The notes below the pieces were generated by a model. That model was not told the origin of the DNA. It worked only from the letters and a program-made list of their open reading frames with translations, and did no database searches. Below, one piece after another: positions 1 through 24,455 of a DNA stretch of 24,455 nucleotides (its first letter is position 1; each line of letters begins with the position of its first letter). The translations under genes were made by a program, and so were the position numbers. The stretch comes from a virus. Taxonomy: Duplodnaviria > Heunggongvirae > Uroviricota > Caudoviricetes. The stretch lies in IMG/VR virus record IMGVR_UViG_2778261278_000008. The stretch is one strand, 5' to 3'.

Positions 1-1002
1 TTACCCTCTATTATCAAAAGGGTTCAATTCAACAGCAGCCTCTAAATGACCTGGAGCAAAATGCGCATAACGCATAGTCATTTTTATATCGCTATGCCCC
101 AGTATTTTTTGCAACACAAGAATATTTCCGCCCCGCATCATAAAATGACTGGCAAACGTGTGACGTAGCACATGAGTTAATTGCCCATCAGGAAGCTCGA
201 TCTTCGCTCTCTTAATTGCAGCGTCAAAAGCCTCATAACATGGTGAAAATAGCGCTCCTCGTTTTTTAGGAAGCATAGCCTGCAATTGAGGTGAAATAGG
301 TACAGTGCGGTTCTTCTTTCCTTTAGTTTTAACAAATGTGATTCGACCGGGCAGTACTTGAGATTGCTTTAATCCTTCTGCTTCACTCCACCGAGCACCA
401 GTCGCAAGCCCAATACGGACAACAACCCCCAAATCTTTATTCCGTGACTCATCACACGAAATCAGAAGGCGTTCAATCTCATCTACATACAGAAACGCCA
501 GTTCCTTTTCTTCCTCACGAAACTTGCGAATACCAGTCAGAGGGTTTTCACCAGACCACTCCCCAAGGCGCTTCAGTTCGGCAAAAACAGCATGTAGATA
601 TGACTGCTCGCGATTAACGGTTGCTTCACTAAGTTTTTTCTTCCCCTTGGGATTCCATTCTCCTGATAGCCTTCTTTCCCGATAAGTAGCAAACATATTT
701 TTGTCAAACTGAGAAGCAAATGGATCTCCCAGCCTAGAACAAATCGCCTCAAGTTTGACTTTGCGCTCTGCACCAGAGGACAAGGTTTTACCGTACATCT
801 CAAACCAACGAGCAATCAACTCAGAAAGACGAGGACCAGAACCATCTTGAAACTCGTCTCCAACTCTACTATTCATTAAACGGCGCTCATAAGAGAGCGC
901 CTCACTTTTTGTCGCAAACTGTTTACGAATGCGTTTTCCCGATGCCCCGTAGGGATAACATTCGCAAAGCCATTTACCTGATGGAATCTTACGAACCGAC
1001 AT
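1..1002 (-). CDS. int: Tyrosine recombinase, P2-type phage integrase
   Basis: 333-aa ORF. C-terminal catalytic region HVLRHTFASHFMMRGG...LGHSDIKMTMRYAHF is typical of tyrosine recombinases; N-terminal GKRIRKQFATKSEA and the C-terminus resemble P2 Int as recalled. Lies downstream of the repressor on the same strand, as in P2. Confidence 0.92.
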   Translation of the reverse strand: MSVRKIPSGKWLCECYPYGASGKRIRKQFATKSEALSYERRLMNSRVGDEFQDGSGPRLSELIARWFEMYGKTLSSGAERKVKLEAICSRLGDPFASQFDKNMFATYRERRLSGEWNPKGKKKLSEATVNREQSYLHAVFAELKRLGEWSGENPLTGIRKFREEEKELAFLYVDEIERLLISCDESRNKDLGVVVRIGLATGARWSEAEGLKQSQVLPGRITFVKTKGKKNRTVPISPQLQAMLPKKRGALFSPCYEAFDAAIKRAKIELPDGQLTHVLRHTFASHFMMRGGNILVLQKILGHSDIKMTMRYAHFAPGHLEAAVELNPFDNRG

Positions 1003-1007
1003 TTTAG

Positions 1008-1355
1008 TTACTTATCACATAAATCAAATGCAGCCTTAGTGACATCCCCCAGATTCTTTTTTAACCCTGGGGCGGCATCATTATCTAGCCAAAATGGATT
1101 ATTGTTATCTAACGGTAACGCACCAAATGTTTTACCTTTTATTCGAGCCAAACCTGTAAGCGCATATAACTTATTATCATCAAAATTCATCACATAAGGA
1201 TTACCATCAAGACACTGTAATTGAACCTCATCAGTATTAAATGGCCATACCCCATTGAAACTCTCACGTTCAATAGTTTTAAAAGGCATTGCGACGGCAG
1301 AAAAAGAAAACATAAATAAAAAAGTAACTAATAGTTGAATCTTTTTTACTTTCAT
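1008..1355 (-). CDS. Small secreted protein of unknown function (cargo gene between repressor and int)
   Basis: 115-aa ORF with Sec-type signal peptide (MKVKKIQLLVTFLFMFSFSAVA) and two Cys in the mature part. GAGGT RBS about 6 nt upstream. AT-rich coding sequence. Confidence 0.6.
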   Translation of the reverse strand: MKVKKIQLLVTFLFMFSFSAVAMPFKTIERESFNGVWPFNTDEVQLQCLDGNPYVMNFDDNKLYALTGLARIKGKTFGALPLDNNNPFWLDNDAAPGLKKNLGDVTKAAFDLCDK

Positions 1356-1384
1356 ATCATTACCTCAATTTAGCTCAAGTAAGA

Positions 1385-2035
1385 TTACAAATTAAAAAAC
1401 ATCCTAGAAATGGCACCGCCTACCAAAACCCCTACGCAGATAAAGAATATTATTTCTTTTGGATAAAGTCGGATTAATTCTGAAGCACGAAGTCGGACTT
1501 CTGGTAAGGTCGAATTCTCTGTGTTGCTTGATACCGATTGTTGCTCTAACCACGACAATGCAGACTGTAACTGAGAACGAGTAAGATCGTTTAAACGTCC
1601 TGTACCGAAATTGATATGGCAATACCGCAGAAGTTTTTGTCGAAGTCCACAGTCTTCACTGTTACGTAGTAATAAACTTACAAGAGTCTTACAGGCATCA
1701 TGATCTTTACATCGCTCAAGCATTGCATGCAGAAAACTCTCCGCTGTTTTATATTGATTTACTGTCATATCATCAATACCAGCTACACCAATCTCCGCAT
1801 GTACTTTTTGCCAAATAATAAACGCTTCAGTATTGCTAGCTTCTGCAATAGCAGCAACCAAACTATTTAGCTCCTTACGCTGAGCCTTAAGCAAAGGGCG
1901 ATCGTCATCATCATTATTCGAAGGGATTGCGATATTGACGATATGAGAACCATCATATCGATCTATCTGAATATTCTTTTCGTGAAAATCACGCCCAGCA
2001 ACGCGATTGTTTGAACCGTTTGAGTTGACGGCCAT
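1385..2035 (-). CDS. Hypothetical protein with C-terminal transmembrane anchor; N-terminus repeats the repressor C-terminal motif
   Basis: 216-aa ORF with strong RBS GGGAGG before the ATG. C-terminal hydrophobic helix IIFFICVGVLVGGAISRMFF. N-terminal SNGSNNRVAGRDFHE matches the repressor tail SGGNNRIAGRDYNE. Same frame as the repressor, separated by TGA-TAG-TAG. Confidence 0.6.
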   Translation of the reverse strand: MAVNSNGSNNRVAGRDFHEKNIQIDRYDGSHIVNIAIPSNNDDDDRPLLKAQRKELNSLVAAIAEASNTEAFIIWQKVHAEIGVAGIDDMTVNQYKTAESFLHAMLERCKDHDACKTLVSLLLRNSEDCGLRQKLLRYCHINFGTGRLNDLTRSQLQSALSWLEQQSVSSNTENSTLPEVRLRASELIRLYPKEIIFFICVGVLVGGAISRMFFNL

Positions 2036-2050
2036 GTCACCTCCCTACTA

Positions 2051-2455
2051 TCACCTACCCTTAGTTTCGTTATAGTCACGACCAGCGATACGGTTATTAC
2101 CACCAGAAATATTTAACTCACGTCCTGATGGCTGAGTTTCCTTTTCACTGACCGCACCTTTTAAAGCCCCGATCACCGCGTTTTTCACATCTAACGAAGC
2201 TGCTCGAAAGCGAGTAATCAACTCCTGCTCATCATCGTTATAAGTTTCAGGTGAGTGAATTCCCAACACAACATATTGAACATCAAGGCCAAAACGAGAC
2301 AGCGCTGCCAAATACGCAGCATCAGGAAAGCTATCTCCTTTCTCATATCTAAGCTGAGTTAGCTTTTTGACTCCACCAATGTCGCTCATAGCAACTTGAC
2401 TAAGCCCCAATCTTTCCCTTTCCTCACGCAACCGCTGACCAATATCATTTTTCAT
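2051..2455 (-). CDS. XRE-family helix-turn-helix immunity repressor (P2 C-like role)
   Basis: 134-aa ORF with N-terminal HTH (QRLREERERLGLSQVAMSDIGGVKKLTQLRYEKG). Divergent from the early operon, upstream of int on the same strand. Confidence 0.8.
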   Translation of the reverse strand: MKNDIGQRLREERERLGLSQVAMSDIGGVKKLTQLRYEKGDSFPDAAYLAALSRFGLDVQYVVLGIHSPETYNDDEQELITRFRAASLDVKNAVIGALKGAVSEKETQPSGRELNISGGNNRIAGRDYNETKGR

Positions 2456-2464
2456 ACAAAAACC

Positions 2465-2488
2465 TTGACAGGTATCTTTTTTGATACC
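2465..2488. promoter_or_regulatory. Candidate early promoter/operator in the 75-bp switch region: TTGACA followed by palindrome GGTATC-N6-GATACC
   Basis: Perfect -35 hexamer TTGACA at 2465-2470 on the plus strand, immediately followed by an inverted repeat GGTATC(2471-2476)/GATACC(2483-2488). Lies between the divergently oriented repressor and early genes. No convincing -10 found by eye. Confidence 0.4.
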
Positions 2489-2530
2489 AAAATGATTTCA
2501 CGAGCTATTAGATGATCACAATATACCACT

Positions 2531-2737
2531 ATGAAACAAGTTCTTCACGATACCAGATCACGCATTCCGCGTAACACCGCCACAGGTCCAAGACTGGCAC
2601 TTCGGCTGTCCCTCGAGGAGCGAGCCGTCATTGATGAAATGGCAGCTAAAGAGCAACGCTCATCCTCTAACATGGCGCGCATGATCTTCCTTCGCGGCCT
2701 AGAGCTAACCCAGAAAGAACAAAACAAATCTTCCTGA
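2531..2737 (+). CDS. Ribbon-helix-helix (Arc/MetJ/CopG-like) small DNA-binding protein, first gene of the early operon
   Basis: 68-aa ORF; pattern RLALRLSLEERAVIDEMAAKEQRSSSNMARMIFLRGLEL fits beta-strand plus two helices of RHH regulators. Position equivalent to a Cro/Apl-type gene. Confidence 0.55.
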   Translation: MKQVLHDTRSRIPRNTATGPRLALRLSLEERAVIDEMAAKEQRSSSNMARMIFLRGLELTQKEQNKSS

Positions 2738-2753
2738 TCAGGAGGCTAGTGGG

Positions 2754-2957
2754 ATGTCAGGTATAACCATCAATATCAATGTGAATGCCCCCTATGTATC
2801 CCTGCAGAAATATGCAGAGATAACAGGTATCCCTCTTAATACATGCAAAAAGATGTTGGCTGACGGTCGAATTATTATCCGTCCCAAACGCGCCAAAATG
2901 GAAAAGCCTGAAGTTAACCTTGTGGCGATGTTAAAAGACGCTTTGGCTAACAGCTAA
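2754..2957 (+). CDS. cox: Cox-like early regulator/excisionase-type HTH protein
   Basis: 67-aa ORF; APYVSLQKYAEITGIPLNTCKKMLADGRI resembles P2 Cox (IPYQEFAKLIGKSTGAVRRMIDKGKL) as recalled from memory. Confidence 0.55.
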   Translation: MSGITININVNAPYVSLQKYAEITGIPLNTCKKMLADGRIIIRPKRAKMEKPEVNLVAMLKDALANS

Positions 2958-2978
2958 AACAATCAACAGAGCATCATC

Positions 2979-3329
2979 ATGAAAAAAAACGCTAATAATC
3001 CATACTCCAAATTTCGTAATGGCGTAGAACGCCATGTACACCACGTCGCTACCAGTGCATCACGTAGTAACAGCCGCTATAACCTGAACGAGACGCACGC
3101 AACACCAGATGGGCACGCTGTAAAACAAATCGGCGAACACACCTGGCTGATTAAGAAAGCTGGAATCGTGGTTCACAGATGCCCACGCAATCCGTTTACC
3201 GGAAACCGCATTTTTGCATTAAGCAGCGGCGATAATCAGTTCGGGCAGGATTTCACATTGTACGAAGCACTGCGCACAGTCGATCGTCTGCTTCGCGGGC
3301 AAAGTTTTATTAAACAGGCTGATTTATAA
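2979..3329 (+). CDS. Hypothetical early-region protein
   Basis: 116-aa ORF in the early operon, same strand and tight spacing with neighbours. No family recognised. Confidence 0.55.
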   Translation: MKKNANNPYSKFRNGVERHVHHVATSASRSNSRYNLNETHATPDGHAVKQIGEHTWLIKKAGIVVHRCPRNPFTGNRIFALSSGDNQFGQDFTLYEALRTVDRLLRGQSFIKQADL

Positions 3330-3339
3330 CAGGTGCTTT

Positions 3340-3618
3340 ATGACCAAAGACCATGCACAAGGTGTATTTATCCGTTTTATTGATTTTCGCGGTGAACTGT
3401 TATTACGCGCATCGGCTATTGATGGAGTCGTCCCATCAGAAAAAAATGCAGCTACCTACGTTTATCTGAACGGTACGCGCCTGACTGTGGAACTTCCGTA
3501 CCAGACTGTACACGAAATCATTAGCGAAGCTGAAAAGGCACGCCAGGCTAATGGCGATGAACCCTATATCGAAATTATTTGTATGGATTCAGAAGCTGAA
3601 ATCCAGAAAGCAGATTAA
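3340..3618 (+). CDS. Hypothetical early-region protein
   Basis: 92-aa ORF, 10 nt after the previous stop. Confidence 0.55.
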   Translation: MTKDHAQGVFIRFIDFRGELLLRASAIDGVVPSEKNAATYVYLNGTRLTVELPYQTVHEIISEAEKARQANGDEPYIEIICMDSEAEIQKAD

Positions 3619-3629
3619 AGGGCGTTGCG

Positions 3630-3872
3630 ATGGGCAAAGAATATAAAACTCTCATTAACAAAGCACTTGAACGATTTTATTTTCGCTTAAGTGCATCAGG
3701 CGCTCATGCTGAACGTGCAGCCCGTGACTCATTGACCAGGGCAATCCGGAGTTTGTATGACGTTGCTTTTTACGCTGATGATCTGGATGCACTTAACGAA
3801 CTTTCCGAGCTGATCTGTGCCGCAGAATGCGGGGAACACATTGAACCGTATAAGCTGGGGAATATCGCATGA
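3630..3872 (+). CDS. Hypothetical early-region protein
   Basis: 80-aa ORF, 11 nt after the previous stop. Confidence 0.5.
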   Translation: MGKEYKTLINKALERFYFRLSASGAHAERAARDSLTRAIRSLYDVAFYADDLDALNELSELICAAECGEHIEPYKLGNIA

Positions 3873-3934
3873 GTATATTTATCTCATGGCTTGTTCTGAT
3901 TATTTCGGTGGCCTGCGCCATTGGGATTATGTGA
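3869..3934 (+). CDS. Candidate 21-aa hydrophobic micropeptide (MSIFISWLVLIISVACAIGIM)
   Basis: ATG overlaps the stop of the upstream gene (ATGA), suggesting translational coupling. Entirely hydrophobic, single predicted TM helix. Too short for the ORF track. Confidence 0.3.
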   Translation: MSIFISWLVLIISVACAIGIM

Positions 3935-4074
3935 ATTATTCATTCAGTAAAAAAGATTGAACGCTTTTTCACTGACAAATAACAGATTAAACAAAACCCC
4001 AGATTAAACCCGAAAACCTGAAAACTATCCGCATTCGCGGAGGTATTCGCACACGTAAATAACGGAGATATAAA

Positions 4075-4491
4075 ATGAACGCAAAAGAAAAAAATATTAT
4101 CAATACATTAAAAATAGTGTCAGCAGAGCAAGACAAGCCGTCCAGGGCAGCCCAGAAAGATAATCAACATATGGCAGCGCTTTACGCACTGACCATCGCA
4201 ATAGCCACCTCTGAAGCAGCCAAAGTTATTGAGGAACAGAGCAAAGAAATCGACACTCTTAAAACACAGTCAACAGTTGCAGCCATGAATCCGTCCAGCA
4301 TTGGACGCTGCATTTATATTCTTGGTTCAGCAATGATGCTGCAATACACCATTATTGCCGAACTGCACGGCAAATACCTGATAACGCCTTACCACACAAA
4401 AGAGTCAGAGCTTCTGACAAATCTCCGCCTGATAGAACGCTCTCAAGCTGTATTCATTGATGACGCGCAACGTGCCGTATTTAACGCATAG
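4075..4491 (+). CDS. Hypothetical early-region protein
   Basis: 138-aa ORF with GGAG RBS 7 nt upstream; follows an AT-rich 140-bp spacer. Confidence 0.55.
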   Translation: MNAKEKNIINTLKIVSAEQDKPSRAAQKDNQHMAALYALTIAIATSEAAKVIEEQSKEIDTLKTQSTVAAMNPSSIGRCIYILGSAMMLQYTIIAELHGKYLITPYHTKESELLTNLRLIERSQAVFIDDAQRAVFNA

Positions 4492-4514
4492 GGTTACTGG
4501 ACAAAGGGGGCGCA

Positions 4515-4718
4515 ATGGCAATTAAGCATTTTCCCGTCGTTCGCTTTACCTCCAGAGGGCGCGAATACGAGGTCGACGAACGCCTGATTACCACTATCGA
4601 CAAACATCGTTCGGAAAAGGATGCACACCACATCTATCTCACTGACGGCACTTACTTCTGCGCCACCAACGTGGCGCGAGTAAATCTTATCCGACAGGTA
4701 CAGGAGCCACGCAGATGA
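4515..4718 (+). CDS. Hypothetical early-region protein
   Basis: 67-aa ORF with AGGGGG RBS; stop overlaps the next start (ATGA). Confidence 0.5.
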   Translation: MAIKHFPVVRFTSRGREYEVDERLITTIDKHRSEKDAHHIYLTDGTYFCATNVARVNLIRQVQEPRR

Positions 4719-4981
4719 CCATTCTGGACTACATCGCTACTCATCCGGGGTGTAGCGGCGGAGAGATCGCCGCAGCACTGAATACCCCAACCACAGCCAT
4801 TAATGCTGAGTTACGCCGACTTTGGCGCGGCGGCTTAGCCATCAGAACAAACCGCAGCACAGGTGGTCGCGCTCGCAAAACAGGAGGCCAGGCTTCTTAC
4901 CACGTAAACCCGATGCCGTTCGGGTGTAGCAATCCACTTACTCACATGTTTAACCAGCTACTGAAGGAAGCCAGAGCATGA
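4715..4981 (+). CDS. Hypothetical protein, possible winged-helix DNA-binding
   Basis: 88-aa ORF; start and stop both overlap neighbours (ATGA couplings). N-terminal ILDYIATHPGCSGGEIAAALNTPTTAINAELRRL resembles small winged-helix regulators (inference). Confidence 0.5.
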   Translation: MTILDYIATHPGCSGGEIAAALNTPTTAINAELRRLWRGGLAIRTNRSTGGRARKTGGQASYHVNPMPFGCSNPLTHMFNQLLKEARA

Positions 4982-5268
4982 GCACCATCAACCACCAGAA
5001 GCTACGCGAACTGGCATTTGCCCTGCAACGAATGGCAACGCCTCAAAAATTACTGGCATTTCGCGCAATGCTCTCGCCGTCTGCTGTGCTGGCACTGCTG
5101 GATGAGCTGGAGCACGCCAGAACCACGGCTCCTGCCATTCGCCTGACGCTCCATCATGAAATCGCTGATTTCTGCGCGACGTTGGAGGCGCCGGGCGAAC
5201 CGGAAACGCCGGAAGCAATACAGCAAGAGCTGCTGCAACGCATTGACAAGGTTTTTGATTTTTTCTGA
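4978..5268 (+). CDS. Hypothetical early-region protein
   Basis: 96-aa ORF, translationally coupled to the upstream gene. Confidence 0.55.
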   Translation: MSTINHQKLRELAFALQRMATPQKLLAFRAMLSPSAVLALLDELEHARTTAPAIRLTLHHEIADFCATLEAPGEPETPEAIQQELLQRIDKVFDFF

Positions 5269-5398
5269 ACCAGTAAGAAACCAGAACATGCACACACAAA
5301 AAAACCGCTTGCCATGCCTCAATAGGTCAGGTTACATTTCCGCTGCACCTCATAAAACGGGTGCCGGGATTCTCAACCCGACACAGAGCAAAGCGCAT

Positions 5399-5419
5399 AA
5401 CCGCGCAAGCGGTTTTTTT
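5399..5419 (+). terminator. Rho-independent terminator (stem AACCGC / loop GCAA / GCGGTT followed by a T7 run)
   Basis: Hairpin with GNRA-type loop followed immediately by TTTTTTT, 130 bp downstream of the stop at 5268. Confidence 0.55.
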
Positions 5420-5598
5420 GTGCGTACTGTATTGCCACGTCTTTTTCGCGTCAGAATTATGGCGGGGCGTACGGGGCCGACTTTGGTCGGGCCGGATTCT
5501 TTGCTCTCCGGTGTTGAGAACCCTGTACGTCTCGCCACCCCGAGATTCTCAACTCTGGATGGTGAGTTATTTCTATCACCGAGCAAAGAGGCCACACC

Positions 5599-5829
5599 AT
5601 GGCAAACCGCAAACAGCACCGCGCTATCGCGGAGCGTCGTCACATCCAGACTGAAATCAACCGCAGACTTTCCCGCACATCACGCGTCGCGCAAATCATG
5701 CACATCAATATGCTGCATGAGCGCAGCCACGCACTATCAAACATTTATTCCGCCTCTGTTTTCAGCTATCTGGCGGATGATCTGCACGAGCTTCAACAGC
5801 TCATCCAACAGCAAAACAAACTCCATTAA
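5599..5829 (+). CDS. Hypothetical protein
   Basis: 76-aa ORF with AAGAGG RBS 7 nt upstream; first gene after the noncoding island. Confidence 0.5.
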   Translation: MANRKQHRAIAERRHIQTEINRRLSRTSRVAQIMHINMLHERSHALSNIYSASVFSYLADDLHELQQLIQQQNKLH

Positions 5830-5901
5830 TTCCTGTTCCGGGCCTTTCCTGCACCTTGCGGCGGGAGGCCTTCGCACATCTGTAACAAGAGGATTGCCGC
5901 A

Positions 5902-6267
5902 ATGATTCTCGCCAACGACTTTCTTGAATACCTGCTCAACACAGAACGTGATCTTGCCGCTCGCGTGCGTGATCGTTATGACATGTACCTGAAATCCCTG
6001 CCTGTACCGCAGCTCGCTGACGGAAAGATTGTTATTGATGGTCGCTACATGATTGACAGCCACGAGGGAAATTACAGGCTTTACCGCATTGAAGGTGGCA
6101 CCCCGTCCGTTATTGGCATTTACCAGCGCCCATCCTCTGCAATCGTCGATGTGATTGCCGACAGCATCCGCATCACACATCGCCATGCCGACACAGAAGA
6201 CACCGTGCTGGAAATTCAGCGGCTGGCTACAGTCTGCCGCGACACCCTGAATGGCATGACGAAGTAA
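5902..6267 (+). CDS. Hypothetical protein immediately upstream of replication gene A
   Basis: 121-aa ORF with AAGAGG RBS 9 nt upstream. Confidence 0.55.
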   Translation: MILANDFLEYLLNTERDLAARVRDRYDMYLKSLPVPQLADGKIVIDGRYMIDSHEGNYRLYRIEGGTPSVIGIYQRPSSAIVDVIADSIRITHRHADTEDTVLEIQRLATVCRDTLNGMTK

Positions 6268-6273
6268 ATCACT

Positions 6274-9096
6274 ATGACGGCAGAGTACATCAGGGACTGG
6301 CAACAACCGCGCCACGCAGTGGGGCGTGAAGGAACGGGGATCCCCGCTCCTGAATCCGCGCTTTCCTCCTGGCTGGATGCCTACCGGGTAGAGAACGAGC
6401 GCCGCCAGGAAATGGCTGATGCGGCGTTCTCCGCAACGCCGCTGGGCAACCTGATTAATAAAAGCCTGGACGCACAGGAAAAACAGGACAAAACCATCAC
6501 ACTGGCAGGAGACGCCAGAAAACAGGCACGCGGCGCGGTGGATGAAGCCATGGCCTCGCTGCGCCTGCTGCCGTCCTATCTGCGCGATCCGCTTATTCGC
6601 CACCTCTCCTTCCTGCGCAAAAAACAGGAAGCCGATCGCAGGAAAGGCAAAAAGAGCTGGCAGGCGGAACGCTATGCATGCGGAACCCTGCGCAAAATAT
6701 TCGAACGTCTGGATCGCACTGACGGACGCTGGCTGACACCGGGTTATCGCTCCCTTGCCGGACGCGAACGCCTGGATGATTTGCTTTACCTGCCGCAGCT
6801 CAACAAACGCCAGATACAGACGCTGGCCACCATGACGGCGGCGATGTTCAGCAGCACCTTCGAAAAACTCTGCGATGGCTTTGGCGCGACTAATGGTGAA
6901 CTAACCATGGATGTAACGCTGAAGGCGTATCAGATGCTGGCCCGCATGGCGTTACACCTGCACGCCATGCCTCCACATTATGACGCACTGACAACAGACA
7001 AAGACCGGAGGAACGAACCGGACACGGAGCTGCTGCCGGGCGCAATCCTTCGCCTGACCTGTGCGGAATGGTGGAAACGCAAACTGTGGCTGGTACGTTG
7101 CGAGTGGAGAGAAGAACAACTCCGCGCCGCCTGTCTGGTTTCCAGAAAAACATCGCCCTATCTGAGCCAGGACGCGTTAAGCGAGTTTCGCGCACAGCGC
7201 GAGAAAACACGCGATTTCCTGAAAAGTTTCATGCTGGAAAACGAAGACGGGTTCACGATTGATCTCGAGACAGTGTATTACGCGGGAGTAAGTAACCCGG
7301 TTCACCGTAAGGCAGAAATGATGGCCACCATGAAGGGACTGGAACTTCTGGCCGAAGCCCGTGGCGACAGAGCGGTGTTTCTGACTGTCACCTGCCCGTC
7401 AAAATACCACGCAACAACGGAGAACGGTCATCCGAACCCCAAATGGAACGGGGCCACCATGCGCGACTCCAGCGATTACCTGGTTAACACGTTTTTTGCG
7501 GCGGTCCGCAAAAAACTGAACCGCGACGGCCTGCGCTGGTATGGCATCCGCACGGTGGAGCCTCACCATGACGGCACCGTGCACTGGCATATGATGGTCT
7601 TTGCTCATCCGGAAGAAATCGACAGCATCGTGGCCATCACCCGCGATATTGCCATTCAGGAAGACCGCCACGAGCTGGGCAATGATATTACTCCGCGCTT
7701 TAAGGTGGAGTATGTCGACGGCTCAAAAGGCACACCAACCAGCTATATCGCGACCTACATCGGAAAAAACCTGGACAGCCGCGCCATGGATGGCATCGAC
7801 CCGAAAACGGGCAAACCACGCGTTGACTACGAAACCGGAAAATCAATGGCCGAGAGCGTGGAGCGCGCCATCGGTTGGGCACGCCTTCACCGGGTCCGCC
7901 AGTTCCAGTTCTTTGGCATCCCCTCCCGTCAGGTGTGGCGTGAACTCCGCCGCCTTGCCAGCCAGATGGCACGCAACCCGGAAGGCCCGCAACGGCTGAA
8001 GGATGACGCAATGGATGCGGTACTCGCTGCCGCTGATGCCGGATGTTTTGCCACCTACATAGAGAAACAGGGCGGCGTACTTGTTCCACGCAAAGACTAC
8101 CTGATTCGCACCGCCTACGACCTCGCCGATGAGCTGAACGATTACGGCGAACAGAGCGTACAGATTTACGGGATCTGGTCACCACTCATCGGGGAATCCT
8201 CCCGTGTATGCACGCATCCGGATAACTGGAAGCTGGTAAGACGCAAACCGGAAGCGGAAGACAGCGCCCGCGAAAATGGTTTTGACCTTCAGGGCGGCCC
8301 TGCCGCCCCTTGGACTCGTGGCAATAACTGTCCCCGTGTACAGGAAACAGACAACAACGGGACAGAACAGCCGGAAGAACGGCCAGCACCGTGGCCGCAG
8401 CTCCCTGACGGCGTTGAAGTGAACGAATGGATGCATTCACTGAAACGGCACGAACGCCGGGCGCTGATGCGTTCGCTGCGTGACAAACAGGCAAAAAACA
8501 GCAGTGATGAAATGCAGAGCTGGACACAGAGCCGCAAACAGCAGCGGCCTTTGCCTGATAACCACGAATTACTCGCTAAAGAATGGCGGGAGTCTGCTGA
8601 ATCTCTCGGCCTGCATATCGGTGAACAGCAGATGCAGCACCTGTTACGGGGCGGCAGTCTGTACGTTGACGGCAGCATCATTGCACCGCAGGGATTTGAA
8701 ATTGTACGCAAACCGGATACCCGACCGGACAGCCGGATCACGCAGCTCTGGCAGCGCCTGAGCCGTAACCACGGCGTAAGCAGTACGGAGATCCGCCATA
8801 ACCCGGTCGCCAGCTATCTGGAACAGCTGGGGGCATCAGACCCCGAAGCCGCCGCACGCCTGGCATCCACACTTCAGCAGGACCAGAACACCATGAAAAC
8901 ACCCGTTACCGTGCTTTCTGACATGCTGCGCGCCATCCGCGACGCAGAGCACGCACAGAGAATCAGTGAAACTACTGAACGCGCCCGCCGCAAAGCAGAC
9001 CTGCTGCGGGGTGGCCTGACCAGTGGAAACAAAAAACAGACAGAAACGGGATTCACAAATCCCGTAAATGAGCAAAAAACGCGCCGCGATATATGA
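6274..9096 (+). CDS. A: Rolling-circle replication initiator endonuclease (P2 gpA family, HUH superfamily)
   Basis: 940-aa ORF with HUH motif (GTVHWHMMVF) and a Y-x3-Y catalytic tyrosine pair (SYIATYIGKNLD) downstream, as in P2/186 A proteins. Located after the early small ORFs as in P2. Confidence 0.9.
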   Translation: MTAEYIRDWQQPRHAVGREGTGIPAPESALSSWLDAYRVENERRQEMADAAFSATPLGNLINKSLDAQEKQDKTITLAGDARKQARGAVDEAMASLRLLPSYLRDPLIRHLSFLRKKQEADRRKGKKSWQAERYACGTLRKIFERLDRTDGRWLTPGYRSLAGRERLDDLLYLPQLNKRQIQTLATMTAAMFSSTFEKLCDGFGATNGELTMDVTLKAYQMLARMALHLHAMPPHYDALTTDKDRRNEPDTELLPGAILRLTCAEWWKRKLWLVRCEWREEQLRAACLVSRKTSPYLSQDALSEFRAQREKTRDFLKSFMLENEDGFTIDLETVYYAGVSNPVHRKAEMMATMKGLELLAEARGDRAVFLTVTCPSKYHATTENGHPNPKWNGATMRDSSDYLVNTFFAAVRKKLNRDGLRWYGIRTVEPHHDGTVHWHMMVFAHPEEIDSIVAITRDIAIQEDRHELGNDITPRFKVEYVDGSKGTPTSYIATYIGKNLDSRAMDGIDPKTGKPRVDYETGKSMAESVERAIGWARLHRVRQFQFFGIPSRQVWRELRRLASQMARNPEGPQRLKDDAMDAVLAAADAGCFATYIEKQGGVLVPRKDYLIRTAYDLADELNDYGEQSVQIYGIWSPLIGESSRVCTHPDNWKLVRRKPEAEDSARENGFDLQGGPAAPWTRGNNCPRVQETDNNGTEQPEERPAPWPQLPDGVEVNEWMHSLKRHERRALMRSLRDKQAKNSSDEMQSWTQSRKQQRPLPDNHELLAKEWRESAESLGLHIGEQQMQHLLRGGSLYVDGSIIAPQGFEIVRKPDTRPDSRITQLWQRLSRNHGVSSTEIRHNPVASYLEQLGASDPEAAARLASTLQQDQNTMKTPVTVLSDMLRAIRDAEHAQRISETTERARRKADLLRGGLTSGNKKQTETGFTNPVNEQKTRRDI

Positions 9097-9138
9097 AGCG
9101 CGCATAAAACAGGCAAAAACGGGATTTCAGAATCCCGT
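9046..9138. repeat. Two copies of a 20-bp palindrome ACGGGAT-N6-ATCCCGT with conserved AAA flanks, 73 bp apart; candidate centromere/operator for the downstream ParMR-like genes
   Basis: Copy 1 at 9046-9065 lies inside the 3' end of gene A; copy 2 at 9119-9138 lies about 35 bp upstream of the parM-like start. The arms are exact reverse complements. Confidence 0.6.
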
Positions 9139-9172
9139 AAACGATTAATTAATCAACATAAGGAAAAGCGAC

Positions 9173-10132
9173 ATGAAAATTTGTATCGATGACGGCTCCA
9201 CCAACATCAAGCTGGCATGGACTGAGAACGGCGAACGCCGCAACGCCATCAGCCCGAACAGCTTCAAGTCGGAATGGTCTGCGCCGTTCGGTGGCACGCA
9301 GCCCGCGAACTACATGCTTGATGGCGTGCGCTATGGTTTTGATCCGGTCAGTGATCGCTTTGTCCAGACGACCGACACGCAATACCAGTACAGCGATGTG
9401 AATGTCATTGCCATTCATCACGCGCTGGTCAAATCAGGCATCACACCACAGGAAGTGGATGTGGTTGTCACCCTGCCACTGAGCGAATATTTCGACACAA
9501 ACGCACAGCCGGACATGGCCAACATCAACCGCAAAAAAGCAAACGTCATGCGCCCGGTGGCGTGCCAGAACGGAAAAGCATTCACTATCCGTAACGTACG
9601 AGTTATGCCTGAATCCATTCCGGCTGGTTTTAAAGCACTGGCTGACATGAGTCCGTTTGAATCCCTGCTGATTGTGGATTTAGGCGGAACCACGCTGGAT
9701 GTGGCAAAGGTTCAGGGACAACTGGCAGGTATCAGCCAGGTGTTTTGCGATCCACACGTAGGCGTTTCCCTGATGGCCGATGCCGTACTGTCGGTGATGG
9801 CCACTAACGGTATGCGTACCAGTCACCACATCGCCAATACCATTATCGAACATCGCCATGATGAAGCCTGGCTGCGCCAGCACATCCACAATGACGCGCA
9901 TTACGCCAGCCTGATGGCGGTTATTCGTGAAAAGGAAGAAACACTGAAACAACGCGTGATCCGCGCGCTGGCGGTTTTTTCGGGTTACGGGCGGGTGATG
10001 GTTGTCGGTGGCGGGGCGGAGATTGTGGCACCCGCTATCCGCGAAGCCTGCGGAGTTAATGCGACTTTCATCGCGGACGGGGTGCCACAGTTTGCTCTGG
10101 TTAATGGGCTGTACGCAATGGACAAGGAGTAA
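9173..10132 (+). CDS. parM: Actin-like segregation ATPase, ParM/StbA family
   Basis: 319-aa ORF with actin-fold motifs: phosphate-1 ICIDDGSTNIKL, phosphate-2 LIVDLGGTTLD, adenosine VVGGGAEIV. N-terminus closely resembles R1 plasmid ParM as recalled (MLVFIDDGSTNIKLQW...ISPNSFK..EW). RBS AAGGAAAA. Confidence 0.85.
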   Translation: MKICIDDGSTNIKLAWTENGERRNAISPNSFKSEWSAPFGGTQPANYMLDGVRYGFDPVSDRFVQTTDTQYQYSDVNVIAIHHALVKSGITPQEVDVVVTLPLSEYFDTNAQPDMANINRKKANVMRPVACQNGKAFTIRNVRVMPESIPAGFKALADMSPFESLLIVDLGGTTLDVAKVQGQLAGISQVFCDPHVGVSLMADAVLSVMATNGMRTSHHIANTIIEHRHDEAWLRQHIHNDAHYASLMAVIREKEETLKQRVIRALAVFSGYGRVMVVGGGAEIVAPAIREACGVNATFIADGVPQFALVNGLYAMDKE

Positions 10133-10136
10133 ACCA

Positions 10137-10448
10137 ATGACGACACCAACCAGACGGATAAGTTTCTATCTGAAGCCCGCCGCCGTCAAGAACGAAGGCG
10201 AAGCATGCGCCTGGCTGGACAGCCTTACACCAGAAGCCCGCAAAAGTGGTCAACGCGTGGCTTTTCTGGCCGGGCTGGCACTACTGAAAATGAATCCGGC
10301 AGAGGCTTACCGACTGGCTGCATGGGCTGACGATGAAGCGTTATCCCTGACGCAAACCAGGACAGAACGCCTCCTGTCACAGCCAGTACCAACCGCACAG
10401 ATAACCAGTCAGATGGCCGGAAATATCAGGGCGTTATTTCCTGAATAA
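10137..10448 (+). CDS. parR: ParR/StbB-like ribbon-helix-helix centromere-binding protein
   Basis: 103-aa ORF starting 5 nt after the parM stop, with AAGGAG RBS. RRISFYLKP...LDSLTPEARKSGQRVAFLAGLAL...NIRALFPE parallels R1 ParR (RRTIAFKLNP...LDSIPQGERSRLNRAALTAGLAL...ILRSLFPKE) as recalled. The ORF-track start at 10002 is an upstream in-frame extension overlapping parM. Confidence 0.75.
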   Translation: MTTPTRRISFYLKPAAVKNEGEACAWLDSLTPEARKSGQRVAFLAGLALLKMNPAEAYRLAAWADDEALSLTQTRTERLLSQPVPTAQITSQMAGNIRALFPE

Positions 10449-10455
10449 CACAACG

Positions 10456-10475
10456 TCAGGGCGAGTTCGCCCTGA
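10456..10475. other. Perfect 20-bp palindrome TCAGGGCGA-GT-TCGCCCTGA immediately after the parR-like stop
   Basis: 9-bp arms are exact reverse complements. No flanking U-tract, so it is either a weak terminator/stabilising hairpin or a protein-binding site. Confidence 0.4.
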
Positions 10476-10511
10476 TCTCCATCTCAGAACATAAACAAGA
10501 AGAGCGACTTA

Positions 10512-10895
10512 ATGAGCAAAATCAACTATCAGGCATTACGTGAACGTTATTCACCTGCACCAGTACCAAAATGCCCTATTTGCGGCGAAGAAATGTCAAT
10601 TCAGCGAATATCTGGAGCACAGGTTGTTTATGGCTGCTCCGGTTATGGTGATGATGGAGATTTCAAAATTGGTCGAACTCTTGCCGACGAACATTATGAA
10701 AAATCACGCGTAACAGTGTTGGATGTCGGGGATCCTGAAGTATTGGCGCTACTTGATTGGCTGGAAACCAAAGACAACCGAATCGCTGAACTGGAAAAAA
10801 TCGCCACTGACTATGCACTTAAATTCCAGAAAGCACAGGACGCATTAAAGTACGCCGCTTTGCTGCATAGCAGGACAGCGCAGCTACAAGACTAA
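10512..10895 (+). CDS. Hypothetical protein with CPxCG zinc-ribbon-like motif and C-terminal coiled-coil-like segment
   Basis: 127-aa ORF; KCPICGEEMS...YGCSGYG (3 Cys) and heptad-like C-terminus (IAELEKIATDYALKFQKAQDALKYAALL). Same strand as parMR, 63 bp downstream. Confidence 0.55.
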   Translation: MSKINYQALRERYSPAPVPKCPICGEEMSIQRISGAQVVYGCSGYGDDGDFKIGRTLADEHYEKSRVTVLDVGDPEVLALLDWLETKDNRIAELEKIATDYALKFQKAQDALKYAALLHSRTAQLQD

Positions 10896-10985
10896 CTTAA
10901 AGCGGAAGATTAATACATGGTGGGTCGGGGTAATTTGTTTTTATCCCGACAAATAAACAAAAAAGTGGACTATCTCTGTAGTATC

Positions 10986-11516
10986 TTATTCAGCATCGTC
11001 TCGTGCAGTCTGTGCATACGTCACAACAACGCCCAATGCATTAGTTTTCTTTTCAACATAGATAATATTGTCATATTCATAGTTACCATACGGATAGCAA
11101 ATAAGAATATTTTTATGCAGATCGGGATCATCAACAAACGCTCCGGAACAGCTTCTTGAACTACCGGATGTATACTCATACGGTGCAACATATGATGATG
11201 TTACTCCTGGTAAAAAATAAGTCACCATCATAAGAGGGATAATCAGGAATATCCCTGTAAGAATGCAAGAGCCAGCATAAACCTTCAGGTATTCCGACAG
11301 TCCTTTCCAGCCACTTTGCTTCACTACCCCCCTCTTCACCAGAAACAAGGAGAAGAAAAAGGACATACCCATACTACACAAGATGTAATAATTGGATATA
11401 CGCGAATTAAGATATGTAATCCTGTAGATATCTGCCCTCCACCAGTAAAAGAGGAAAATAATCCCTAGCACTGAAACAGTCATGCAAATCAAATAAGGAT
11501 ATGAATCTTTCTTCAT
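10986..11516 (-). CDS. AT-rich cargo gene encoding a 3-TM membrane protein with a C-terminal extracytoplasmic-type domain
   Basis: 176-aa ORF on the opposite strand to its neighbours. Three hydrophobic helices (YLICMTVSVLGIIFLFYWW; YYILCSMGMSFFFSLFLV; CILTGIFLIIPLMMVTYFL) followed by a Cys/Tyr-rich about 70-aa tail. Visibly lower GC than the flanking phage genes (by eye, not computed). Confidence 0.6.
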   Translation of the reverse strand: MKKDSYPYLICMTVSVLGIIFLFYWWRADIYRITYLNSRISNYYILCSMGMSFFFSLFLVKRGVVKQSGWKGLSEYLKVYAGSCILTGIFLIIPLMMVTYFLPGVTSSYVAPYEYTSGSSRSCSGAFVDDPDLHKNILICYPYGNYEYDNIIYVEKKTNALGVVVTYAQTARDDAE

Positions 11517-12046
11517 GTCTTGCGCTCATTAAAATTTCCCTGCTACGAACAAATTTACCATCCGTTTTTTGCGCAGAAAACAGCACGATGCACACTGCAC
11601 GATAGTGCACAAATTTGCACAATTTTTTTGAACGACTTTTTACCCTTCCGGCCCGCATGGCGGCTGGATCCGTCAAGGATCCGTGCGTGCACAAAAAAAC
11701 GCGTTTTTTCTGCGCGCAGGTGACGGGGGAACAGCCCGCGTTTCAGGGGGTAAATAGCATCCCCTGAACGATGTCGCAGCGACACAACAGAATGGCTGTA
11801 TTTCTCACGCTGAGCGTGAAGAATACGTGAGGGATTCTGATTTGATGGGGTGAAAGGTAAGGCCGTCAAAATCGCACTGAGGCGGCGAGAACATGCAGTC
11901 AACGCGGTGGGATTGCGTAAGAGTCTGACCGCCGATGATGGCAATAAGCAGAAAAGCGTCGTGAAATTATCTGACTGATACAGGAGCTGGAGAGTCGGGG
12001 CATAAATTTTTTATGCCCCGGCGAAGCAGCAGACAAGCGAAGCGCG
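11517..12046. other. 530-bp noncoding region between the cargo slot and portal gene Q; expected location of the cos/packaging site by synteny
   Basis: No convincing ORF. Contains TGCAC direct repeats (11589-11620), GGATCCGT x2 (11666-11684), palindrome A6-CGCG-T6 (11694-11709), inverted repeat TTCAGGGG/CCCCTGAA (11742-11768) and a 10-bp-stem hairpin (11997-12019). Cos itself not identified. Confidence 0.4.
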
Positions 12047-13093
12047 TCAGGATGTGGGCTGGGTGTCTAACAGTGCGTAAGGGTTAAAGCGGATCACCTC
12101 TTCGCCAAGCCAGTCATTGATGTGCTTCATGGCCTCCATGACTGGCATCAGCTCGTTAATTGCGTAAACCCGCGCGGCCTTCTCCACATCACCAAACGCA
12201 CTTTTTTCGCCCGGCATCGCCCCCATCAGTTGCGGCGGAACGCGGTGTGCAGCCAGCACATCATCACGGGATGCCGCCTTAACATTCATGAACTCATCTT
12301 TTGCGGTGATCTGCTGGAACGGCAAAATTTGCACCCCCTCTTTGCCCCCGTTGGGCGCATGAATGAGCACGTTTTTAAACGCACCACCACCACGCGCACC
12401 CTGTAGCGTTTCTTTCAGGGAGTCCATGCTTTCGCGGTTTACCTGCGCTGCACCGATGTAGATGATGCACCCGGCGTGGGATCCGTTGTCGTAATACAGT
12501 TTTCTGAACATGTCCGCCGAATGAGACAGGCTGGCCGAGAGTAATGCGCCGAGATATTCCGGCATGCCGTAGATTTCCTGGTTAATGTCAGGATTCATCA
12601 GGTGGCACACTTTGCCTGGGCGAAACTGAAACGCGTCCTTGCCATCCTGCACATACCACCATGATTCAAGATCGCTTCCGCGTCGTATGTATTTCGCCAG
12701 GGCGTGCCGTAATTTAAGCGGTTCGCCGAGCATATTGCTTCGAAGCTCAAGGAATGCGTTACCGAACACAAACCAGTCCAGCGCCAGCGCCGAGAAATCC
12801 TGCCGGGAAAGCAGCGGGTGCGGAATATAGCAACCGAGCAATACATTGCGCTTAAAGTAAAGCGCAGACTGATGCCAGGACGTTTGCCGGGCAGCTCTTG
12901 CCAGACCGTACCAGTCCACCGGGGTTTCATACCACCGCCCGTTATCAGCACAGTACATATTGTCCAGCAGGTCATGCCCGGTCAGGCGATAAGGACCATC
13001 AAATGTGAATGCACTGAGCGATGATTCTTTCCTGAGCGCATCAGCGAGATCAATGCGTGAACTCATGCGCACTTTTTTATTTTTTCTGCTCAT
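12047..13093 (-). CDS. Q: Phage portal protein (P2 gpQ family)
   Basis: 348-aa ORF, length and position match P2 Q (about 344 aa as recalled). Start overlaps the terminase stop by 1 nt. Confidence 0.9.
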   Translation of the reverse strand: MSRKNKKVRMSSRIDLADALRKESSLSAFTFDGPYRLTGHDLLDNMYCADNGRWYETPVDWYGLARAARQTSWHQSALYFKRNVLLGCYIPHPLLSRQDFSALALDWFVFGNAFLELRSNMLGEPLKLRHALAKYIRRGSDLESWWYVQDGKDAFQFRPGKVCHLMNPDINQEIYGMPEYLGALLSASLSHSADMFRKLYYDNGSHAGCIIYIGAAQVNRESMDSLKETLQGARGGGAFKNVLIHAPNGGKEGVQILPFQQITAKDEFMNVKAASRDDVLAAHRVPPQLMGAMPGEKSAFGDVEKAARVYAINELMPVMEAMKHINDWLGEEVIRFNPYALLDTQPTS

Positions 13094-14844
13094 CAGAACT
13101 CCATAACCGTGAAACGCTCGTTTTCTCCTTCGCCGCCAATCGGTTCGTTAATGACAGCAAGCATGGTCGCCCACGCAAGGTCGCCGTGGCTGATCCCCCT
13201 CGCGCGGTCCGTTTCGTAAGTGATAAAGCCGCCCGGTGTTTTCACCTTACGCACGGCGTTAAAGGCCGCGACCAGTTCGCGTTCGGCGCGATCGTATTCC
13301 CACCGCCCGGCACGCATTATTTGCAGCATTTTCAGTACCAGCGACCGTTTTGATGACAGCGTGAAGGTGTACGGAATAGCAGCAGGGAAAAACCGTTTCA
13401 CTATCTGATAAACAGCCTCCCCGTTCCCGCCCGTCACATCAATGCCGATGTGTTCCACGTTGTAGCGACACGTGAACTCTTCAATGACTCTGGCCTGTTC
13501 TTCAAACTCCAGCCCCTGAACGCGTCGCGTCTCCACCGTTCGAAAACGGCCACCAGGAACAGCCGGAGGAACCACCACGGACACAGCGCCGCTGTCGCCG
13601 TTGCCACTGCTGCCGTTTGCGTCATACCCAATCCATACCGGACGATTCCCCATCGGGCGGGGAGCAAAAGGTTTCCAGTCTTTCCAGTCGTCGTATCCGT
13701 CAACACCGCAGCCAATCAGGATATTCAGGTTAAATGCCGATTCCCCTTCGCGGACAAACTCACACATATAGAGATTGAGGAACTCGTCTTCGGTGTTTTC
13801 ATCACGAATTTCGTCGATATCGGTGTGTTTCCAGCCGTGTTTAACCACATCTTCCAGCGTGACAATTTGCCGCCACGTCCGGTCAGGGCAGATAAGCCCG
13901 TTATGCAGCGTTTTCCAGTCCACAGAAAAACGCTGGCGTTTATGCGAGGCCTTTTTCTCGTTCCAGCGGTCGCCGTTCCAGTAGGCGTATGCCTCGTGCG
14001 TTTCGGTGGATGGCGTGGAGAAGTAGGTGCGCCGCAGTCCGCTGAGGGTTGCCATAGCGCCAGCCACCTTGCGCAGTTCAGCAAAGCGACTGACCCAGAA
14101 AAATTCATCAAAATAAAAATTGCCCGTATAGGACTGTGCCGACGCAGCAGAAGTGCCGAGAAAATGCAGCTCTGCGCCGTTGGAGAGGATGATTTTATCG
14201 CCCCCTTTCAGCTCCACATCAACTTCAGCCGCGGCCTTCTGAATAATGCTTTTAAACTGGAACGCCTGACGACGCGACGCAGACAAAAAAATCTGGTTAC
14301 GCTGGTAAGGTTGCGCCACATCGTCACGCAGCGCCATCAGCAGCGCTTCCTGTGCAAAATACCAGGTCGCCCCAATCTGTCGGGATTTCAGGATCATCCT
14401 GTTACGTATCCCGGCTTCCCTGCAAAGGGTCAGGGAGTCAAACCAGCCCCGCTGATGCCACTCCAGCCTGCTGATGATTTTTTCCCGCAGTGCGGCAATC
14501 TGTTCCGGCGTGAAATGATTTTTGAGTTTTTTCGCCCGGCCTTTCTTTCCTGTGACCGTCGCATCCGGCTGGCCATCATGCAGTTTTTTAAGCTGCCGGG
14601 TCAGCAGGTCTATTTCCTTAAAGTCACCACCTGTTTTATTCTGTTTTTCAGTAAGCTGGATGAGGCGCGCATCGATGGACTGCGTGACACGCTGCACGGG
14701 TGGCGTTTCATCCCACTGGTCACGTTTTTTCCACGCATAAATCGTGTTCGGGTTTATTCCCATCAGACGTGATATTTCTGCGGGCGGATAACCCTGCCAG
14801 TAAAGTTGCCGCGCACGCTGGCGCACAAAAGCGTCCTGAATCAT
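13093..14844 (-). CDS. P: Terminase large (ATPase) subunit (P2 gpP family)
   Basis: 583-aa ORF; N-terminal RQRARQLYWQGYPPAEISRLMGINPNTIYAW resembles P2 P. Divergent from O as in P2. Confidence 0.9.
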   Translation of the reverse strand: MIQDAFVRQRARQLYWQGYPPAEISRLMGINPNTIYAWKKRDQWDETPPVQRVTQSIDARLIQLTEKQNKTGGDFKEIDLLTRQLKKLHDGQPDATVTGKKGRAKKLKNHFTPEQIAALREKIISRLEWHQRGWFDSLTLCREAGIRNRMILKSRQIGATWYFAQEALLMALRDDVAQPYQRNQIFLSASRRQAFQFKSIIQKAAAEVDVELKGGDKIILSNGAELHFLGTSAASAQSYTGNFYFDEFFWVSRFAELRKVAGAMATLSGLRRTYFSTPSTETHEAYAYWNGDRWNEKKASHKRQRFSVDWKTLHNGLICPDRTWRQIVTLEDVVKHGWKHTDIDEIRDENTEDEFLNLYMCEFVREGESAFNLNILIGCGVDGYDDWKDWKPFAPRPMGNRPVWIGYDANGSSGNGDSGAVSVVVPPAVPGGRFRTVETRRVQGLEFEEQARVIEEFTCRYNVEHIGIDVTGGNGEAVYQIVKRFFPAAIPYTFTLSSKRSLVLKMLQIMRAGRWEYDRAERELVAAFNAVRKVKTPGGFITYETDRARGISHGDLAWATMLAVINEPIGGEGENERFTVMEF

Positions 14845-14998
14845 TGCTCCCCCTGAGTAATTACAGGAAGATTACCCGCGCGCGAAACTGTTCTCCTTAA
14901 CCCCCTGTTCTGACCGTTTTCTTACAACAAAAGCCCTTTGTATCAGCCTGTTACGCTTTGCCATCATGACTGAAGAACCAGTCAGAGGGGCAAAAACT
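14845..14998. promoter_or_regulatory. Divergent late-promoter region between P (minus) and O (plus)
   Basis: 154-bp intergenic region between divergent late operons, the position of the P and O late promoters in P2. An exact TGT-N12-ACA activator site was not found by eye. Confidence 0.45.
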
Positions 14999-15835
14999 AT
15001 GGCTAATGAAAAAAAGACATCCCGCAAAAAGTTTCGCGTGGCTGTCTCCGGATCAACTGTTGATGGCCGTGAAATCAGTCCGGTGCATCTGCGTGAAGCC
15101 GCCGAGAACTTCAACCCGGATGTTTACGCTGCCCGCGTGAACGTTGAGCACTATCTCTCGCCATGCCCGTCAAGCGAATTTTCCGCAATGGGCGATGTCA
15201 CCGCACTGAGTACGGAAGACATTACGGAAGGTCCGCTGGCCGGACGTACTGCGCTGTATGCAGAAATCGAACCGACCGAGCGCATGAAGCAGCTTGTCGC
15301 GGACGGCAAGAAAATCTATTCCAGTATCGAACTGCACCCGCAGTTCTCCGTTAACGGGCGCGCCTATCTGGTCGGGCTGGCGATGACCGACACCCCGGCA
15401 AGCCTGGGCACTGAGCGCCTGAAATTCACGGCACAGCAACGTCAGGCGGTGATGACGTTCAACAGTATCCAGGGTGAAGCGCCGCTTATCTCCGAAGCCA
15501 TCGAGTCTGAAATCATCGAAATGGCAGAACAACGCCAGGAAGAAGGCACCCAGTGGTTTAACCGCGTAATGGGGATTATTGGCCGTGGCCGCAAAGCGGA
15601 TGACGCCAGTTTTTCCCGTATTCAGGAAGCGGTGGAAGGCGTCGCAACGTCACAGGCCGACATTATCGACCGTTTTAATGTGCTGGAAACCCGCCATCAG
15701 CAGGACAGCCAGAAAATTACGTCACTGACCACAGAGCTGGCAGCACTGAAGGAAAAACTGCGCACGCAGGACGGCGATCCGCAGAACCGGTTCACCGCAA
15801 CGGGTGCAGCCTCCGACCAGCTGGCTGACTTCTGA
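14999..15835 (+). CDS. O: Capsid scaffolding protein (P2 gpO family)
   Basis: Start chosen at MANEKKTSRKKFRVAVSGSTVDGREIS (GAGGGG RBS 8 nt upstream), which aligns with the P2 O N-terminus MAKKVSKFFRIGVEGDTCDGRVIS. The ORF-track start at 14966 is an upstream in-frame ATG. Confidence 0.85.
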   Translation: MANEKKTSRKKFRVAVSGSTVDGREISPVHLREAAENFNPDVYAARVNVEHYLSPCPSSEFSAMGDVTALSTEDITEGPLAGRTALYAEIEPTERMKQLVADGKKIYSSIELHPQFSVNGRAYLVGLAMTDTPASLGTERLKFTAQQRQAVMTFNSIQGEAPLISEAIESEIIEMAEQRQEEGTQWFNRVMGIIGRGRKADDASFSRIQEAVEGVATSQADIIDRFNVLETRHQQDSQKITSLTTELAALKEKLRTQDGDPQNRFTATGAASDQLADF

Positions 15836-15858
15836 TAAGACAAAGGAGCAAATTTTTT

Positions 15859-16911
15859 ATGAATCTGGTGATGTCAGATATTACCCGCAACAAGCTGGGT
15901 TGCTATATGGCGCAGCAGGCGTCGCTTAATAATATTCCGGTTTCCGCACTGGTATCGCGATTTACCGTGGAACCCTCGGTGCAGCAGCGTTTTGAAAACG
16001 CCTCAAAGGAAAGCACCGAATTTACGAAAAGAATTAACGTGATCGGCGTGACCGACCAGAAAGGCGAAAAAATCCTCCTGGACACCACCGGGCCAATTGC
16101 ACGCACGAATACCAGTTATGACGGCACAAAACGCCGTAACCCGAATAACGTGGTTGATCTGAAAAACCGCAAATACCAGTGCGAACAGGTGAACTACGAC
16201 ACGTTTATTTCATATCCGCAGCTTGATGCCTGGGCGGCACATCCTGATTTTCAGTCCCGCATCAGCGCACAGATTGCCCGACAGGTGGCGCTTGACCGCA
16301 TCATGATCGGTTTCAACGGCACGTCTCACGCGGATGAGTCCAACTTCAGCACCAACAAGCTGCTTCAGGACGTTAACGTGGGATGGCTGGAGCACATCAG
16401 AACCGACGCCAGCGAACGCGTTATGAATGACGTGACGCTGACCTCCCGCAACATGGACAACACCGTGGCGCACGCGGGTAAGTATGCGAACGCTGATGCA
16501 CTGGTACAGGACGCGCGTTCATCCCTGCTGGATGAATGGCACAAGGAAGCTGACGACCTTGTGGTGATTATGGGGCGCAACCTGTTTAACTCGCTGCGTC
16601 TGCCCGTGCTGAACAGCATCAGCGGCCAGAATCCCAATGCGGAATTACTCGCCGGGCAGCTCATTCTGTCATCGCGCACCATTGGCGGGCTGGGCGTGTT
16701 CCTTGCGCCATTCTTCCCGGATGCAACGATGCTGATCACCTCGTTCAACAACCTGTCGATTTACTGGCAGAAAGGTTCAATGCGTCGTCTGATGAAAGAC
16801 GAACCGGAATACAACCGCATCGCCACCTACCAGTCCATCAATGACGCTTATGTCGTTGAAGACTATGGCAAGTGCGCGATGGTCACTGGCCTGAAGTTCG
16901 CCGACAGCTAA
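15859..16911 (+). CDS. N: Major capsid protein (P2 gpN family)
   Basis: 350-aa ORF; FTVEPSVQQ, GFNGTSHADES, LQDVNVGWLEHIR and ATMLITSFNNLSIYW align with P2 N as recalled. AAGGAG RBS. Confidence 0.9.
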   Translation: MNLVMSDITRNKLGCYMAQQASLNNIPVSALVSRFTVEPSVQQRFENASKESTEFTKRINVIGVTDQKGEKILLDTTGPIARTNTSYDGTKRRNPNNVVDLKNRKYQCEQVNYDTFISYPQLDAWAAHPDFQSRISAQIARQVALDRIMIGFNGTSHADESNFSTNKLLQDVNVGWLEHIRTDASERVMNDVTLTSRNMDNTVAHAGKYANADALVQDARSSLLDEWHKEADDLVVIMGRNLFNSLRLPVLNSISGQNPNAELLAGQLILSSRTIGGLGVFLAPFFPDATMLITSFNNLSIYWQKGSMRRLMKDEPEYNRIATYQSINDAYVVEDYGKCAMVTGLKFADS

Positions 16912-16956
16912 TCAACTCACGGCGGGCATCATGCCCGCCTGTAACGGAGAGAAAAA

Positions 16957-17757
16957 ATGATTACTCCTGCACAGCAACACTGGCAGAACGTGATGGCACA
17001 GCGCGCAGGCCGGGCGAATGAAGGCGTGGACCACGCCGCGCGTACCGCGCATGAAGAGGTGCTGTATCGTCTGCGTCTGGCACAGGCCCGGCTTAAGGGC
17101 GTACAGGCCAGAAGCGCGAAAGCCGCCATCAAAAAAGAGTTGTTGCCGGACTTTTCCGGCTGGATTGAGGGAACGCTGGAGGCTGACGGCGGGCAGCAGG
17201 ATGAAGTGATTGCCACGCTGATGGTGTGGGCAATTGACTGCGGCGATCTTCCGCTGGCGCTGCGTATTGGTACGTATGTGGTCCGTCACAACCTCATCAT
17301 GCCGGATAACTTTGGACGTACTGCCGCCACGGTACTGACCGAAGAAATCTGTAATCCGGTACTGACGCAGGCCGGGACGGATGCCGACGCGGATTTGTCC
17401 GCCTTTATCGAACCACTGGACACCCTCCGGGAGATTGTCACCGACCAGGACATGCCGGACGAAGTGCGCGCCAAATTATGCAAGGCGTGCGCCTTTGCCC
17501 GTCGTGGCCTGACCGATGCGGACAGCATGGCCTCATCACTGAAGCTGCTGCGCGAAGCGATGCACCTGAACCCGAACGCAGGTGTGAAACGCGAGATTGC
17601 AACCCTTTCCCGCGCCCTGAAAAAAGCCGATTCCGCAGCCGCACCAGAAGATGCCAGCACACCGCAGGCGCAGAACGAAAGCAGCAAAAGTAAAAAGACA
17701 ACGCGGAAGCCTGCAACACGAAAAACCACCGCGACGCAGAAGGCGAAGCGCGGTTAA
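16957..17757 (+). CDS. M: Terminase small/endonuclease subunit (P2 gpM family)
   Basis: 266-aa ORF; MPDEVRAKL and NPNAGVKREI match P2 M motifs; basic C-terminal tail. GGAGAG RBS. Confidence 0.85.
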   Translation: MITPAQQHWQNVMAQRAGRANEGVDHAARTAHEEVLYRLRLAQARLKGVQARSAKAAIKKELLPDFSGWIEGTLEADGGQQDEVIATLMVWAIDCGDLPLALRIGTYVVRHNLIMPDNFGRTAATVLTEEICNPVLTQAGTDADADLSAFIEPLDTLREIVTDQDMPDEVRAKLCKACAFARRGLTDADSMASSLKLLREAMHLNPNAGVKREIATLSRALKKADSAAAPEDASTPQAQNESSKSKKTTRKPATRKTTATQKAKRG

Positions 17758-17858
17758 CGACTGACCCCGTCAGCGGGCGGCGTGCGCGGTGTTCCGGTTT
17801 GACTCCGTGACCGTTTACACCGCGCACCCACCGCCCGATTTTTTCAGGAGTGAACCCC

Positions 17859-18353
17859 ATGAGTATGGTTGCCAGAACCAACCCCGGCCCCGCAGAGGAC
17901 GACATCACCGATACCGATGATGGTGATACCCGTATTTCAGCGGGCGCATTCTGGCCGGATATTGTGCTGCGTGAGCTGCGTCTGGCGATACGACTGCCGG
18001 GCCGTGTGACCACCTCCCGCCTGCTGCATACCGCCACCGGGGCCGTGGCACACGTTACCCGCGAGCTGGAAGCGTGGCAGCAGGAACAGCAGGCGGCTGG
18101 CCATCAGACGCTGGCCGATGTTCCGGCACCCGTAATTAACGGAGAAAGCGTCAATCTCTGGCACTGGCGCAATGCCGTTTATACCGCCACACGCGCCCTG
18201 ATTCTGGAGCGTTACCGCGATGCGGACACAACGGATAAGGGCGACCGCCGGGCGGACGCACTGGATATACAGACATCGGATTTGTGGCGCGATGTGAGCT
18301 GGGCCATCTCTGACATTCTGCGCCGCCCGCGAATTTTTGCGGAGCTGTGCTGA
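17859..18353 (+). CDS. L: Head completion/stabilisation protein (P2 gpL family)
   Basis: Start at ATG 17859 (AGGAG 8 nt upstream); the track start at 17850 is a GTG. LADVPAP..GESV...ERYRD...KGDRRADALD..LWRD resembles P2 L. Confidence 0.85.
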   Translation: MSMVARTNPGPAEDDITDTDDGDTRISAGAFWPDIVLRELRLAIRLPGRVTTSRLLHTATGAVAHVTRELEAWQQEQQAAGHQTLADVPAPVINGESVNLWHWRNAVYTATRALILERYRDADTTDKGDRRADALDIQTSDLWRDVSWAISDILRRPRIFAELC

Positions 18354-18553
18354 TGAAAGTGAAGGCACTGGAAGGCGACACCGTGGATTCGCTCTGTTTC
18401 CGGTACTACGGCACGACGCAGGGCGTCACCGAAAAGGTGCTGGATGCCAACCCCGGACTCTGTCAGCAGGTATTTCTGGACGCCGGGCAGGACGTGGAGA
18501 TGCCGGAGCCGGAGAAGAAGAAACGAGAAATGATTCAGTTGTGGGGGGAGTAG
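18353..18553 (+). CDS. X: Tail protein X (P2 gpX family)
   Basis: 66-aa ORF starting at ATG 18353, overlapping the L stop. MKVKALEGDTVDSLCFRYYGTTQGVTEKVLDANPGL matches P2 X (MKTFALQGDTLDAICVRYYGRTEGVVETVLAANPGL) as recalled. Confidence 0.8.
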   Translation: MKVKALEGDTVDSLCFRYYGTTQGVTEKVLDANPGLCQQVFLDAGQDVEMPEPEKKKREMIQLWGE

Positions 18554-18555
18554 CA

Positions 18556-18879
18556 GTGAGCACCATTCAAACAGGGATCACAGAGCAGGTTATTGCGTGG
18601 CTCTTTGACCACCTGCCAACGGTGTATGCAGTAGGCGCGGCAGTCAGCATTTCCGCGCTGATGAGTCTTTATGACGGACGAACACTGGTTCAGACCGTAA
18701 CGGGATCGCTGGCGTGCGGCGTTCTTGCCATGGCCGTGGCCGGGTCGTTGCGCTTCTTCGGGTTTCCTGAAGATGCCGTGACGTTTATCGGCGCATCAAT
18801 CGGTTTTATGGGCGCAGAGAAAGCACGCGACAAGGTTATTGCGGCCTTTAATCGCAGGGTGAAGGAGAAGGACGAATGA
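18556..18879 (+). CDS. Putative holin (three predicted TM segments)
   Basis: 107-aa ORF from GTG 18556 (GGGGAG RBS) to a stop overlapping the endolysin start. Three hydrophobic helices and charged C-terminus; first gene of the lysis cassette. Start codon uncertain. Confidence 0.6.
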   Translation: MSTIQTGITEQVIAWLFDHLPTVYAVGAAVSISALMSLYDGRTLVQTVTGSLACGVLAMAVAGSLRFFGFPEDAVTFIGASIGFMGAEKARDKVIAAFNRRVKEKDE

Positions 18880-19268
18880 GCAACACATTTAAATTCAGCA
18901 GCCGGAGCGAAAAGAATTTGCAGGGCGTAAATCCTGATCTGGTGAAAGTGACCCGACGGGCACTGGAAATTTCGGAAGTGGATTTTGGTATCACAGAAGG
19001 GTTGCGCAGCCGTTACCGCCAGAAGCAACTTGTGGCCACAGGTAAGAGCCAGACCATGAACAGCCGCCACCTTACGGGGCATGCCGTGGATGTTGTGGCT
19101 TATATCGGCAGCCAGGTGTCATGGGAATGGCCGCTGTACGAAAAAATCGCAGCAGCATTCAGACAGGCCAGCCGGGAACTGAATATTCCGGTGGAATGGG
19201 GCGGCGACTGGAAGACCCTGAAAGACGGACCGCATTTTCAGTTACCACACGGAGCCTATCCGGCATGA
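18876..19268 (+). CDS. Endolysin, peptidase M15 (VanY-like zinc peptidase) family
   Basis: 130-aa ORF with zinc-binding signature SRHLTGHAVD (SxHxxGxAxD) and downstream DGPHFQL. ATGA overlap with the holin stop; GAAGGAG RBS. Confidence 0.8.
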   Translation: MSNTFKFSSRSEKNLQGVNPDLVKVTRRALEISEVDFGITEGLRSRYRQKQLVATGKSQTMNSRHLTGHAVDVVAYIGSQVSWEWPLYEKIAAAFRQASRELNIPVEWGGDWKTLKDGPHFQLPHGAYPA

Positions 19269-19672
19269 AGCTCTGGCCCACGCTGGGCGTCGCTTTCCTT
19301 CTGATTGCTGGATGGGGAACATCCATGCGTCTGTCGTGGTCGCTGGGCCGGGAGAACGCCAGAAACGAAGCGCAGGCCAGCACCCTGAAAAGTACCGCCG
19401 ACACCCTGAATATTATCAGCGCCGGGGTACAGGATATGCAGCAGGTGCTGGCGCAACTCCGCGTGGAAAATCAGCAACGCAATCAGGACGGAGAGGTAAG
19501 ACGTGAACAGCTACGCAACGATATTGCAAAAGATGAATGCGCCCACGCTTTGCCTGACGCTCGTTTTACTGACAGGCTGCGCAGGCACGCAGAACGCGCC
19601 ACGGCCAGCGCCGTCAGTCCGGCTTATACCGCAGACGCTGACCATACCGGTAACGCCTCCCCCCTTCCCTGA
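19265..19672 (+). CDS. lysB: i-spanin (Rz/LysB-like)
   Basis: 135-aa ORF with N-terminal TM helix (LWPTLGVAFLLIAGWG) then a charged, coiled-coil-like periplasmic part. ATGA overlap with the endolysin stop. Confidence 0.6.
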   Translation: MKLWPTLGVAFLLIAGWGTSMRLSWSLGRENARNEAQASTLKSTADTLNIISAGVQDMQQVLAQLRVENQQRNQDGEVRREQLRNDIAKDECAHALPDARFTDRLRRHAERATASAVSPAYTADADHTGNASPLP

Positions 19673-19823
19673 TACTCCCACATGGGGAAATCTCGGTATA
19701 TGGGGCGACCGCCTTCTGGATGCACTGGAAACCTGTAACGCGGATAAACGGGCCATTGAATTACTGGAACAGCGCAGGCTGCAACGACTGAACAACGAGG
19801 ATAACAACCATGCTGAAAACTGA
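19533..19823 (+). CDS. lysC: o-spanin lipoprotein (Rz1/LysC-like), start nested in lysB in another frame
   Basis: Lipobox LLTGC after a short signal peptide (MNAPTLCLTLVLLTGC); proline-rich mature region. An alternative GTG start at 19503 has a GGAGAGG RBS. Confidence 0.5.
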   Translation: MNAPTLCLTLVLLTGCAGTQNAPRPAPSVRLIPQTLTIPVTPPPFPDTPTWGNLGIWGDRLLDALETCNADKRAIELLEQRRLQRLNNEDNNHAEN

Positions 19824-20277
19824 TTCCCTGCGTGAAGCCATGACCCGTTCATGCCGATGGTGTCAGGCCAACCCGGAAAAATTCACCATTTTCGTGGAGA
19901 GCGGCAACATTGAAACGACCGGAGAAACCCCATCGTTTGTTTACCGCTATCAGATGGTGATGTTTGTCATGGATTACGCCGGGGAGCTGGACGACCTCAC
20001 GCTGCCGCTGCTGGCGTGGTTATCCGAAAATCAGCCACAGTTGTTGCTCAACCCTGAGCGTAATCAGGACATCAAATTCTCCGCCGTTATCAATGACGAT
20101 GACAGCGCCGATCTCCTGTTTACGCTCCCCCTGCGGGAACGCGTTCGCATCACGCGCAGCAGTCAGGGGACACCGCAGGCAGAACACCTGCCGGAGCCAA
20201 AACCCCGCCTGCCATCTTCCGAAGGCGACTGGTCGCATGTATTCCAGGATGTGACGTGGGGTGAAAGCGATGGATAA
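19810..20277 (+). CDS. R: Tail completion protein R (P2 gpR family)
   Basis: 155-aa ORF; MLKTDSLR...NPEKFTIFVESGNI...LPLLAWLSENQP parallels P2 R (MLKPDSLR...LAWLRENQP) as recalled. Confidence 0.8.
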   Translation: MLKTDSLREAMTRSCRWCQANPEKFTIFVESGNIETTGETPSFVYRYQMVMFVMDYAGELDDLTLPLLAWLSENQPQLLLNPERNQDIKFSAVINDDDSADLLFTLPLRERVRITRSSQGTPQAEHLPEPKPRLPSSEGDWSHVFQDVTWGESDG

Positions 20278-20905
20278 GGCATTCACCCGCGTGGATGAAA
20301 CCTTTGAGGCCATCCGCGACAGCCTGAATCAGCAGGCCATCAATAACATCGCCAGAAAGCTGGCACAGGATTTACGCCGCGCCCAGCAGGCGCGTATCCG
20401 GTCACAGAAAGCGCCGGACGGGACCGCGTGGACACCACGCAGACGCCGCGTAACCCGGATACAGGAACGCATTCGCTTTATCTGGAATAACGAAGCACGC
20501 ACGCTGAAAAACTGGCATCACGACACGGGGAAATACGGGCGAACCATTACCGGGTGGGATGAGGATAAAAACAATATCCGCACGTTTTACCGGGATGACA
20601 TCGACCGTTTTCTGGAAATACGCACCCGGCGCATCAACCAGGACAGCACAAAGCGCGCCCCAATGTTCGTAAAACTGCGCACCGCCCGCTACCTGAAAGC
20701 CCGTGCAGATGCTTCCGGTGTGACGGTGGGTTACAGCGGCGTGGCCGCACGTATTGCCCGCGTTCATCAGTTCGGTGAGCGCGATCAGGTTGCGCCGGGC
20801 ATTTTCACCGATTACCCGGTACGTGAGCTGCTGGGTATCAGCCAGGCAGATGAGCGCCTGATTTATAACACGGTGCTGGGCCGGATTGCGGAGGCTGTAC
20901 GGTGA
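20270..20905 (+). CDS. S: Tail completion/virion morphogenesis protein (P2 gpS-like)
   Basis: Start at ATG 20270 (track start is GTG 20261). Position between R and V and an ARIARVHQFGERD...YPVRELLG motif suggest gpS family. Longer than P2 S as recalled, so moderate confidence. Confidence 0.65.
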   Translation: MDKAFTRVDETFEAIRDSLNQQAINNIARKLAQDLRRAQQARIRSQKAPDGTAWTPRRRRVTRIQERIRFIWNNEARTLKNWHHDTGKYGRTITGWDEDKNNIRTFYRDDIDRFLEIRTRRINQDSTKRAPMFVKLRTARYLKARADASGVTVGYSGVAARIARVHQFGERDQVAPGIFTDYPVRELLGISQADERLIYNTVLGRIAEAVR

Positions 20906-21483
20906 GCGCAGAACTCATGCGACTGCTGAGCAATATCATCCGCACCGGGATCATCTCTGAAGTTGATGAGAAGTCCTGGCGCGTGCGCGTTCGCAGCGGC
21001 GAACTGGAAACAGGCTGGTTGCGCTGGAACACCACGCGCGCGGGAGCCTTCAATGTGTGGCTGCCGCCATCACCAGGCGAACAGGTGGTAATTGCCTGCA
21101 TTGGCGGCAACCCGGAAACCGCCATGATAATTGGCAGCCTGTGGAGTGATGCCAGTCCGGCCCCCGGCAAAAGCCTGAAAGAAATCGTGGTCAGCGCGCC
21201 GGATGGCGCGGTGTTCCGCTACGACGCAGACGCTGGCGCACTGAGCGCCAGCGGCATGAAAACAGCCACCCTGCAGGCATCCGTCAGCGTGACACTGGAT
21301 ACGCCCGTCGTGGAATGCACAAACCTTCTGAGAACAGCGACGCTTGACGTCACAAAAGGGGGAAAGATGAGCGGCAATATCACGCACAGCGGCGGCGATT
21401 TCACCTCAAACGGCATCACAGTGCATACGCATAAACACGGTGGCGTTAAAGGTGGCAGCGATTCGACAGGAGGCCCGCAGTGA
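20902..21483 (+). CDS. V: Baseplate spike/assembly protein V (P2 gpV family)
   Basis: 193-aa ORF; IRTGII, TGWLRW, VTLDTPVVECTN and HTHKHGG match P2 V motifs. GTG start with GGAGG RBS; ATG 20917 is an alternative. Confidence 0.85.
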   Translation: MSAELMRLLSNIIRTGIISEVDEKSWRVRVRSGELETGWLRWNTTRAGAFNVWLPPSPGEQVVIACIGGNPETAMIIGSLWSDASPAPGKSLKEIVVSAPDGAVFRYDADAGALSASGMKTATLQASVSVTLDTPVVECTNLLRTATLDVTKGGKMSGNITHSGGDFTSNGITVHTHKHGGVKGGSDSTGGPQ

Positions 21484-21830
21484 CAACCCGCTACACAGGA
21501 ATGAACCCGGACGGAACGGGAAACCTGAATGATATGGAGCACCTGAAACAGTCAGCCAGGGACATCCTGACCACCCCGCTGGCCAGCCGGGTTATGCGAC
21601 GGGAATATGGCAGCCTTGTGCCTGATTTGATTGACGAACCCATGAATAACACCACGCGTCTGCAATGCATGAGTGCTGCCGTGATTGCGCTGACACGATG
21701 GGAACCCCGCATTGCCCTAGATGCCATCGACGTTGTCTGGAAAGCGGGAGGCCGCGCCGGGGTGACGCTGTCGGGCACTGTCATGCAGACCATGCAGAAT
21801 GTTGAGTTAGCCATCACGCTGAGGGAGTAA
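21480..21830 (+). CDS. W: Baseplate wedge protein W (P2 gpW family)
   Basis: 116-aa ORF from GTG with AGGAGG RBS; MTTRYTGMN...RDILTTPLASRVMRREYGSL matches P2 W (MTARYLGMN...GDILRTPVGSRVMRRDYGSL) as recalled. Confidence 0.85.
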   Translation: MTTRYTGMNPDGTGNLNDMEHLKQSARDILTTPLASRVMRREYGSLVPDLIDEPMNNTTRLQCMSAAVIALTRWEPRIALDAIDVVWKAGGRAGVTLSGTVMQTMQNVELAITLRE

Positions 21831-21833
21831 ATC

Positions 21834-22730
21834 ATGCCCGCCGTTGACCTTTCCCAGTTACCGGAACCCGCCATCATCGCGGAGCCTGACTTTGAAGCAA
21901 TTCTGGCTGACACAAAGGCCATGATGATTGCGTCCTATCCTGCCGAACAGCGTGAAGCCGTCTCCGTCGCGCTGGAGCTGGAATCGGAGCCCCTGAACGT
22001 TATCGCCCAGACAACAGCGTTTCGTGAAATGCTGTTACGCCAGCGGGTCAATGAGGGTGCACGCGCCTGCATGCTAAGCCACAGCGCCGGGACAGACCTG
22101 GACAACCTCGCGGGCAATATGAACACAAAGCGCCTGGTTATCACTCCGGCAACGGATACCACCGACGCGGTGATGGAAAGTGACACCTCACTGAGACTGC
22201 GGGCGCAACGGGCGTATGACGGTCTGAGTGTTGCTGGCCCGTCAGGTGCATACGAGTATTTTGCACGCAGCGCCAGCGGTCTGGTACGCGACGCGCGGGC
22301 CATCAGCCCGTCTCCGGCCAACGTGACGGTTTCCATCCTGTCCACTGAGGGCGACGGCACAGCAACGGAGGCGTTGCTTAATACCGTTCGCGCCGTTCTG
22401 AATGCAGAGGATACCCGCCCGGTGGCCGACCGCCTGACCGTACAGAGCGCCAGAATCGTGACATGGCGGCTGAATGCAAAACTGTACTTTTACCCTGGCC
22501 CGGAATCCGAACCTATTCTGGCTGCGGCTGAATCGTCGTTCAGGAAGTGGCTGGCTGAGCAGGGGCTTATCGGTCAGGACGTGGCGTTGTCCGCCATTGC
22601 TGCCGCACTGCATGTGCATGGTGTGCAACGCGTGGAGATAATCGAACCCACACAGAATATGGCCATCAGCGACATACAGGCGGCGCGCTGTGAGTCGTTC
22701 ACCATCAGCGAAGGTGGGCGTAATGAGTAA
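21834..22730 (+). CDS. J: Baseplate assembly protein J (P2 gpJ family)
   Basis: 298-aa ORF, size and position as P2 J (about 302 aa). GAGGGAG RBS. Confidence 0.85.
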   Translation: MPAVDLSQLPEPAIIAEPDFEAILADTKAMMIASYPAEQREAVSVALELESEPLNVIAQTTAFREMLLRQRVNEGARACMLSHSAGTDLDNLAGNMNTKRLVITPATDTTDAVMESDTSLRLRAQRAYDGLSVAGPSGAYEYFARSASGLVRDARAISPSPANVTVSILSTEGDGTATEALLNTVRAVLNAEDTRPVADRLTVQSARIVTWRLNAKLYFYPGPESEPILAAAESSFRKWLAEQGLIGQDVALSAIAAALHVHGVQRVEIIEPTQNMAISDIQAARCESFTISEGGRNE

Positions 22731-23253
22731 TTCGTTGTTACCACCATCAGCCAGCAATTTCATGCGTTGTGCCGAAGCTGTCGGAACGCGCATTACAGAC
22801 ATCCCGGTAGACCTCAACACGCTGTGGTCGCCGGACACCTGCCCGGTGCACCTGCTGCCTTATCTCGCCTGGGCATTTTCCGTTGACCGCTGGGATCGCA
22901 ACTGGCCGGAAGAGACAAAACGACAGGTGATTCGTGATGCATGGCTGATACACCGACACAAGGGAACCATCAGCGCACTGCGCCGGGCCATTGAGCCGCT
23001 GGGGTACCTCATTCGTGTGTTTGAGTGGTGGGAGTTCGGCGGAGAACCGGGAACATTTACCGTTGAAGTGGGCACGCTGGACAGTGGCGTGACGGAGGAA
23101 ATGTATCTGGAAATGGAGCGGTTGATTGCTGATGCCCGCCCGGTCAGCCGCCACATGACAGGGCTGAATATCATTCAGGAGATCCCGGGAGATATTTTCG
23201 CGGCGGCAGCAACTTACGACGGTGAAGTCATTACCATTTATCCGGACGATTAA
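22723..23253 (+). CDS. I: Baseplate/tail protein I (P2 gpI family)
   Basis: Start at ATG 22723 (AAGGTGGG RBS), giving 176 aa, the P2 I length as recalled. The track start at 22690 overlaps J. Confidence 0.85.
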   Translation: MSNSLLPPSASNFMRCAEAVGTRITDIPVDLNTLWSPDTCPVHLLPYLAWAFSVDRWDRNWPEETKRQVIRDAWLIHRHKGTISALRRAIEPLGYLIRVFEWWEFGGEPGTFTVEVGTLDSGVTEEMYLEMERLIADARPVSRHMTGLNIIQEIPGDIFAAAATYDGEVITIYPDD

Positions 23254-23255
23254 GC

Positions 23256-24455
23256 ATGAGTACCACAACACGTAAATTTAAAACCGTTATCACCGATACG
23301 GGTGCCAAAAAATTAGCTCAGGCAGCCGCGCCAGATGGTAAGCCTGTCCGCCTGACTCATATGGCCGTGGGCGACGGTGACGGTACACTGCCCACACCTG
23401 ACAGTAAGCAGACCCGTCTGGTGCATGAGGTGTGGCGACATACTGTTAATCGCGTCATCCTGGACGCAACACATCAGAACCGCATTATTGCAGAGCTGGT
23501 TATTCCTCCTGAAACGGGCGGATTCTGGATCCGGGAAATTGGTGTATTTGATGAGCACGGCGATTTAATCGCGGTGGGCAATACTGCCGAAAGTTACAAG
23601 CCAGCCGTTGCCGAAGGGTCCGGTCGTGCACAAACATTTCGCACCATTCTGACCGTATCCAGCACAGCCACCGTGGCGCTTACCGTGGATAACACCATGG
23701 TGATGGCCACAGTGGATTACGTGGATGACAAACTGAAAGAGCATGAACAGTCACGACGTCACCCGGACGCCTCGCTGACCGCAAAAGGTTTTACTCAGCT
23801 AAGCAGCGCGACCAACAGCACGTCTGAAACACTGGCCGCAACGCCGAAAGCGGTAAAGGCAGCATATGACCTTGCTAACGGGAAATACACTGCACAGGAC
23901 GCCACCACCGCGCGAAAAGGCCTTGTTCAGCTTAGTAGCGCCACCAACAGCGATTCTGAAACGCTTGCGGCAACACCAAAGGCGGTTAAGACAGCGTATG
24001 ACCTTGCTAACGGGAAATACACTGCACAGGATGCCACCACGGCGCGAAAAGGCCTTGTTCAGCTCAGTAGTGCGACCAACAGCACGTCTGAAACGCTCGC
24101 CGCAACGCCGAAAGCGGTAAAGGCAGCATATGACCTTGCTAACGGGAAATACACTGCACAGGACGCCACCACCGCGCGAAAAGGCCTTGTTCAGCTTAGT
24201 AGCGCCACCAACAGCGATTCTGAAACGCTTGCGGCAACACCAAAGGCGGTTAAGACAGCGTATGACCTTGCTAACGGGAAATACACTGCACAGGATGCCA
24301 CCACTGCGCGAAAAGGTCTTGTCCAGCTAAGTAGCGCCACCAACAGTGATTCTGAAACCCTCGCGGCAACGCCAAAAGCAGTGAAGTCTGCCTATGACAA
24401 TGCTGAAAAACGTCTTCAGAAAGATCAGAACGGTGCGGATATTCCGGGAAAGGAT
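23256..24455 (+). CDS. H: Tail fibre protein H (P2 gpH family), 5' part; truncated by window end
   Basis: Open frame from ATG 23256 to the window end (400 codons, no stop). N-terminus and the ESYKPA..AEGSGR and DYVDDK..EHEQSRRHPDASLTAKGFTQLSSATNSTSETLAATPKAVK block match P2 H as recalled. Absent from the ORF track because it has no stop in the window. Confidence 0.9.
   Translation, partial: MSTTTRKFKTVITDTGAKKLAQAAAPDGKPVRLTHMAVGDGDGTLPTPDSKQTRLVHEVWRHTVNRVILDATHQNRIIAELVIPPETGGFWIREIGVFDEHGDLIAVGNTAESYKPAVAEGSGRAQTFRTILTVSSTATVALTVDNTMVMATVDYVDDKLKEHEQSRRHPDASLTAKGFTQLSSATNSTSETLAATPKAVKAAYDLANGKYTAQDATTARKGLVQLSSATNSDSETLAATPKAVKTAYDLANGKYTAQDATTARKGLVQLSSATNSTSETLAATPKAVKAAYDLANGKYTAQDATTARKGLVQLSSATNSDSETLAATPKAVKTAYDLANGKYTAQDATTARKGLVQLSSATNSDSETLAATPKAVKSAYDNAEKRLQKDQNGADIPGKD
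23778..24403 (+). repeat. Tandem 132-bp (44-codon) in-frame repeat array inside gene H, about 4.7 copies with two alternating variants
   Basis: The marker ATGACCTTGCTAACGGGAAATACAC recurs at 23866, 23998, 24130 and 24262 (period 132). Units alternate NSTSE...KAAY and NSDSE...KTAY, giving a 264-bp higher-order period. Confidence 0.85.

Follow-up and report, generated by a model that had tools for sequence, protein, structure and literature searches.

The window analyzed here, a stretch of 24,455 nucleotides, belongs to a P88/Sp13-type P2-like E. coli prophage adjoining yecA. Four genes on the - strand, where all features given below with coordinates also lie, form a leftward operon. In order, these are an immunity repressor (2051..2455), a 216-aa protein (orf216; 1385..2035), a 115-aa protein (orf115; 1008..1355) and a tyrosine integrase (int; 1..1002), with intergenic gaps of 15, 29 and 5 nt. 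The equivalents of orf216 and orf115 in O157 Sakai are ECs_2619 and ECs_2618. The integrase was identified by its Pfam domains (Int_N, 5e-32; Phage_integrase, 1e-21), and its gene starts 5 nt past the orf115 stop without a clear ribosome-binding site. Shine-Dalgarno sequences were found for both intervening genes: GGGAGG at 2040..2045 ahead of the orf216 ATG at 2035, and GAGG at 1366-1363 ahead of the orf115 ATG at 1355. The preliminary description had reported two such ORFs, each with its own ribosome-binding site, within the repressor-int transcription unit. All of this stands, as the genes share a strand and the gaps given above, and a terminator scan found no terminator-like site on the - strand of the unit. 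Scans for internal promoters and terminators gave counts below those in shuffled sequence, and no credible Rfam match to an RNA element was found within positions 1-3400. We infer that orf216 and orf115 are expressed in the lysogen.

A leftward C-int operon is the layout of P2 itself. In P88, a member of the same genus, int directly follows C, in line with the order that the preliminary description had given for P2. The leftward repressor-int operon of the window matches this layout, and, as in the P2-like hotspots, accessory genes are found at a fixed position. Unlike in P2, the repressor here is an Xre-type protein with a tail, not P2 C. Both intervening genes had been described as AT-rich. 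This holds for orf115, a clear outlier at 34.2% GC (GC3 26%), but orf216 (40.1%; GC3 32%) is only slightly below its neighbours (repressor 44.2%, int 44.4%). The window as a whole has a GC content of 52.7%, with structural genes at 54-58%. A search for an insertion scar flanking orf216 and orf115 returned only repeats of 12-16 nt, at chance level. Both proteins match PHROG families (orf216, phrog_5825, 7e-102; orf115, phrog_2950, 8e-39), and dN/dS is 0.06-0.31 at all comparisons with unsaturated dS. These sequence comparisons indicate that both are real, constrained genes. They are present in 507-525 of 5426 complete E. coli genomes; in the phage isolate collection, Escherichia phage 520873 is the sole carrier of the two.

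The first gene of the operon encodes an Xre-type helix-turn-helix (HTH) protein of 134 aa (Pfam HTH_31/HTH_3; PHROG transcriptional repressor families) and is transcribed divergently from Arc-like/Cox-like early genes. Its counterpart in Sakai Sp13, ECs_2620, is annotated as a phage repressor. The protein ends in a motif, LNISGGNNRIAGRDYNE (residues 114-130; 2066..2116), that is conserved at the C-terminus wherever a Flk_N gene follows the repressor, despite the presence of at least three different HTH domains. A copy of this motif, VNSNGSNNRVAGRDFHE, forms residues 3-19 of orf216 (1979..2029). Aligned locally with the orf216 N-terminus, the repressor tail scores 62 (null 20.7 ± 4.4), and G7, N10, R11, G14, R15, D16 and E19 of the orf216 copy are invariant among 15 homologs. 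Readthrough or frameshifting to form a repressor-orf216 fusion was considered and rejected. The two genes are in frame in the window, yet the repressor frame closes with three stops (TGA TAG TAG) ahead of the orf216 Shine-Dalgarno sequence; spacing and frame vary among loci, and other loci are out of frame, with gaps of 8, 11, 22 and 25 nt.

Beyond the motif, orf216 has a Flk_N helical core of two internally duplicated three-helix repeats (residues 46-173; 1517..1900). The NCBIfam Flk profile matches residues 38-169 (5.5e-16), and homologs with 60-97% identity carry Pfam PF27202 (Flk_N). In the AF2 monomer model (mean pLDDT 84) the helical core is confident and residues 1-45 have pLDDT <50, so that the region containing the motif is predicted to be disordered. 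The sole hydrophobic segment lies at residues 195-213 of 216 (Kyte-Doolittle maximum 2.24), within an AF2 helix at residues 192-215 (1391..1462). Thus, orf216 is predicted to be tail-anchored, in agreement with the C-terminal membrane anchor originally described. Nearly all of the protein would be cytoplasmic, with about three residues past the membrane helix.

Flk (Fluke, RflH) of Salmonella and E. coli is likewise cytoplasmic, with an anchor at its C-terminus that attaches it to the membrane (PMC13344023). The shared Flk_N domain and topology raise the idea that orf216 is a phage copy of Flk that, like the Salmonella protein, targets the switch in flagellar type III export and alters motility of the lysogen. 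We consider this so improbable that it can nearly be discounted. The score against the Flk equivalog (NF007987) is 58.8 bits versus a cut-off of 353; orf216 (216 aa versus ~333 aa) lacks the C-terminal half of Flk and is not a full-length match. The one Flk-type relative that was read (343 aa) has no N-terminal motif. Klebsiella are usually non-flagellate, and the orf216 family is common in Klebsiella prophages. The location of orf216 in a prophage immunity operon speaks against inhibition of the secretion-specificity switch, no link to flagellar export is evident, and a role as Flk would leave both the linkage to the repressor and the motif unexplained.

The linkage extends far beyond the window. 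At 66 of 67 surveyed Flk_N loci, an ORF ending at most 120 nt upstream has a tail that matches the N-terminus of the Flk_N protein (score ≥35; null 19 ± 4). The upstream ORFs inspected encode Xre-type HTH repressors of 127-215 aa. At two Pseudomonas loci (L057 and L058) the motif is absent from the upstream protein. Represented among the loci are at least 12 genera of enterobacteria, along with Pseudomonas and one lineage with 47% GC. The motif is 17-28 residues long, rich in Gly and Asn, and varies among lineages, yet it matches within each pair. Four motif classes were distinguished (NR[VI]AGRD[YF], FHGxVGQxAxGD, QQFNGxVxxVxxGD and FNGxxxGQF..IIN), and within a lineage the tail and the N-terminus have the same class; phage KS10 supplies a fifth matching variant. 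Class-mean scores are 47-54 on the diagonal and 16-22 for class 1 against the other classes, although sub-classes 2a, 2b and 3 are only partly separable from one another. Thirteen of 16 tails score highest against an N-terminus of their own class. Part of this correlation reflects co-inheritance, because the two genes are adjacent. A census that started from the motif gave the same picture: 78 of 80 viral loci that match the motif pattern have C-terminal and N-terminal copies 73-211 nt apart, and no clear case of an unpaired motif was found among the 80.

The two copies are only 48-67% identical at the DNA level. In 7 of 9 lineages, half or more of the residues that are identical between the copies are encoded by different codons (6 of 10 in the window). 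This suggests selection at the protein level, and it rules out recent gene conversion or duplication as the source of the similarity. Old or episodic gene conversion may have contributed. Two copies kept at the protein level, at exposed and disordered chain ends, could alternatively be read not by each other but by a common third partner. A host or phage protease, chaperone or adaptor that recognizes both would provide co-regulation, for example by joint degradation. Sp13 can be induced by mitomycin C even though its repressor lacks a peptidase domain, which implies some non-canonical route of inactivation (PMC2669165) and is in keeping with a third partner. However, a fixed factor predicts a single motif, and what is observed is a series of lineage variants that change in step in both proteins, from Burkholderia to E. 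coli. To our knowledge, the motif resembles no known class of degron, and we regard recognition by a third partner as unlikely.

Flk_N proteins are not the only partners. Elsewhere the N-terminal motif is carried by unrelated proteins, nearly all of them membrane proteins and always encoded behind an Xre repressor. Named pairs are ORF18/ORF20 of Pseudomonas phage B3, gp17/gp18 of BcepMu and gp13/gp12 of KS10. The types that carry the motif include proteins with a zinc ribbon and two transmembrane (TM) segments, proteins of 187-195 aa with two TM segments, and a 130-aa type with two TM segments. Apart from zinc ribbons, these partners have no Pfam matches, and no annotated function was found for the zinc-ribbon/TM families. 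Some Pseudomonas loci encode two or three N-motif membrane proteins behind one repressor. Not every partner is anchored in the membrane, as a TM segment is lacking in KS10 gp12. The motif common to the repressor tail and the start of its membrane-anchored partner points to an undescribed repressor-partner module in many temperate phages.

This arrangement resembles that of amyloid signalling pairs such as HET-s/NWD2, BASS1-10 and Bab/Agp (BASS11), the last of which also occurs in E. coli prophage hotspots. There too, a motif of about 20 residues ends one product and begins that of the neighbouring gene, is portable among domain contexts, and is found on partners that act at membranes. By analogy, the motif could be an amyloid- or prion-type template. 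The repressor would be a nucleating sensor, and orf216, the zinc-ribbon proteins and the 2-TM proteins would be effectors that are clustered or activated to cause membrane damage, lysis timing or abortive infection. The Gly/Asn/Ser/Gln share of the motif (0.36-0.41 of residues), its predicted disorder in the AF2 monomer, its portability over unrelated and nearly always membrane-embedded partners, and the Pseudomonas loci with several membrane proteins per repressor are all in keeping with such a role. In its broadest form, several temperate families (P2-like phages and the transposable phages B3, BcepMu and KS10) would link repressor to membrane proteins by a self-complementary, amyloid-like motif. 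Templated assembly would transmit a lysis-lysogeny or abortive-infection decision, with orf216/ECs_2619 as the E. coli example.

We give amyloid-like signalling, including this broad form, only a small chance of being correct. Charged residues (R, D and E) occupy the centre of the motif. The upstream protein is a small HTH repressor, not an NLR/STAND or TPR sensor, and constitutive co-expression of sensor and killer in all lysogens would demand tight control. The Flk_N, zinc-ribbon and TM partners are unrelated to Bell or HeLo domains, no enzymatic death effector was identified, and KS10 gp12 is soluble. Adjacent products share a motif and the same motif occurs on different putative effector domains, but the sensor and the death effector that characterize amyloid pairs are not found.

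The gene that follows orf216 behaves very differently. Between identical flanks in related prophages, the slot between the repressor-orf216 cassette and int has at least six states, counting the empty one. Genes found after orf216 homologs encode YebY-like proteins, DUF8087 proteins, BRCT proteins, PDC-S48-like proteins or membrane proteins, or there is none. Alternative cargo gives no more than hints of anti-phage defence (PDC-S48-like, 1.4e-8; BRCT, 5e-5; TIR_2 in one Pseudomonas locus), and orf115 itself has no PADLOC match. Regardless of the downstream gene, orf216 goes with this repressor type everywhere, and most orf216 lineages lack orf115. The same att site is occupied in an E. coli relative whose int is 90% identical but whose cargo gene differs. 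In this comparison the repressor tail, the N-terminal motif and the Flk_N core are kept together, while the HTH domain is replaced on one side, and orf115 and the orf216 linker and TM region on the other. Mosaic breakpoints fall at 1006/1007 and near 1533.

On the basis of these alignments, orf115 appears to be exchangeable moron cargo in a hotspot slot, and the variable slot covers orf115 only. In relatives the slot gene either adjoins int or overlaps it, and translation of the two may thus be coupled. In a survey of P2-like hotspots, 8% of P2 defence systems were located between int and primase, and the main published hotspot runs from gpA to gpQ (PMC13586616). Unlike those hotspots, the slot described here follows a conserved partner gene within an operon and shows tight coupling with int.

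The product of orf115 is predicted to be extracytoplasmic. A lysine-rich n-region (MKVKK) is followed by hydrophobic residues 6-24, the only hydrophobic window in the protein, with AVA before M23. This delimits a probable Sec signal peptide of residues 1-22 (1290..1355), as the preliminary description had proposed. In the family alignment A22, P24 and F25 are invariant, so the feature is kept in the subfamily. Pfam DUF2511 (PF10709) matches with 25.9 bits (cut-off 21) over profile positions 2-87 of 87. The AF2 model is of moderate quality (pLDDT 74); its top Foldseek matches are YebY (7n0j) and MlbQ (6qfp/2mvo), with probability 1.0 and a target-normalised TM-score of ~0.64 (0.38 for 2mvo). 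Identity to YebY is ~30% in the Foldseek structural alignment, and a separate sequence match to 7n0j aligns both cysteines. These residues, C48 and C113, are kept in all of 12 sequences compared and form a putative Cys48-Cys113 disulfide.

MlbQ is a lantibiotic self-resistance lipoprotein, and YebY is encoded in the E. coli yobA-yebZ-yebY operon. In YebY the two strictly conserved cysteines form the Cys48-Cys113 disulfide; the yebY family is also known outside the copper operon, and homologs flanked by genes for a recombinase and a CI-like HTH protein were already noted in Enterobacteriaceae (PMC8689200). Unlike YebY, orf115 is prophage-borne, located between a Flk_N gene and int rather than in the copper operon, and its subfamily is a small, separate one with 17 protein clusters. 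Its most likely role in the lysogen is to bind an envelope-acting molecule of some kind within the periplasm.

The preliminary description had taken orf216 and orf115 for one insertion that could encode an envelope-acting exclusion or toxin/immunity pair, in a position typical of lysogenic-conversion or defence cargo. The genes are indeed adjacent and co-oriented in the lysogenic operon, and orf115 is low in GC. All 17 orf115-related clusters occur within this small prophage subfamily, and each of those with context read directly follows a Flk_N gene. Even so, we judge such a pair very unlikely. At least five other genes are found downstream of orf216 homologs, some of which have no such gene, and recombination breakpoints part orf115 from the Flk_N core. 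With about three residues outside, orf216 faces the cytoplasm, and PADLOC returned no match for either protein. The comparison of the C-to-int interval across related prophages thus retains the idea of a cargo position for orf115, whose slot varies in content, but not for orf216, which stays with the repressor and was not inserted together with its neighbour.

The explanation we favour, with a probability of about 0.6, is that the interval consists of two unrelated things co-transcribed with repressor and int: an immunity-cassette partner that pairs with the repressor (orf216) and exchangeable cargo (orf115). As a fixed part of the repressor's immunity cassette, orf216 would be a cytoplasm-facing adaptor placed on the inner membrane by its tail anchor. 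Its N-terminal motif would pair directly with the repressor tail, by beta-strand or homotypic association. In this way the repressor may be tethered to the membrane or titrated there by orf216, comparable to a sigma factor that is retained by a membrane anti-sigma factor from the same transcript, and repression or release could be coupled to a signal that reaches the Flk_N core or the membrane. A repressor that is co-expressed with its own titrator needs an additional regulatory step. In BcepMu, gp18 has a periplasmic C-terminal domain that could serve as a signal sensor. In the slot behind, orf115 would be a Sec-exported, disulfide-stabilised moron of YebY/MlbQ fold in the lysogen periplasm. 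In our literature searches, we came across no paper connecting prophage repressors with Flk-like proteins or with amyloid-signalling motifs.

Two groups of known regulators offer partial parallels for pairing of repressor and orf216. ECF sigma factors are co-transcribed with anti-sigma factors that are membrane proteins with a cytoplasmic N-terminal binding region. Here too a DNA-directed regulator is followed by a membrane protein of the same operon, in some cases with a zinc ribbon. The systems have no known relation in sequence or fold, however; the regulated protein here is a repressor, and a short motif is present in both proteins in place of a helical anti-sigma domain. The P2-family antirepressors Tum of phage 186 and epsilon of P4, and RstC of the Vibrio RS1 satellite, bind repressors that lack an autocleavage domain and control induction; RstC aggregates RstR. 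Unlike orf216, which is predicted to be membrane-bound and co-transcribed with the repressor, these proteins are soluble, are expressed under promoters with control of their own, and have no known motif in common with their targets.

If the motif pairing is real, many switches of textbook type have an unrecognised third component. These would include the switches of P2-like prophages that reside in E. coli O157, Klebsiella and Salmonella, as well as those of the transposable phages B3, BcepMu and KS10. Pairing would also provide a control route for repressors without an autocleavage domain; one example would be the induction of Sp13 by mitomycin C in O157 Sakai (PMC2669165). It would extend the paired terminal motif of immune amyloid signalling to transcription control. 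The motif is a simple marker for such cassettes, and new lysogenic-conversion or defence genes could be sought in the slot that follows them.

The window prophage is an E. coli P2-like element of the P88 type (genus Xuanwuvirus), with an integration site that adjoins yecA. Window positions 1-3400 are 97% identical to Escherichia phage 520873, and 1-4000 are 99.95% identical to strain EC21Z-048. Four tightly packed minus-strand genes encode an Xre-HTH repressor (2051-2455), orf216 (1385-2035), orf115 (1008-1355) and the tyrosine integrase Int (1-1002), with counterparts ECs_2620, ECs_2619, ECs_2618 and ECs_2617, respectively, in prophage Sp13 of O157:H7 Sakai. The gaps are 15, 29 and 5 nt and a scan of this strand found no terminator-like site in the operon region, consistent with the shared operon proposed in the preliminary description. 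The features assigned there from sequence alone are also predicted here: a C-terminal membrane helix in orf216, a Sec signal peptide in orf115 and a Shine-Dalgarno sequence for each. The int gene has no Shine-Dalgarno sequence. GC content is 34% in orf115, 40% in orf216, 44% in the repressor and int genes and 52.7% in the whole window. The presence of both genes between repressor and int is confirmed by their occurrence in Sp13 and in 507-525 of 5426 complete E. coli genomes, and by dN/dS of 0.06-0.31 where measurable. In E. coli NZ_AP042519.1, an IS1A element cuts the orf216-orf115 region into two pieces.

In the AF2 model of orf216, a low-confidence N-terminus (residues 1-45) precedes a very confident helical core (46-173), and a membrane helix (192-215) closes the C-terminus with one residue beyond it. 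The core is a Flk_N domain, in which a three-helix unit is duplicated internally; the unit is similar to the small C-terminal domains through which Sak, NinB and Red-beta bind proteins. No enzyme-like feature was identified. The Flk_N superfamily is small, with 134 cluster representatives in a set of 1.84 billion proteins. A Flk-like flagellar role, which the domain brings to mind, is extremely improbable for orf216. At all intact enterobacterial loci inspected, the Flk_N gene lies directly 3' of a repressor of ~127-137 aa. One Flk_N repeat (orf216 residues 50-107) also occurs C-terminally in Rha/Ant-like antirepressors (phrog_245 'anti-repressor Ant'); protein P0248, which has the Rha/Ant-like N-domain, lacks a TM segment. 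The repeat segment also has 13 matches in a 1175-aa protein (P0226) under the label Toxocara canis, which could be a contaminant or a repeat protein with no relationship to Flk_N. In Arsenophonus (L027:2569-3466), the tailed repressor is duplicated in tandem upstream of the Flk_N gene, no cargo gene is present and int is degraded.

The window was aligned with one E. coli relative that shares its att site. Int is 90% identical, and homology also spans 1533-2092, from the Flk_N core through the orf216 N-terminus into the final 42 nt of the repressor gene; 2093-2480 (HTH domain) and 1007-1532 (orf115 plus the linker and TM segment of orf216) have no homology to this relative. Because 1533-2092 stays homologous while the HTH domain and the orf115 side differ, the conserved unit consists of the repressor tail and the Flk_N gene, around which HTH domain and cargo are exchanged as modules. 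The preliminary description had taken orf216 and orf115 for a single cargo insertion; related prophages separate the two, keeping the Flk_N core with the repressor tail and replacing orf115. The cargo assignment stands for orf115, whose slot varies in relatives, and fails for orf216, which by this alignment is not cargo. An envelope-acting pair of membrane-anchored orf216 and secreted orf115, as first suggested from the predicted helix and signal peptide, is very unlikely, and we consider that reading wrong.

The repressor of the window ends in LNISGGNNRIAGRDYNE and orf216 begins with VNSNGSNNRVAGRDFHE. All repressors upstream of Flk_N genes share this tail ending despite at least three different HTH domains. 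Among 70 Flk_N loci, 67 have a same-strand upstream ORF ending at most 120 nt away, and tail and N-terminus score at least 35 in 66 of these (shuffled expectation 19 ± 4). In distant lineages the motif differs, yet the two ends agree within each pair: QTFHGSVGQSVAGNVTNKSGVTFNV (tail) and QDFHGDVGQAAAGDINNYGVSISL (partner N-terminus) in Pseudomonas prophages, QQFNGPVGSVTSGDVVN and QQFNGSVEQVAAGDIKN in a second Pseudomonas variant, QIFNGDISGQFAGNQIIN and QEFNGTAQGQFSSRDIIN in a 47% GC lineage, and MVASGSGITQVGSRVRI and MSASGFGIIQVAGDLSI in Burkholderia phage KS10. Mean scores of tails against N-termini within a class are 47-54, those of class 1 (NR[VI]AGRD[YF]) against other classes are 16-22, and an own-class N-terminus is the best match for 13 of 16 tails, a co-variation whose appearance is inflated by adjacency of the genes. 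The DNA of the two copies is only 48-67% identical, and in seven of nine lineages tested half or more of the identical residues have different codons. These values speak against recent gene conversion as the cause of the likeness. Given the low DNA identity and different codons, the common, co-varying motif appears to be maintained at the protein level. Viral contigs were also searched starting from the motif rather than from Flk_N. Of 80 readable loci, 78 combine a C-terminal copy, its stop codon no more than eight residues on, with an N-terminal copy at a distance of 73-211 nt; of the two others, one sits at a contig edge and one is unresolved. Across the loci read, repressor-partner adjacency appears obligate.

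Partners are almost always membrane proteins, with the motif facing the cytoplasm. At several loci of the motif-based search, tailed repressors are followed by non-Flk_N partners, either of 117-143 aa with the motif, a CxxC...CxxC zinc ribbon and one or two TM helices, or of 187-195 aa with two TM helices. Pseudomonas loci encode one or two additional two-TM proteins (130-144 aa) with the same N-terminal motif. Since these (in L031, L034 and L039; e.g., L034:4303-4695) begin with the motif of the repressor tail and Flk_N partner, a single repressor may pair with several membrane proteins that bear the motif. In another Pseudomonas prophage (L065:4490-5362), a TIR_2-domain protein whose N-terminus lacks the motif is encoded two genes downstream of the pair, just before holin and transglycosylase genes. 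Pairs were identified in phages B3 (ORF18 and ORF20), BcepMu (gp17 and gp18) and KS10 (gp13 and gp12). In BcepMu gp18, the motif is followed by one Flk_N-like repeat, then by a TM helix and a periplasmic domain; in this bitopic variant (L183:2363-3145, and protein P0264) the periplasmic domain contains Cys (..Y.VGSIIDN..APD.ECV..) and could be a sensor. KS10 gp12 is Flk_N-like without a TM segment; the KS10 paper names gp13 the lysogenic repressor and reports no match for gp12. No annotated function was found among the partner families, and our literature search found no paper tying them, or Flk-like proteins, to repressors.

For orf115, the DUF2511/YebY domain scores over the Pfam cut-off, both family-defining cysteines (C48 and C113) are kept, and the model is closest in structure to YebY and to MlbQ, a lantibiotic-resistance protein. 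Similar proteins form only 17 clusters. In every context read (Klebsiella, Citrobacter, Serratia and Rosenbergiella prophages), the orf115-like gene follows a Flk_N gene and ends 4-5 nt before int. Between the same flanks, other prophages carry a DUF8087-like protein (85-102 aa), a BRCT protein (288-292 aa), a protein of 291 aa similar to the PADLOC candidate PDC-S48, a membrane protein (242 or 234 aa) or two small genes, and in some the slot is empty. The 234-aa Salmonella protein (L060:4188-4892) has a zinc ribbon and TM segments; in Enterobacter soli (L063:4124-4772) a 123-aa CxxC protein precedes a 74-aa tail-anchored protein. The YebY structure paper mentions in passing yebY homologs flanked by genes for a recombinase and a CI-like HTH protein, and according to a 2026 survey 8% of P2 defence systems lie in the interval from int to the primase. 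From this variation and the published hotspot, orf115 appears to be exchangeable cargo, an ordinary, uncharacterised moron.

According to published induction data, Sp13 is inducible by mitomycin C despite a repressor without a peptidase motif, so a non-canonical control route exists; its epsilon-like and antirepressor genes could explain the induction. Sp13 is reported to be inducible and packaged although it has no head genes. A stbA/ParM-like partition gene follows the replication gene in Sp13 (L076:23039-44158) and in the window (9173-10132). Also in the window, a 68-aa plus-strand ORF (2531-2737) matches PHROG 'Arc-like repressor' from end to end (1e-28), and looks better supported than the 45-aa hypothetical gene of RefSeq on the minus strand (2545-2682).

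We infer that the motif copies of repressor and partner would bind one another, and that the partner would thereby hold or titrate the repressor at the membrane. The partner may stabilise the repressor, sequester it or be activated by it. We assign functional coupling through the motif a probability of roughly 0.6. Membrane anti-sigma factors can be co-transcribed, and such a factor bears a formal likeness to the proposed partner. The proposed coupling also follows the gene-pair logic of amyloid-signalling systems such as Bab/Agp of E. coli prophages. We regard amyloid-type templating as an improbable, separate reading. Binding of both copies by a common third factor is equally improbable. As judged from these comparisons, orf216 and the repressor tail would represent, in E. 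coli, a widespread repressor-partner module that is, as far as we found, undescribed.

What the first reader, a model, noticed from the sequence alone, without database searches (positions are those of the whole stretch)
1979..2113. Repressor C-terminal tail motif duplicated at the N-terminus of the next gene, separated by a triple stop
Seen in sequence: the repressor ends ...NISGGNNRIAGRDYNETKGR and the next protein begins MAVNSNGSNNRVAGRDFHEK, with about 10 of 16 aligned residues identical and partial DNA similarity. The two ORFs are in the same frame, separated only by TGA-TAG-TAG and a GGGAGG RBS. Inference: this looks like the scar of a recombination or duplication that inserted the cargo at the repressor 3' end. 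Alternatively the shared peptide is functional (a common protease, degron or interaction tag), which would link cargo-protein stability to repressor turnover.
Basis: seen in the sequence. Interest (0 to 1): 0.55.

Follow-up and report, generated by a model that had tools for sequence, protein, structure and literature searches.

The report
Repressor tail matches its membrane partner
A prophage's lysogeny repressor ends in a short peptide that is repeated at the start of the membrane protein encoded next to it, and this matched pair is conserved and co-evolves across many phages, so it is most likely a docking motif that ties the repressor to a membrane partner rather than a recombination scar.

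Summary
Repressor residues 114-130 (LNISGGNNRIAGRDYNE) and residues 3-19 of the next protein (VNSNGSNNRVAGRDFHE) share 10 of 17 residues, z = 10.7 against shuffles. The "scar" reading fails. The likeness is held at peptide level, with third codon positions diverged. It recurs in every relative examined.

The window is a P2-like E. coli prophage. The pair is an XRE-type immunity repressor followed by a tail-anchored inner-membrane protein with an Flk_N domain.

The same two-gene cassette occurs in P2-like and transposable (Mu-like) prophages. At least 15 different tail motifs are each mirrored at the N-terminus of the downstream membrane protein (class-level permutation 0 of 100,000).

Both motif segments are terminal and predicted disordered. 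They are rich in G/N/Q/V/I and poor in L/P/K, the same bias and gene arrangement as amyloid signalling motifs. They match no known motif family, and the partner proteins differ from those in known systems.

Best reading: a portable, pair-specific homotypic docking motif couples the repressor to a membrane partner that controls it. This is inferred, not shown. I found no prior description.

The parts
2051..2455 (-). Immunity repressor, 134 aa: XRE-type HTH (residues 1-65), two further helices (74-106), then a disordered tail (106-134)
   Evidence: ORF. Pfam HTH_31/HTH_19/HTH_3, all below Pfam's curated score cut-offs. PHROG transcriptional regulator/repressor families. Profile matches to the P22 C2 repressor and ICEBs1 Xre-family regulator structures. 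AF2 gives pLDDT above 80 for residues 1-105 and about 40-50 for 106-134. It sits between the integrase and the divergent Arc-like/Cox-like genes, where P88 has its C repressor.
2066..2116 (-). C-terminal tail motif of the repressor, LNISGGNNRIAGRDYNE (residues 114-130), followed by a short basic end, TKGR
   Evidence: Alignment and shuffle statistics. Conserved in repressor homologues. AF2 predicts disorder.
2036..2053 (-). Junction: TGA TAG TAG, then GGAGG Shine-Dalgarno, then the ATG at 2035-2033. The spacer after the first stop is 15 nt, in frame.
   Evidence: Read directly from the sequence. No terminator-like site in 950-2800. Spacing is variable in relatives.
1385..2035 (-). Partner protein, 216 aa: N-terminal motif, helical Flk_N domain, C-terminal membrane anchor
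   Evidence: ORF. Homologues carry the precomputed Pfam family PF27202, named Flk_N. NCBIfam Flk model matches residues 38-169 at E 5.5e-16, far below the equivalog cutoff. PHROG 5825, unknown function. AF2 model.
1979..2029 (-). N-terminal motif of the partner, VNSNGSNNRVAGRDFHE (residues 3-19). A degenerate second copy may follow (IQIDRYDGSHIVNIAIPS, residues 22-39).
   Evidence: Nearly invariant across the family. Residues 1-40 have pLDDT below about 50. In relatives the second copy is a clear GRD[FLV][VI][NS]I.
1520..1897 (-). Flk_N-type helical domain (residues 47-172)
1391..1462 (-). C-terminal hydrophobic anchor (residues about 192-215, ...IIFFICVGVLVGGAISRMFFNL)
   Evidence: Sequence. 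AF2 helix 192-215. A hydrophobic C-terminus is conserved in the family.
1008..1355 (-). Third gene of the transcription unit: a 115-aa DUF2511 protein with a signal-peptide-like N-terminus. It is variable cargo, not part of the conserved pair.
   Evidence: Pfam DUF2511. Present also in L003, but other genes take this position in L004-L011 and in the Mu-like loci.
1..1002 (-). P2-type tyrosine integrase. It marks the prophage end and the immunity-region context.
   Evidence: Pfam Int_N and Phage_integrase.
2531..2957 (+). Divergent early genes: Arc-like (2531-2737) and Cox-like (2754-2957). They define the other arm of the genetic switch.
   Evidence: PHROG Arc-like repressor and Cox-like excisionase/repressor. 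Annotation of phage 520873. Promoter-like site at 2465-2493 and an inverted repeat at 2444-2496.

Best explanation
The shared peptide is a portable, pair-specific homotypic docking motif. The first three points below are shown; the last two are inferred.

1. The lysogeny repressor (HTH domain, two helices, flexible tail) is co-transcribed with a membrane protein. That protein's cytoplasmic N-terminus carries the same 17-20-residue motif. The motif is G/N/Q-rich and L/P/K-poor. (Shown from sequence.)

2. In isolation both copies are predicted disordered. (Shown by AF2.)

3. The two copies have co-evolved, so each repressor matches its own partner. (Shown.)

4. They bind each other by forming a shared beta structure: strand pairing or stacked cross-beta rungs, as in amyloid signalling motifs. 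(Inferred.)

5. This tethers repressor molecules to the inner-membrane partner. The partner thereby acts as a membrane-anchored controller of the repressor: a sequestering antirepressor or sensor that can lower free repressor independently of RecA. (Inferred.) Some relatives of the partner carry an added periplasmic domain. Weaker matches to the Flk_N profile include phage proteins with Rha, Bro-N or AntA domains.

My sub-probabilities:
- functional, co-evolving pair: 0.95
- direct motif-motif binding: 0.6
- output is control of repressor availability or induction, rather than control of the membrane protein by the repressor: 0.35
- the assembly is a true self-templating amyloid: 0.2
For: **Conservation.** In 9 loci from different Enterobacterales genera, the upstream HTH protein ends ...SINVSGxGNRVAGRDFNENKK. 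The downstream protein starts M.VNSTGEQNRxAGRDFNEN. This holds even at 34-45% identity.

**Generality.** Three IMG/VR scans gave 208 loci and 113 unique pairs. The cassette also sits in transposable prophages of Pectobacterium, Gilliamella and P. aeruginosa.

**Co-variation.**
- 20 motif classes, ungapped: cognate sum 702 against permuted 462 +/- 31.5, 0 of 100,000.
- Gapped: 788 against 540 +/- 35, 0 of 100,000.
- The cognate tail-versus-N-terminus score exceeds both orthologous comparisons in 210 of 380 class comparisons. Independent divergence after one old duplication cannot give this.
- Within the NR-AGRD class the F/Y position matches 24 times against 16.3 expected (7 of 5000 permutations).

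**Peptide level, not DNA level.** 99 of 210 identical residues share a codon across 23 pairs.

**Terminal placement.** A DNA scan for N-R-x-A-G-R-D-[FY]-x-[DE] found 105 distinct ORFs. Almost all carry the motif about 8-13 residues from the start of a membrane protein, or 3-8 residues from the end of an HTH protein. Several different repressor and partner scaffolds are involved.

**Natural controls.**
- Tail-less short relatives have no partner (L187, L198, L199).
- In L164 a 406-aa gene is inserted between the two genes, yet the motifs still match.

**Disorder.** AF2 pLDDT is about 40-50 for both motif segments next to confident domains.

**Composition.** G 2.2x, N 3.6x, Q 1.7x, V 1.5x and I 1.3x; L 0.07x, P 0.49x and K 0.55x. 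This is the bias reported for bacterial amyloid signalling sequences.

**Partners are membrane proteins in all families seen**.

**Link to regulators.** An Flk_N-like module occurs behind Rha, Bro-N and AntA domains and matches PHROG 'anti-repressor Ant' weakly.

**Precedent.** Flk itself is a membrane-anchored cytoplasmic inhibitor that locks a partner machine (PMC13344023).
Against: - No binding was tested. The tools could not model a complex.
- AF2 gives no beta structure for either motif. In the Bab/Agp preprint, by contrast, AlphaFold was reported to predict a strand fold for BASS11.
- The motif contains adjacent R and D in both copies. In-register stacking would align like charges.
- The motif peptides match no Pfam family above threshold, none of them RHIM or another amyloid motif. 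There are only sub-threshold hits to the Gp5_C beta-helix repeat.
- A partner made from the same operon as the repressor would be a futile antirepressor unless it is signal-gated. No signal is known.
- A few tails lack a recognisable partner (L108/L109, L096/L097, L209).
- The permutation tests do not fully remove phylogenetic non-independence.
Confidence: 0.55

Rival explanations
1. Toxin-antitoxin or abortive-infection logic. The membrane protein is the effector (membrane-damaging or excluding). The repressor's disordered tail holds it inactive, or switches it on when the repressor state changes. The output is cell death or exclusion of other phages, not control of the prophage switch. Binding could still be motif to motif.
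For: - The layout is that of a type II antitoxin: a DNA-binding domain plus a disordered C-terminal tail, with a tightly spaced downstream gene.
- Several partner families are small multi-pass or zinc-ribbon-plus-TM proteins that look like small membrane toxins.
- The position downstream of the repressor in the immunity operon is where lambda carries rexAB (established knowledge).
- In known amyloid signalling pairs the membrane-targeting protein is the effector.
Against: - No PADLOC defence model matches the partner.
- A tail-anchored Flk_N protein with a single terminal helix is an unlikely pore former.
- Relatives with a periplasmic Cys-containing domain look like sensors.
- Tail-less relatives function without any partner.
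Confidence: 0.22
2. Common recognition tag. Both termini are read by the same third party (a protease such as ClpXP or Lon, a chaperone, or another phage protein). This links the stability or localisation of the two proteins without their touching each other.
For: - Both segments are terminal and disordered, as degrons are.
- Repressor tails end in basic residues (KK, NKKNK, RRRKTK, GSKRKK). From memory, this resembles the C-terminal ClpX signal of MuA.
Against: - A host factor would impose one motif per host clade. Instead, Enterobacterales phages carry at least NR-AGRD and FNG-GQF classes, and each class is matched only within its own pair.
- The basic end is on the repressor only.
- The motif occurs nowhere else in the window, so no third motif-bearing protein is encoded in this 24-kb window.
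Confidence: 0.12
3. Recombination or duplication scar. A short duplication was left when cargo genes were inserted behind the repressor, and it has no function.
For: - The two copies flank a gene junction.
- The genes behind the partner are variable cargo.
Against: - Both copies are conserved across genera and across P2-like and Mu-like phages.
- They co-vary.
- Third codon positions are diverged.
- The motif is under stronger constraint than the rest of the partner protein.
Confidence: 0.02
4. Gene fission or programmed read-through. The two ORFs descend from, or are still expressed as, one membrane-tethered transcription factor.
For: The ORFs are in frame in this window, 15 nt apart.
Against: - Three consecutive stops separate them.
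- Spacing and frame vary among relatives, with a 4-nt overlap the commonest.
- No fused HTH-Flk_N protein was seen among the 120 listed of 232 repressor relatives. None was seen among the 140 Flk_N clusters found in a library of 1.84 billion representative proteins. In these the Flk_N domain starts 20-60 residues from the N-terminus.
Confidence: 0.02

Closest known systems
Amyloid signalling motif pairs (fungal HET-S/NWD2, PP, sigma; bacterial BASS1-10 in Bell/NLR pairs; BASS11 in the E. coli Bab/Agp abortive-infection system)
   Same: - A short motif is shared between the C-terminus of one protein and the N-terminus of the protein from the adjacent co-directional gene.
- Intergenic distances are very short or overlapping.
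- The composition bias is the same: rich in G/N/Q/V/I and poor in K/P/L.
- Pseudo-repeats occur on one side in some pairs.
- The motif combines with different scaffolds.
- Bab/Agp also sits in E. coli prophages.

   Different: - The C-terminal bearer here is a DNA-binding lysogeny repressor, not a Bell/HeLo/TIR effector.
- The N-terminal bearer is a small membrane protein, not an NLR or TPR-GreA/B-C-PIN sensor.
- The core is a little shorter, 17-20 aa.
- There is no Pfam match to RHIM or other amyloid motifs.
- Fibril or prion behaviour is untested.
- AF2 shows no strand fold.
Flk (RflH, 'Fluke') of Salmonella and E. coli
   Same: - Homologous Flk_N helical domain (NCBIfam E 5.5e-16).
- Cytoplasmic protein held at the inner membrane by a C-terminal anchor.
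- Flk acts by locking a partner machine in one state.
   Different: - Flk is 300-430 aa, with a proline-rich N-terminus that lacks the beta-type motif.
- It is a chromosomal flagellar regulator.
- The window protein scores 58.8 bits against an equivalog cutoff of 353.
Antirepressors that inactivate phage repressors without RecA cleavage (P22 Ant, 186 Tum, P4 epsilon, VP882 Qtip). Recalled from knowledge; not tested here.
   Same: - The proposed output is the same: a phage protein binds or sequesters the immunity repressor.
- Qtip drives the repressor into foci.
- An Flk_N-like module occurs in Rha, Bro-N and AntA proteins.
   Different: - Those proteins are soluble and made from separately controlled promoters.
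- They do not mimic a repressor terminus.
- Here the partner is membrane-bound and is co-transcribed with the repressor.
Lambda cI-rexA-rexB immunity operon
   Same: Accessory genes, one of them a membrane protein, lie directly downstream of the repressor and are expressed in the lysogen (established knowledge).
   Different: No homology (PADLOC found none), and Rex has no shared terminal motif.
Type II toxin-antitoxin modules with HTH antitoxins
   Same: An HTH domain plus a disordered C-terminal tail, with a tightly linked downstream gene.
   Different: - The antitoxin tail normally wraps a globular toxin and does not resemble the toxin's own terminus.
- The upstream protein here occupies the prophage repressor position.

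Membership tests
Amyloid signalling motifs (BASS/FASS) | Motif shared by the C-terminus of one protein and the N-terminus of the product of an adjacent gene | tested here: met
   Window pair. 17 of about 20 motif classes are matched.
Amyloid signalling motifs (BASS/FASS) | Collinear genes with very short spacing or an overlap | tested here: met
   15 nt in the window. Relatives most often show a 4-nt overlap or 3-15 nt. Compare.
Amyloid signalling motifs (BASS/FASS) | About 20-25 residues, enriched in Q/N/G/V/I and depleted in K/P/L | tested here: met
   Composition ratios against the description. Core length is 17-20 aa, and up to 26 aa in some classes.
Amyloid signalling motifs (BASS/FASS) | Partners are an NLR/STAND or TGP sensor and a Bell/HeLo/TIR-type effector | tested here: not met
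   The partners are an XRE-type HTH repressor and Flk_N or other small membrane proteins.
Amyloid signalling motifs (BASS/FASS) | Sequence match to a described motif family (RHIM, HET-s, BASS profiles) | tested here: not met
   Pfam scan of ten motif peptides found no RHIM or other amyloid motif, only sub-threshold Gp5_C hits. BASS1-11 profiles were not available. Some classes contain N-x-[IV]-Q-[IV]-[GA], which from memory resembles the RHIM core.
Amyloid signalling motifs (BASS/FASS) | Forms cross-beta fibrils or a transmissible aggregated state, and templates its partner | not testable with these tools
   Needs peptides with ThT staining and EM, or GFP-fusion foci assays as.
Flk (flagella biosynthesis regulator) equivalog | Full-length match above the NCBIfam cutoff | tested here: not met
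   58.8 bits against a cutoff of 353. Only residues 38-169 align.
Flk_N domain proteins (PF27202) | Flk_N helical domain followed by a C-terminal membrane anchor | tested here: met
   PF27202 on homologues, named Flk_N. AF2 helical domain 47-172 and terminal helix 192-215.
SOS-cleavable CI/LexA-type repressors | C-terminal S24 peptidase domain | tested here: not met
   134 aa, and only HTH families are found. After residue 105 AF2 shows only a disordered tail.
P2 C-type repressor | Homology to P2 or P88 C protein | tested here: not met
   The DNA match to P88 covers only 3027-3400, not the repressor region. P88 has a 93-aa C protein next to int.
Known anti-phage defence systems (PADLOC) | Match of the partner to a defence-system model | tested here: not met
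   No PADLOC hit for the partner or for the DUF2511 protein. There are only weak HTH-level hits for the repressor.

The most novel reading that the evidence does not exclude
The pair is a prion-like switch on lysogeny. When the membrane partner clusters in response to an envelope or infection signal, its N-terminal motif nucleates a cross-beta assembly. That assembly templates the matching tails of the repressor and pulls the repressor out of solution in an all-or-none way. The result would be RecA-independent prophage induction, or a suicidal response. Motif diversity would keep co-resident prophages insulated from one another. This would extend amyloid signalling from immune effectors to the control of a transcription factor and of the lysis-lysogeny decision.
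Probability: 0.2. Interest if true: 0.92.

Novelty: new variant of a known kind. Interest (0 to 1): 0.75.

Why it matters
**How this class of prophage is induced.** P2-like and many Mu-like prophages lack a RecA-cleavable repressor, and how they sense when to leave the host is largely open. A conserved physical link between the repressor and a membrane protein would be a concrete, testable route for envelope-to-switch signalling. Some relatives of that protein carry a periplasmic domain.

**How common it is.** The 3.4-kb immunity region holding it (integrase through the early genes) is matched over at least 80% of its length in 507 of 5426 complete E. coli genomes. It is almost absent from 50,697 deposited phage genomes. 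It has therefore escaped the phages people work with.

**A broader role for matched terminal motifs.** It shows that matched terminal motifs in adjacent genes are not confined to NLR/effector immune pairs. This is the signature used to discover amyloid signalling. Here such motifs can be attached to a DNA-binding repressor.

**Possible tools.** At least 15 mutually distinct matched motif classes would be a natural set of orthogonal protein-protein connectors.

Tried and rejected
**Approaches that failed or gave little**
No model of the complex could be made.
- The genome-contig scan returned only 9 loci.
- A profile search with diverse partners returned only close relatives.
- tblastn of the tail peptide, and of both partner types, against deposited phages found only phage 520873 or nothing.
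- PADLOC gave nothing for the partner.
- Pfam on the motif peptides gave no amyloid or RHIM family.
- PDB sequence search for the partner gave nothing.
- Literature searches for Flk with prophage, amyloid signalling with repressor, and membrane antirepressors found no description of this pair.

**Ideas considered and dropped**
- DNA scar: codon divergence and conservation argue against it.
- Read-through or fusion protein: three stops, and a frame that is not conserved.
- Gene fission: no fused homologues.
- A third motif-bearing protein encoded in the window: none found.
- An RNA-level explanation: the two DNA segments are similar, not complementary.
Full report
**What is in the window**

The window is part of a P2-like (Xuanwuvirus/P88-like) prophage of E. 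coli.
- The first 3.4 kb are 97% identical to Escherichia phage 520873. At least 80% of that stretch is matched in 507 of 5426 complete E. coli genomes.
- Downstream lie the gpA replication protein, the portal and the terminase.

The genes of the finding are on the minus strand, in this order:
- integrase, 1-1002;
- a 115-aa DUF2511 protein with a signal-peptide-like N-terminus, 1008-1355;
- a 216-aa protein, 1385-2035;
- a 134-aa HTH protein, 2051-2455.

An Arc-like gene and a Cox-like gene run divergently from 2531. Phage P88 shares the backbone to the right. It has a short P2 C-type repressor directly beside its integrase and no genes in between. The 134-aa protein therefore occupies the immunity-repressor position of a different immunity module.

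**Check of the observation**

- The repressor ends ...ELNISGGNNRIAGRDYNETKGR. The next protein starts MAVNSNGSNNRVAGRDFHEK.
- The best alignment pairs repressor residues 114-130 with partner residues 3-19. It has 10 of 17 identities and a score of 62. Shuffles of the two termini give 20.3 +/- 3.9 (max 46), with 0 of 3000 reaching 62.
- The junction is TGA TAG TAG GGA GGT GAC ATG: in frame, three stops, a good Shine-Dalgarno.
- No terminator-like site lies between the repressor and the integrase, so the genes are probably co-transcribed.
- At DNA level the aligned 51 nt are 59% identical. Only 6 of 17 third codon positions match, and 4 of 10 identical residues share a codon.

The likeness is real and lies at peptide level.

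**Not a scar**

- The 216-aa protein belongs to a family found across Enterobacterales. Members are about 60% identical overall, yet the first roughly 38 residues (M.VNS.G..NR.AGRDF.EN.IQI..FDG.HT.NIAIPS) are nearly invariant.
- Repressor relatives from Escherichia, Klebsiella, Salmonella, Yersinia, Serratia, Erwinia, Dickeya and Pectobacterium almost all end ...[IV]N[IV]SGxGNR[VIA]AGRD[FY][NH]ENKK.
- In nine loci from nine different species (eight genera), the two genes are adjacent. Both motifs are present, even where the partner is only 34-45% identical to the window protein.

**The decisive result: co-variation**

More distant repressor relatives keep the HTH domain and a helix, YRxAPLAVKAAALAAL, but carry quite different tails. 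Looking up their genomic contexts showed the same two-gene cassette in transposable (Mu-like) prophages of Pectobacterium, Gilliamella and Pseudomonas aeruginosa. The Mu-like assignment is inferred from the rve transposase and neighbouring genes.

In each case the tail is mirrored at the N-terminus of the next protein:

| Host | Repressor tail | Partner N-terminus |
|---|---|---|
| Pectobacterium | QIFNGDISGQFAGNQIIN | QEFNGTAQGQFSSRDIIN |
| Gilliamella | QIAGGNIY | QIAGRDIY |
| Pseudomonas | QQFNGPVGTVTSGDVVN | QQFHDRVHQVAAGDIKN |

Three scans of IMG/VR with repressor profiles gave 208 loci and 113 unique pairs. These fall into about 20 motif classes.
- With one representative per class, the summed cognate score is 702 against 462 +/- 31.5 for permuted pairings, 0 of 100,000.
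- With gapped alignment it is 788 against 540 +/- 35, 0 of 100,000.
- In 210 of 380 class comparisons, the cognate tail-to-N-terminus score is higher than both the tail-to-tail and the N-terminus-to-N-terminus scores between classes. That cannot arise from one old duplication followed by independent drift. The two copies evolve in concert.
- Recent gene conversion is not indicated. Across 23 pairs only 99 of 210 identical residues use the same codon.
- Within the NR-AGRD class the F/Y position agrees between partners more often than chance: 24 against 16.3, reached in 7 of 5000 permutations. These tests do not fully remove relatedness among sequences.

**Natural controls**

- Short relatives of the repressor that lack the tail (L187, L198, L199) have no such partner. 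In L198 and L199 the next gene is the integrase; in L187 it is an unrelated membrane protein.
- In L164 a 406-aa gene has been inserted between repressor and partner, yet the motifs still match.
- A few tails have no recognisable partner (L108/L109, L096/L097, L209).

**The motif is a portable, strictly terminal module**

A DNA-pattern scan of IMG/VR for N-R-x-A-G-R-D-[FY]-x-[DE] found 105 distinct ORFs.
- Almost all carry the motif about 8-13 residues from the start of a membrane protein, or 3-8 residues from the end of an HTH protein.
- The exceptions are over-extended ORF starts and an unrelated portal-like protein.

The bearers include several different repressor scaffolds, such as L247, L248 and L301. 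They also include several different partner scaffolds:
- tail-anchored Flk_N proteins;
- Flk_N plus coiled coil plus TM plus a small periplasmic Cys-containing domain (a weak DUF1496 hit);
- small multi-pass membrane proteins;
- zinc-ribbon-plus-TM proteins.

Every partner family seen is a predicted membrane protein, with the motif on the cytoplasmic N-terminus. In the window itself the motif occurs only in these two proteins.

**Anatomy of the two proteins**

AF2 on the repressor (33-sequence alignment) gives a confident HTH domain and two further helices up to residue 105. Residues 106-134 have pLDDT of about 40-50. Its HTH profile matches the P22 C2 repressor and an ICEBs1 Xre-family regulator among solved structures. 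There is no peptidase domain, so it is not a RecA-cleavable repressor.

AF2 on the partner (64 sequences) gives three parts:
- residues 1-40 at pLDDT of about 40-50;
- a helical domain at 47-172;
- a terminal helix at 192-215.

The helical domain is the Flk_N domain (PF27202; NCBIfam Flk E 5.5e-16, far below the equivalog cutoff). Flk is a cytoplasmic, C-terminally anchored protein that keeps the flagellar export gate locked in its early state (PMC13344023).

An exhaustive profile search found only 140 clusters in a library of 1.84 billion representative proteins.
- One group is the true Flk proteins, with proline-rich N-termini.
- The other is phage-type proteins with G/N/Q-rich N-terminal motifs.
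- No HTH fusions were found.
- A few weak hits have the helical module behind Rha, Bro-N or AntA domains of phage regulatory and antirepressor proteins.

**What the motif resembles**

Across classes the matched segments are enriched in G (2.2x), N (3.6x), Q (1.7x), V (1.5x) and I (1.3x). They are depleted in L (0.07x), P (0.49x) and K (0.55x) relative to the rest of the proteins.

This is the bias reported for bacterial amyloid signalling sequences. Those sequences were discovered by exactly this genomic signature: a motif shared between the C-terminus of one protein and the N-terminus of the adjacent gene's product, with collinear genes that nearly touch (10.1101/2020.01.06.895854). A working example in E. 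coli prophages, Bab/Agp with BASS11, has been reported (10.1101/2024.11.07.622273).

Pseudo-repeats, another feature of such motifs, occur here too.
- Many partners have a second GRD[FLV][VI][NS]I copy.
- Some repressor tails have two copies (L092, L170).

There are also clear differences.
- The proteins carrying the motif are a repressor and a membrane protein, not an NLR and a death effector.
- The motif peptides match no RHIM or other amyloid Pfam family.
- AF2 shows no strand fold.
- No fibril or templating evidence exists.

I therefore say it works like an amyloid-signalling or homotypic beta-motif pair. I do not file it as a member of that family.

**Most likely mechanism**

- Shown: adjacency, probable co-transcription, terminal placement, predicted disorder, conservation, pair-specific co-variation, and the membrane nature of all partners.
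- Inferred: the two copies bind each other by forming a shared beta structure, so the repressor is tethered to its own membrane partner.
- Further inferred, with less confidence: the partner is a membrane-anchored controller of the repressor. It would be a sequestering antirepressor or sensor giving a RecA-independent way to lower free repressor. Motif diversity would insulate co-resident prophages from each other.
- The main rival on function is the reverse polarity: the repressor tail controls a membrane effector, in toxin-antitoxin or abortive-infection logic.
- A common host degron is disfavoured by the pair-specific co-variation.
- Scar, fission and read-through are effectively excluded.

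**Novelty**

Searches of the paper library found no description of this pairing. The domain family itself is recent and unannotated: PHROG 5825 is 'unknown function'. The module is essentially absent from deposited phage genomes. The principle of matched terminal motifs in adjacent genes is known. Its attachment to a lysogeny repressor and a membrane partner appears to be new.

Noticed in passing
window 5345-5419 and 5455-5542 (+), with the ORF at 5599-5829 (+): Rfam finds an isrK-type sRNA (61.9 bits) and a C4 antisense RNA (77.6 bits) side by side. A 76-aa ORF follows directly. Its first 60 residues are 95% identical to the P88 protein annotated 'derepression protein'. From memory, this resembles the P1/P7 immI arrangement, in which C4 RNA controls an antirepressor. 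The prophage may therefore have a second, RNA-controlled derepression route beside the repressor/partner pair.
   Followed up: partly
window 9173-10132 (+): A complete ParM/StbA-type actin-like segregation ATPase (319 aa) lies between the gpA replication gene and the portal gene. In P2-like phages this is a variable cargo region. An Ead/Ea22-like gene follows at 10512-10895. PADLOC found no defence model for either.
   Followed up: partly
window 6274-9096 (+): The replication protein is 940 aa, but the Phage_GPA domain covers only residues 180-503. About 440 C-terminal residues have no Pfam assignment.
   Followed up: no
window 2444-2496: A promoter-like site (TTGACA, 17 nt, CAAAAT; 2465-2493, + strand) faces the Arc-like and Cox-like genes. 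It is embedded in a 19-nt imperfect inverted repeat (2444-2462 / 2478-2496) that overlaps the repressor start codon. It is a candidate operator and early promoter.
   Followed up: partly
window 1008-1355 (-) and loci L003-L016: The gene after the partner is variable: DUF2511 here and in L003, and different membrane, lipoprotein-like or acidic proteins elsewhere. This slot between the partner and the integrase behaves as a cargo site.
   Followed up: partly
loci L084, L085, L086, L177, L191, L067, L083: Long partner variants end in a small periplasmic module with the pattern C.[FY].G..[YF][SA].G[ST]...C......W. It matches DUF1496 only weakly (E 0.003-0.03). It could be the signal-receiving end of the system.
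   Followed up: partly
collections: deposited phages versus E. coli genomes: At least 80% of the 3.4-kb region holding the repressor/partner module is matched in 507 of 5426 complete E. coli genomes. The module also occurs in hundreds of IMG/VR prophage contigs. Among 50,697 deposited phage genomes it appears in one prophage-derived genome, held as two records (CP025923.1 and NC_049344.1). There the partner gene is split into four pieces. Phages carrying it seem rarely to be isolated as free phage.
   Followed up: no
loci L092, L170, L201: Some motif classes contain N-x-[IV]-Q-[IV]-[GA] cores (for example GNGNIQVGG paired with GNNNIQVNG), and two copies in the repressor tail. From memory this resembles the RHIM/BASS3 core tetrad. 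Pfam RHIM did not match.
   Followed up: partly

Follow-up and report, generated by a model that had tools for sequence, protein, structure and literature searches.

What does a 330-bp noncoding island do within the early operon of a phage? The question is raised by positions 5269–5598 of a DNA stretch of 24,455 nucleotides (IMG/VR virus record IMGVR_UViG_2778261278_000008, Caudoviricetes; the whole stretch analyzed is hereafter termed the window). The first-pass annotation of this DNA had described the island as the only long noncoding gap of the early region; it is the longest, but a second ORF-free gap of 202 bp is located at 3873–4074. The evidence presented here indicates that the island is very probably an IsrK–C4 antisense-RNA immunity cassette of the P4/P1 type, placed within the early operon of a P88-like prophage.

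The left part of the window encodes an integrase (1–1002) and a C-like HTH repressor (2051–2455), both on the minus strand, followed on the plus strand by an Arc-like protein (2531–2737), a Cox-like protein (2754–2957) and small early ORFs that extend up to position 5268, next to the island; a ParM-like protein is encoded farther downstream (9173–10132, plus strand). Sequences around the island are about 91–93% identical to those of phage P88 and other Xuanwuvirus records and, judged by sequence, the host element is a P88-like prophage (Xuanwuvirus, P2 family) of E. coli, of which the window represents the left part. A P4-like satellite, as characterized by the gene set alpha primase, sid, delta and psu together with the absence of structural genes, was considered as the host element and rejected: the window encodes a P2-type gpA, a Cox-like protein and a C-like repressor, and it matches the complete phage P88.

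An Rfam scan of the window yields exactly two matches, isrK and C4, both of which lie within the island and exceed their gathering thresholds, and a scan of the whole window for tRNA and tmRNA yields none. The initial description had covered 5298–5419 but had overlooked the other 180 bp (5420–5598), which contain the C4 RNA and the downstream targets. That the island is instead protein-coding, or has no function, is extremely improbable. Mechanically called ORFs do run across it (5156–5905 and 5361–5654), and a minus-strand hypothetical protein is annotated over the equivalent region in the GenBank record of P88. However, the two Rfam matches exceed their cut-offs, substitutions compensate between RNA sites and do not follow codon positions, and an identical genome in RefSeq has no CDS call in the island; the CDS annotated in the GenBank P88 record is probably spurious. 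RNA annotation at the island is likewise absent from the one 100% identical RefSeq genome that was inspected.

The first of the two RNAs is preceded by a σ70-type promoter at 5309–5338 (plus strand), in which the −35 hexamer TTGCCA (5309–5314) and the −10 hexamer TACATT (5333–5338) are separated by an 18-nt spacer. This promoter, already pointed out in the first pass, was recovered by a promoter scan, and neither hexamer varies among 28 relatives (see below). The predicted transcription start is G5345. By position, the promoter is the equivalent of PLE in P4 and of P51b in P1: the isrK match of P4 starts at the same distance from a promoter-like −10 hexamer as that of the window, and this hexamer we take to be PLE.

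The IsrK/SeqA-type leader RNA of 75 nt (5345–5419, plus strand) matches Rfam RF01394 with 61.9 bits (cut-off 50; E = 3e-11) over its full length (model positions 1–77). Membership of this family requires a score no lower than the gathering threshold, and the family structure begins with two hairpins, continues with a spacer and ends in an intrinsic terminator. The corresponding parts are hairpin 1 (5345–5364), hairpin 2 (5365–5380), which carries the element a1 in its loop, the single-stranded element b1, and the terminator (5399–5419), and the minimum-energy fold reproduces all three hairpins (z = −2.9). The terminator consists of a stem at 5399–5414 (AACCGC-GCAA-GCGGTT) followed by T7, and is the sole terminator-like site on the plus strand within 4500–6500. 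A canonical terminator at 5399–5419, a transcript of roughly 75 nt ending there, and a small regulatory RNA transcribed from a promoter of its own had all been postulated from the letters of the sequence, and each of these agrees, nearly to the base, with the IsrK/SeqA-family match. Members of the isrK family are further expected to accumulate as separate sRNAs of about 75 nt and to bind Hfq; the predicted promoter and terminator would give an RNA of this length.

A further feature stressed in the first pass was a perfect 15-mer inverted repeat. This repeat is present within longer arms of 21 nt that are 95% complementary and include an exact reverse-complement run of 18 nt. Both arms are described on the plus strand: the upstream arm, ACACACAAAAAAACCGCTTGC (5292–5312), overlaps the −35 hexamer, and the downstream arm (5405–5425) comprises the terminator loop, the terminator 3′ arm, the U-tract and GUGCGU. 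The upstream arm includes an A-tract at the position of an UP element. Only transcripts begun upstream, at the early promoter, contain the upstream arm, and the repeat might form an RNA clamp in these transcripts alone, altering their fate relative to that of transcripts from the IsrK promoter via excision of the leader by RNase III, via a protected 3′ end, or via altered termination. When the upstream 110 nt were shuffled 300 times, an exact run of 18 nt was never reached, and folding of 5285–5425, which had been proposed as a check, results in a long helix at the expense of the terminator's local hairpin (−54.9 kcal/mol, z = −6.3). The arms are kept in the 28 relatives, even in three loci (L010, L020, L114) in which the flank upstream of the arm and the promoter spacer are different, and weaker upstream complements to the 3′ half of the terminator occur in ST64B/1720a-02, in a P4-like element (L012), in L027 and in N15. 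However, covariation of the repeat was not found among the 28 relatives: 13 of its 15 pairs are invariant, and the T5310–A5407 pair, which makes the 15-mer of the window perfect, is present in only 2 relatives and broken in 26. Overlap with the −35 hexamer and the A-tract could account for the conservation of the arm, P4 and an Stx phage have no counterpart, and pairing of an arm that mimics the terminator 5′ arm beside the U-tract would not obviously block termination. The repeat is real and conserved in the P88-like lineage, but of the features stressed at first it is the one whose function is least supported. A clamp role is accordingly judged unlikely, as are the three fates proposed for it. 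If the repeat did act as a promoter-of-origin device, lytic and lysogenic transcripts would be handled differently at one terminator.

The second RNA, a C4/CI-type antisense RNA (5455–5542, plus strand), matches Rfam RF01695 (C4; clan CL00128) with 77.6 bits (cut-off 45; E = 7e-14) over its full length (model positions 1–87). This family is defined by two hairpins within a long closing stem, with a score that reaches the gathering threshold, and the fold of the segment (−47.1 kcal/mol, z = −5.2) has this architecture: a long outer stem encloses hairpin 1 (5477–5490), hairpin 2 (5491–5512), which exposes the element b′ in its loop, and, after hairpin 2, the single-stranded element a′. Mature C4 is predicted to span 5461–5539 (about 79 nt) because of its alignment with the mapped ends of P1 C4 (c4 at 48343–48419 of the P1 record), in which the conserved leader AAUUAU directly before the 5′-terminal GG, and a conserved 3′ GCCACC, are seen. 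By analogy, the 5′ end would be generated by RNase P. A second promoter-like site at 5432–5460 (TTGCCA, 17-nt spacer, AATTAT) was considered as a promoter for C4 and was rejected, because its −10 hexamer is the conserved AAUUAU leader that precedes the predicted mature 5′ end, and a start from this site would truncate C4. The −35 hexamer of this site varies in relatives (TCGCCA, TTGCTA).

The two RNAs and the downstream mRNA are connected by short complementary elements, all on the plus strand. The recognition elements of C4 are the b′ loop, UCUUUGCUCU (5498–5507), identified by repeat search and covariation, and a′, GUUGAGAA (5513–5520), located between hairpin 2 and the closing stem. Two target sites lie inside IsrK and were detected by repeat search and covariation: a1, UUCUCAAC (5370–5377), is the complement of a′, and b1, AGAGCAAAG (5385–5393), is the complement of b′. 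Two further sites lie just 3′ of C4: a2 (5546–5553; covariation), with the same sequence UUCUCAAC, begins 7 nt past the predicted 3′ end of C4, and b2, GAGCAAAGA (5581–5589), is indicated by repeat search, duplex prediction and covariation. The target pairs are part of two direct repeats, CCGrGATTCTCAAC (5364–5377 and 5540–5553) and CACmGAGCAAAG (5382–5393 and 5577–5588). All four sites are complementary to C4, as in cassettes of the P1/P4 type: the a′:a1 and a′:a2 duplexes are each of 8 bp, that of b′:b1 is of 9 bp, and that of b′:b2 is of 10 bp (−14.3 kcal/mol). Also as in P1/P4-type cassettes, b2 overlaps the Shine–Dalgarno sequence AAGAGG (5586–5591) of the ORF whose ATG is at 5599, and the b′:b2 duplex covers this sequence. 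In the minimum-energy fold of the read-through RNA, b′ and a′ pair in cis with b2 and a2, and the ribosome-binding site is sequestered. Across the 24-kb window, the a and b motifs are essentially confined to the cassette sites; two stray b-like 8-mers (4239 and 7599), which have no a partner, were considered as extra C4 targets and are taken as chance occurrences. Between a2 and b2, the minimum-energy fold contains a small hairpin (GGUGA...UCACC; 5561–5580, plus strand). Subtypes diverge in the 3′ half of this segment, and by visual reading of the alignment a hairpin is kept in both.

Covariation analysis across related phages, which had been proposed from the outset, located the signal between the C4 loops and the four target sites. 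A search of IMG/VR with a pattern on C4 hairpin 1 retrieved 120 loci, 105 of which have the P88-type cassette; these were collapsed to 28 distinct a/b configurations of about 90% identity, which constitute the 28 relatives. Column-wise pair counts were used, as a run-length comparison of the a elements discriminated poorly owing to shared flanks. For the IsrK sites (a1:a′ plus b1:b′, n = 28), 94.3% of cells are paired, compared with 69.8% in shuffles and 27–55% when the columns are slid by 1–3 positions; changes on both sides are seen in 11 of 17 pairs, and the covariation score is 0.595 (shuffled, 0.116). The mRNA sites (a′:a2 plus b′:b2, n = 28) behave in the same manner, with 94.7% of cells paired versus 70.7% in shuffles and 41–48% upon sliding by 1–3 columns, changes on both sides in 10 of 17 pairs, and a score of 0.602 (shuffled, 0.120). 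Taken alone, b1:b′ has 98.8% of cells paired and double changes in 7 of 9 pairs, and b′:b2 has 98.4% of cells paired. Variation is concentrated at these elements: column identity is 0.62–0.75 at the six a/b sites and 0.92 over the remaining cassette.

The 28 relatives display 7 types of a′ and 13 types of b′ in 20 combinations. For example, the specificity of the window is a′ GUUGAGAA and b′ CUUUGCUCU, that of P88 is a′ GUGGAAA and b′ CUGUAGUUG, and in each of these two the four targets match its own C4. The a2/b2 sites match the resident C4 in 28 of 28 configurations, and the a1/b1 sites do so in 26. In the remaining two (L005 and L114), IsrK is mismatched to its own C4; these appear to be recombinant natural chimeras, and therefore either a1/b1 pairing is dispensable or the elements that carry them may be defective. 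Loops and targets that change together in this way are a signature of RNA–RNA recognition under diversifying selection, that is, of immunity specificity. The same pattern bears on the idea that IsrK is chiefly an Hfq-dependent sRNA that acts in trans on host mRNAs independently of C4. The Rfam family is titled "isrK Hfq binding RNA," and the terminator with its U7 tail is typical of Hfq-binding sRNAs. However, the single-stranded segments of IsrK change together with the C4 loops over at least 20 specificity combinations, and a conserved host target could not track such changes; this role is therefore disfavored and considered very unlikely.

The gene directly downstream of the island (5599–5829, plus strand) encodes a 76-aa homolog of the P4 epsilon derepression (anti-repressor) protein. 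It matches Pfam PF25738 "Derepression" with 30.1 bits (cut-off 27) and phrog_3688 with an E value of 1.5e-45, and BLASTP against P4 epsilon gives 27% identity (E = 2e-8). By homology, the operon thus encodes an anti-repressor/derepression function, as is typical of such cassettes, and the identity to P4 epsilon suggests that the product may be an anti-repressor acting on the phage's own C repressor. The next genes on the plus strand are orf121 (5902–6267), to which no function is assigned and whose similarity to P4 orf151 is not significant (E = 0.16), and the gene for the replication initiator/nickase gpA (6274–9096; Pfam PF05840, 1.2e-130). Both (5902–9096) are probably subject to polarity from the cassette, because they are on the same strand and none of the predicted plus-strand terminators lies in between, up to position 6500.

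These features are consistent with the following mechanism, in which the processing of C4, the block to translation, polarity via Rho and the function of IsrK as a decoy are drawn by analogy from P1, P4 and Gifsy-1. The promoter at 5309–5338 would start transcription at about 5345, and most transcripts would end at the terminator at 5399–5419 to yield the 75-nt IsrK/SeqA-type RNA bearing a1 and b1. Read-through transcripts and those from the early promoter would extend into the C4 precursor, which would be trimmed to C4 of about 79 nt (5461–5539). Via b′ and a′, C4 would pair with a2 and b2 of the mRNA, in trans as well as in cis on unprocessed RNA, and thereby bury the Shine–Dalgarno sequence of the epsilon-like gene. 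RNA left untranslated would then likely be terminated by Rho, so that orf121 and gpA would be silent. With the same two sites, IsrK would act as a decoy (an anti-antisense RNA) that competes for C4, so that the IsrK:C4 ratio would set the switch, and IsrK may in addition act as a C4-sensing leader. The first-pass annotation had suggested that the island could be an attenuator setting the regulatory genes apart from the replication module. This was right in spirit, because the cassette would gate the epsilon-like gene and gpA, but C4, the main regulator, was overlooked, and so were the a1/b1 and a2/b2 sites and the way in which the ribosome-binding site would be occluded.

The a1/b1 sites might instead serve attenuation in the style of P4. 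In this case, C4 would bind nascent a1/b1 as well as a2/b2 and promote premature termination, the main task of a1/b1 would not be that of a decoy, and IsrK would be a by-product of C4-dependent attenuation within a negative autoregulatory loop that maintains immunity; both parts of this account are possible, and we hold them with less than even confidence. The same two Rfam models match P4, in which CI RNA causes termination via seqA/seqC pairing and the IsrK-like element is essential for the establishment of lysogeny and is required in TraDIS (PMC4825925, PMC3632133). In addition, b1 ends at 5393, 5 nt short of the terminator stem at 5399, and a1/b1 covary with C4 as tightly as a2/b2. However, extra IsrK in Gifsy-1 activates rather than represses the operon, stimulating translation of the downstream operon in trans more than 100-fold (PMC4825925), and the IsrK fold contains no alternative anti-terminator structure for C4 binding to resolve. 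The sign of the IsrK effect at this locus is uncertain because IsrK is a trans-activator in Gifsy-1 and is needed for lysogeny in P4. Attenuation and decoy roles of a1/b1 may coexist, and attenuation does not exclude the preferred decoy mechanism.

Comparison with known systems locates the cassette among established immunity regions. In P4, for which the term "IsrK–C4 immunity system" is in use (PMC3632133), the order is PLE, seqA, CI RNA (with seqB), seqC, and then the operon from epsilon to alpha, and the layout of the window matches this order, isrK corresponding to the seqA region and C4 to CI RNA. Just past the CI RNA, P4 has GUGAGAA (as a2) and UUCACAGGAGG (as b2, on the Shine–Dalgarno sequence of the first ORF), and an epsilon homolog and a replication gene (alpha in P4) are encoded downstream in both. 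In some P4-like satellites, C4 hairpin 1 is identical to that of P88-like phages. In contrast, other small ORFs precede epsilon in P4, whereas the epsilon-like gene of the window is the first gene after C4; the P4 replication protein is the alpha primase-helicase, whereas that of the window is the P2-type nickase gpA; and P4 is a satellite, whereas the element of the window is an entire phage of the P2-like kind that has a C/Cox switch of its own. The recognition sequences of the two differ as well, and orf121 and P4 orf151 are not detectably related.

The immI operon of P1/P7 is listed in the P1 record as P51a/P51b, a1, b1, c4, a2, b2, icd and ant, and the order of its RNA elements is that of the window, with similar spacing. 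As in the window, b′ is in the loop of hairpin 2, a′ is located 3′ of this hairpin, b2 lies just ahead of the first ORF's start codon, and the regulated output is an anti-repressor. Unlike that of the window, the P1 leader scores as c4-a1b1 (RF03163) and not as isrK, although P1 does score with C4; the first ORF, icd, encodes a cell-division inhibitor, Ant is unrelated to epsilon, and the operon has no replication gene. Citron and Schuster (1990) reportedly attributed the heteroimmunity of P1 and P7 to changes in the c4 loops, and this parallels the specificity types of the P88-like phages.

The founding member of the isrK family is found at the isrK–orf45(STnc1160)–anrP locus of Gifsy-1 in Salmonella. 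Gifsy-1 likewise has a short terminated IsrK, a read-through mRNA, a C4-like RNA downstream and an anti-repressor output. The C4-like STnc1160 is processed out of the read-through transcript (PMC4825925), which is self-repressed by pairing in cis, comparable with the fold of the read-through RNA of the window. Gifsy-1 differs from the element of the window in that it is a lambdoid prophage, its output AnrP induces the AntQ antiterminator, and the published model centers on the action of IsrK on the mRNA, not on a C4 repressor.

The tandem of IsrK and C4 is also detected in the anti-immunity locus of N15 (L129), in which a small processed RNA controls the anti-repressor operon, and the terminator of IsrK has its counterpart in the one annotated in N15. 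The anti-repressor operon of N15 is reported to be SOS-controlled. N15 is, unlike the element of the window, a linear plasmid-prophage, and no LexA box was seen in a search near the island. In the early regions of P2 and 186, neither IsrK nor C4 was found by Rfam even at E ≤ 0.1, and the cassette is therefore not a general feature of the P2 family.

Both RNA families and the logic of the cassette are already established, and a literature search did not find a description of an IsrK–C4 cassette in P88-like or P2-family phages. A very common E. coli prophage lineage thus bears an RNA immunity cassette of the P4/P1 type, and because the cassette directly precedes the epsilon-like gene and gpA, it would provide a second, RNA-based layer of immunity beyond C/Cox, which the prototypes P2 and 186 do not have. 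What is added to the established logic is a rich series of compensated specificities and a link between helper-type phages and P4 satellites. The at least 20 compensated a′/b′ combinations on a near-identical backbone constitute a ready series for tests of RNA heteroimmunity and of orthogonal RNA–RNA recognition.

Through the shared cassette and the epsilon homolog, helper-type phages are connected with the regulatory core found in P4 satellites. No full a/b specificity is common to P88-like phages and P4-like satellites (23 versus 45 combinations); only single elements are. P88-like helper-type phages and P4-like satellites draw in part on a shared pool of a/b elements, which in two cases come from opposing strands of the duplex, and the C4 RNA of a helper and the CI RNA of a satellite might therefore titrate or silence one another. 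If so, helper and satellite would be engaged in an arms race at the RNA level. That either such cross-regulation takes place or the inverted repeat is a promoter-of-origin device is, taken jointly, unlikely.

Of 5426 complete E. coli genomes, 1173 carry the island. Another Xuanwuvirus has the IsrK–C4 tandem, which is found in Citrobacter Shae_phiSM, in Stx phages, ST64B and N15, and in many P4-like satellites. In the three annotated lambdoid records, the tandem is located upstream of genes for Rha-type proteins or antirepressors.

The a-element duplex occurs in both P88-like phages and P4-like satellites, with its two strands swapped between the P88-type and P4-type lineages. The a′ recognition element of the C4 antisense RNA in the window (GUUGAGAA, 5513–5520) faces targets with the sequence UUCUCAAC (5370–5377 among them), whereas a′ of the P4 CI RNA, the C4 counterpart in that satellite, is UUCUCAC and its targets are GUGAGAA. 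Likewise, a′ is GUGGAAA in P88 and UUUCCAC in the P4-like locus L012. Because of this exchange of strands, the C4 RNAs of a helper-type phage and a satellite could, judging from sequence complementarity, pair mutually at a′. The b elements show no correspondence between the two lineages, and no complete a/b combination is common to both (23 P88-type versus 45 P4-type combinations compared).

Certain contigs carry more than one C4 copy. One contig (L021) contains a P88-type IsrK–C4 cassette (266–463) and a P4-type C4 (8633–8720) separated by 8.3 kb, which differ in their a′/b′ specificities; this pair may represent a helper-type prophage adjoining a satellite. A P4-like IMG/VR element (L027) has three C4 copies in tandem (1195–1282, 1578–1668, and 1965–2052) with IsrK copies interspersed, constituting an array of immunity RNAs.

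Chimeric cassettes also occur in nature, at L005:5133–5457 and L114:10284–10608. In both, the specificity of the IsrK a1 or b1 target differs from that of the C4 RNA of the same cassette, while the downstream targets a2 and b2 still match, which suggests recombination inside the cassette. Such chimeras put the role of IsrK to a natural test.

A second promoter-like match is present upstream of C4 (5432–5460; TTGCCA, 17-nt spacer, AATTAT). This is probably not a promoter, because its −10 element coincides with the conserved AAUUAU leader, where RNase P is predicted to cleave, while the −35 element is variable among relatives.

In the GenBank record of P88, a hypothetical protein is annotated on the minus strand at 5033–5221, exactly covering IsrK and C4 (equivalent to about 5350–5538, minus strand, in the window), and in another record the IsrK–C4 region carries the label “similar to ash family protein.” These two annotations are probably artefacts arising from the RNA genes.

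Downstream of the island, 72 nt (5830–5901) separate the epsilon-like ORF from orf121, and within this interval lies a palindromic, GC-rich stretch (GGGCCTTTCC...GGGAGGCC) without a T-run. A ParM/StbA actin-like segregation protein is encoded at 9173–10132 (PF06406, 1.6e-81), and in an identical RefSeq genome this gene is followed by a small ORF of a plasmid partitioning/stability family; these are plasmid-type partition genes in an integrated P2-like prophage. Two genes open the early operon (2531–2957), one for an Arc-like repressor (phrog_3431) and the other for a Cox-like protein (phrog_575), and they face the gene of a 134-aa HTH repressor; this switch region is richer than that of P2.

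Follow-up and report, generated by a model that had tools for sequence, protein, structure and literature searches.

A type II (actin-type) ParM/ParR segregation cassette, apparently functional, in P88-like phages of the P2 family

Results

Positions 9030-10448 of the stretch of viral DNA that was analysed (24.5 kb, hereafter the window) appear to hold a complete, selectively maintained and apparently functional type II (actin-type) segregation cassette belonging to a phage-specific ParMR lineage of P2-family phages. The window represents a P88-like (Xuanwuvirus) phage of the P2 family. The cassette probably (about 0.6) acts on the extrachromosomal, gpA-replicated circle and would distribute phage circles to daughter cells between infection or excision and integration or lysis. 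A sequence-only reading of the window had assigned the cassette to the A-to-portal interval of an integrative P2-like phage, and the gene positions bear this out.

1-1002, minus strand: integrase
6274-9096: gpA, replication gene, upstream of parM (PF05840, E=1e-130)
9030-9071, plus strand: candidate centromere repeat 1, 42-nt direct repeat with palindrome ACGGGATTCACAAATCCCGT (9046-9065)
9103-9144, plus strand: candidate centromere repeat 2, 42-nt direct repeat with palindrome ACGGGATTTCAGAATCCCGT (9119-9138)
9143-9154, plus strand: 12-bp perfect palindrome GATTAATTAATC, between repeat 2 and the parM ribosome-binding site
9173-10132, plus strand: parM, actin-fold partition ATPase, 319 aa, ATG start (Pfam, 1mwk alignment, PHROG)
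10137-10448, plus strand: parR, putative centromere-binding adaptor, 103 aa (PF10784, phrog_2515)
10456-10475, no strand assigned: 9-2-9 GC-rich hairpin TCAGGGCGA-GT-TCGCCCTGA, directly after the parR stop
10512-10895: Ead/Ea22-like ORF (PF13935, 3e-29), 63 nt downstream of parR
12047-13093, minus strand: portal gene, downstream of the cassette

The open reading frame at 9173-10132 had been read as an actin-fold ParM with three nucleotide-binding motifs, an assignment confirmed by the family matches and by the motifs themselves. The profile HMM search proposed with that reading placed ParM residues 1-157 in StbA_N (PF06406, E=1.6e-81) and residues 159-316 in the ParM C-terminal family (PF21523, E=6.2e-69), each match well beyond its curated cut-off, and ParR in PF10784. 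The sequence of the R1 ParM crystal structure (1mwk) was aligned end to end by phmmer (residues 2-316, E=1.2e-92), the identity to R1-type plasmid ParM was 47%, and the protein matched phrog_691, 'partition protein' (1.5e-89). Degraded ATPase motifs had been named as grounds for abandoning the assignment; pairwise alignments with R1 ParM revealed that the motifs for nucleotide binding and hydrolysis are all kept, namely IDDGSTNIK (phosphate 1, DDGST), DLGGTTLD (phosphate 2, DLGGTT), VMPESIPAG (catalytic, PES) and VVGGGAE (adenosine, GGGA). Against the NCBIfam equivalog NF010498 (PRK13917), 'plasmid segregation protein ParM', the protein scored 19.1 bits with a cut-off of 417 bits. NF010498 covers a different ParM subfamily; PGAP names the protein ParM despite this score. 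All 87 loci have an intact parM, for which dN/dS was 0.066 versus 0.13 for gpA, and the gene is under strong purifying selection.

The parR gene starts 4 nt past the stop codon of parM, whose 3' end contains an AAGGAG Shine-Dalgarno sequence. The product is, as had been proposed, a small basic ParR-like protein (pI 8.98; 9.7 for residues 1-63) that matches PF10784, Plasmid_stab_B (ParR/StbB), with E=2.1e-24, the family to which R1-type ParR also belongs (5.9e-30), and phrog_2515 with 1e-57. ParR is tripartite. Residues 1-63 form a basic, conserved N-terminal domain and residues 64-95 a hypervariable linker, after which comes a C-terminal tail, again conserved, with the motif N-I-x-x-[LFM]-F-P; dN/dS for the three parts was 0.12, 0.55 and 0.03-0.15, respectively. 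The tail aligns with the C-terminus of R1 ParR, which we take to be the ParM-binding peptide (PDB 4A62), and N96 and L100 are invariant across phage and plasmid ParRs. The AF2 monomer, in which the N-terminus is unstructured and residues 20-29, 32-52 and 87-100 are predicted to be helical, was of low confidence (pLDDT 58); for this reason a profile search against PDB sequences was used in place of a fold search. ParR residues 8-73 aligned with residues 10-74 of the pB171 ParR RHH2 structure 2JD3 (E=0.008), the only solved structure matched by the phage ParR profile.

Two palindromic repeats had been noticed upstream of parM, and both were located as perfect 8-4-8 palindromes, ACGGGATT-N4-AATCCCGT, of 20 nt each (9046-9065 and 9119-9138), 73 bp apart. 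Each palindrome lies within a 42-nt direct repeat; repeat 1 falls inside the last codons of gpA, and repeat 2 is 81% identical to it. With up to 3 mismatches these two were the only palindrome matches in the window, for which 0.10 were expected and 1 of 100 shuffles reached two. Related loci totalling 739 kb gave 171 matches at the same tolerance, of which 167 fall no more than 140 nt upstream of parM, and the GGGA/TCCC core is nearly invariant among 41 distinct sequences. In two gpA-positive relatives (L089 and L090) parMR and the repeats are both absent, the homology to the window breaking at approximately 8996-9010. By their distribution, the repeats appear to belong to the cassette and to travel with parMR. 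P2-like prophages of Hafnia and Plesiomonas also contain GGGA...TCCC-type sites upstream of parM, at a spacing of 72 nt, and the two-site layout accompanies the same ParR N-terminus, TRR[IV]SFYL, while a different 19-nt inverted pair in Serratia and Enterobacter accompanies a different ParR N-terminus, NRKISFYL. No association was found between palindrome variants and the two ParR alleles, consistent with the identity of the N-terminal 18 residues in both alleles.

The scan for sigma-70-like promoters detected no site at threshold within 8800-11000. The best weak candidate, TTCAGA-16-ATTAAT (9126-9153), matches 8 of 12 consensus positions, is not conserved and overlaps the 12-bp palindrome at 9143-9154. 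That palindrome could serve as an operator or contribute to the weak -10 region; in 4 distinct sequences both arms are changed symmetrically, giving GGTTAATTAACC, and 2 intermediates also occur. An autoregulated promoter embedded in the candidate parC, such as the TTGACA between the iteron blocks of R1-type parC, was not seen, and no plus-strand terminator was found between gpA and parM. Since neither a terminator nor a convincing promoter of its own follows gpA, we infer expression of parMR together with the early (replication) operon. The supplements of an O157 lysogen proteome and a ciprofloxacin transcriptome list a few proteins of CP-933T, presumably the O157 remnant prophage of our set (L003), and neither ParM nor ParR is among them.

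The transcript, or the cassette, may end at the hairpin after parR, which is missing in some relatives, and the homology of many related prophages ends before it at window position 10448 (position 1409 of the query used in the homology searches). A zinc-ribbon ORF farther downstream had been suggested as a third partition component. This candidate was rejected, the ORF being an Ead/Ea22-like cargo gene by family match that most related loci lack (present in about 17 of 86) and that sits within a variable stretch of lower GC content (0.446 for the cargo, compared with 0.545 for parMR, which is like the phage core).

Of the 5426 complete E. coli genomes searched, 1307, about a quarter, carry the cassette at more than 90% identity on the nucleotide level, and 1442 carry gpA of this type. 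The cassette is near-core in P88-like (Xuanwuvirus) phages. Approximately 5-10% of the phages with this gpA type are without it and the cassette is therefore dispensable, an observation that speaks against a partition role. The relatives without parMR hold AAA ATPase, methylase or peptidase systems at the same position.

The survey of integrated versus circular forms in the same genomes located the element almost always in the chromosome (1453 chromosomal places versus 2 on plasmids), which also speaks against a partition role. One complete 'plasmid' record, of 34,461 bp, is circular. When its joined ends were searched in the complete E. coli genomes, chromosomal copies matched exactly to the first base; a plasmid and an excised circle look alike in this respect. 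A 26.7-kb 'plasmid' match from Shigella boydii was rejected as an episome, being a linear, IS1-riddled unplaced contig, and larger 'plasmid' matches (0.23-1.4 Mb) represent either copies of the prophage within large replicons or pieces of chromosome that were assigned wrongly.

The diversity of ParM was assessed from protein database and contig look-ups, a contig scan with the single ParM having yielded no more than three nearly identical loci. The nearest ParMs, 54-62% identical, are from Hafnia, Plesiomonas, Serratia and Enterobacter, and all are located in P2-like prophages with the order gpA-parM-parR-cargo-portal. Plasmid ParMs are at most 52% identical to the phage ParM, and a tblastn search of PLSDB with ParR (E<1e-3) gave no plasmid match except copies within P88-like prophage sequence.

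The sequence-only reading had called such a module unusual for an integrase-encoding P2-like phage, a judgement that does not hold given its frequency in E. coli, the RefSeq annotation as ParM/partition protein, the PHROG annotation as 'partition protein', and a published remark. Rousset et al. 2022 (PMC9122126) reported that about a fourth of P2-like phages have a putative partition system that might allow maintenance as a plasmid, in a single sentence without anatomy, selection analysis or experiment. No experiments on the P88-like ParM/ParR cassette were found in the searched literature. The cassette and the idea of plasmid maintenance are already known; added here are the selection figures, the three-part anatomy of ParR, the co-inheritance of the repeats with parMR, and the finding that the nearest ParMs occupy the same P2-like slot.

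Discussion

Based on homology with the ParMRC systems of R1 and pB171, it is proposed that ParR dimers would bind the two dyad-symmetric sites via the N-terminal ribbon-helix-helix domain, that the conserved C-terminal tail would capture the ends of ATP-ParM filaments, and that insertional filament growth would push apart two copies of the circular phage genome. If co-transcribed with gpA in the early operon, parMR would have the replicated circle as its target and not the quiescent integrated prophage. Distribution of circles to both daughter cells could raise the efficiency of lysogenisation and reduce loss of the element, a biological role that would be equivalent to that of srpMRC for the excised SXT/R391 ICE. 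Episomal maintenance and stabilisation of the excised genome, both suggested in the sequence-only reading, are plausible roles. Rolling-circle replication of the gpA type yields many circles in lytic growth, where a need for active partition is not obvious.

ParR binding to the palindromes is putative because there are two sites as opposed to the ten iterons of R1, because compensatory (both-sided) changes in the palindromes were not found within the clade, where the near-invariant core makes this a weak test for hairpins, and because one arm position of palindrome 1 shows an asymmetric, pairing-breaking change in 18 of the 41 distinct sequences. It is nevertheless doubtful that the palindromes are RNA hairpins, terminators or part of the gpA origin, leaving the cassette without a parC or with another site. 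Both palindromes score terminator-like on the minus strand, all changes in palindrome 2 among the 41 sequences are compatible with G-U pairing, and the origin of P2 lies inside gene A. However, no minus-strand gene reads into the palindromes and no plus-strand T-run follows them, the change in palindrome 1 breaks pairing, and in Plesiomonas the equivalent sites retain GCGGGACAAC as a direct repeat but just 3-4 bp of self-complementarity. An origin is disfavoured in that the palindromes are absent from the gpA-positive, parMR-negative relatives, which still need one, and that the only stretch of gpA conserved across P2-like genera is at 8012-8339.

With respect to function, it is possible, though clearly less probable than distribution of circles to daughter cells, that ParM and ParR move or space replicating circles for replication or packaging in the lytic cycle, like AlpC/AlpA and not for inheritance. 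The location right after gpA, where neither a promoter nor a terminator was detected, suggests early-operon expression, AlpAC of CGP3 is a precedent for efficient viral DNA replication (PMC4446434, PMC5539076), and selection stronger on parM than on gpA would be expected if phage yield were affected; yet the proteins are close homologues of the ParM and ParR of plasmid segregation, not of AlpC, and otherwise similar prophages without parMR exist. It is unlikely that these phages have a dual lifestyle, in which the two-site ParMRC and hok/gef together would allow circles replicated by gpA to persist and segregate over generations as a low-copy plasmid, whether ahead of integration or following excision. 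It is quite unlikely that the cassette and hok/gef allow a long-term, low-copy plasmid prophage in place of integration, along the lines suggested by Rousset et al. (PMC9122126). The circular record contains the whole P88-like genome with int, C, cox, gpA, parMR and hok, and hok/gef is also present in P88, but the record starts at the exact prophage end found in chromosomes, as expected of a separately assembled excised or induced circle, and the other short 'plasmid' match is a linear, degraded contig. The extrachromosomal state in lysogens that defines a phage-plasmid was not borne out, with 2 plasmid places against the 1453 chromosomal ones in the 5426 genomes and with one circular record of ambiguous origin. 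Moreover, phiSM and P88 form integrated lysogens, phiSM at pdxB (PMC6456863), and no theta-type plasmid replicon was seen. A function in conflict, whereby prophage ParR/ParM would destabilise incoming plasmids or superinfecting P88-like phages with related centromeres (partition incompatibility), is very improbable. It would fit the location at the A-Q hotspot for defence systems (PMC9122126) and the other systems held there by relatives without parMR; PADLOC, however, gave no match to a defence system for ParM, ParR or the neighbouring ORFs, and the variable cargo persists downstream of parR, so the cassette is no hotspot replacement. Cross-reaction with plasmid centromeres is also unlikely since ParR has no detectable plasmid relatives by tblastn in PLSDB (E<1e-3), and the two proteins are missing from the entries in the O157 supplements.

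As a discovery the cassette carries little weight, being annotated in RefSeq, assigned to PHROG families and remarked on in print. It is of interest that a plasmid-segregation machine is kept by strong purifying selection in an almost always integrated phage group that roughly one in four E. coli genomes carries. A role, if shown, whether in increased lysogenisation, prevention of loss after abortive excision or organisation of DNA in the lytic cycle, would clarify how integrative elements handle a transient extrachromosomal phase. The candidate two-dyad centromere would offer a small, naturally occurring version of parC with which to determine the minimum of ParR sites needed in ParM capture, and facultative plasmid lysogeny, if true, would concern one of the commonest prophage groups of E. 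coli.

The type II parMRC architecture of R1-type plasmids that had been claimed for the module stands for the gene order and the ParM and ParR families, and is a loose fit at the centromere. The parMRC (parA/stb) loci of R1 and NR1 share with the phage cassette the order of cis site, parM and parR, a ParM 47% identical with nucleotide-binding motifs kept, and a ParR of the same family, PF10784, with an alignable C-terminal tail, although the phage ParR is just approximately 27% identical. R1-type parC is comprised of 2 x 5 direct 11-bp iterons around a strong TTGACA promoter, whereas the phage has two 20-bp dyads 73 bp apart and no clear promoter of its own, and the cassette resides on an integrating phage of the P2 family, not on a plasmid. 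The N-terminal RHH2 structure of ParR from pB171 par1 (2JD3) is distantly related to the phage ParR (E=0.008), and the centromeres of pB171 are arrays of short direct repeats. Partition systems are also borne by the phage-plasmids P1 (parABS), N15 (sopAB) and D6 (a StbA-type ParM, 48% identical to P88-like ParM), which are obligate plasmid prophages with no chromosomal integration, in contrast to P88-like phages, which encode an integrase and are found integrated. In Corynebacterium glutamicum, the integrated prophage CGP3 has with AlpC/AlpA/alpS an actin-like filament protein and a DNA-binding adaptor for excised viral DNA that are needed for efficient viral DNA replication (PMC4446434, PMC5539076); AlpC is of another actin-like family and the role is replication and transport of viral DNA, not partition. 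The best functional analogue is srpMRC of the SXT/R391 ICEs, like the phage cassette a type II partition locus on a normally integrated element; its expression is confined to activated elements, in which it stabilises the replicating circle after excision (PMC4489591). SrpM and SrpR are distantly related to ParM and ParR, and the element is conjugative and not a phage; there the function has been shown experimentally.

The host phage and layout of the locus

The window belongs to a temperate P88-like phage of the P2 family (Peduoviridae, genus Xuanwuvirus) and contains the following features.

1-1002, minus strand: integrase
6274-9096: gpA, replication endonuclease of 940 aa (PF05840, E=1e-130)
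9046-9065: palindrome 1, ACGGGATT-N4-AATCCCGT, perfect 8-4-8, inside the last gpA codons
9119-9138: palindrome 2, ACGGGATT-N4-AATCCCGT, perfect 8-4-8
9143-9154: 12-bp perfect palindrome GATTAATTAATC, past the second repeat and ahead of the parM ribosome-binding site
9173-10132: parM (PF06406, 1.6e-81; PF21523, 6.2e-69)
10137-10448: parR, starting 4 nt past the parM stop (PF10784, 2.1e-24)
10512-10895: Ead/Ea22-like ORF (PF13935, 3e-29) with an N-terminal CxxC...C motif
10986-11516, minus strand: 176-aa ORF (phrog_1416, function not known)
12047-14844, minus strand: portal and terminase
Beyond portal and terminase: P2-type head, lysis and tail genes

The cassette region is 94-98% identical at the nucleotide level to that of P88, P884B11, phiSM, 520873 and others, and the gene order gpA, parM, parR, 1-3.5 kb of variable genes and portal was the same in all loci compared (86 related loci and the window). 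The GC content of parMR is 0.545, like that of the phage core. The stretch between parR and the portal (10449-12046) is variable cargo with a lower GC content of 0.446. The ORF at 10512-10895, read from the sequence as a zinc ribbon and possible third component of the partition system, was rejected in that role since it is Ead/Ea22-like, occurs in approximately 17 of the 86 loci and lies within the variable lower-GC cargo. The 176-aa ORF had no Pfam or PADLOC match. In the 3' half of gpA, positions 8012-8339 are the sole part alignable at the nucleotide level (68-79%) with Fels-2, SopE-phi, RE2010, SEN8 and many Klebsiella P2-like sequences; gpA sequence on either side is not alignable with these.

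Prevalence and origin of the cassette

Of 5426 complete E. coli genomes, 1307 carry the cassette at >90% identity, in 1453 chromosomal and 2 plasmid places. The matching gpA type is present in 1442 genomes, indicating that the cassette accompanies this type of replication gene in approximately nine out of ten phages. RefSeq/PGAP names the products 'plasmid segregation protein ParM' and 'plasmid partitioning/stability family protein', and PHROGs holds the partition-protein families phrog_691 (ParM) and phrog_2515 (ParR). Rousset et al. have published the feature as well as the hypothesis (PMC9122126), and in the phiSM paper the gene appears among the cargo (PMC6456863). The literature searched contained no experimental work on the cassette. 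The sequence-only reading had considered such a module unusual in a P2-like phage, a view that its frequency, annotation and publication do not support; the feature is known and ordinary for the P88-like group. A 226-kb contig labelled Vagococcus sp. (NZ_JBQPOM010000071.1) contains an E. coli-type prophage module in which ParM is 97% and the portal 99% identical, probably through contamination or mislabelling of the assembly.

ParMs of plasmids in PLSDB are at most 52% identical, and a tblastn search of PLSDB at E<1e-3 gave no plasmid match to ParR except copies in P88-like prophage sequence. Outside the P88 group, only the phage-plasmid D6 (48%) has a ParM relative in the phage collection. 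In a large protein database, the four next-nearest ParMs with context examined (54-62%; Hafnia, Plesiomonas, Serratia and Enterobacter) all lie between gpA and portal in P2-like prophages, among which the length of gpA differs. A rough neighbour-joining tree, which carries no bootstrap support, placed the phage ParMs apart from plasmid ParMs, possibly in two phage lineages. As judged from sequence comparison, the cassette represents a long-established branch of type II systems resident in phages, rather than one acquired recently from an R1-like plasmid.

ParM and ParR

The identity of the 9173-10132 ORF as ParM was confirmed by the Pfam profile matches, by alignment of residues 2-316 to crystallised R1 ParM (1mwk, E=1.2e-92) and by intact nucleotide-binding motifs. 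The protein shares 47% identity with the ParM of an R1-type plasmid and keeps IDDGSTNIK, VMPESIPAG, DLGGTTLD and VVGGGAE. The gene is intact in 87 of 87 loci (the 86 related loci and the window) with 97-99% amino-acid identity, whereas in the same loci gpA identity spans 72%-98% and the portal is in some just 30% identical. The mean pairwise dN/dS was 0.066 for parM versus 0.13 for gpA.

The proposed partner at 10137-10448 is likewise of the ParR type, matching PF10784, the ParR/StbB family that also includes R1-type ParR. The protein is tripartite, with conserved residues 1-63 (dN/dS 0.12; pI 9.7), hypervariable residues 64-95 (dN/dS 0.55) and eight conserved final residues, N-I-x-x-[LFM]-F-P-x (dN/dS 0.03-0.15). 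At least two allele classes exist that are 52% identical (10137-10448 of the window versus 5098-5412 of L003, an O157 remnant prophage) with residues 1-18 identical and a common C-terminal NIxxLFPE; the other allele accounts for about half of the E. coli matches. The tail lines up with the C-terminus of R1 ParR (...KKNAMKLIN), N96 and L100 being invariant in the alignment with plasmid ParRs. The R1 tail is reportedly the peptide bound to ParM in PDB 4A62. The ParR profile matches the ribbon-helix-helix ParR of pB171 (2JD3, E=0.008). A low-confidence AlphaFold monomer model has three helices (20-29, 32-52, 54-61), followed by a disordered linker and, at 87-100, a helix at the C-terminal end.

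The candidate cis site

The two palindromic repeats reported upstream of parM are present as perfect 8-4-8 dyads, each within a 42-nt direct repeat and spaced 73 bp apart, with no further such sites in the window where 0.10 was expected by chance. Related loci totalling 739 kb gave 171 palindrome matches, and 167 of these lie no more than 140 nt upstream of parM. In two E. coli prophages with the same gpA and no parMR (L089 and L090), homology to the window ends at approximately 8996-9010, immediately ahead of the first 42-nt repeat, and a search allowing up to 3 mismatches found no palindrome in them. Hafnia and Plesiomonas P2-like prophages, in which ParM is 62% identical and the ParR N-terminus, TRR[IV]SFYL, is the same as in the window, carry a pair of GGGA...TCCC-type sites, with 72-nt spacing, immediately ahead of parM. 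This loss, clustering and retention outside the P88 group indicate that the repeats are tied to parMR and not to gpA or its origin. In Serratia and Enterobacter the ParR N-terminus is NRKISFYL, and a different 19-20-nt element occurs as an inverted pair.

Several loci depart from this arrangement. L089 and L090 have an alternative gpA C-terminal end followed by DNA adenine methylase (Dam) and AAA ATPase genes, or AAA ATPase and S8 peptidase genes (L089:3886-6446, L090:3821-6597), probably defence-type cargo. The Hafnia prophage L094 has an extra 167-aa ORF between gpA and parM (5453-5956), with the two sites within or just past its 3' end. An IMG/VR locus (L032:3860-4000) retains a single repeat after a 73-bp deletion between the 42-nt direct repeats; palindrome 1 is gone and the gpA C-terminus altered, with parMR intact. 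The GATTAATTAATC palindrome, which may be an operator for a protein or part of a weak promoter, shows a symmetric double change, GGTTAATTAACC, in four distinct related sequences and a one-sided intermediate in two.

Proposed role and alternative explanations

The locus is very probably a functional ParMRC-type segregation cassette. Homology predicts that ParR, once on the two dyads, would catch the ends of ATP-ParM filaments via its C-terminal tail, and that growing filaments would drive sister DNA molecules apart. No sigma-70-like promoter near parM scored above the scan threshold, and the best relaxed candidate (8 of 12 positions) is not conserved. With parMR lying behind gpA and no promoter or terminator detectable, we infer co-expression with the early replication operon. 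The cassette would then act on the extrachromosomal circle from infection or excision until integration or lysis, improving inheritance and lysogenisation, a specific role that we propose tentatively at slightly less than even odds. A single compromise figure for cassette and role together is approximately 0.6. The partition assignment of the sequence-only reading is retained, and its unusualness and third component are dropped; the remaining interest lies in the biological role and in the compact two-dyad candidate centromere.

The main competitor to segregation of the circle is positioning of phage DNA during lytic growth, for which AlpC is a precedent (PMC4446434); we regard it as rather unlikely. 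True facultative plasmid lysogeny appears improbable. It is favored by a 34,461-bp circular record from an E. coli cat isolate (L002, NZ_CP148288.1) that constitutes a whole P88-like genome; however, the start of the record coincides exactly with the chromosomal prophage end, as for an excised circle, and phiSM integrates at pdxB (PMC6456863). The record, which includes int, C, cox, gpA, parMR and structural genes, may be a true episome or else a phage circle that had been excised. A Shigella 'plasmid' considered as an episome was discarded as a linear degraded contig. Outside the region covered by the window, near ogr, is a hok/gef-family toxin gene (L091:7929-8069 in P88, L002:1291-1431); each of the two classical stability loci of R1, parMRC and hok/sok, consequently has a homologue in P88-like phages. 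Use of partition incompatibility as a weapon is very improbable.

A role for the palindromes alone, as hairpin, terminator or origin, is also improbable. The GGGA/TCCC cores are without variation in the P88 clade, no compensatory double changes were found in the two palindromes among 41 distinct P88-clade sequences, and 18 of the 41 show asymmetry at one arm position of palindrome 1; these counts neither prove nor exclude an RNA hairpin. The weakly self-complementary Plesiomonas sites argue for protein binding over a hairpin, and no T-runs follow the palindromes on the plus strand. The replication origin of P2 and 186 is within gene A, and positions 8012-8339 are a better candidate for a cis-acting origin than the palindromes.

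With its two dyads, the candidate cis site is not built like R1-type parC, for which the comparison plasmid has two blocks of 11-bp direct iterons flanking a TTGACA promoter. The role proposed here in segregation of the extrachromosomal circle would be equivalent to that of srpMRC of SXT/R391, a distant type II system that is expressed only on activation and stabilises the excised ICE (PMC4489591).

Follow-up and report, generated by a model that had tools for sequence, protein, structure and literature searches.

A pair of dyad-symmetric boxes upstream of parM as a candidate ParR-binding site in a P88-like prophage

The window analyzed here, a stretch of 24,455 nucleotides, is a P88-like (Xuanwuvirus) P2-type prophage of E. 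coli. Upstream of its parM gene lie two dyad-symmetric boxes which we consider, with a probability of about 0.7, to be a two-box candidate ParR-binding centromere/operator, with a layout unlike the iteron arrays of plasmid R1. This reading is based on the location of the boxes, as type II centromeres lie directly upstream of parM (PMC2241845, PMC4489591), on their being present in only two copies in 24.5 kb where 0.06 would be expected, and on A-tracts that are in helical phase, a property to be compared with the strong curvature of R1 parC. It is further based on the conservation of box number, spacing and position at 62% ParM identity and on the manner in which the type of box tracks the N-terminal strand of ParR.

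An earlier note on this DNA had described twin palindromes, ACGGGAT-N6-ATCCCGT, at 9046-9065 and 9119-9138, 73 bp apart, and our pattern search confirmed these. The dyad of each box is, however, longer than given there, comprising 8-bp arms (ACGGGATT and AATCCCGT) around a 4-bp centre. When up to two mismatches were allowed, ACGGGATNNNNNNATCCCGT matched the window at these two positions and nowhere else in the 24.5 kb, while the same pattern gave 0.06 matches per shuffle on average, with two matches being obtained in none of 100 shuffles. The half-sites are not enriched elsewhere in the window, which counts for the ParR-site reading. Together, the boxes span 35-127 nt upstream of the parM ATG. 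The same note considered them as near-identical 26-bp elements; this is true of the arms, which alone are identical between the two copies, but not of the whole elements, which are only ~81% identical, the real unit being a 42-nt direct repeat with 81% identity between its copies in the repeat search. Over 9025-9172, A-tracts are phased at ~10.25 bp, which places this region in the top 0.4% of sliding windows. The coordinates of all features considered are summarized in Table 1.

Table 1 Features of the candidate site and of its surroundings in the window. Positions are those of the whole stretch.
Feature	Position	Strand	Remarks
Gene A, rolling-circle replication endonuclease, 940 aa	6274..9096	+	Phage_GPA 1.2e-130
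Direct repeat unit 1, 42 nt	9030..9071	+	Includes box 1; AAAAC-type A-tracts on its 5' side
Box 1, dyad-symmetric candidate ParR site	9046..9065		ACGGGATT-CACA-AATCCCGT; within the last 22 codons of gene A
ATG ORF, 26 codons, MSKKRAAIYEARIKQAKTGFQNPVND	9068..9148	+	Covers box 2; codon phase equals that of box 1 in gene A
A6 run	9074..9079	+	Length A5/A6/A7 among relatives; shifts the gene A stop
Direct repeat unit 2, 42 nt	9103..9144	+	Includes box 2; 73 bp 3' of unit 1
Box 2, dyad-symmetric candidate ParR site	9119..9138		ACGGGATT-TCAG-AATCCCGT; 3' end 35 nt 5' of the parM ATG
ATTAATTAAT, conserved ATTAAT motif	9144..9153	+	8-15 nt past box 2 in four lineages; candidate -10 element
parM ribosome-binding site, AAGGA	9160..9164	+	Read from sequence; invariant among relatives compared
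parM, actin-like segregation ATPase, 319 aa	9173..10132	+	Pfam StbA_N 1.6e-81; ParM C-terminal domain 6.2e-69
parR, StbB-family ribbon-helix-helix adaptor, 103 aa	10137..10448	+	PF10784 2.1e-24
GC-rich stem-loop	10456..10475		8 nt past the parR stop; listed on the minus strand by the scan

As judged by sequence comparison, and as the earlier note had assumed, the genes downstream of the boxes are a genuine type II partition pair, ParM/ParR. Beyond the Pfam matches, the prophage ParM is 47% identical to R1 ParM over 318 aa and matches the PHROG 'partition protein'. With a profile built for its family, the prophage ParR could be matched to pB171 ParR (2JD3; E=0.005) over residues 9-74, in the N-terminal domain, and this supports the view that the prophage protein is a dimeric ribbon-helix-helix DNA reader. 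Among ParR alleles that are 49-97% identical, neither TRRISFYLKP in the N-terminal strand nor GNIRALFPE in the C-terminal tail varies, in contrast to the diverging linker. The AlphaFold model of the ParR monomer, with a pLDDT of 56 and no N-terminal strand, is of low confidence; it contributes nothing to this assignment and counts against the ParR-site reading.

To what extent the boxes are linked to parMR was considered among relatives. A search of the viral collection with the palindrome pattern gave ~120 loci, of which about one third lacked genes for A, ParM and ParR alike and were regarded as chance 14-base matches. As this set is biased by its own ascertainment, the test was repeated on loci found through ParM. 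Both boxes were kept in 80 of the 81 loci found via ParM alone, with at most two mismatches in 14 positions and a spacing of 73 bp (72 in one), such that the palindromes are not absent from other prophages carrying parMR; their absence would have spoken against the proposal of the earlier note. Locus L152, with an intact parM, has a single box owing to a natural 73-bp deletion between the repeats, and this counts against the ParR-site reading. The gene that precedes the boxes and parMR differs among relatives, with at least four kinds being found: in L061 an A gene with 31% identity, together with another ORF, in L200 and L093 a 155/145-aa ORF, and in Hafnia L207 a 167-aa ORF, the P88-type A being a further context. 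Homology of the cassette starts ~16 bp 5' of box 1, with its left edge at ~9031 in L061 and L200. The palindromes thus co-vary with parMR and not with gene A. Given this company of parMR behind differing upstream genes, the 80 of 81 loci and the variable tail of A, we assign the boxes, on comparative grounds, to the parMR cassette rather than to gene A. As the boxes travel with parMR behind unrelated A genes, a role as replication origin is disfavoured; a search with a P2 origin nick sequence gave no match, which is uninformative, as this query may be wrong or the origin may differ.

The variation within the boxes is less favourable to the ParR-site reading. The stretch 9032-9040 is invariant in 65 distinct sequences, and box 2 varies mostly in its centre (9128, 9130) and at 9119 and 9136. 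The common alleles 9052 T>C, 9119 A>G and 9136 C>T weaken the dyad one-sidedly, with no symmetric compensation, and among close relatives the conservation of the boxes is not clearly above that of their flanks, both of which count against this reading. When compensatory arm-to-arm changes were sought, only one suggestive case was obtained, namely box 1 of Hafnia, where C2/G19 is replaced by T2/A19.

A scan of genome contigs with ParM gave only three close relatives and no distant lineages; the latter were obtained via a search for homologous proteins, followed by retrieval of the contigs encoding those proteins. The prophages of Hafnia and Plesiomonas, whose ParM is 62% and ParR 42-43% identical to those of the window, have two GGG-N10-CCC boxes, and no more, within 250 bp 5' of parM, spaced by 73 bp in Hafnia and 72 bp in Plesiomonas, as compared with a background of 0.7-1.45 such motifs per 7 kb. 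From the GGG of box 2 to the parM ATG, the distance is 55 nt in Hafnia, 59 nt in Plesiomonas and 52 nt in the window. Locus L218, with a ParR that is 74% identical, likewise has two boxes 73 bp apart. The type of box co-occurs with the type of ParR N-terminal strand: all four lineages with the strand TRR(I/V)SFYL have boxes, while seven lineages with NRKISFYL, PRKIAFNL, KRRTIAFKL or other strands have none and present other repeats instead. The R1, IncFII(K) and Pantoea relatives lack GGG-N10-CCC, and plasmid relatives carry other repeat types. A tblastn search of ParR against plasmids yielded prophage-like records only, plasmid ParRs being too distant for such a search.

The closest characterized system is that of the R1/NR1 parMRC (stbAB) locus, which shares with the prophage the gene order of site, parM and parR. 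The two ParR proteins belong to the same Pfam family and are similar in the N-terminal strand (RRTIAFKL in R1, RRISFYL in the prophage) and in the extreme C-terminal tail (KNAMKLIN and GNIRALFPE, respectively), and A-rich, phased DNA is found upstream of parM in both. However, the strongly curved R1 parC consists of two sets of five 11-bp direct iterons (PMC2241845). These A/C-rich iterons are placed around a 39-bp promoter core, whereas the prophage has two 20-bp dyad boxes, 73 bp apart. Our repeat search found no iteron arrays in the prophage site, which, when compared with R1 parC (L123, 260-430), does not have the R1-type architecture, as the earlier note had also held. The replicons differ too, R1 being a low-copy plasmid and the prophage an integrating P2-like phage. 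The ParR proteins of pB171 and pSK41, which are described as binding direct-repeat arrays, have low sequence identity to the prophage ParR. In form, a single box is closer to the Arc/Mnt-type operators, ~20-bp dyads that are bound by a dimer of dimers and in which the two inverted half-sites are spaced by roughly one helical turn. Those operators are, however, single and serve plain repressors with no filament partner, and the half-site spacing in the prophage is ~13 bp.

We infer ParR binding at the boxes, as well as its stoichiometry, repression and partition activity, from the above comparisons, and the mechanism might be as follows. The dyad boxes in the 42-nt repeats would act both as a parC-type centromere and as the parMR operator of a ParMRC-like system. 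The ribbon-helix-helix dimer of ParR would put its N-terminal strand, TRRISFYL, into the major groove at the two inverted half-sites of each box (GGGATT and AATCCC, with centres ~13 bp apart), each box probably taking up a dimer of dimers in the way that Arc/Mnt-type operators do. As 73 bp corresponds to seven helical turns, the two boxes would lie on the same face of the A-tract-phased and probably bent DNA, which would allow for one compact ParR-DNA complex. Transcription that arrives at box 2 or is initiated there would be reduced by this complex, while the conserved C-terminal tail of ParR (..N..LFP) would hold the ends of ParM filaments. The filaments would then push apart extrachromosomal copies of the phage genome, either after excision or during replication. 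It counts against this reading that two boxes (four half-sites) would take up far fewer ParR dimers than R1 does with its ten iterons, such that a complete ring of ParR may fail to assemble. A more specific proposal is that of a minimal two-box centromere, in which two ParR tetramers, seven turns apart on bent DNA, suffice for ParM capture and by which a P2-like integrating phage, found in roughly one in four E. coli genomes, segregates or positions its excised or replicating circles; we put this forward tentatively, as possible rather than probable. If true, it would represent phage 'mitosis' like that of CGP3 AlpAC and not plasmid-style maintenance. Of the 1456 places at which the element was found in complete E. 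coli genomes, 1454 are chromosomal, which counts against the centromere reading.

Partition-like systems of other integrated elements should be considered in this respect. The srpMRC system of SXT/R391 is likewise a ParM-type system in a normally integrated element, where it acts on the excised circular form, and its centromere, upstream of the operon, contains only four short direct and inverted repeats bound by a small adaptor (PMC4489591). SrpR, however, has no recognizable similarity to ParR, whereas the prophage protein is a clear StbB-family member, and the 13-bp srpMRC repeats are unlike the prophage boxes in sequence and arrangement. In the Corynebacterium prophage CGP3, AlpAC/alpS combines an actin-like filament with a DNA adaptor acting on sites 5' of its own operon, and efficient replication and transport of the phage DNA depend on AlpAC (PMC4446434, PMC5539076). 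AlpAC is, by analogy, a plausible functional counterpart for ParMR in an integrated phage, although it belongs to another actin-like subfamily, has an unrelated adaptor and comes from a Gram-positive host.

Of 5426 complete E. coli genomes, 1308 carry the cassette, that of O157:H7 EDL933 among them, and Rousset et al. reported that more than one in four P2-like prophages have a partition system at the P2 hotspot (bioRxiv 10.1101/2021.01.21.427644); in the literature that we searched, no description of the cis site of the cassette was found. The boxes offer a precise mutable handle, i.e., two 20-bp elements at a fixed spacing of 73 bp, for asking what an actin-type segregation machine does for an integrating phage, the candidate roles being stabilization of excised circles, organization of lytic replication and interference with plasmids. 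The dyad-box layout would also extend the known range of type II centromeres and would help in exploring the smallest number of ParR dimers with which a ParM filament can be engaged.

Among the alternatives, the one that survives best, although we regard it as unlikely, is that ParR on the boxes simply autoregulates parMR or blocks read-through from the early operon, with the true centromere, if any, being a wider, weak array of AAAAC-type sites of 10-11 bp, or with partition not being the function of the system in the prophage. Two boxes are indeed few for a ParM-capturing scaffold when compared with the ten iterons of R1 (PMC2241845), and the almost always chromosomal location of the element is also in line with this explanation. 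So are the phased A-tracts, a tandem AAACGAAC repeat that adjoins box 1 in Hafnia, and AAAAC-like motifs at multiples of ~10-11 bp (9034, 9044, 9077, 9107, 9117, 9139), which resemble the AAAAC cores of R1 iterons and for which the statistics are limited to A-tract phasing. Nonetheless, characterized type II loci use one DNA as both operator and centromere (PMC2241845), the ParM-binding-type tail of ParR is conserved, and the strict 72-73 bp, kept despite a changing spacer sequence, speaks less for simple repression than for a higher-order complex of defined form. Any further weak sites of the AAAAC type are conjecture only.

Any operator role of the boxes, be it alone or combined with that of a centromere, should be considered together with the transcription signals around them. 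A promoter scan of 8800-10700 found no sigma-70 consensus site, and hence no confirmation of the probable promoter that the earlier note had placed at box 2; this counts against our reading as far as the operator is concerned, which is thus a putative role. Transcription of parMR by read-through from the early operon and from a promoter of its own at the site are equally possible. Manual inspection gave only weak promoter candidates (a -35 TTCAGA at 9126-9131 with ATTAAT at 9148-9153). Beyond parR, the stem-loop lacks a plus-strand T-run; it is a possible end point of the parMR transcription unit.

It is quite improbable that the boxes serve another factor, be it a host protein, another phage regulator or a recombination site that moves the cassette in the P2 hotspot. 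That homology of the cassette begins just 5' of box 1 and that L152 has a natural deletion could be explained in this manner, but both copies are on one side of parMR and hence do not flank the cassette, and the genes 3' of parR are variable among relatives. Moreover, ParR is the sole DNA-binding protein that is always found with the boxes, and it is the ParR N-terminal strand that the box type tracks.

Highly improbable, too, is that the boxes function as RNA hairpins, i.e., as intrinsic terminators on the minus strand or as plus-strand hairpins that stabilize or process the mRNA between gene A and parM. Both boxes appear as minus-strand entries in the terminator scan, each with a stem of 8 bp, a loop of 4 nt and a T-rich tail, and the predicted hairpins reach -10 to -11 kcal/mol with z-scores of -2.7 to -4.5. 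However, in Hafnia and Plesiomonas the stem is lost (-4.6 to -7.4 kcal/mol, z-scores of 0 to -2.5) while GGG-N10-CCC and the spacing are kept, and the arm polymorphisms follow no strand-consistent wobble or compensatory pattern. In addition, no minus-strand gene converges on the site and the plus strand has no T-run after the stems.

Box 1 corresponds to codons 925-931 of the 940 codons of gene A and thus lies, as was noted earlier, in the coding end of this gene. An identical 22-residue tail also ends the unrelated ORFs of L061 and L200, and the last ~22 codons of gene A, box 1 included, are by this comparison cassette-derived. The suggestion that assembly of a partition complex is coupled to the end of gene A is not supported, as the ORF across box 1 varies by lineage (A, a 155-aa ORF, a 167-aa ORF or a small ORF), with L093 and Hafnia reading the box in other frames, and as the tail of protein A over box 1 has five natural forms, that of L198 again reading it in another frame. 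It would seem that the overlap has simply arisen from upstream ORFs that extend into the cassette. The earlier note had also argued, from the differing frames of the two copies, that the repeat is a DNA-level element; the absolute frames do differ and the conclusion stands on other evidence, but the argument itself is flawed, as the ORF at box 2 shares its codon phase with box 1 in gene A, the corresponding box peptides being TGFTNPVN and TGFQNPVN. This 26-codon ORF is probably not a gene: non-synonymous polymorphisms are found in it at high frequency, its frame is broken or fused by length variants of the A-run, and it has no PHROG or family match. That the repeat is duplicated coding sequence, namely a C-terminal peptide of A and/or a small protein (TGFxNPVN), is scarcely credible, since the shared codon phase, the A5 variants that fuse both ORFs so that A ends with both motifs, and the synonymous ACG>ACA in both copies of L200 have to be set against the five A tails, the other frames across box 1, the lack of a family match, the presence of F>L, T>A and Q>K among the frequent non-synonymous polymorphisms, and Plesiomonas, which has GGG/CCC without the peptide.

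The twin palindromes that the earlier note described upstream of parM are confirmed. ACGGGAT-N6-ATCCCGT occurs only twice in the 24.5 kb of the window, with no other copy even when two mismatches are allowed, as compared with 0.06 matches in shuffled sequence. The dyad of each box extends to 8+4+8 (ACGGGATT-NNNN-AATCCCGT), and each box lies within a 42-nt direct repeat, the two units being 81% identical and offset by 73 bp. Box 1 falls within the final 22 codons of gene A, and the parM ATG is found 35 nt downstream of the 3' end of box 2. With 73 bp between them, the boxes are seven helical turns apart, and the A-tracts recur in phase with a period of ~10.25 bp, which ranks in the top 0.4% of windows. 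A sigma-70 scan of 8800-10700 found no consensus promoter; the sole candidate -10 element is ATTAAT, 8-15 nt after box 2, which is conserved in four lineages.

Features of the partition cassette and its surroundings in the window
Feature	Position	Strand	Description
Gene A	6274-9096		940 aa; Phage_GPA
Repeat unit 1	9030-9071		42-nt direct repeat
First A6 run	9031-9036
Box 1	9046-9065		palindrome
Short ORF	9068-9148		26 codons, ATG start; contains box 2
Second A6 run	9074-9079
Repeat unit 2	9103-9144		42-nt direct repeat
Box 2	9119-9138		palindrome
parM	9173-10132		directly after gene A in gene order; StbA_N and ParM domains
parR	10137-10448		after parM; StbB family (PF10784)
Stem-loop	10456-10475		GC-rich; TCAGGGCGAACTCGCCCTGA on minus strand; 8 nt 3' of parR stop; no T-run on plus strand
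Ead/Ea22-like gene	10512-10895		directly 3' of parR; PF13935, 3.3e-29; N-terminal CxxC...C zinc-ribbon-like motif
AT-rich stretch	10900-11550		contains the phrog_1416 ORF
phrog_1416 ORF	10986-11516	minus	176-aa predicted membrane protein; function unknown

The window belongs to the P88 group of P2-type prophages (Xuanwuvirus, Peduoviridae); over 8700-10500, phage P88 and 13 further phage records match it at 94-98% identity. Judged by their sequences, parM and parR are genuine type II partition genes, as indicated by their domain and family matches, by the 47% identity of ParM to R1 ParM and by the match of the ParR-family profile to the ribbon-helix-helix N-terminal domain of pB171 ParR (PDB 2JD3, E=0.005); within the aligned part, ParR and R1 ParR share 28% identity. 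Both genes lie in the variable slot that separates gene A from the portal gene, where over a quarter of P2-like phages have been noted to carry a putative partition system (Rousset et al., bioRxiv 10.1101/2021.01.21.427644).

To follow the boxes among close relatives, we considered 81 viral contigs that had been found through ParM alone, with the palindrome not used. Both boxes are retained in 80 of these, with at most two mismatches over 14 specified positions and a spacing of 73 bp (72 in one), so that loss of the palindromes from other parMR prophages, which the earlier note had named as evidence against its proposal, is not what is seen. The sample is a limited one, as ParM identity is 98% or higher in all 81 contigs, and among relatives this close the boxes show no clear excess of conservation over their flanks. 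Variation is focused on the 4-6 central bases and on 9052, 9119 and 9136, and the cores CGGGAT and ATCC are near-invariant. The one exception (L152, IMGVR_UViG_2657245439_000011) has lost exactly 73 bp between the repeat units (equivalent to 9041-9113); one hybrid box (ACGGGATTTAAAAATCCTGT) remains, parM is intact, and A acquires a new tail (...KQTKTGFKNPVTD). Two relatives present same-position changes in both boxes, namely a left arm of ACAGGAT in L200 and right arms changed at the T of AATCCC (AAACCC, AACCCC) in L206, a pattern that may reflect either parallel selection or gene conversion from one repeat unit to the other.

In a deeper comparison based on ParM and ParR homologues and their contigs, parMR is also found in the post-A slot of P2-like prophages from other genera. 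Two boxes are present in Hafnia (ParM 62%, ParR 43% identical; ATGGGATTGAGGAAACCCAA / TCGGGTTCATTAAATCCCAG, spacing 73 bp), in Plesiomonas (62%, 42%; GCGGGACAACAAAAACCCGA / GCGGGACAACACTAACCCAC, 72 bp, within a 26-nt direct repeat) and in the metagenomic L218 (95%, 74%; GCGGGATTCATGAATCCCAA / ACGGGATTTGAAAATCCCAT, 73 bp). Each of these lineages has exactly two GGG-N10-CCC matches within 250 bp upstream of parM, and the distance from the box 2 GGG to the ATG is 51-59 nt. With a background of 0.7-1.45 such loose matches per 7 kb, we put the chance of a correctly placed and spaced pair at about one in a million per lineage. The inter-box spacer is only ~29-49% identical in a gapless comparison, while its length is maintained. 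By these comparisons, the boxes are a real, conserved cis element.

Box type also tracks the N-terminal strand of ParR, as read from the sequences. Boxes accompany the strand TRR(I/V)SFYL in four of four lineages and are absent in all seven with other strands: direct iteron arrays are found in R1, IncFII(K) and a Pantoea plasmid-like locus, PRKIAFNL is the strand in two metagenomic lineages, and in the P2-like prophages of Serratia and Enterobacter (NRKISFYL) the place of the boxes is taken by an inverted repeat of 19-20 bp whose arms are 28 nt apart. This repeat (AGGAACGAAATAGAAAAAT; 2882-2947 in the prophage contig L210 and 2883-2950 in L211), with smaller palindromes on its flanks, may be a second centromere layout in the same slot. 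Within the P88 group, ParR alleles are 49-97% identical, with an invariant N-terminus of 18 residues, an invariant C-terminal GNIRALFPE and divergence confined to the linker (residues ~19-95; the last 8 are fixed). ParR is strongly mosaic across these relatives (L002-L206), with allele classes of ~95%, 85%, 53% and 49% identity as against 94-100% for ParM, a contrast that points to recombination, or to diversifying selection acting on the linker.

That the boxes act as RNA hairpins or terminators is very improbable. Both do pass a terminator scan on the minus strand, and the window hairpins reach -10 to -11 kcal/mol. However, only 3-4 pairs of each stem remain in Hafnia and Plesiomonas (-4.6 to -7.4 kcal/mol, z-scores 0 to -2.5) while spacing and GGG/CCC cores persist, no minus-strand gene ends at the boxes, and arm polymorphisms follow no strand-consistent pattern.

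The alignments indicate that the boxes travel with parMR. In the relative L061, both boxes are intact behind an A gene only 31% identical and another ORF, and homology to the window starts at AAAAAACAGACAG, 16 bp 5' of box 1. In the relatives L200 and L093, the same two boxes follow another A gene and an ORF of 155/145 aa, and in Hafnia they follow an ORF of 167 aa. The overlap of box 1 with gene A thus looks like an overlap with any ORF that runs into the cassette. These varied ORFs, together with the variable tail of A, argue against the proposed functional coupling of the partition site to replication, and on this sequence evidence that claim should be dropped.

The earlier note also took the boxes for a DNA-level element, not a coding repeat, on the grounds that their reading frames differ. 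This argument is weak, as the short ORF reads box 2 in the codon phase of box 1 in gene A (TGFTNPVN, TGFQNPVN). The conclusion itself stands: the tail of A has five natural forms, owing to length changes in the two A6 runs and the 73-bp deletion, one form reading box 1 in a different frame; the box 1 frame also differs in L093 and the Hafnia relative; frequent polymorphisms are non-synonymous in the putative box peptides; and Plesiomonas retains the DNA core but has lost the peptide. Variants A5/A6/A7 at both runs shift the gene A stop (relatives L045, L086, L090, L115, L198). With A5 at the second run, A reads on through box 2 and gains 17 residues (...TGFTNPVNEQKRAAIYEARTKQAKTGFQNPVND); shortening of the first run to A5 yields ...GNKNRQKRDSQIP, and the A7 tail is ...NEQKNAPRYMKRA. 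These variants may be mutational noise, or slippage may serve to make alternative tails of A.

The two boxes are most likely where ParR binds in the cassette, as a centromere/operator of the parC type. Each dyad would be bound by a ParR dimer of dimers and, as the spacing is seven turns and the A-tracts are phased, both complexes would sit on one face of bent DNA. The complex would repress transcription at or through box 2 and hold ParM filament ends via the conserved ParR C-terminus. A two-box ParR site is the best reading, with a layout that, as had been proposed, is unlike the direct iteron arrays of R1 parC; two boxes are few compared with its ten iterons (PMC2241845). We found no description of this cis site in the literature searched.

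Of 5426 complete E. coli genomes, 1308 carry the cassette, at 1454 chromosomal and 2 plasmid places. By analogy with SXT/R391 or CGP3 AlpAC (PMC4446434), the probable target of the system is the phage circle after excision or during replication. PLSDB holds P88-like genomes deposited as circular plasmids (NZ_CP148288.1, 34,461 bp; NZ_CP049283.1, 26,762 bp), which may be excised or replicating phage caught at sequencing, or rare plasmid-state lysogens. An E. coli-type prophage parM (97% identity) on a 226-kb contig labelled as the Gram-positive Vagococcus sp. WN89Y (L125, NZ_JBQPOM010000071.1) likely reflects contamination or mislabelling.

Downstream of the cassette, the stem-loop may mark the end of the parMR unit or be a terminator for leftward transcription. 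The gene at the Ead/Ea22-like position varies among relatives (P88, L061, Hafnia L207, Plesiomonas L209), and the phrog_1416 ORF, between the par genes and the portal gene and on the opposite strand to the former, looks like a separate moron of the P2 hotspot.

Follow-up and report, generated by a model that had tools for sequence, protein, structure and literature searches.

The minus-strand open reading frame at positions 10986-11516, termed ORF176 below, is very probably a real and functional gene, a mobile moron that encodes a membrane protein. It lies in a window of 24,455 nucleotides, which is the whole stretch of DNA analysed here, an E. coli prophage of P2 type (P88/Xuanwuvirus kind). 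ORF176 is a selectively maintained single-gene moron that occupies a self-contained cassette of ~0.75 kb, and recombination moves this cassette between accessory positions in temperate Enterobacterales phages that are not related to each other. By analogy with characterized prophage proteins, the function of ORF176 would be protection at the level of the cell envelope, most likely superinfection exclusion at the step of phage genome entry; we tentatively assign this functional reading a probability of about 0.35-0.4.

The genetic layout that had been noticed in a preliminary description, made from the nucleotide sequence, is borne out by the follow-up. The ORF listing contains a frame of 176 aa exactly at the above positions, and the three hydrophobic helices proposed for its product correspond to segments of ~18-23 residues (aa 9-26, 43-60 and 79-101; Kyte-Doolittle means over 19 residues of 1.5-2.35). 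The G+C content of ORF176 is indeed low, 0.388 compared with 0.533 for the window outside positions 10500-11592, and the gpA, ParM, Q and P genes of the window have values of 0.54-0.575. The gene is convergent with an ead/Ea22-like ORF that ends at 10895 on the plus strand, and it has its own upstream non-coding region of 530 nt, which separates it from the portal gene. Its proposed placement in a cargo slot also stands, the position between gpA and the portal gene being the gpA-gpQ hotspot. In P2-like phages this slot, which adjoins cos, is an experimentally supported defence hotspot and the site of old and tin in P2 itself (Rousset et al. 2022, PMC9122126). The same slot also carries non-defence cargo, including partition systems and a cytolethal distending toxin (PMC9122126). 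The ParMR module of the window is an example of such non-defence cargo.

Features of the window and of the ORF176 unit. Positions are those of the whole window; strand is given where assigned.
Feature	Position	Strand	Remarks
ORF176	10986-11516	-	176 aa; ATG start; end coordinate includes the stop codon; uncharacterised inner-membrane protein family (PHROG 1416)
Integrase	1-1002	-	
HTH (helix-turn-helix) protein, probably repressor	2051-2455	-	
Replication endonuclease gpA	6274-9096	+	
ParM	9173-10132	+	
ParR/StbB-like	about 10137-10448	+	
ead/Ea22-like ORF, truncated	10512-10895	+	Pfam Ead_Ea22, E = 3e-29; RefSeq: "missing C-terminus"
Non-coding DNA			530 nt, between ORF176 and portal gpQ
Portal gpQ	12047-13093	-	
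Terminase gpP	13093-14844	-	
Cargo segment differing from phages P88 and PhiR44_2	10500-11592	.	truncated ead/Ea22-like gene and ORF176 unit
Mobile cassette	10898-11653	-	ORF176 plus 137 nt of upstream and 88 nt of downstream DNA; ~76% DNA identity to lambdoid prophage copies (blastn)
G6 homopolymer	11327-11332	-	inside codons 62-64; frame-breaking G7 variants in some copies
Candidate extended -10, TGGTAAATT (TG-n-TAAATT)	11552-11560	-	36-44 nt before the ATG
Weak -35-like TTTTCT	11575-11580	-	17-nt spacer to the candidate -10
Distal upstream region	11593-11653	-	three of four GTGCA motifs; inverted repeat GTGCAAATTTGTGCAC (11605-11620)
Fourth GTGCA motif	11589-11593		straddles the lower edge of 11593-11653
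Stem-loop GTCGGG...CCCGAC	10924-10950	-	36 nt after the stop codon; without U-tract (RNA fold)
Membrane part, aa 9-101	11214-11492	-	hydropathy, charge counts, AF2 helices 5-30, 38-61 and 69-101
TM1, aa 9-26	11439-11492	-	
Loop 1, aa 27-42	11391-11438	-	predicted periplasmic; conserved T34, L36
TM2, aa 43-60	11337-11390	-	
Loop 2, aa 61-78	11283-11336	-	predicted cytoplasmic; K+R = 5
TM3, aa 79-101	11214-11282	-	
C-terminal domain, aa 102-176	10989-11213	-	predicted periplasmic five-strand OB-like beta-barrel; C123, C140, G162

Comparison with related phages delimits the mobile unit. ORF176 is absent from the sibling phages P88 and PhiR44_2. The backbone shared with these phages, at 94.7-97.7% identity, ends at 10476/10499 and resumes at 11593/11596, and the cargo in between is wholly different. 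The only sequence that the window has in common with lambdoid prophages (phage 434, mEp332, 2B8) is the cassette at 10898-11653, with DNA identity of 76%. Hence ORF176 combines the presence of extra DNA relative to sibling phages, a deviant G+C content and the occurrence of the same cassette in lambdoid phages. A moron is a transcription unit of its own that has been added to a phage genome (Juhala et al. 2000, summarised in PMC3594210), and ORF176 fits the structural side of this definition.

The cassette is frequent in E. coli, being present over at least 80% of its length in 959 of 5426 complete genomes (~18%). The majority of the carrier genomes have the lambdoid type (~76% identity), and some 60-75 have the type found in the window. 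The copies are located in four kinds of context. In the P2-like prophages of E. coli and Salmonella, the gene resides in the gpA-gpQ hotspot, always on the strand of the portal gene, and the Salmonella copies are diverged. In the lambdoid prophages located at the lambda attachment site, it occupies the xis-exo interval on the strand opposite to the pL operon; these copies include phage 434 (CPT_434B_36, "putative membrane protein"), mEp332, 2B8 and prophage Sp3 of the O157:H7 Sakai strain (ECs_0804). A diverged copy in a Providencia prophage is situated between the antiterminator Q and the holin on the late-gene strand, and another diverged copy belongs to a chromosomal islet of Cedecea neteri that has no phage genes nearby. 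In all five contexts examined, the G+C content of the ORF176 homologue is below that of its flanks. ORF176 is not P2-specific: lambdoid prophages, phage 434 among them, have most of its copies. As a consequence, the argument from the slot alone is weaker than the preliminary description assumed.

The ORF176 family is small and restricted to Enterobacterales. When 1.84 billion representative proteins were searched with a profile, 57 hits were obtained; they are ~165-200 aa long and share one architecture, or are fragments of such proteins. A 3074-aa protein (P0103) among the hits was rejected as spurious: its 11 matching stretches are the summed matches of a 22-residue repeat, GATFTQPDADGNITITYPAGTT, and do not contain the cysteines of the family.

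The gene is labelled in RefSeq (PGAP) as "hypothetical protein, frameshifted", that is, a pseudogene, in both records inspected. Judged from the sequences, this label appears to be an annotation artefact caused by an over-extended 200-aa reference, ORF176 itself being intact and under purifying selection. The commonest relatives, which are ~80% identical, are deposited as proteins of 200-223 aa, and their extra N-termini differ by lineage. By contrast, the start is conserved: the full-length diverged homologues from Salmonella, Enterobacter, Klebsiella, Cedecea and others all begin with MKK/MKN-x-SYPYL. The copy in the window has in-frame TAA and TGA codons 4-5 codons upstream of its ATG, and the Salmonella copies have an in-frame stop about 7-8 codons upstream of the start. 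Only the lambdoid allele has no upstream in-frame stop, and gene callers therefore read through its upstream region. The resulting N-terminal extensions of 24-47 aa (200-223-aa entries; read-through forms of 191-223 aa) are non-conserved and interrupted by stops in the other alleles, and were rejected as parts of the protein.

A gene-caller artefact of the opposite kind is a 112-aa isoform starting at an internal GTG at V65 (P0122, at least 1000 contigs), which we rejected as a conserved dual start. Both the GTG at codon 65 and the G-rich, Shine-Dalgarno-like tract before it are unconserved in the lambdoid and some of the Salmonella alleles. Prodigal-type callers report the 112-aa protein owing to the combination of the G-rich run and this GTG. 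At four of the six checked loci with the 112-aa call the full ORF is intact, and the remaining two have G7 instead of G6. We speculate that the G6 tract of the window-type allele might add slip-strand on/off switching. Surveys of defence hotspots that work with protein sets systematically miss the gene, since the P2-context copy is called a pseudogene, the lambdoid copy is over-extended to 200 aa and the window-type copy is cut to 112 aa.

Selection on the gene is strong. ORF176 has about 60-70 homologous protein clusters, and its dN/dS ratio is 0.09-0.17 wherever dS is unsaturated; because of these two observations, we consider it more than a chance reading frame. Pairwise comparison gives a dN/dS of 0.115 with the lambdoid allele, for which dS is 1.04, and of 0.145 with a Salmonella allele. 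The membrane half and the C-terminal half both have low ratios, and the predicted periplasmic domain is the best-conserved part (0.05-0.12). These data bear on the possibility that ORF176 is a decaying gene or a recombination scar beside the truncated ead/Ea22-like gene. The frameshift flag in both inspected RefSeq records, the genuine truncation of the neighbouring ead/Ea22-like gene and the G7 frameshift in some copies could be read in this way. They are outweighed by an unbroken 176-aa frame with the same start as in all diverged homologues, by the purifying selection, and by the intact state of six of the eight near-identical copies checked; and the allegedly missing N-terminus is a non-conserved read-through of the promoter region of the lambdoid allele. 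The pseudogene reading is thus already largely refuted, and we regard it as highly improbable.

The non-coding parts of the cassette contain several candidate regulatory elements. The TG-n-TAAATT sequence of the window is retained in the lambdoid copies and in the P2-like copies of Salmonella, although it does not code for protein in the alleles that have in-frame stops after it. Together with the TTTTCT element, it is a candidate promoter of ORF176. A consensus scan at the 9/12 threshold found no sigma-70 promoter on the ORF176 strand, and no canonical terminator for this strand was found by scan. A search for expression data on ECs_0804 and its counterpart in EDL933 brought up nothing usable. 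The distal upstream region at 11593-11653 is common to the P88 backbone and the lambdoid cassette. On the plus strand, its inverted repeat is followed by a T-run and resembles a terminator; the region may be either an operator or a plus-strand terminator.

Downstream of ORF176, the stem-loop is a candidate for the 3' end or the stabiliser hairpin of the unit. It is retained in the lambdoid copies with one compensatory change from G:C to A:T, which is weak evidence as two lineages were compared. On the other side of the gene, a strong hairpin at 11996-12020 follows the stop codon of the portal gene and may insulate ORF176 from the late P-Q transcript.

The predicted structure changes the view of the C-terminal part of the protein, which had been described as a Cys/Tyr-rich tail. 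It is rich in tyrosine (9 of the 75 residues in aa 102-176), but not in cysteine, as only C123 and C140 are present; and instead of a tail, these residues are predicted to form a folded beta domain. The AlphaFold2 model of the full-length protein (alignment of 10 sequences, pLDDT 76) contains three long helices, a short strand at aa 34-36 and a five-strand C-terminal sheet. The C-terminal domain modelled alone (aa 100-176, 16 sequences) has a pLDDT of 90.2 and a pTM of 0.77. In the AlphaFold2 model the loop-1 strand (aa 34-36) is paired with the sheet of the C-terminal domain, so that the two lie on one side of the membrane.

Across 20 diverse family members, the only invariant residues are W26, C123, C140 and G162. 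The mean number of K+R residues in these proteins is 2.0 in the N-terminus (8-10 residues), 4.3 in loop 2 (~16 residues) and 2.5 in loop 1. In the window protein the C-terminal domain is acidic, with 5 K+R versus 10 D+E. The charge pattern, the presence of exactly two invariant cysteines and the strand of loop 1 that joins the C-domain sheet all point to a topology with a cytoplasmic N-terminus, in which loop 1 and the C-terminal domain are predicted to be periplasmic. A disulfide bond between C123 and C140 is probable in this model. The predicted cytoplasmic portions are short, being limited to 8 and ~16-18 residues.

Searches against families and folds were mostly negative. Homology to a housekeeping membrane protein family, which would have spoken against the functional guess of the preliminary description, was looked for and none was found. 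Pfam has no match at the gathering score, SieB and the other Abi models included (best score 16 bits versus the cut-off of 27), PADLOC gave 0 hits, and NCBIfam had no match. In a sequence profile search of PDB nothing was below E = 0.06. No annotated structural neighbour was found in BFVD or PDB, and Foldseek against BFVD produced TM-scores of at most 0.32, only to uncharacterised proteins. The sole family hit is PHROG 1416 (E = 1.6e-45), where aa 90-175 are aligned with positions 2-87 of the 90 positions in the profile.

The reading that we prefer for these observations is envelope-level protection, most likely by exclusion of superinfecting phages at genome entry. ORF176 would be expressed in the lysogen and inserted into the inner membrane by three transmembrane helices with the N-terminus in the cytoplasm. 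Its disulfide-bonded OB-like barrel, extended by the loop-1 strand, would be displayed on the periplasmic face, and could bind the tail-tip, tape-measure or ejection proteins of an incoming phage, or else a host entry factor of the inner membrane or periplasm. Such binding would stop formation of the DNA conduit, in a manner analogous to P22 SieA, HK97 gp15 and T4 Imm, to which ORF176 is unrelated. Action at the inner membrane or in the periplasm, as opposed to intracellular sensing, is suggested by the tiny cytoplasmic portions, by the strongest conservation being in the predicted periplasmic domain and by the lack of a partner gene. Among envelope functions, exclusion at genome entry was chosen because it is the best-documented activity of prophage inner-membrane proteins of similar size, such as P22 SieA and HK97 gp15. 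The functional guess of the preliminary description, a superinfection-exclusion or abortive-infection gene, is accordingly a reasonable hypothesis, of which the abortive-infection half is disfavoured.

Several observations count against entry exclusion. The same gene is carried by prophages of myovirus type (P2-like) and siphovirus type (lambdoid), whose injection machines differ considerably, and by a non-phage islet; we know of no such cross-phage distribution for classical exclusion proteins that target the injection machinery of the carrier's own phage. This carriage fits better with a target in the host or in third-party phages, or with an envelope function not related to phages, such as toxin immunity. 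No homology link to any defence protein was found in the PADLOC, Pfam, NCBIfam and PDB searches, and the Providencia copy has a late-gene position, between Q and the holin and oriented with the late genes. The promoter scan also found no sigma-70 consensus, which leaves expression in the prophage state presumptive. A bolder version of entry exclusion is that ORF176 founds a new superinfection-exclusion family, the barrel of which targets a host entry factor or a genome-translocation step shared by many phages. A target common to many phage types would explain the carriage by myovirus-type and siphovirus-type phages and by the chromosomal islet, and we nevertheless consider this version unlikely.

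Protection from agents other than phages is possible, if somewhat doubtful. ORF176 could confer immunity or tolerance to a toxin that acts in the periplasm (a colicin-M or pesticin-type bacteriocin, a peptidoglycan or membrane effector of T6SS/CDI, or lysozyme), or it could be a lysogenic-conversion protein for stress or virulence. Membrane-anchored immunity proteins, e.g. the colicin M immunity protein, typically have a periplasmic domain with a disulfide, and the conserved soluble domain of ORF176 is likewise predicted to be periplasmic with one predicted disulfide. Carriage by unrelated phages and by the islet also suggests a target other than the injection apparatus of one phage. On the other hand, a toxin gene is adjacent to ORF176 in none of the four contexts, there is no sequence match or convincing fold match to immunity families, and the slot occupied in the window is enriched in defence systems (PMC9122126).

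Two other functions suggested by the three transmembrane helices are less compatible with the data. An effector like RexB or SieB, or a pore, could depolarise or permeabilise the inner membrane and kill the infected cell. A single small multi-TM protein sited in a defence hotspot is consistent with abortive infection of this kind, and the transmembrane proteins of defence systems are usually regarded as suicide effectors (PMC9122126). Yet the cassette consists of one gene with no conserved partner sensor, the short cytoplasmic portions offer little for sensing of intracellular phage cues, selection is strongest on the predicted periplasmic domain, and neither SieB (Pfam) nor any other Abi family is matched; we consider abortive infection quite improbable. 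A role in lysis or another late function, as a holin-like or antiholin-like three-TM protein, is very unlikely. Its appeal lies in the number of helices and in the Providencia copy, which has antiterminator Q and the holin as immediate neighbours and is on the late strand. The window, Salmonella and lambdoid E. coli copies are far from lysis genes, the lambdoid copies oppose the strand of the flanking pL operon, and the window copy is convergent with the genes on the gpA side. Moreover, a folded 75-aa domain predicted to be periplasmic and to contain a disulfide is not a feature of holins, and no holin family of Pfam was matched.

The kind of element described here, a prophage moron for a small inner-membrane protein, is not surprising, but ORF176 itself is widespread, has been overlooked and would be easy to test. 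The present analysis adds that the gene is unbroken, contrary to its labelling in RefSeq, that its cassette is common to phage 434 and O157 prophages and frequent in E. coli, and that its product is a new predicted membrane-anchored periplasmic barrel. If it excludes phages or otherwise protects the envelope, it would be among the commonest uncharacterised accessory genes of E. coli prophages. It would also be an inner-membrane exclusion factor of a new structural kind, with its effector domain in the periplasm, and would have a bearing on host range in phage therapy. If the exclusion were broad, ~18% of E. coli genomes, including O157:H7, as well as phage 434, would have an entry-level defence missed by databases, because the annotations show either a pseudogene or an ORF with a wrong start. 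With a unit of ~0.75 kb, the claim is cheap to test.

Among known families, ORF176 is a direct member only of PHROG 1416. The profile of this family, which has no functional annotation, covers TM3 and the C-terminal domain in its 90 positions and was evidently built from truncated gene calls. Class I holins, small three-TM proteins that are encoded beside the endolysin and spanin genes and lack a large periplasmic domain, differ from ORF176, which in the window and in most other contexts is located apart from lysis genes and has a folded extramembrane domain of 75 aa.

Short NfeD-like proteins are ~150-175 aa long and consist of three N-terminal transmembrane helices and a C-terminal OB-type beta-barrel. 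The likeness of ORF176 to these proteins, e.g. E. coli YbbJ and B. subtilis YuaF, is in gross architecture. There is no sequence similarity (hhalign against YbbJ, probability of 0.6%), Pfam NfeD is not matched, and no gene for an SPFH partner (QmcA/stomatin) was found in any ORF176 neighbourhood examined. The segment of YbbJ after the last hydrophobic stretch is strongly basic, so that by the positive-inside rule the C-terminal domain of YbbJ would be cytoplasmic, opposite to the prediction for ORF176. In contrast to YbbJ, ORF176 has an acidic C-terminal domain with a predicted periplasmic location and two invariant cysteines.

With P2 old and tin and the other gpA-gpQ cargo, ORF176 shares the slot next to cos, the low G+C content and the swappable character. 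The Old protein of P2 is an ATPase-TOPRIM nuclease (PMC9122126), whereas ORF176 is a predicted membrane protein. HK97 gp15 is an inner-membrane moron product that is made by the prophage and prevents genome injection (PMC3594210). Its gene resembles the ORF176 unit in being extra DNA relative to sibling phages, in its deviant G+C content and in its self-contained organization, and the ORF176 product is also predicted to be an inner-membrane protein. Unlike ORF176, gp15 is much smaller, has an N-terminal region related to the YebO family and is encoded inside the tail operon; ORF176 had no Pfam match to YebO.

SieA of phage P22, an inner-membrane protein of 162-164 aa with three TM segments, prevents the delivery of DNA across this membrane (PMC10883804). 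Both SieA and ORF176 are encoded by a single prophage gene and are small inner-membrane proteins, in the common range of ~160-176 aa, with three predicted transmembrane helices; sieA has its own promoter. The likeness is only architectural: there is no sequence relationship (hhalign of the ORF176 family profile, probability of 0.3%), and the FxRYPxEAxxFNK motif of SieA types A-C is absent from ORF176. The conserved C-terminal motif of SieA is predicted to be cytoplasmic, whereas for the conserved C-terminal domain of ORF176 the prediction is a periplasmic location and a disulfide bond. ORF176 crosses phage families, and SieA is restricted to P22-like phages. With these differences in mind, P22 SieA would be the best functional analogy for ORF176.

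RefSeq/PGAP annotates the window-type copy of ORF176, the three-TM membrane protein gene, as a frameshifted pseudogene because it is compared with a reference model built on the lambdoid form, which is over-extended to 200 aa; the gene is therefore left without a protein record in RefSeq. The label concerns the copies in the window and in two other records, L001 and L002. In two of the eight near-identical copies checked, the G6 tract of the coding region is a G7, which shifts the frame of the gene. One of these copies (L026) lies on a metagenome scaffold, and the other (L028) comes from an assembly in which many further genes are split. The G6 tract was not found in the lambdoid or Salmonella alleles of ORF176. 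The difference between G6 and G7 copies could reflect slip-strand on/off switching of the gene, or it could be a homopolymer sequencing error.

Features in and around the ORF176 cassette and in the second low-GC patch (window coordinates unless a locus is named)
Feature	Coordinates	Strand	Details
Second low-GC patch	1008-2035	minus	GC 0.33-0.40; between integrase and HTH protein
DUF2511 protein	1008-1355	minus	115 aa; in second low-GC patch
216-aa protein	1385-2035	minus	in second low-GC patch
Plasmid-partition pair	9173-10448		ParM (StbA) and ParR/StbB-like; directly after gpA in the hotspot
ead/Ea22-like ORF	10512-10895	plus	N-terminal zinc-ribbon; Pfam Ead_Ea22, E = 3e-29
ORF176 copy labeled pseudogene, window	10986-11561
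ORF176 copy labeled pseudogene, L001	6187-6762
ORF176 copy labeled pseudogene, L002	3188-3763
G6 homopolymer	11327-11332	minus	codons 62-64 of ORF176
Short upstream ORF	11529-11561	minus	MVNLFVAGKF; overlaps putative extended -10 element of ORF176
Hairpin	11996-12020		CGGGGCATAAA-AAA-TTTATGCCCCG; perfect 11-bp stem; ~27 nt past portal gene stop codon

The short ORF upstream of ORF176 has a comparable short frame, VINFCLEG, in Salmonella; its counterpart in the lambdoid allele continues into the main ORF. These upstream frames may be a coincidence. Further upstream, a 60-nt stretch (11593-11653) belongs to the backbone of the sibling phage P88 (96.6% identity) and also aligns with the region upstream of the lambdoid cassette copies. 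It contains repeated GTGCA motifs and an inverted repeat, GTGCAAATTTGTGCAC (11605-11620), followed by a T-run on the plus strand. The stretch could serve as an operator, as a terminator on the plus strand, or as an anchor at which recombination exchanges cargo. The late P-Q transcript likely ends at the hairpin on the portal side, which would keep this transcript apart from the cargo gene.

On the opposite side of the cassette, the ead/Ea22-like ORF is flagged in RefSeq as lacking its C-terminus. Its end (10895) is 3 nt from the cassette boundary (10898), a distance suggesting that the recombination event that brought the cassette clipped this ORF.

In the record of phage 434B (L013, OL657227.1), fragments of NleC- and NleH-like type III effector genes and of IS1414 (locus 1-1283) are located just past int, a few kb from the ORF176 homologue.

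The second low-GC patch of the window is probably another accessory slot. Its 216-aa protein has no match in Pfam, and the adjacent HTH protein is probably the repressor.

The partition genes of the hotspot, the gpA-gpQ cargo slot, match the Pfam families ParM (StbA; E = 1.6e-81) and ParR/StbB-like (5.3e-24). A partition module is present in about a quarter of P2-like phages, and maintenance as a plasmid was proposed for the phages that carry it (Rousset et al., PMC9122126).
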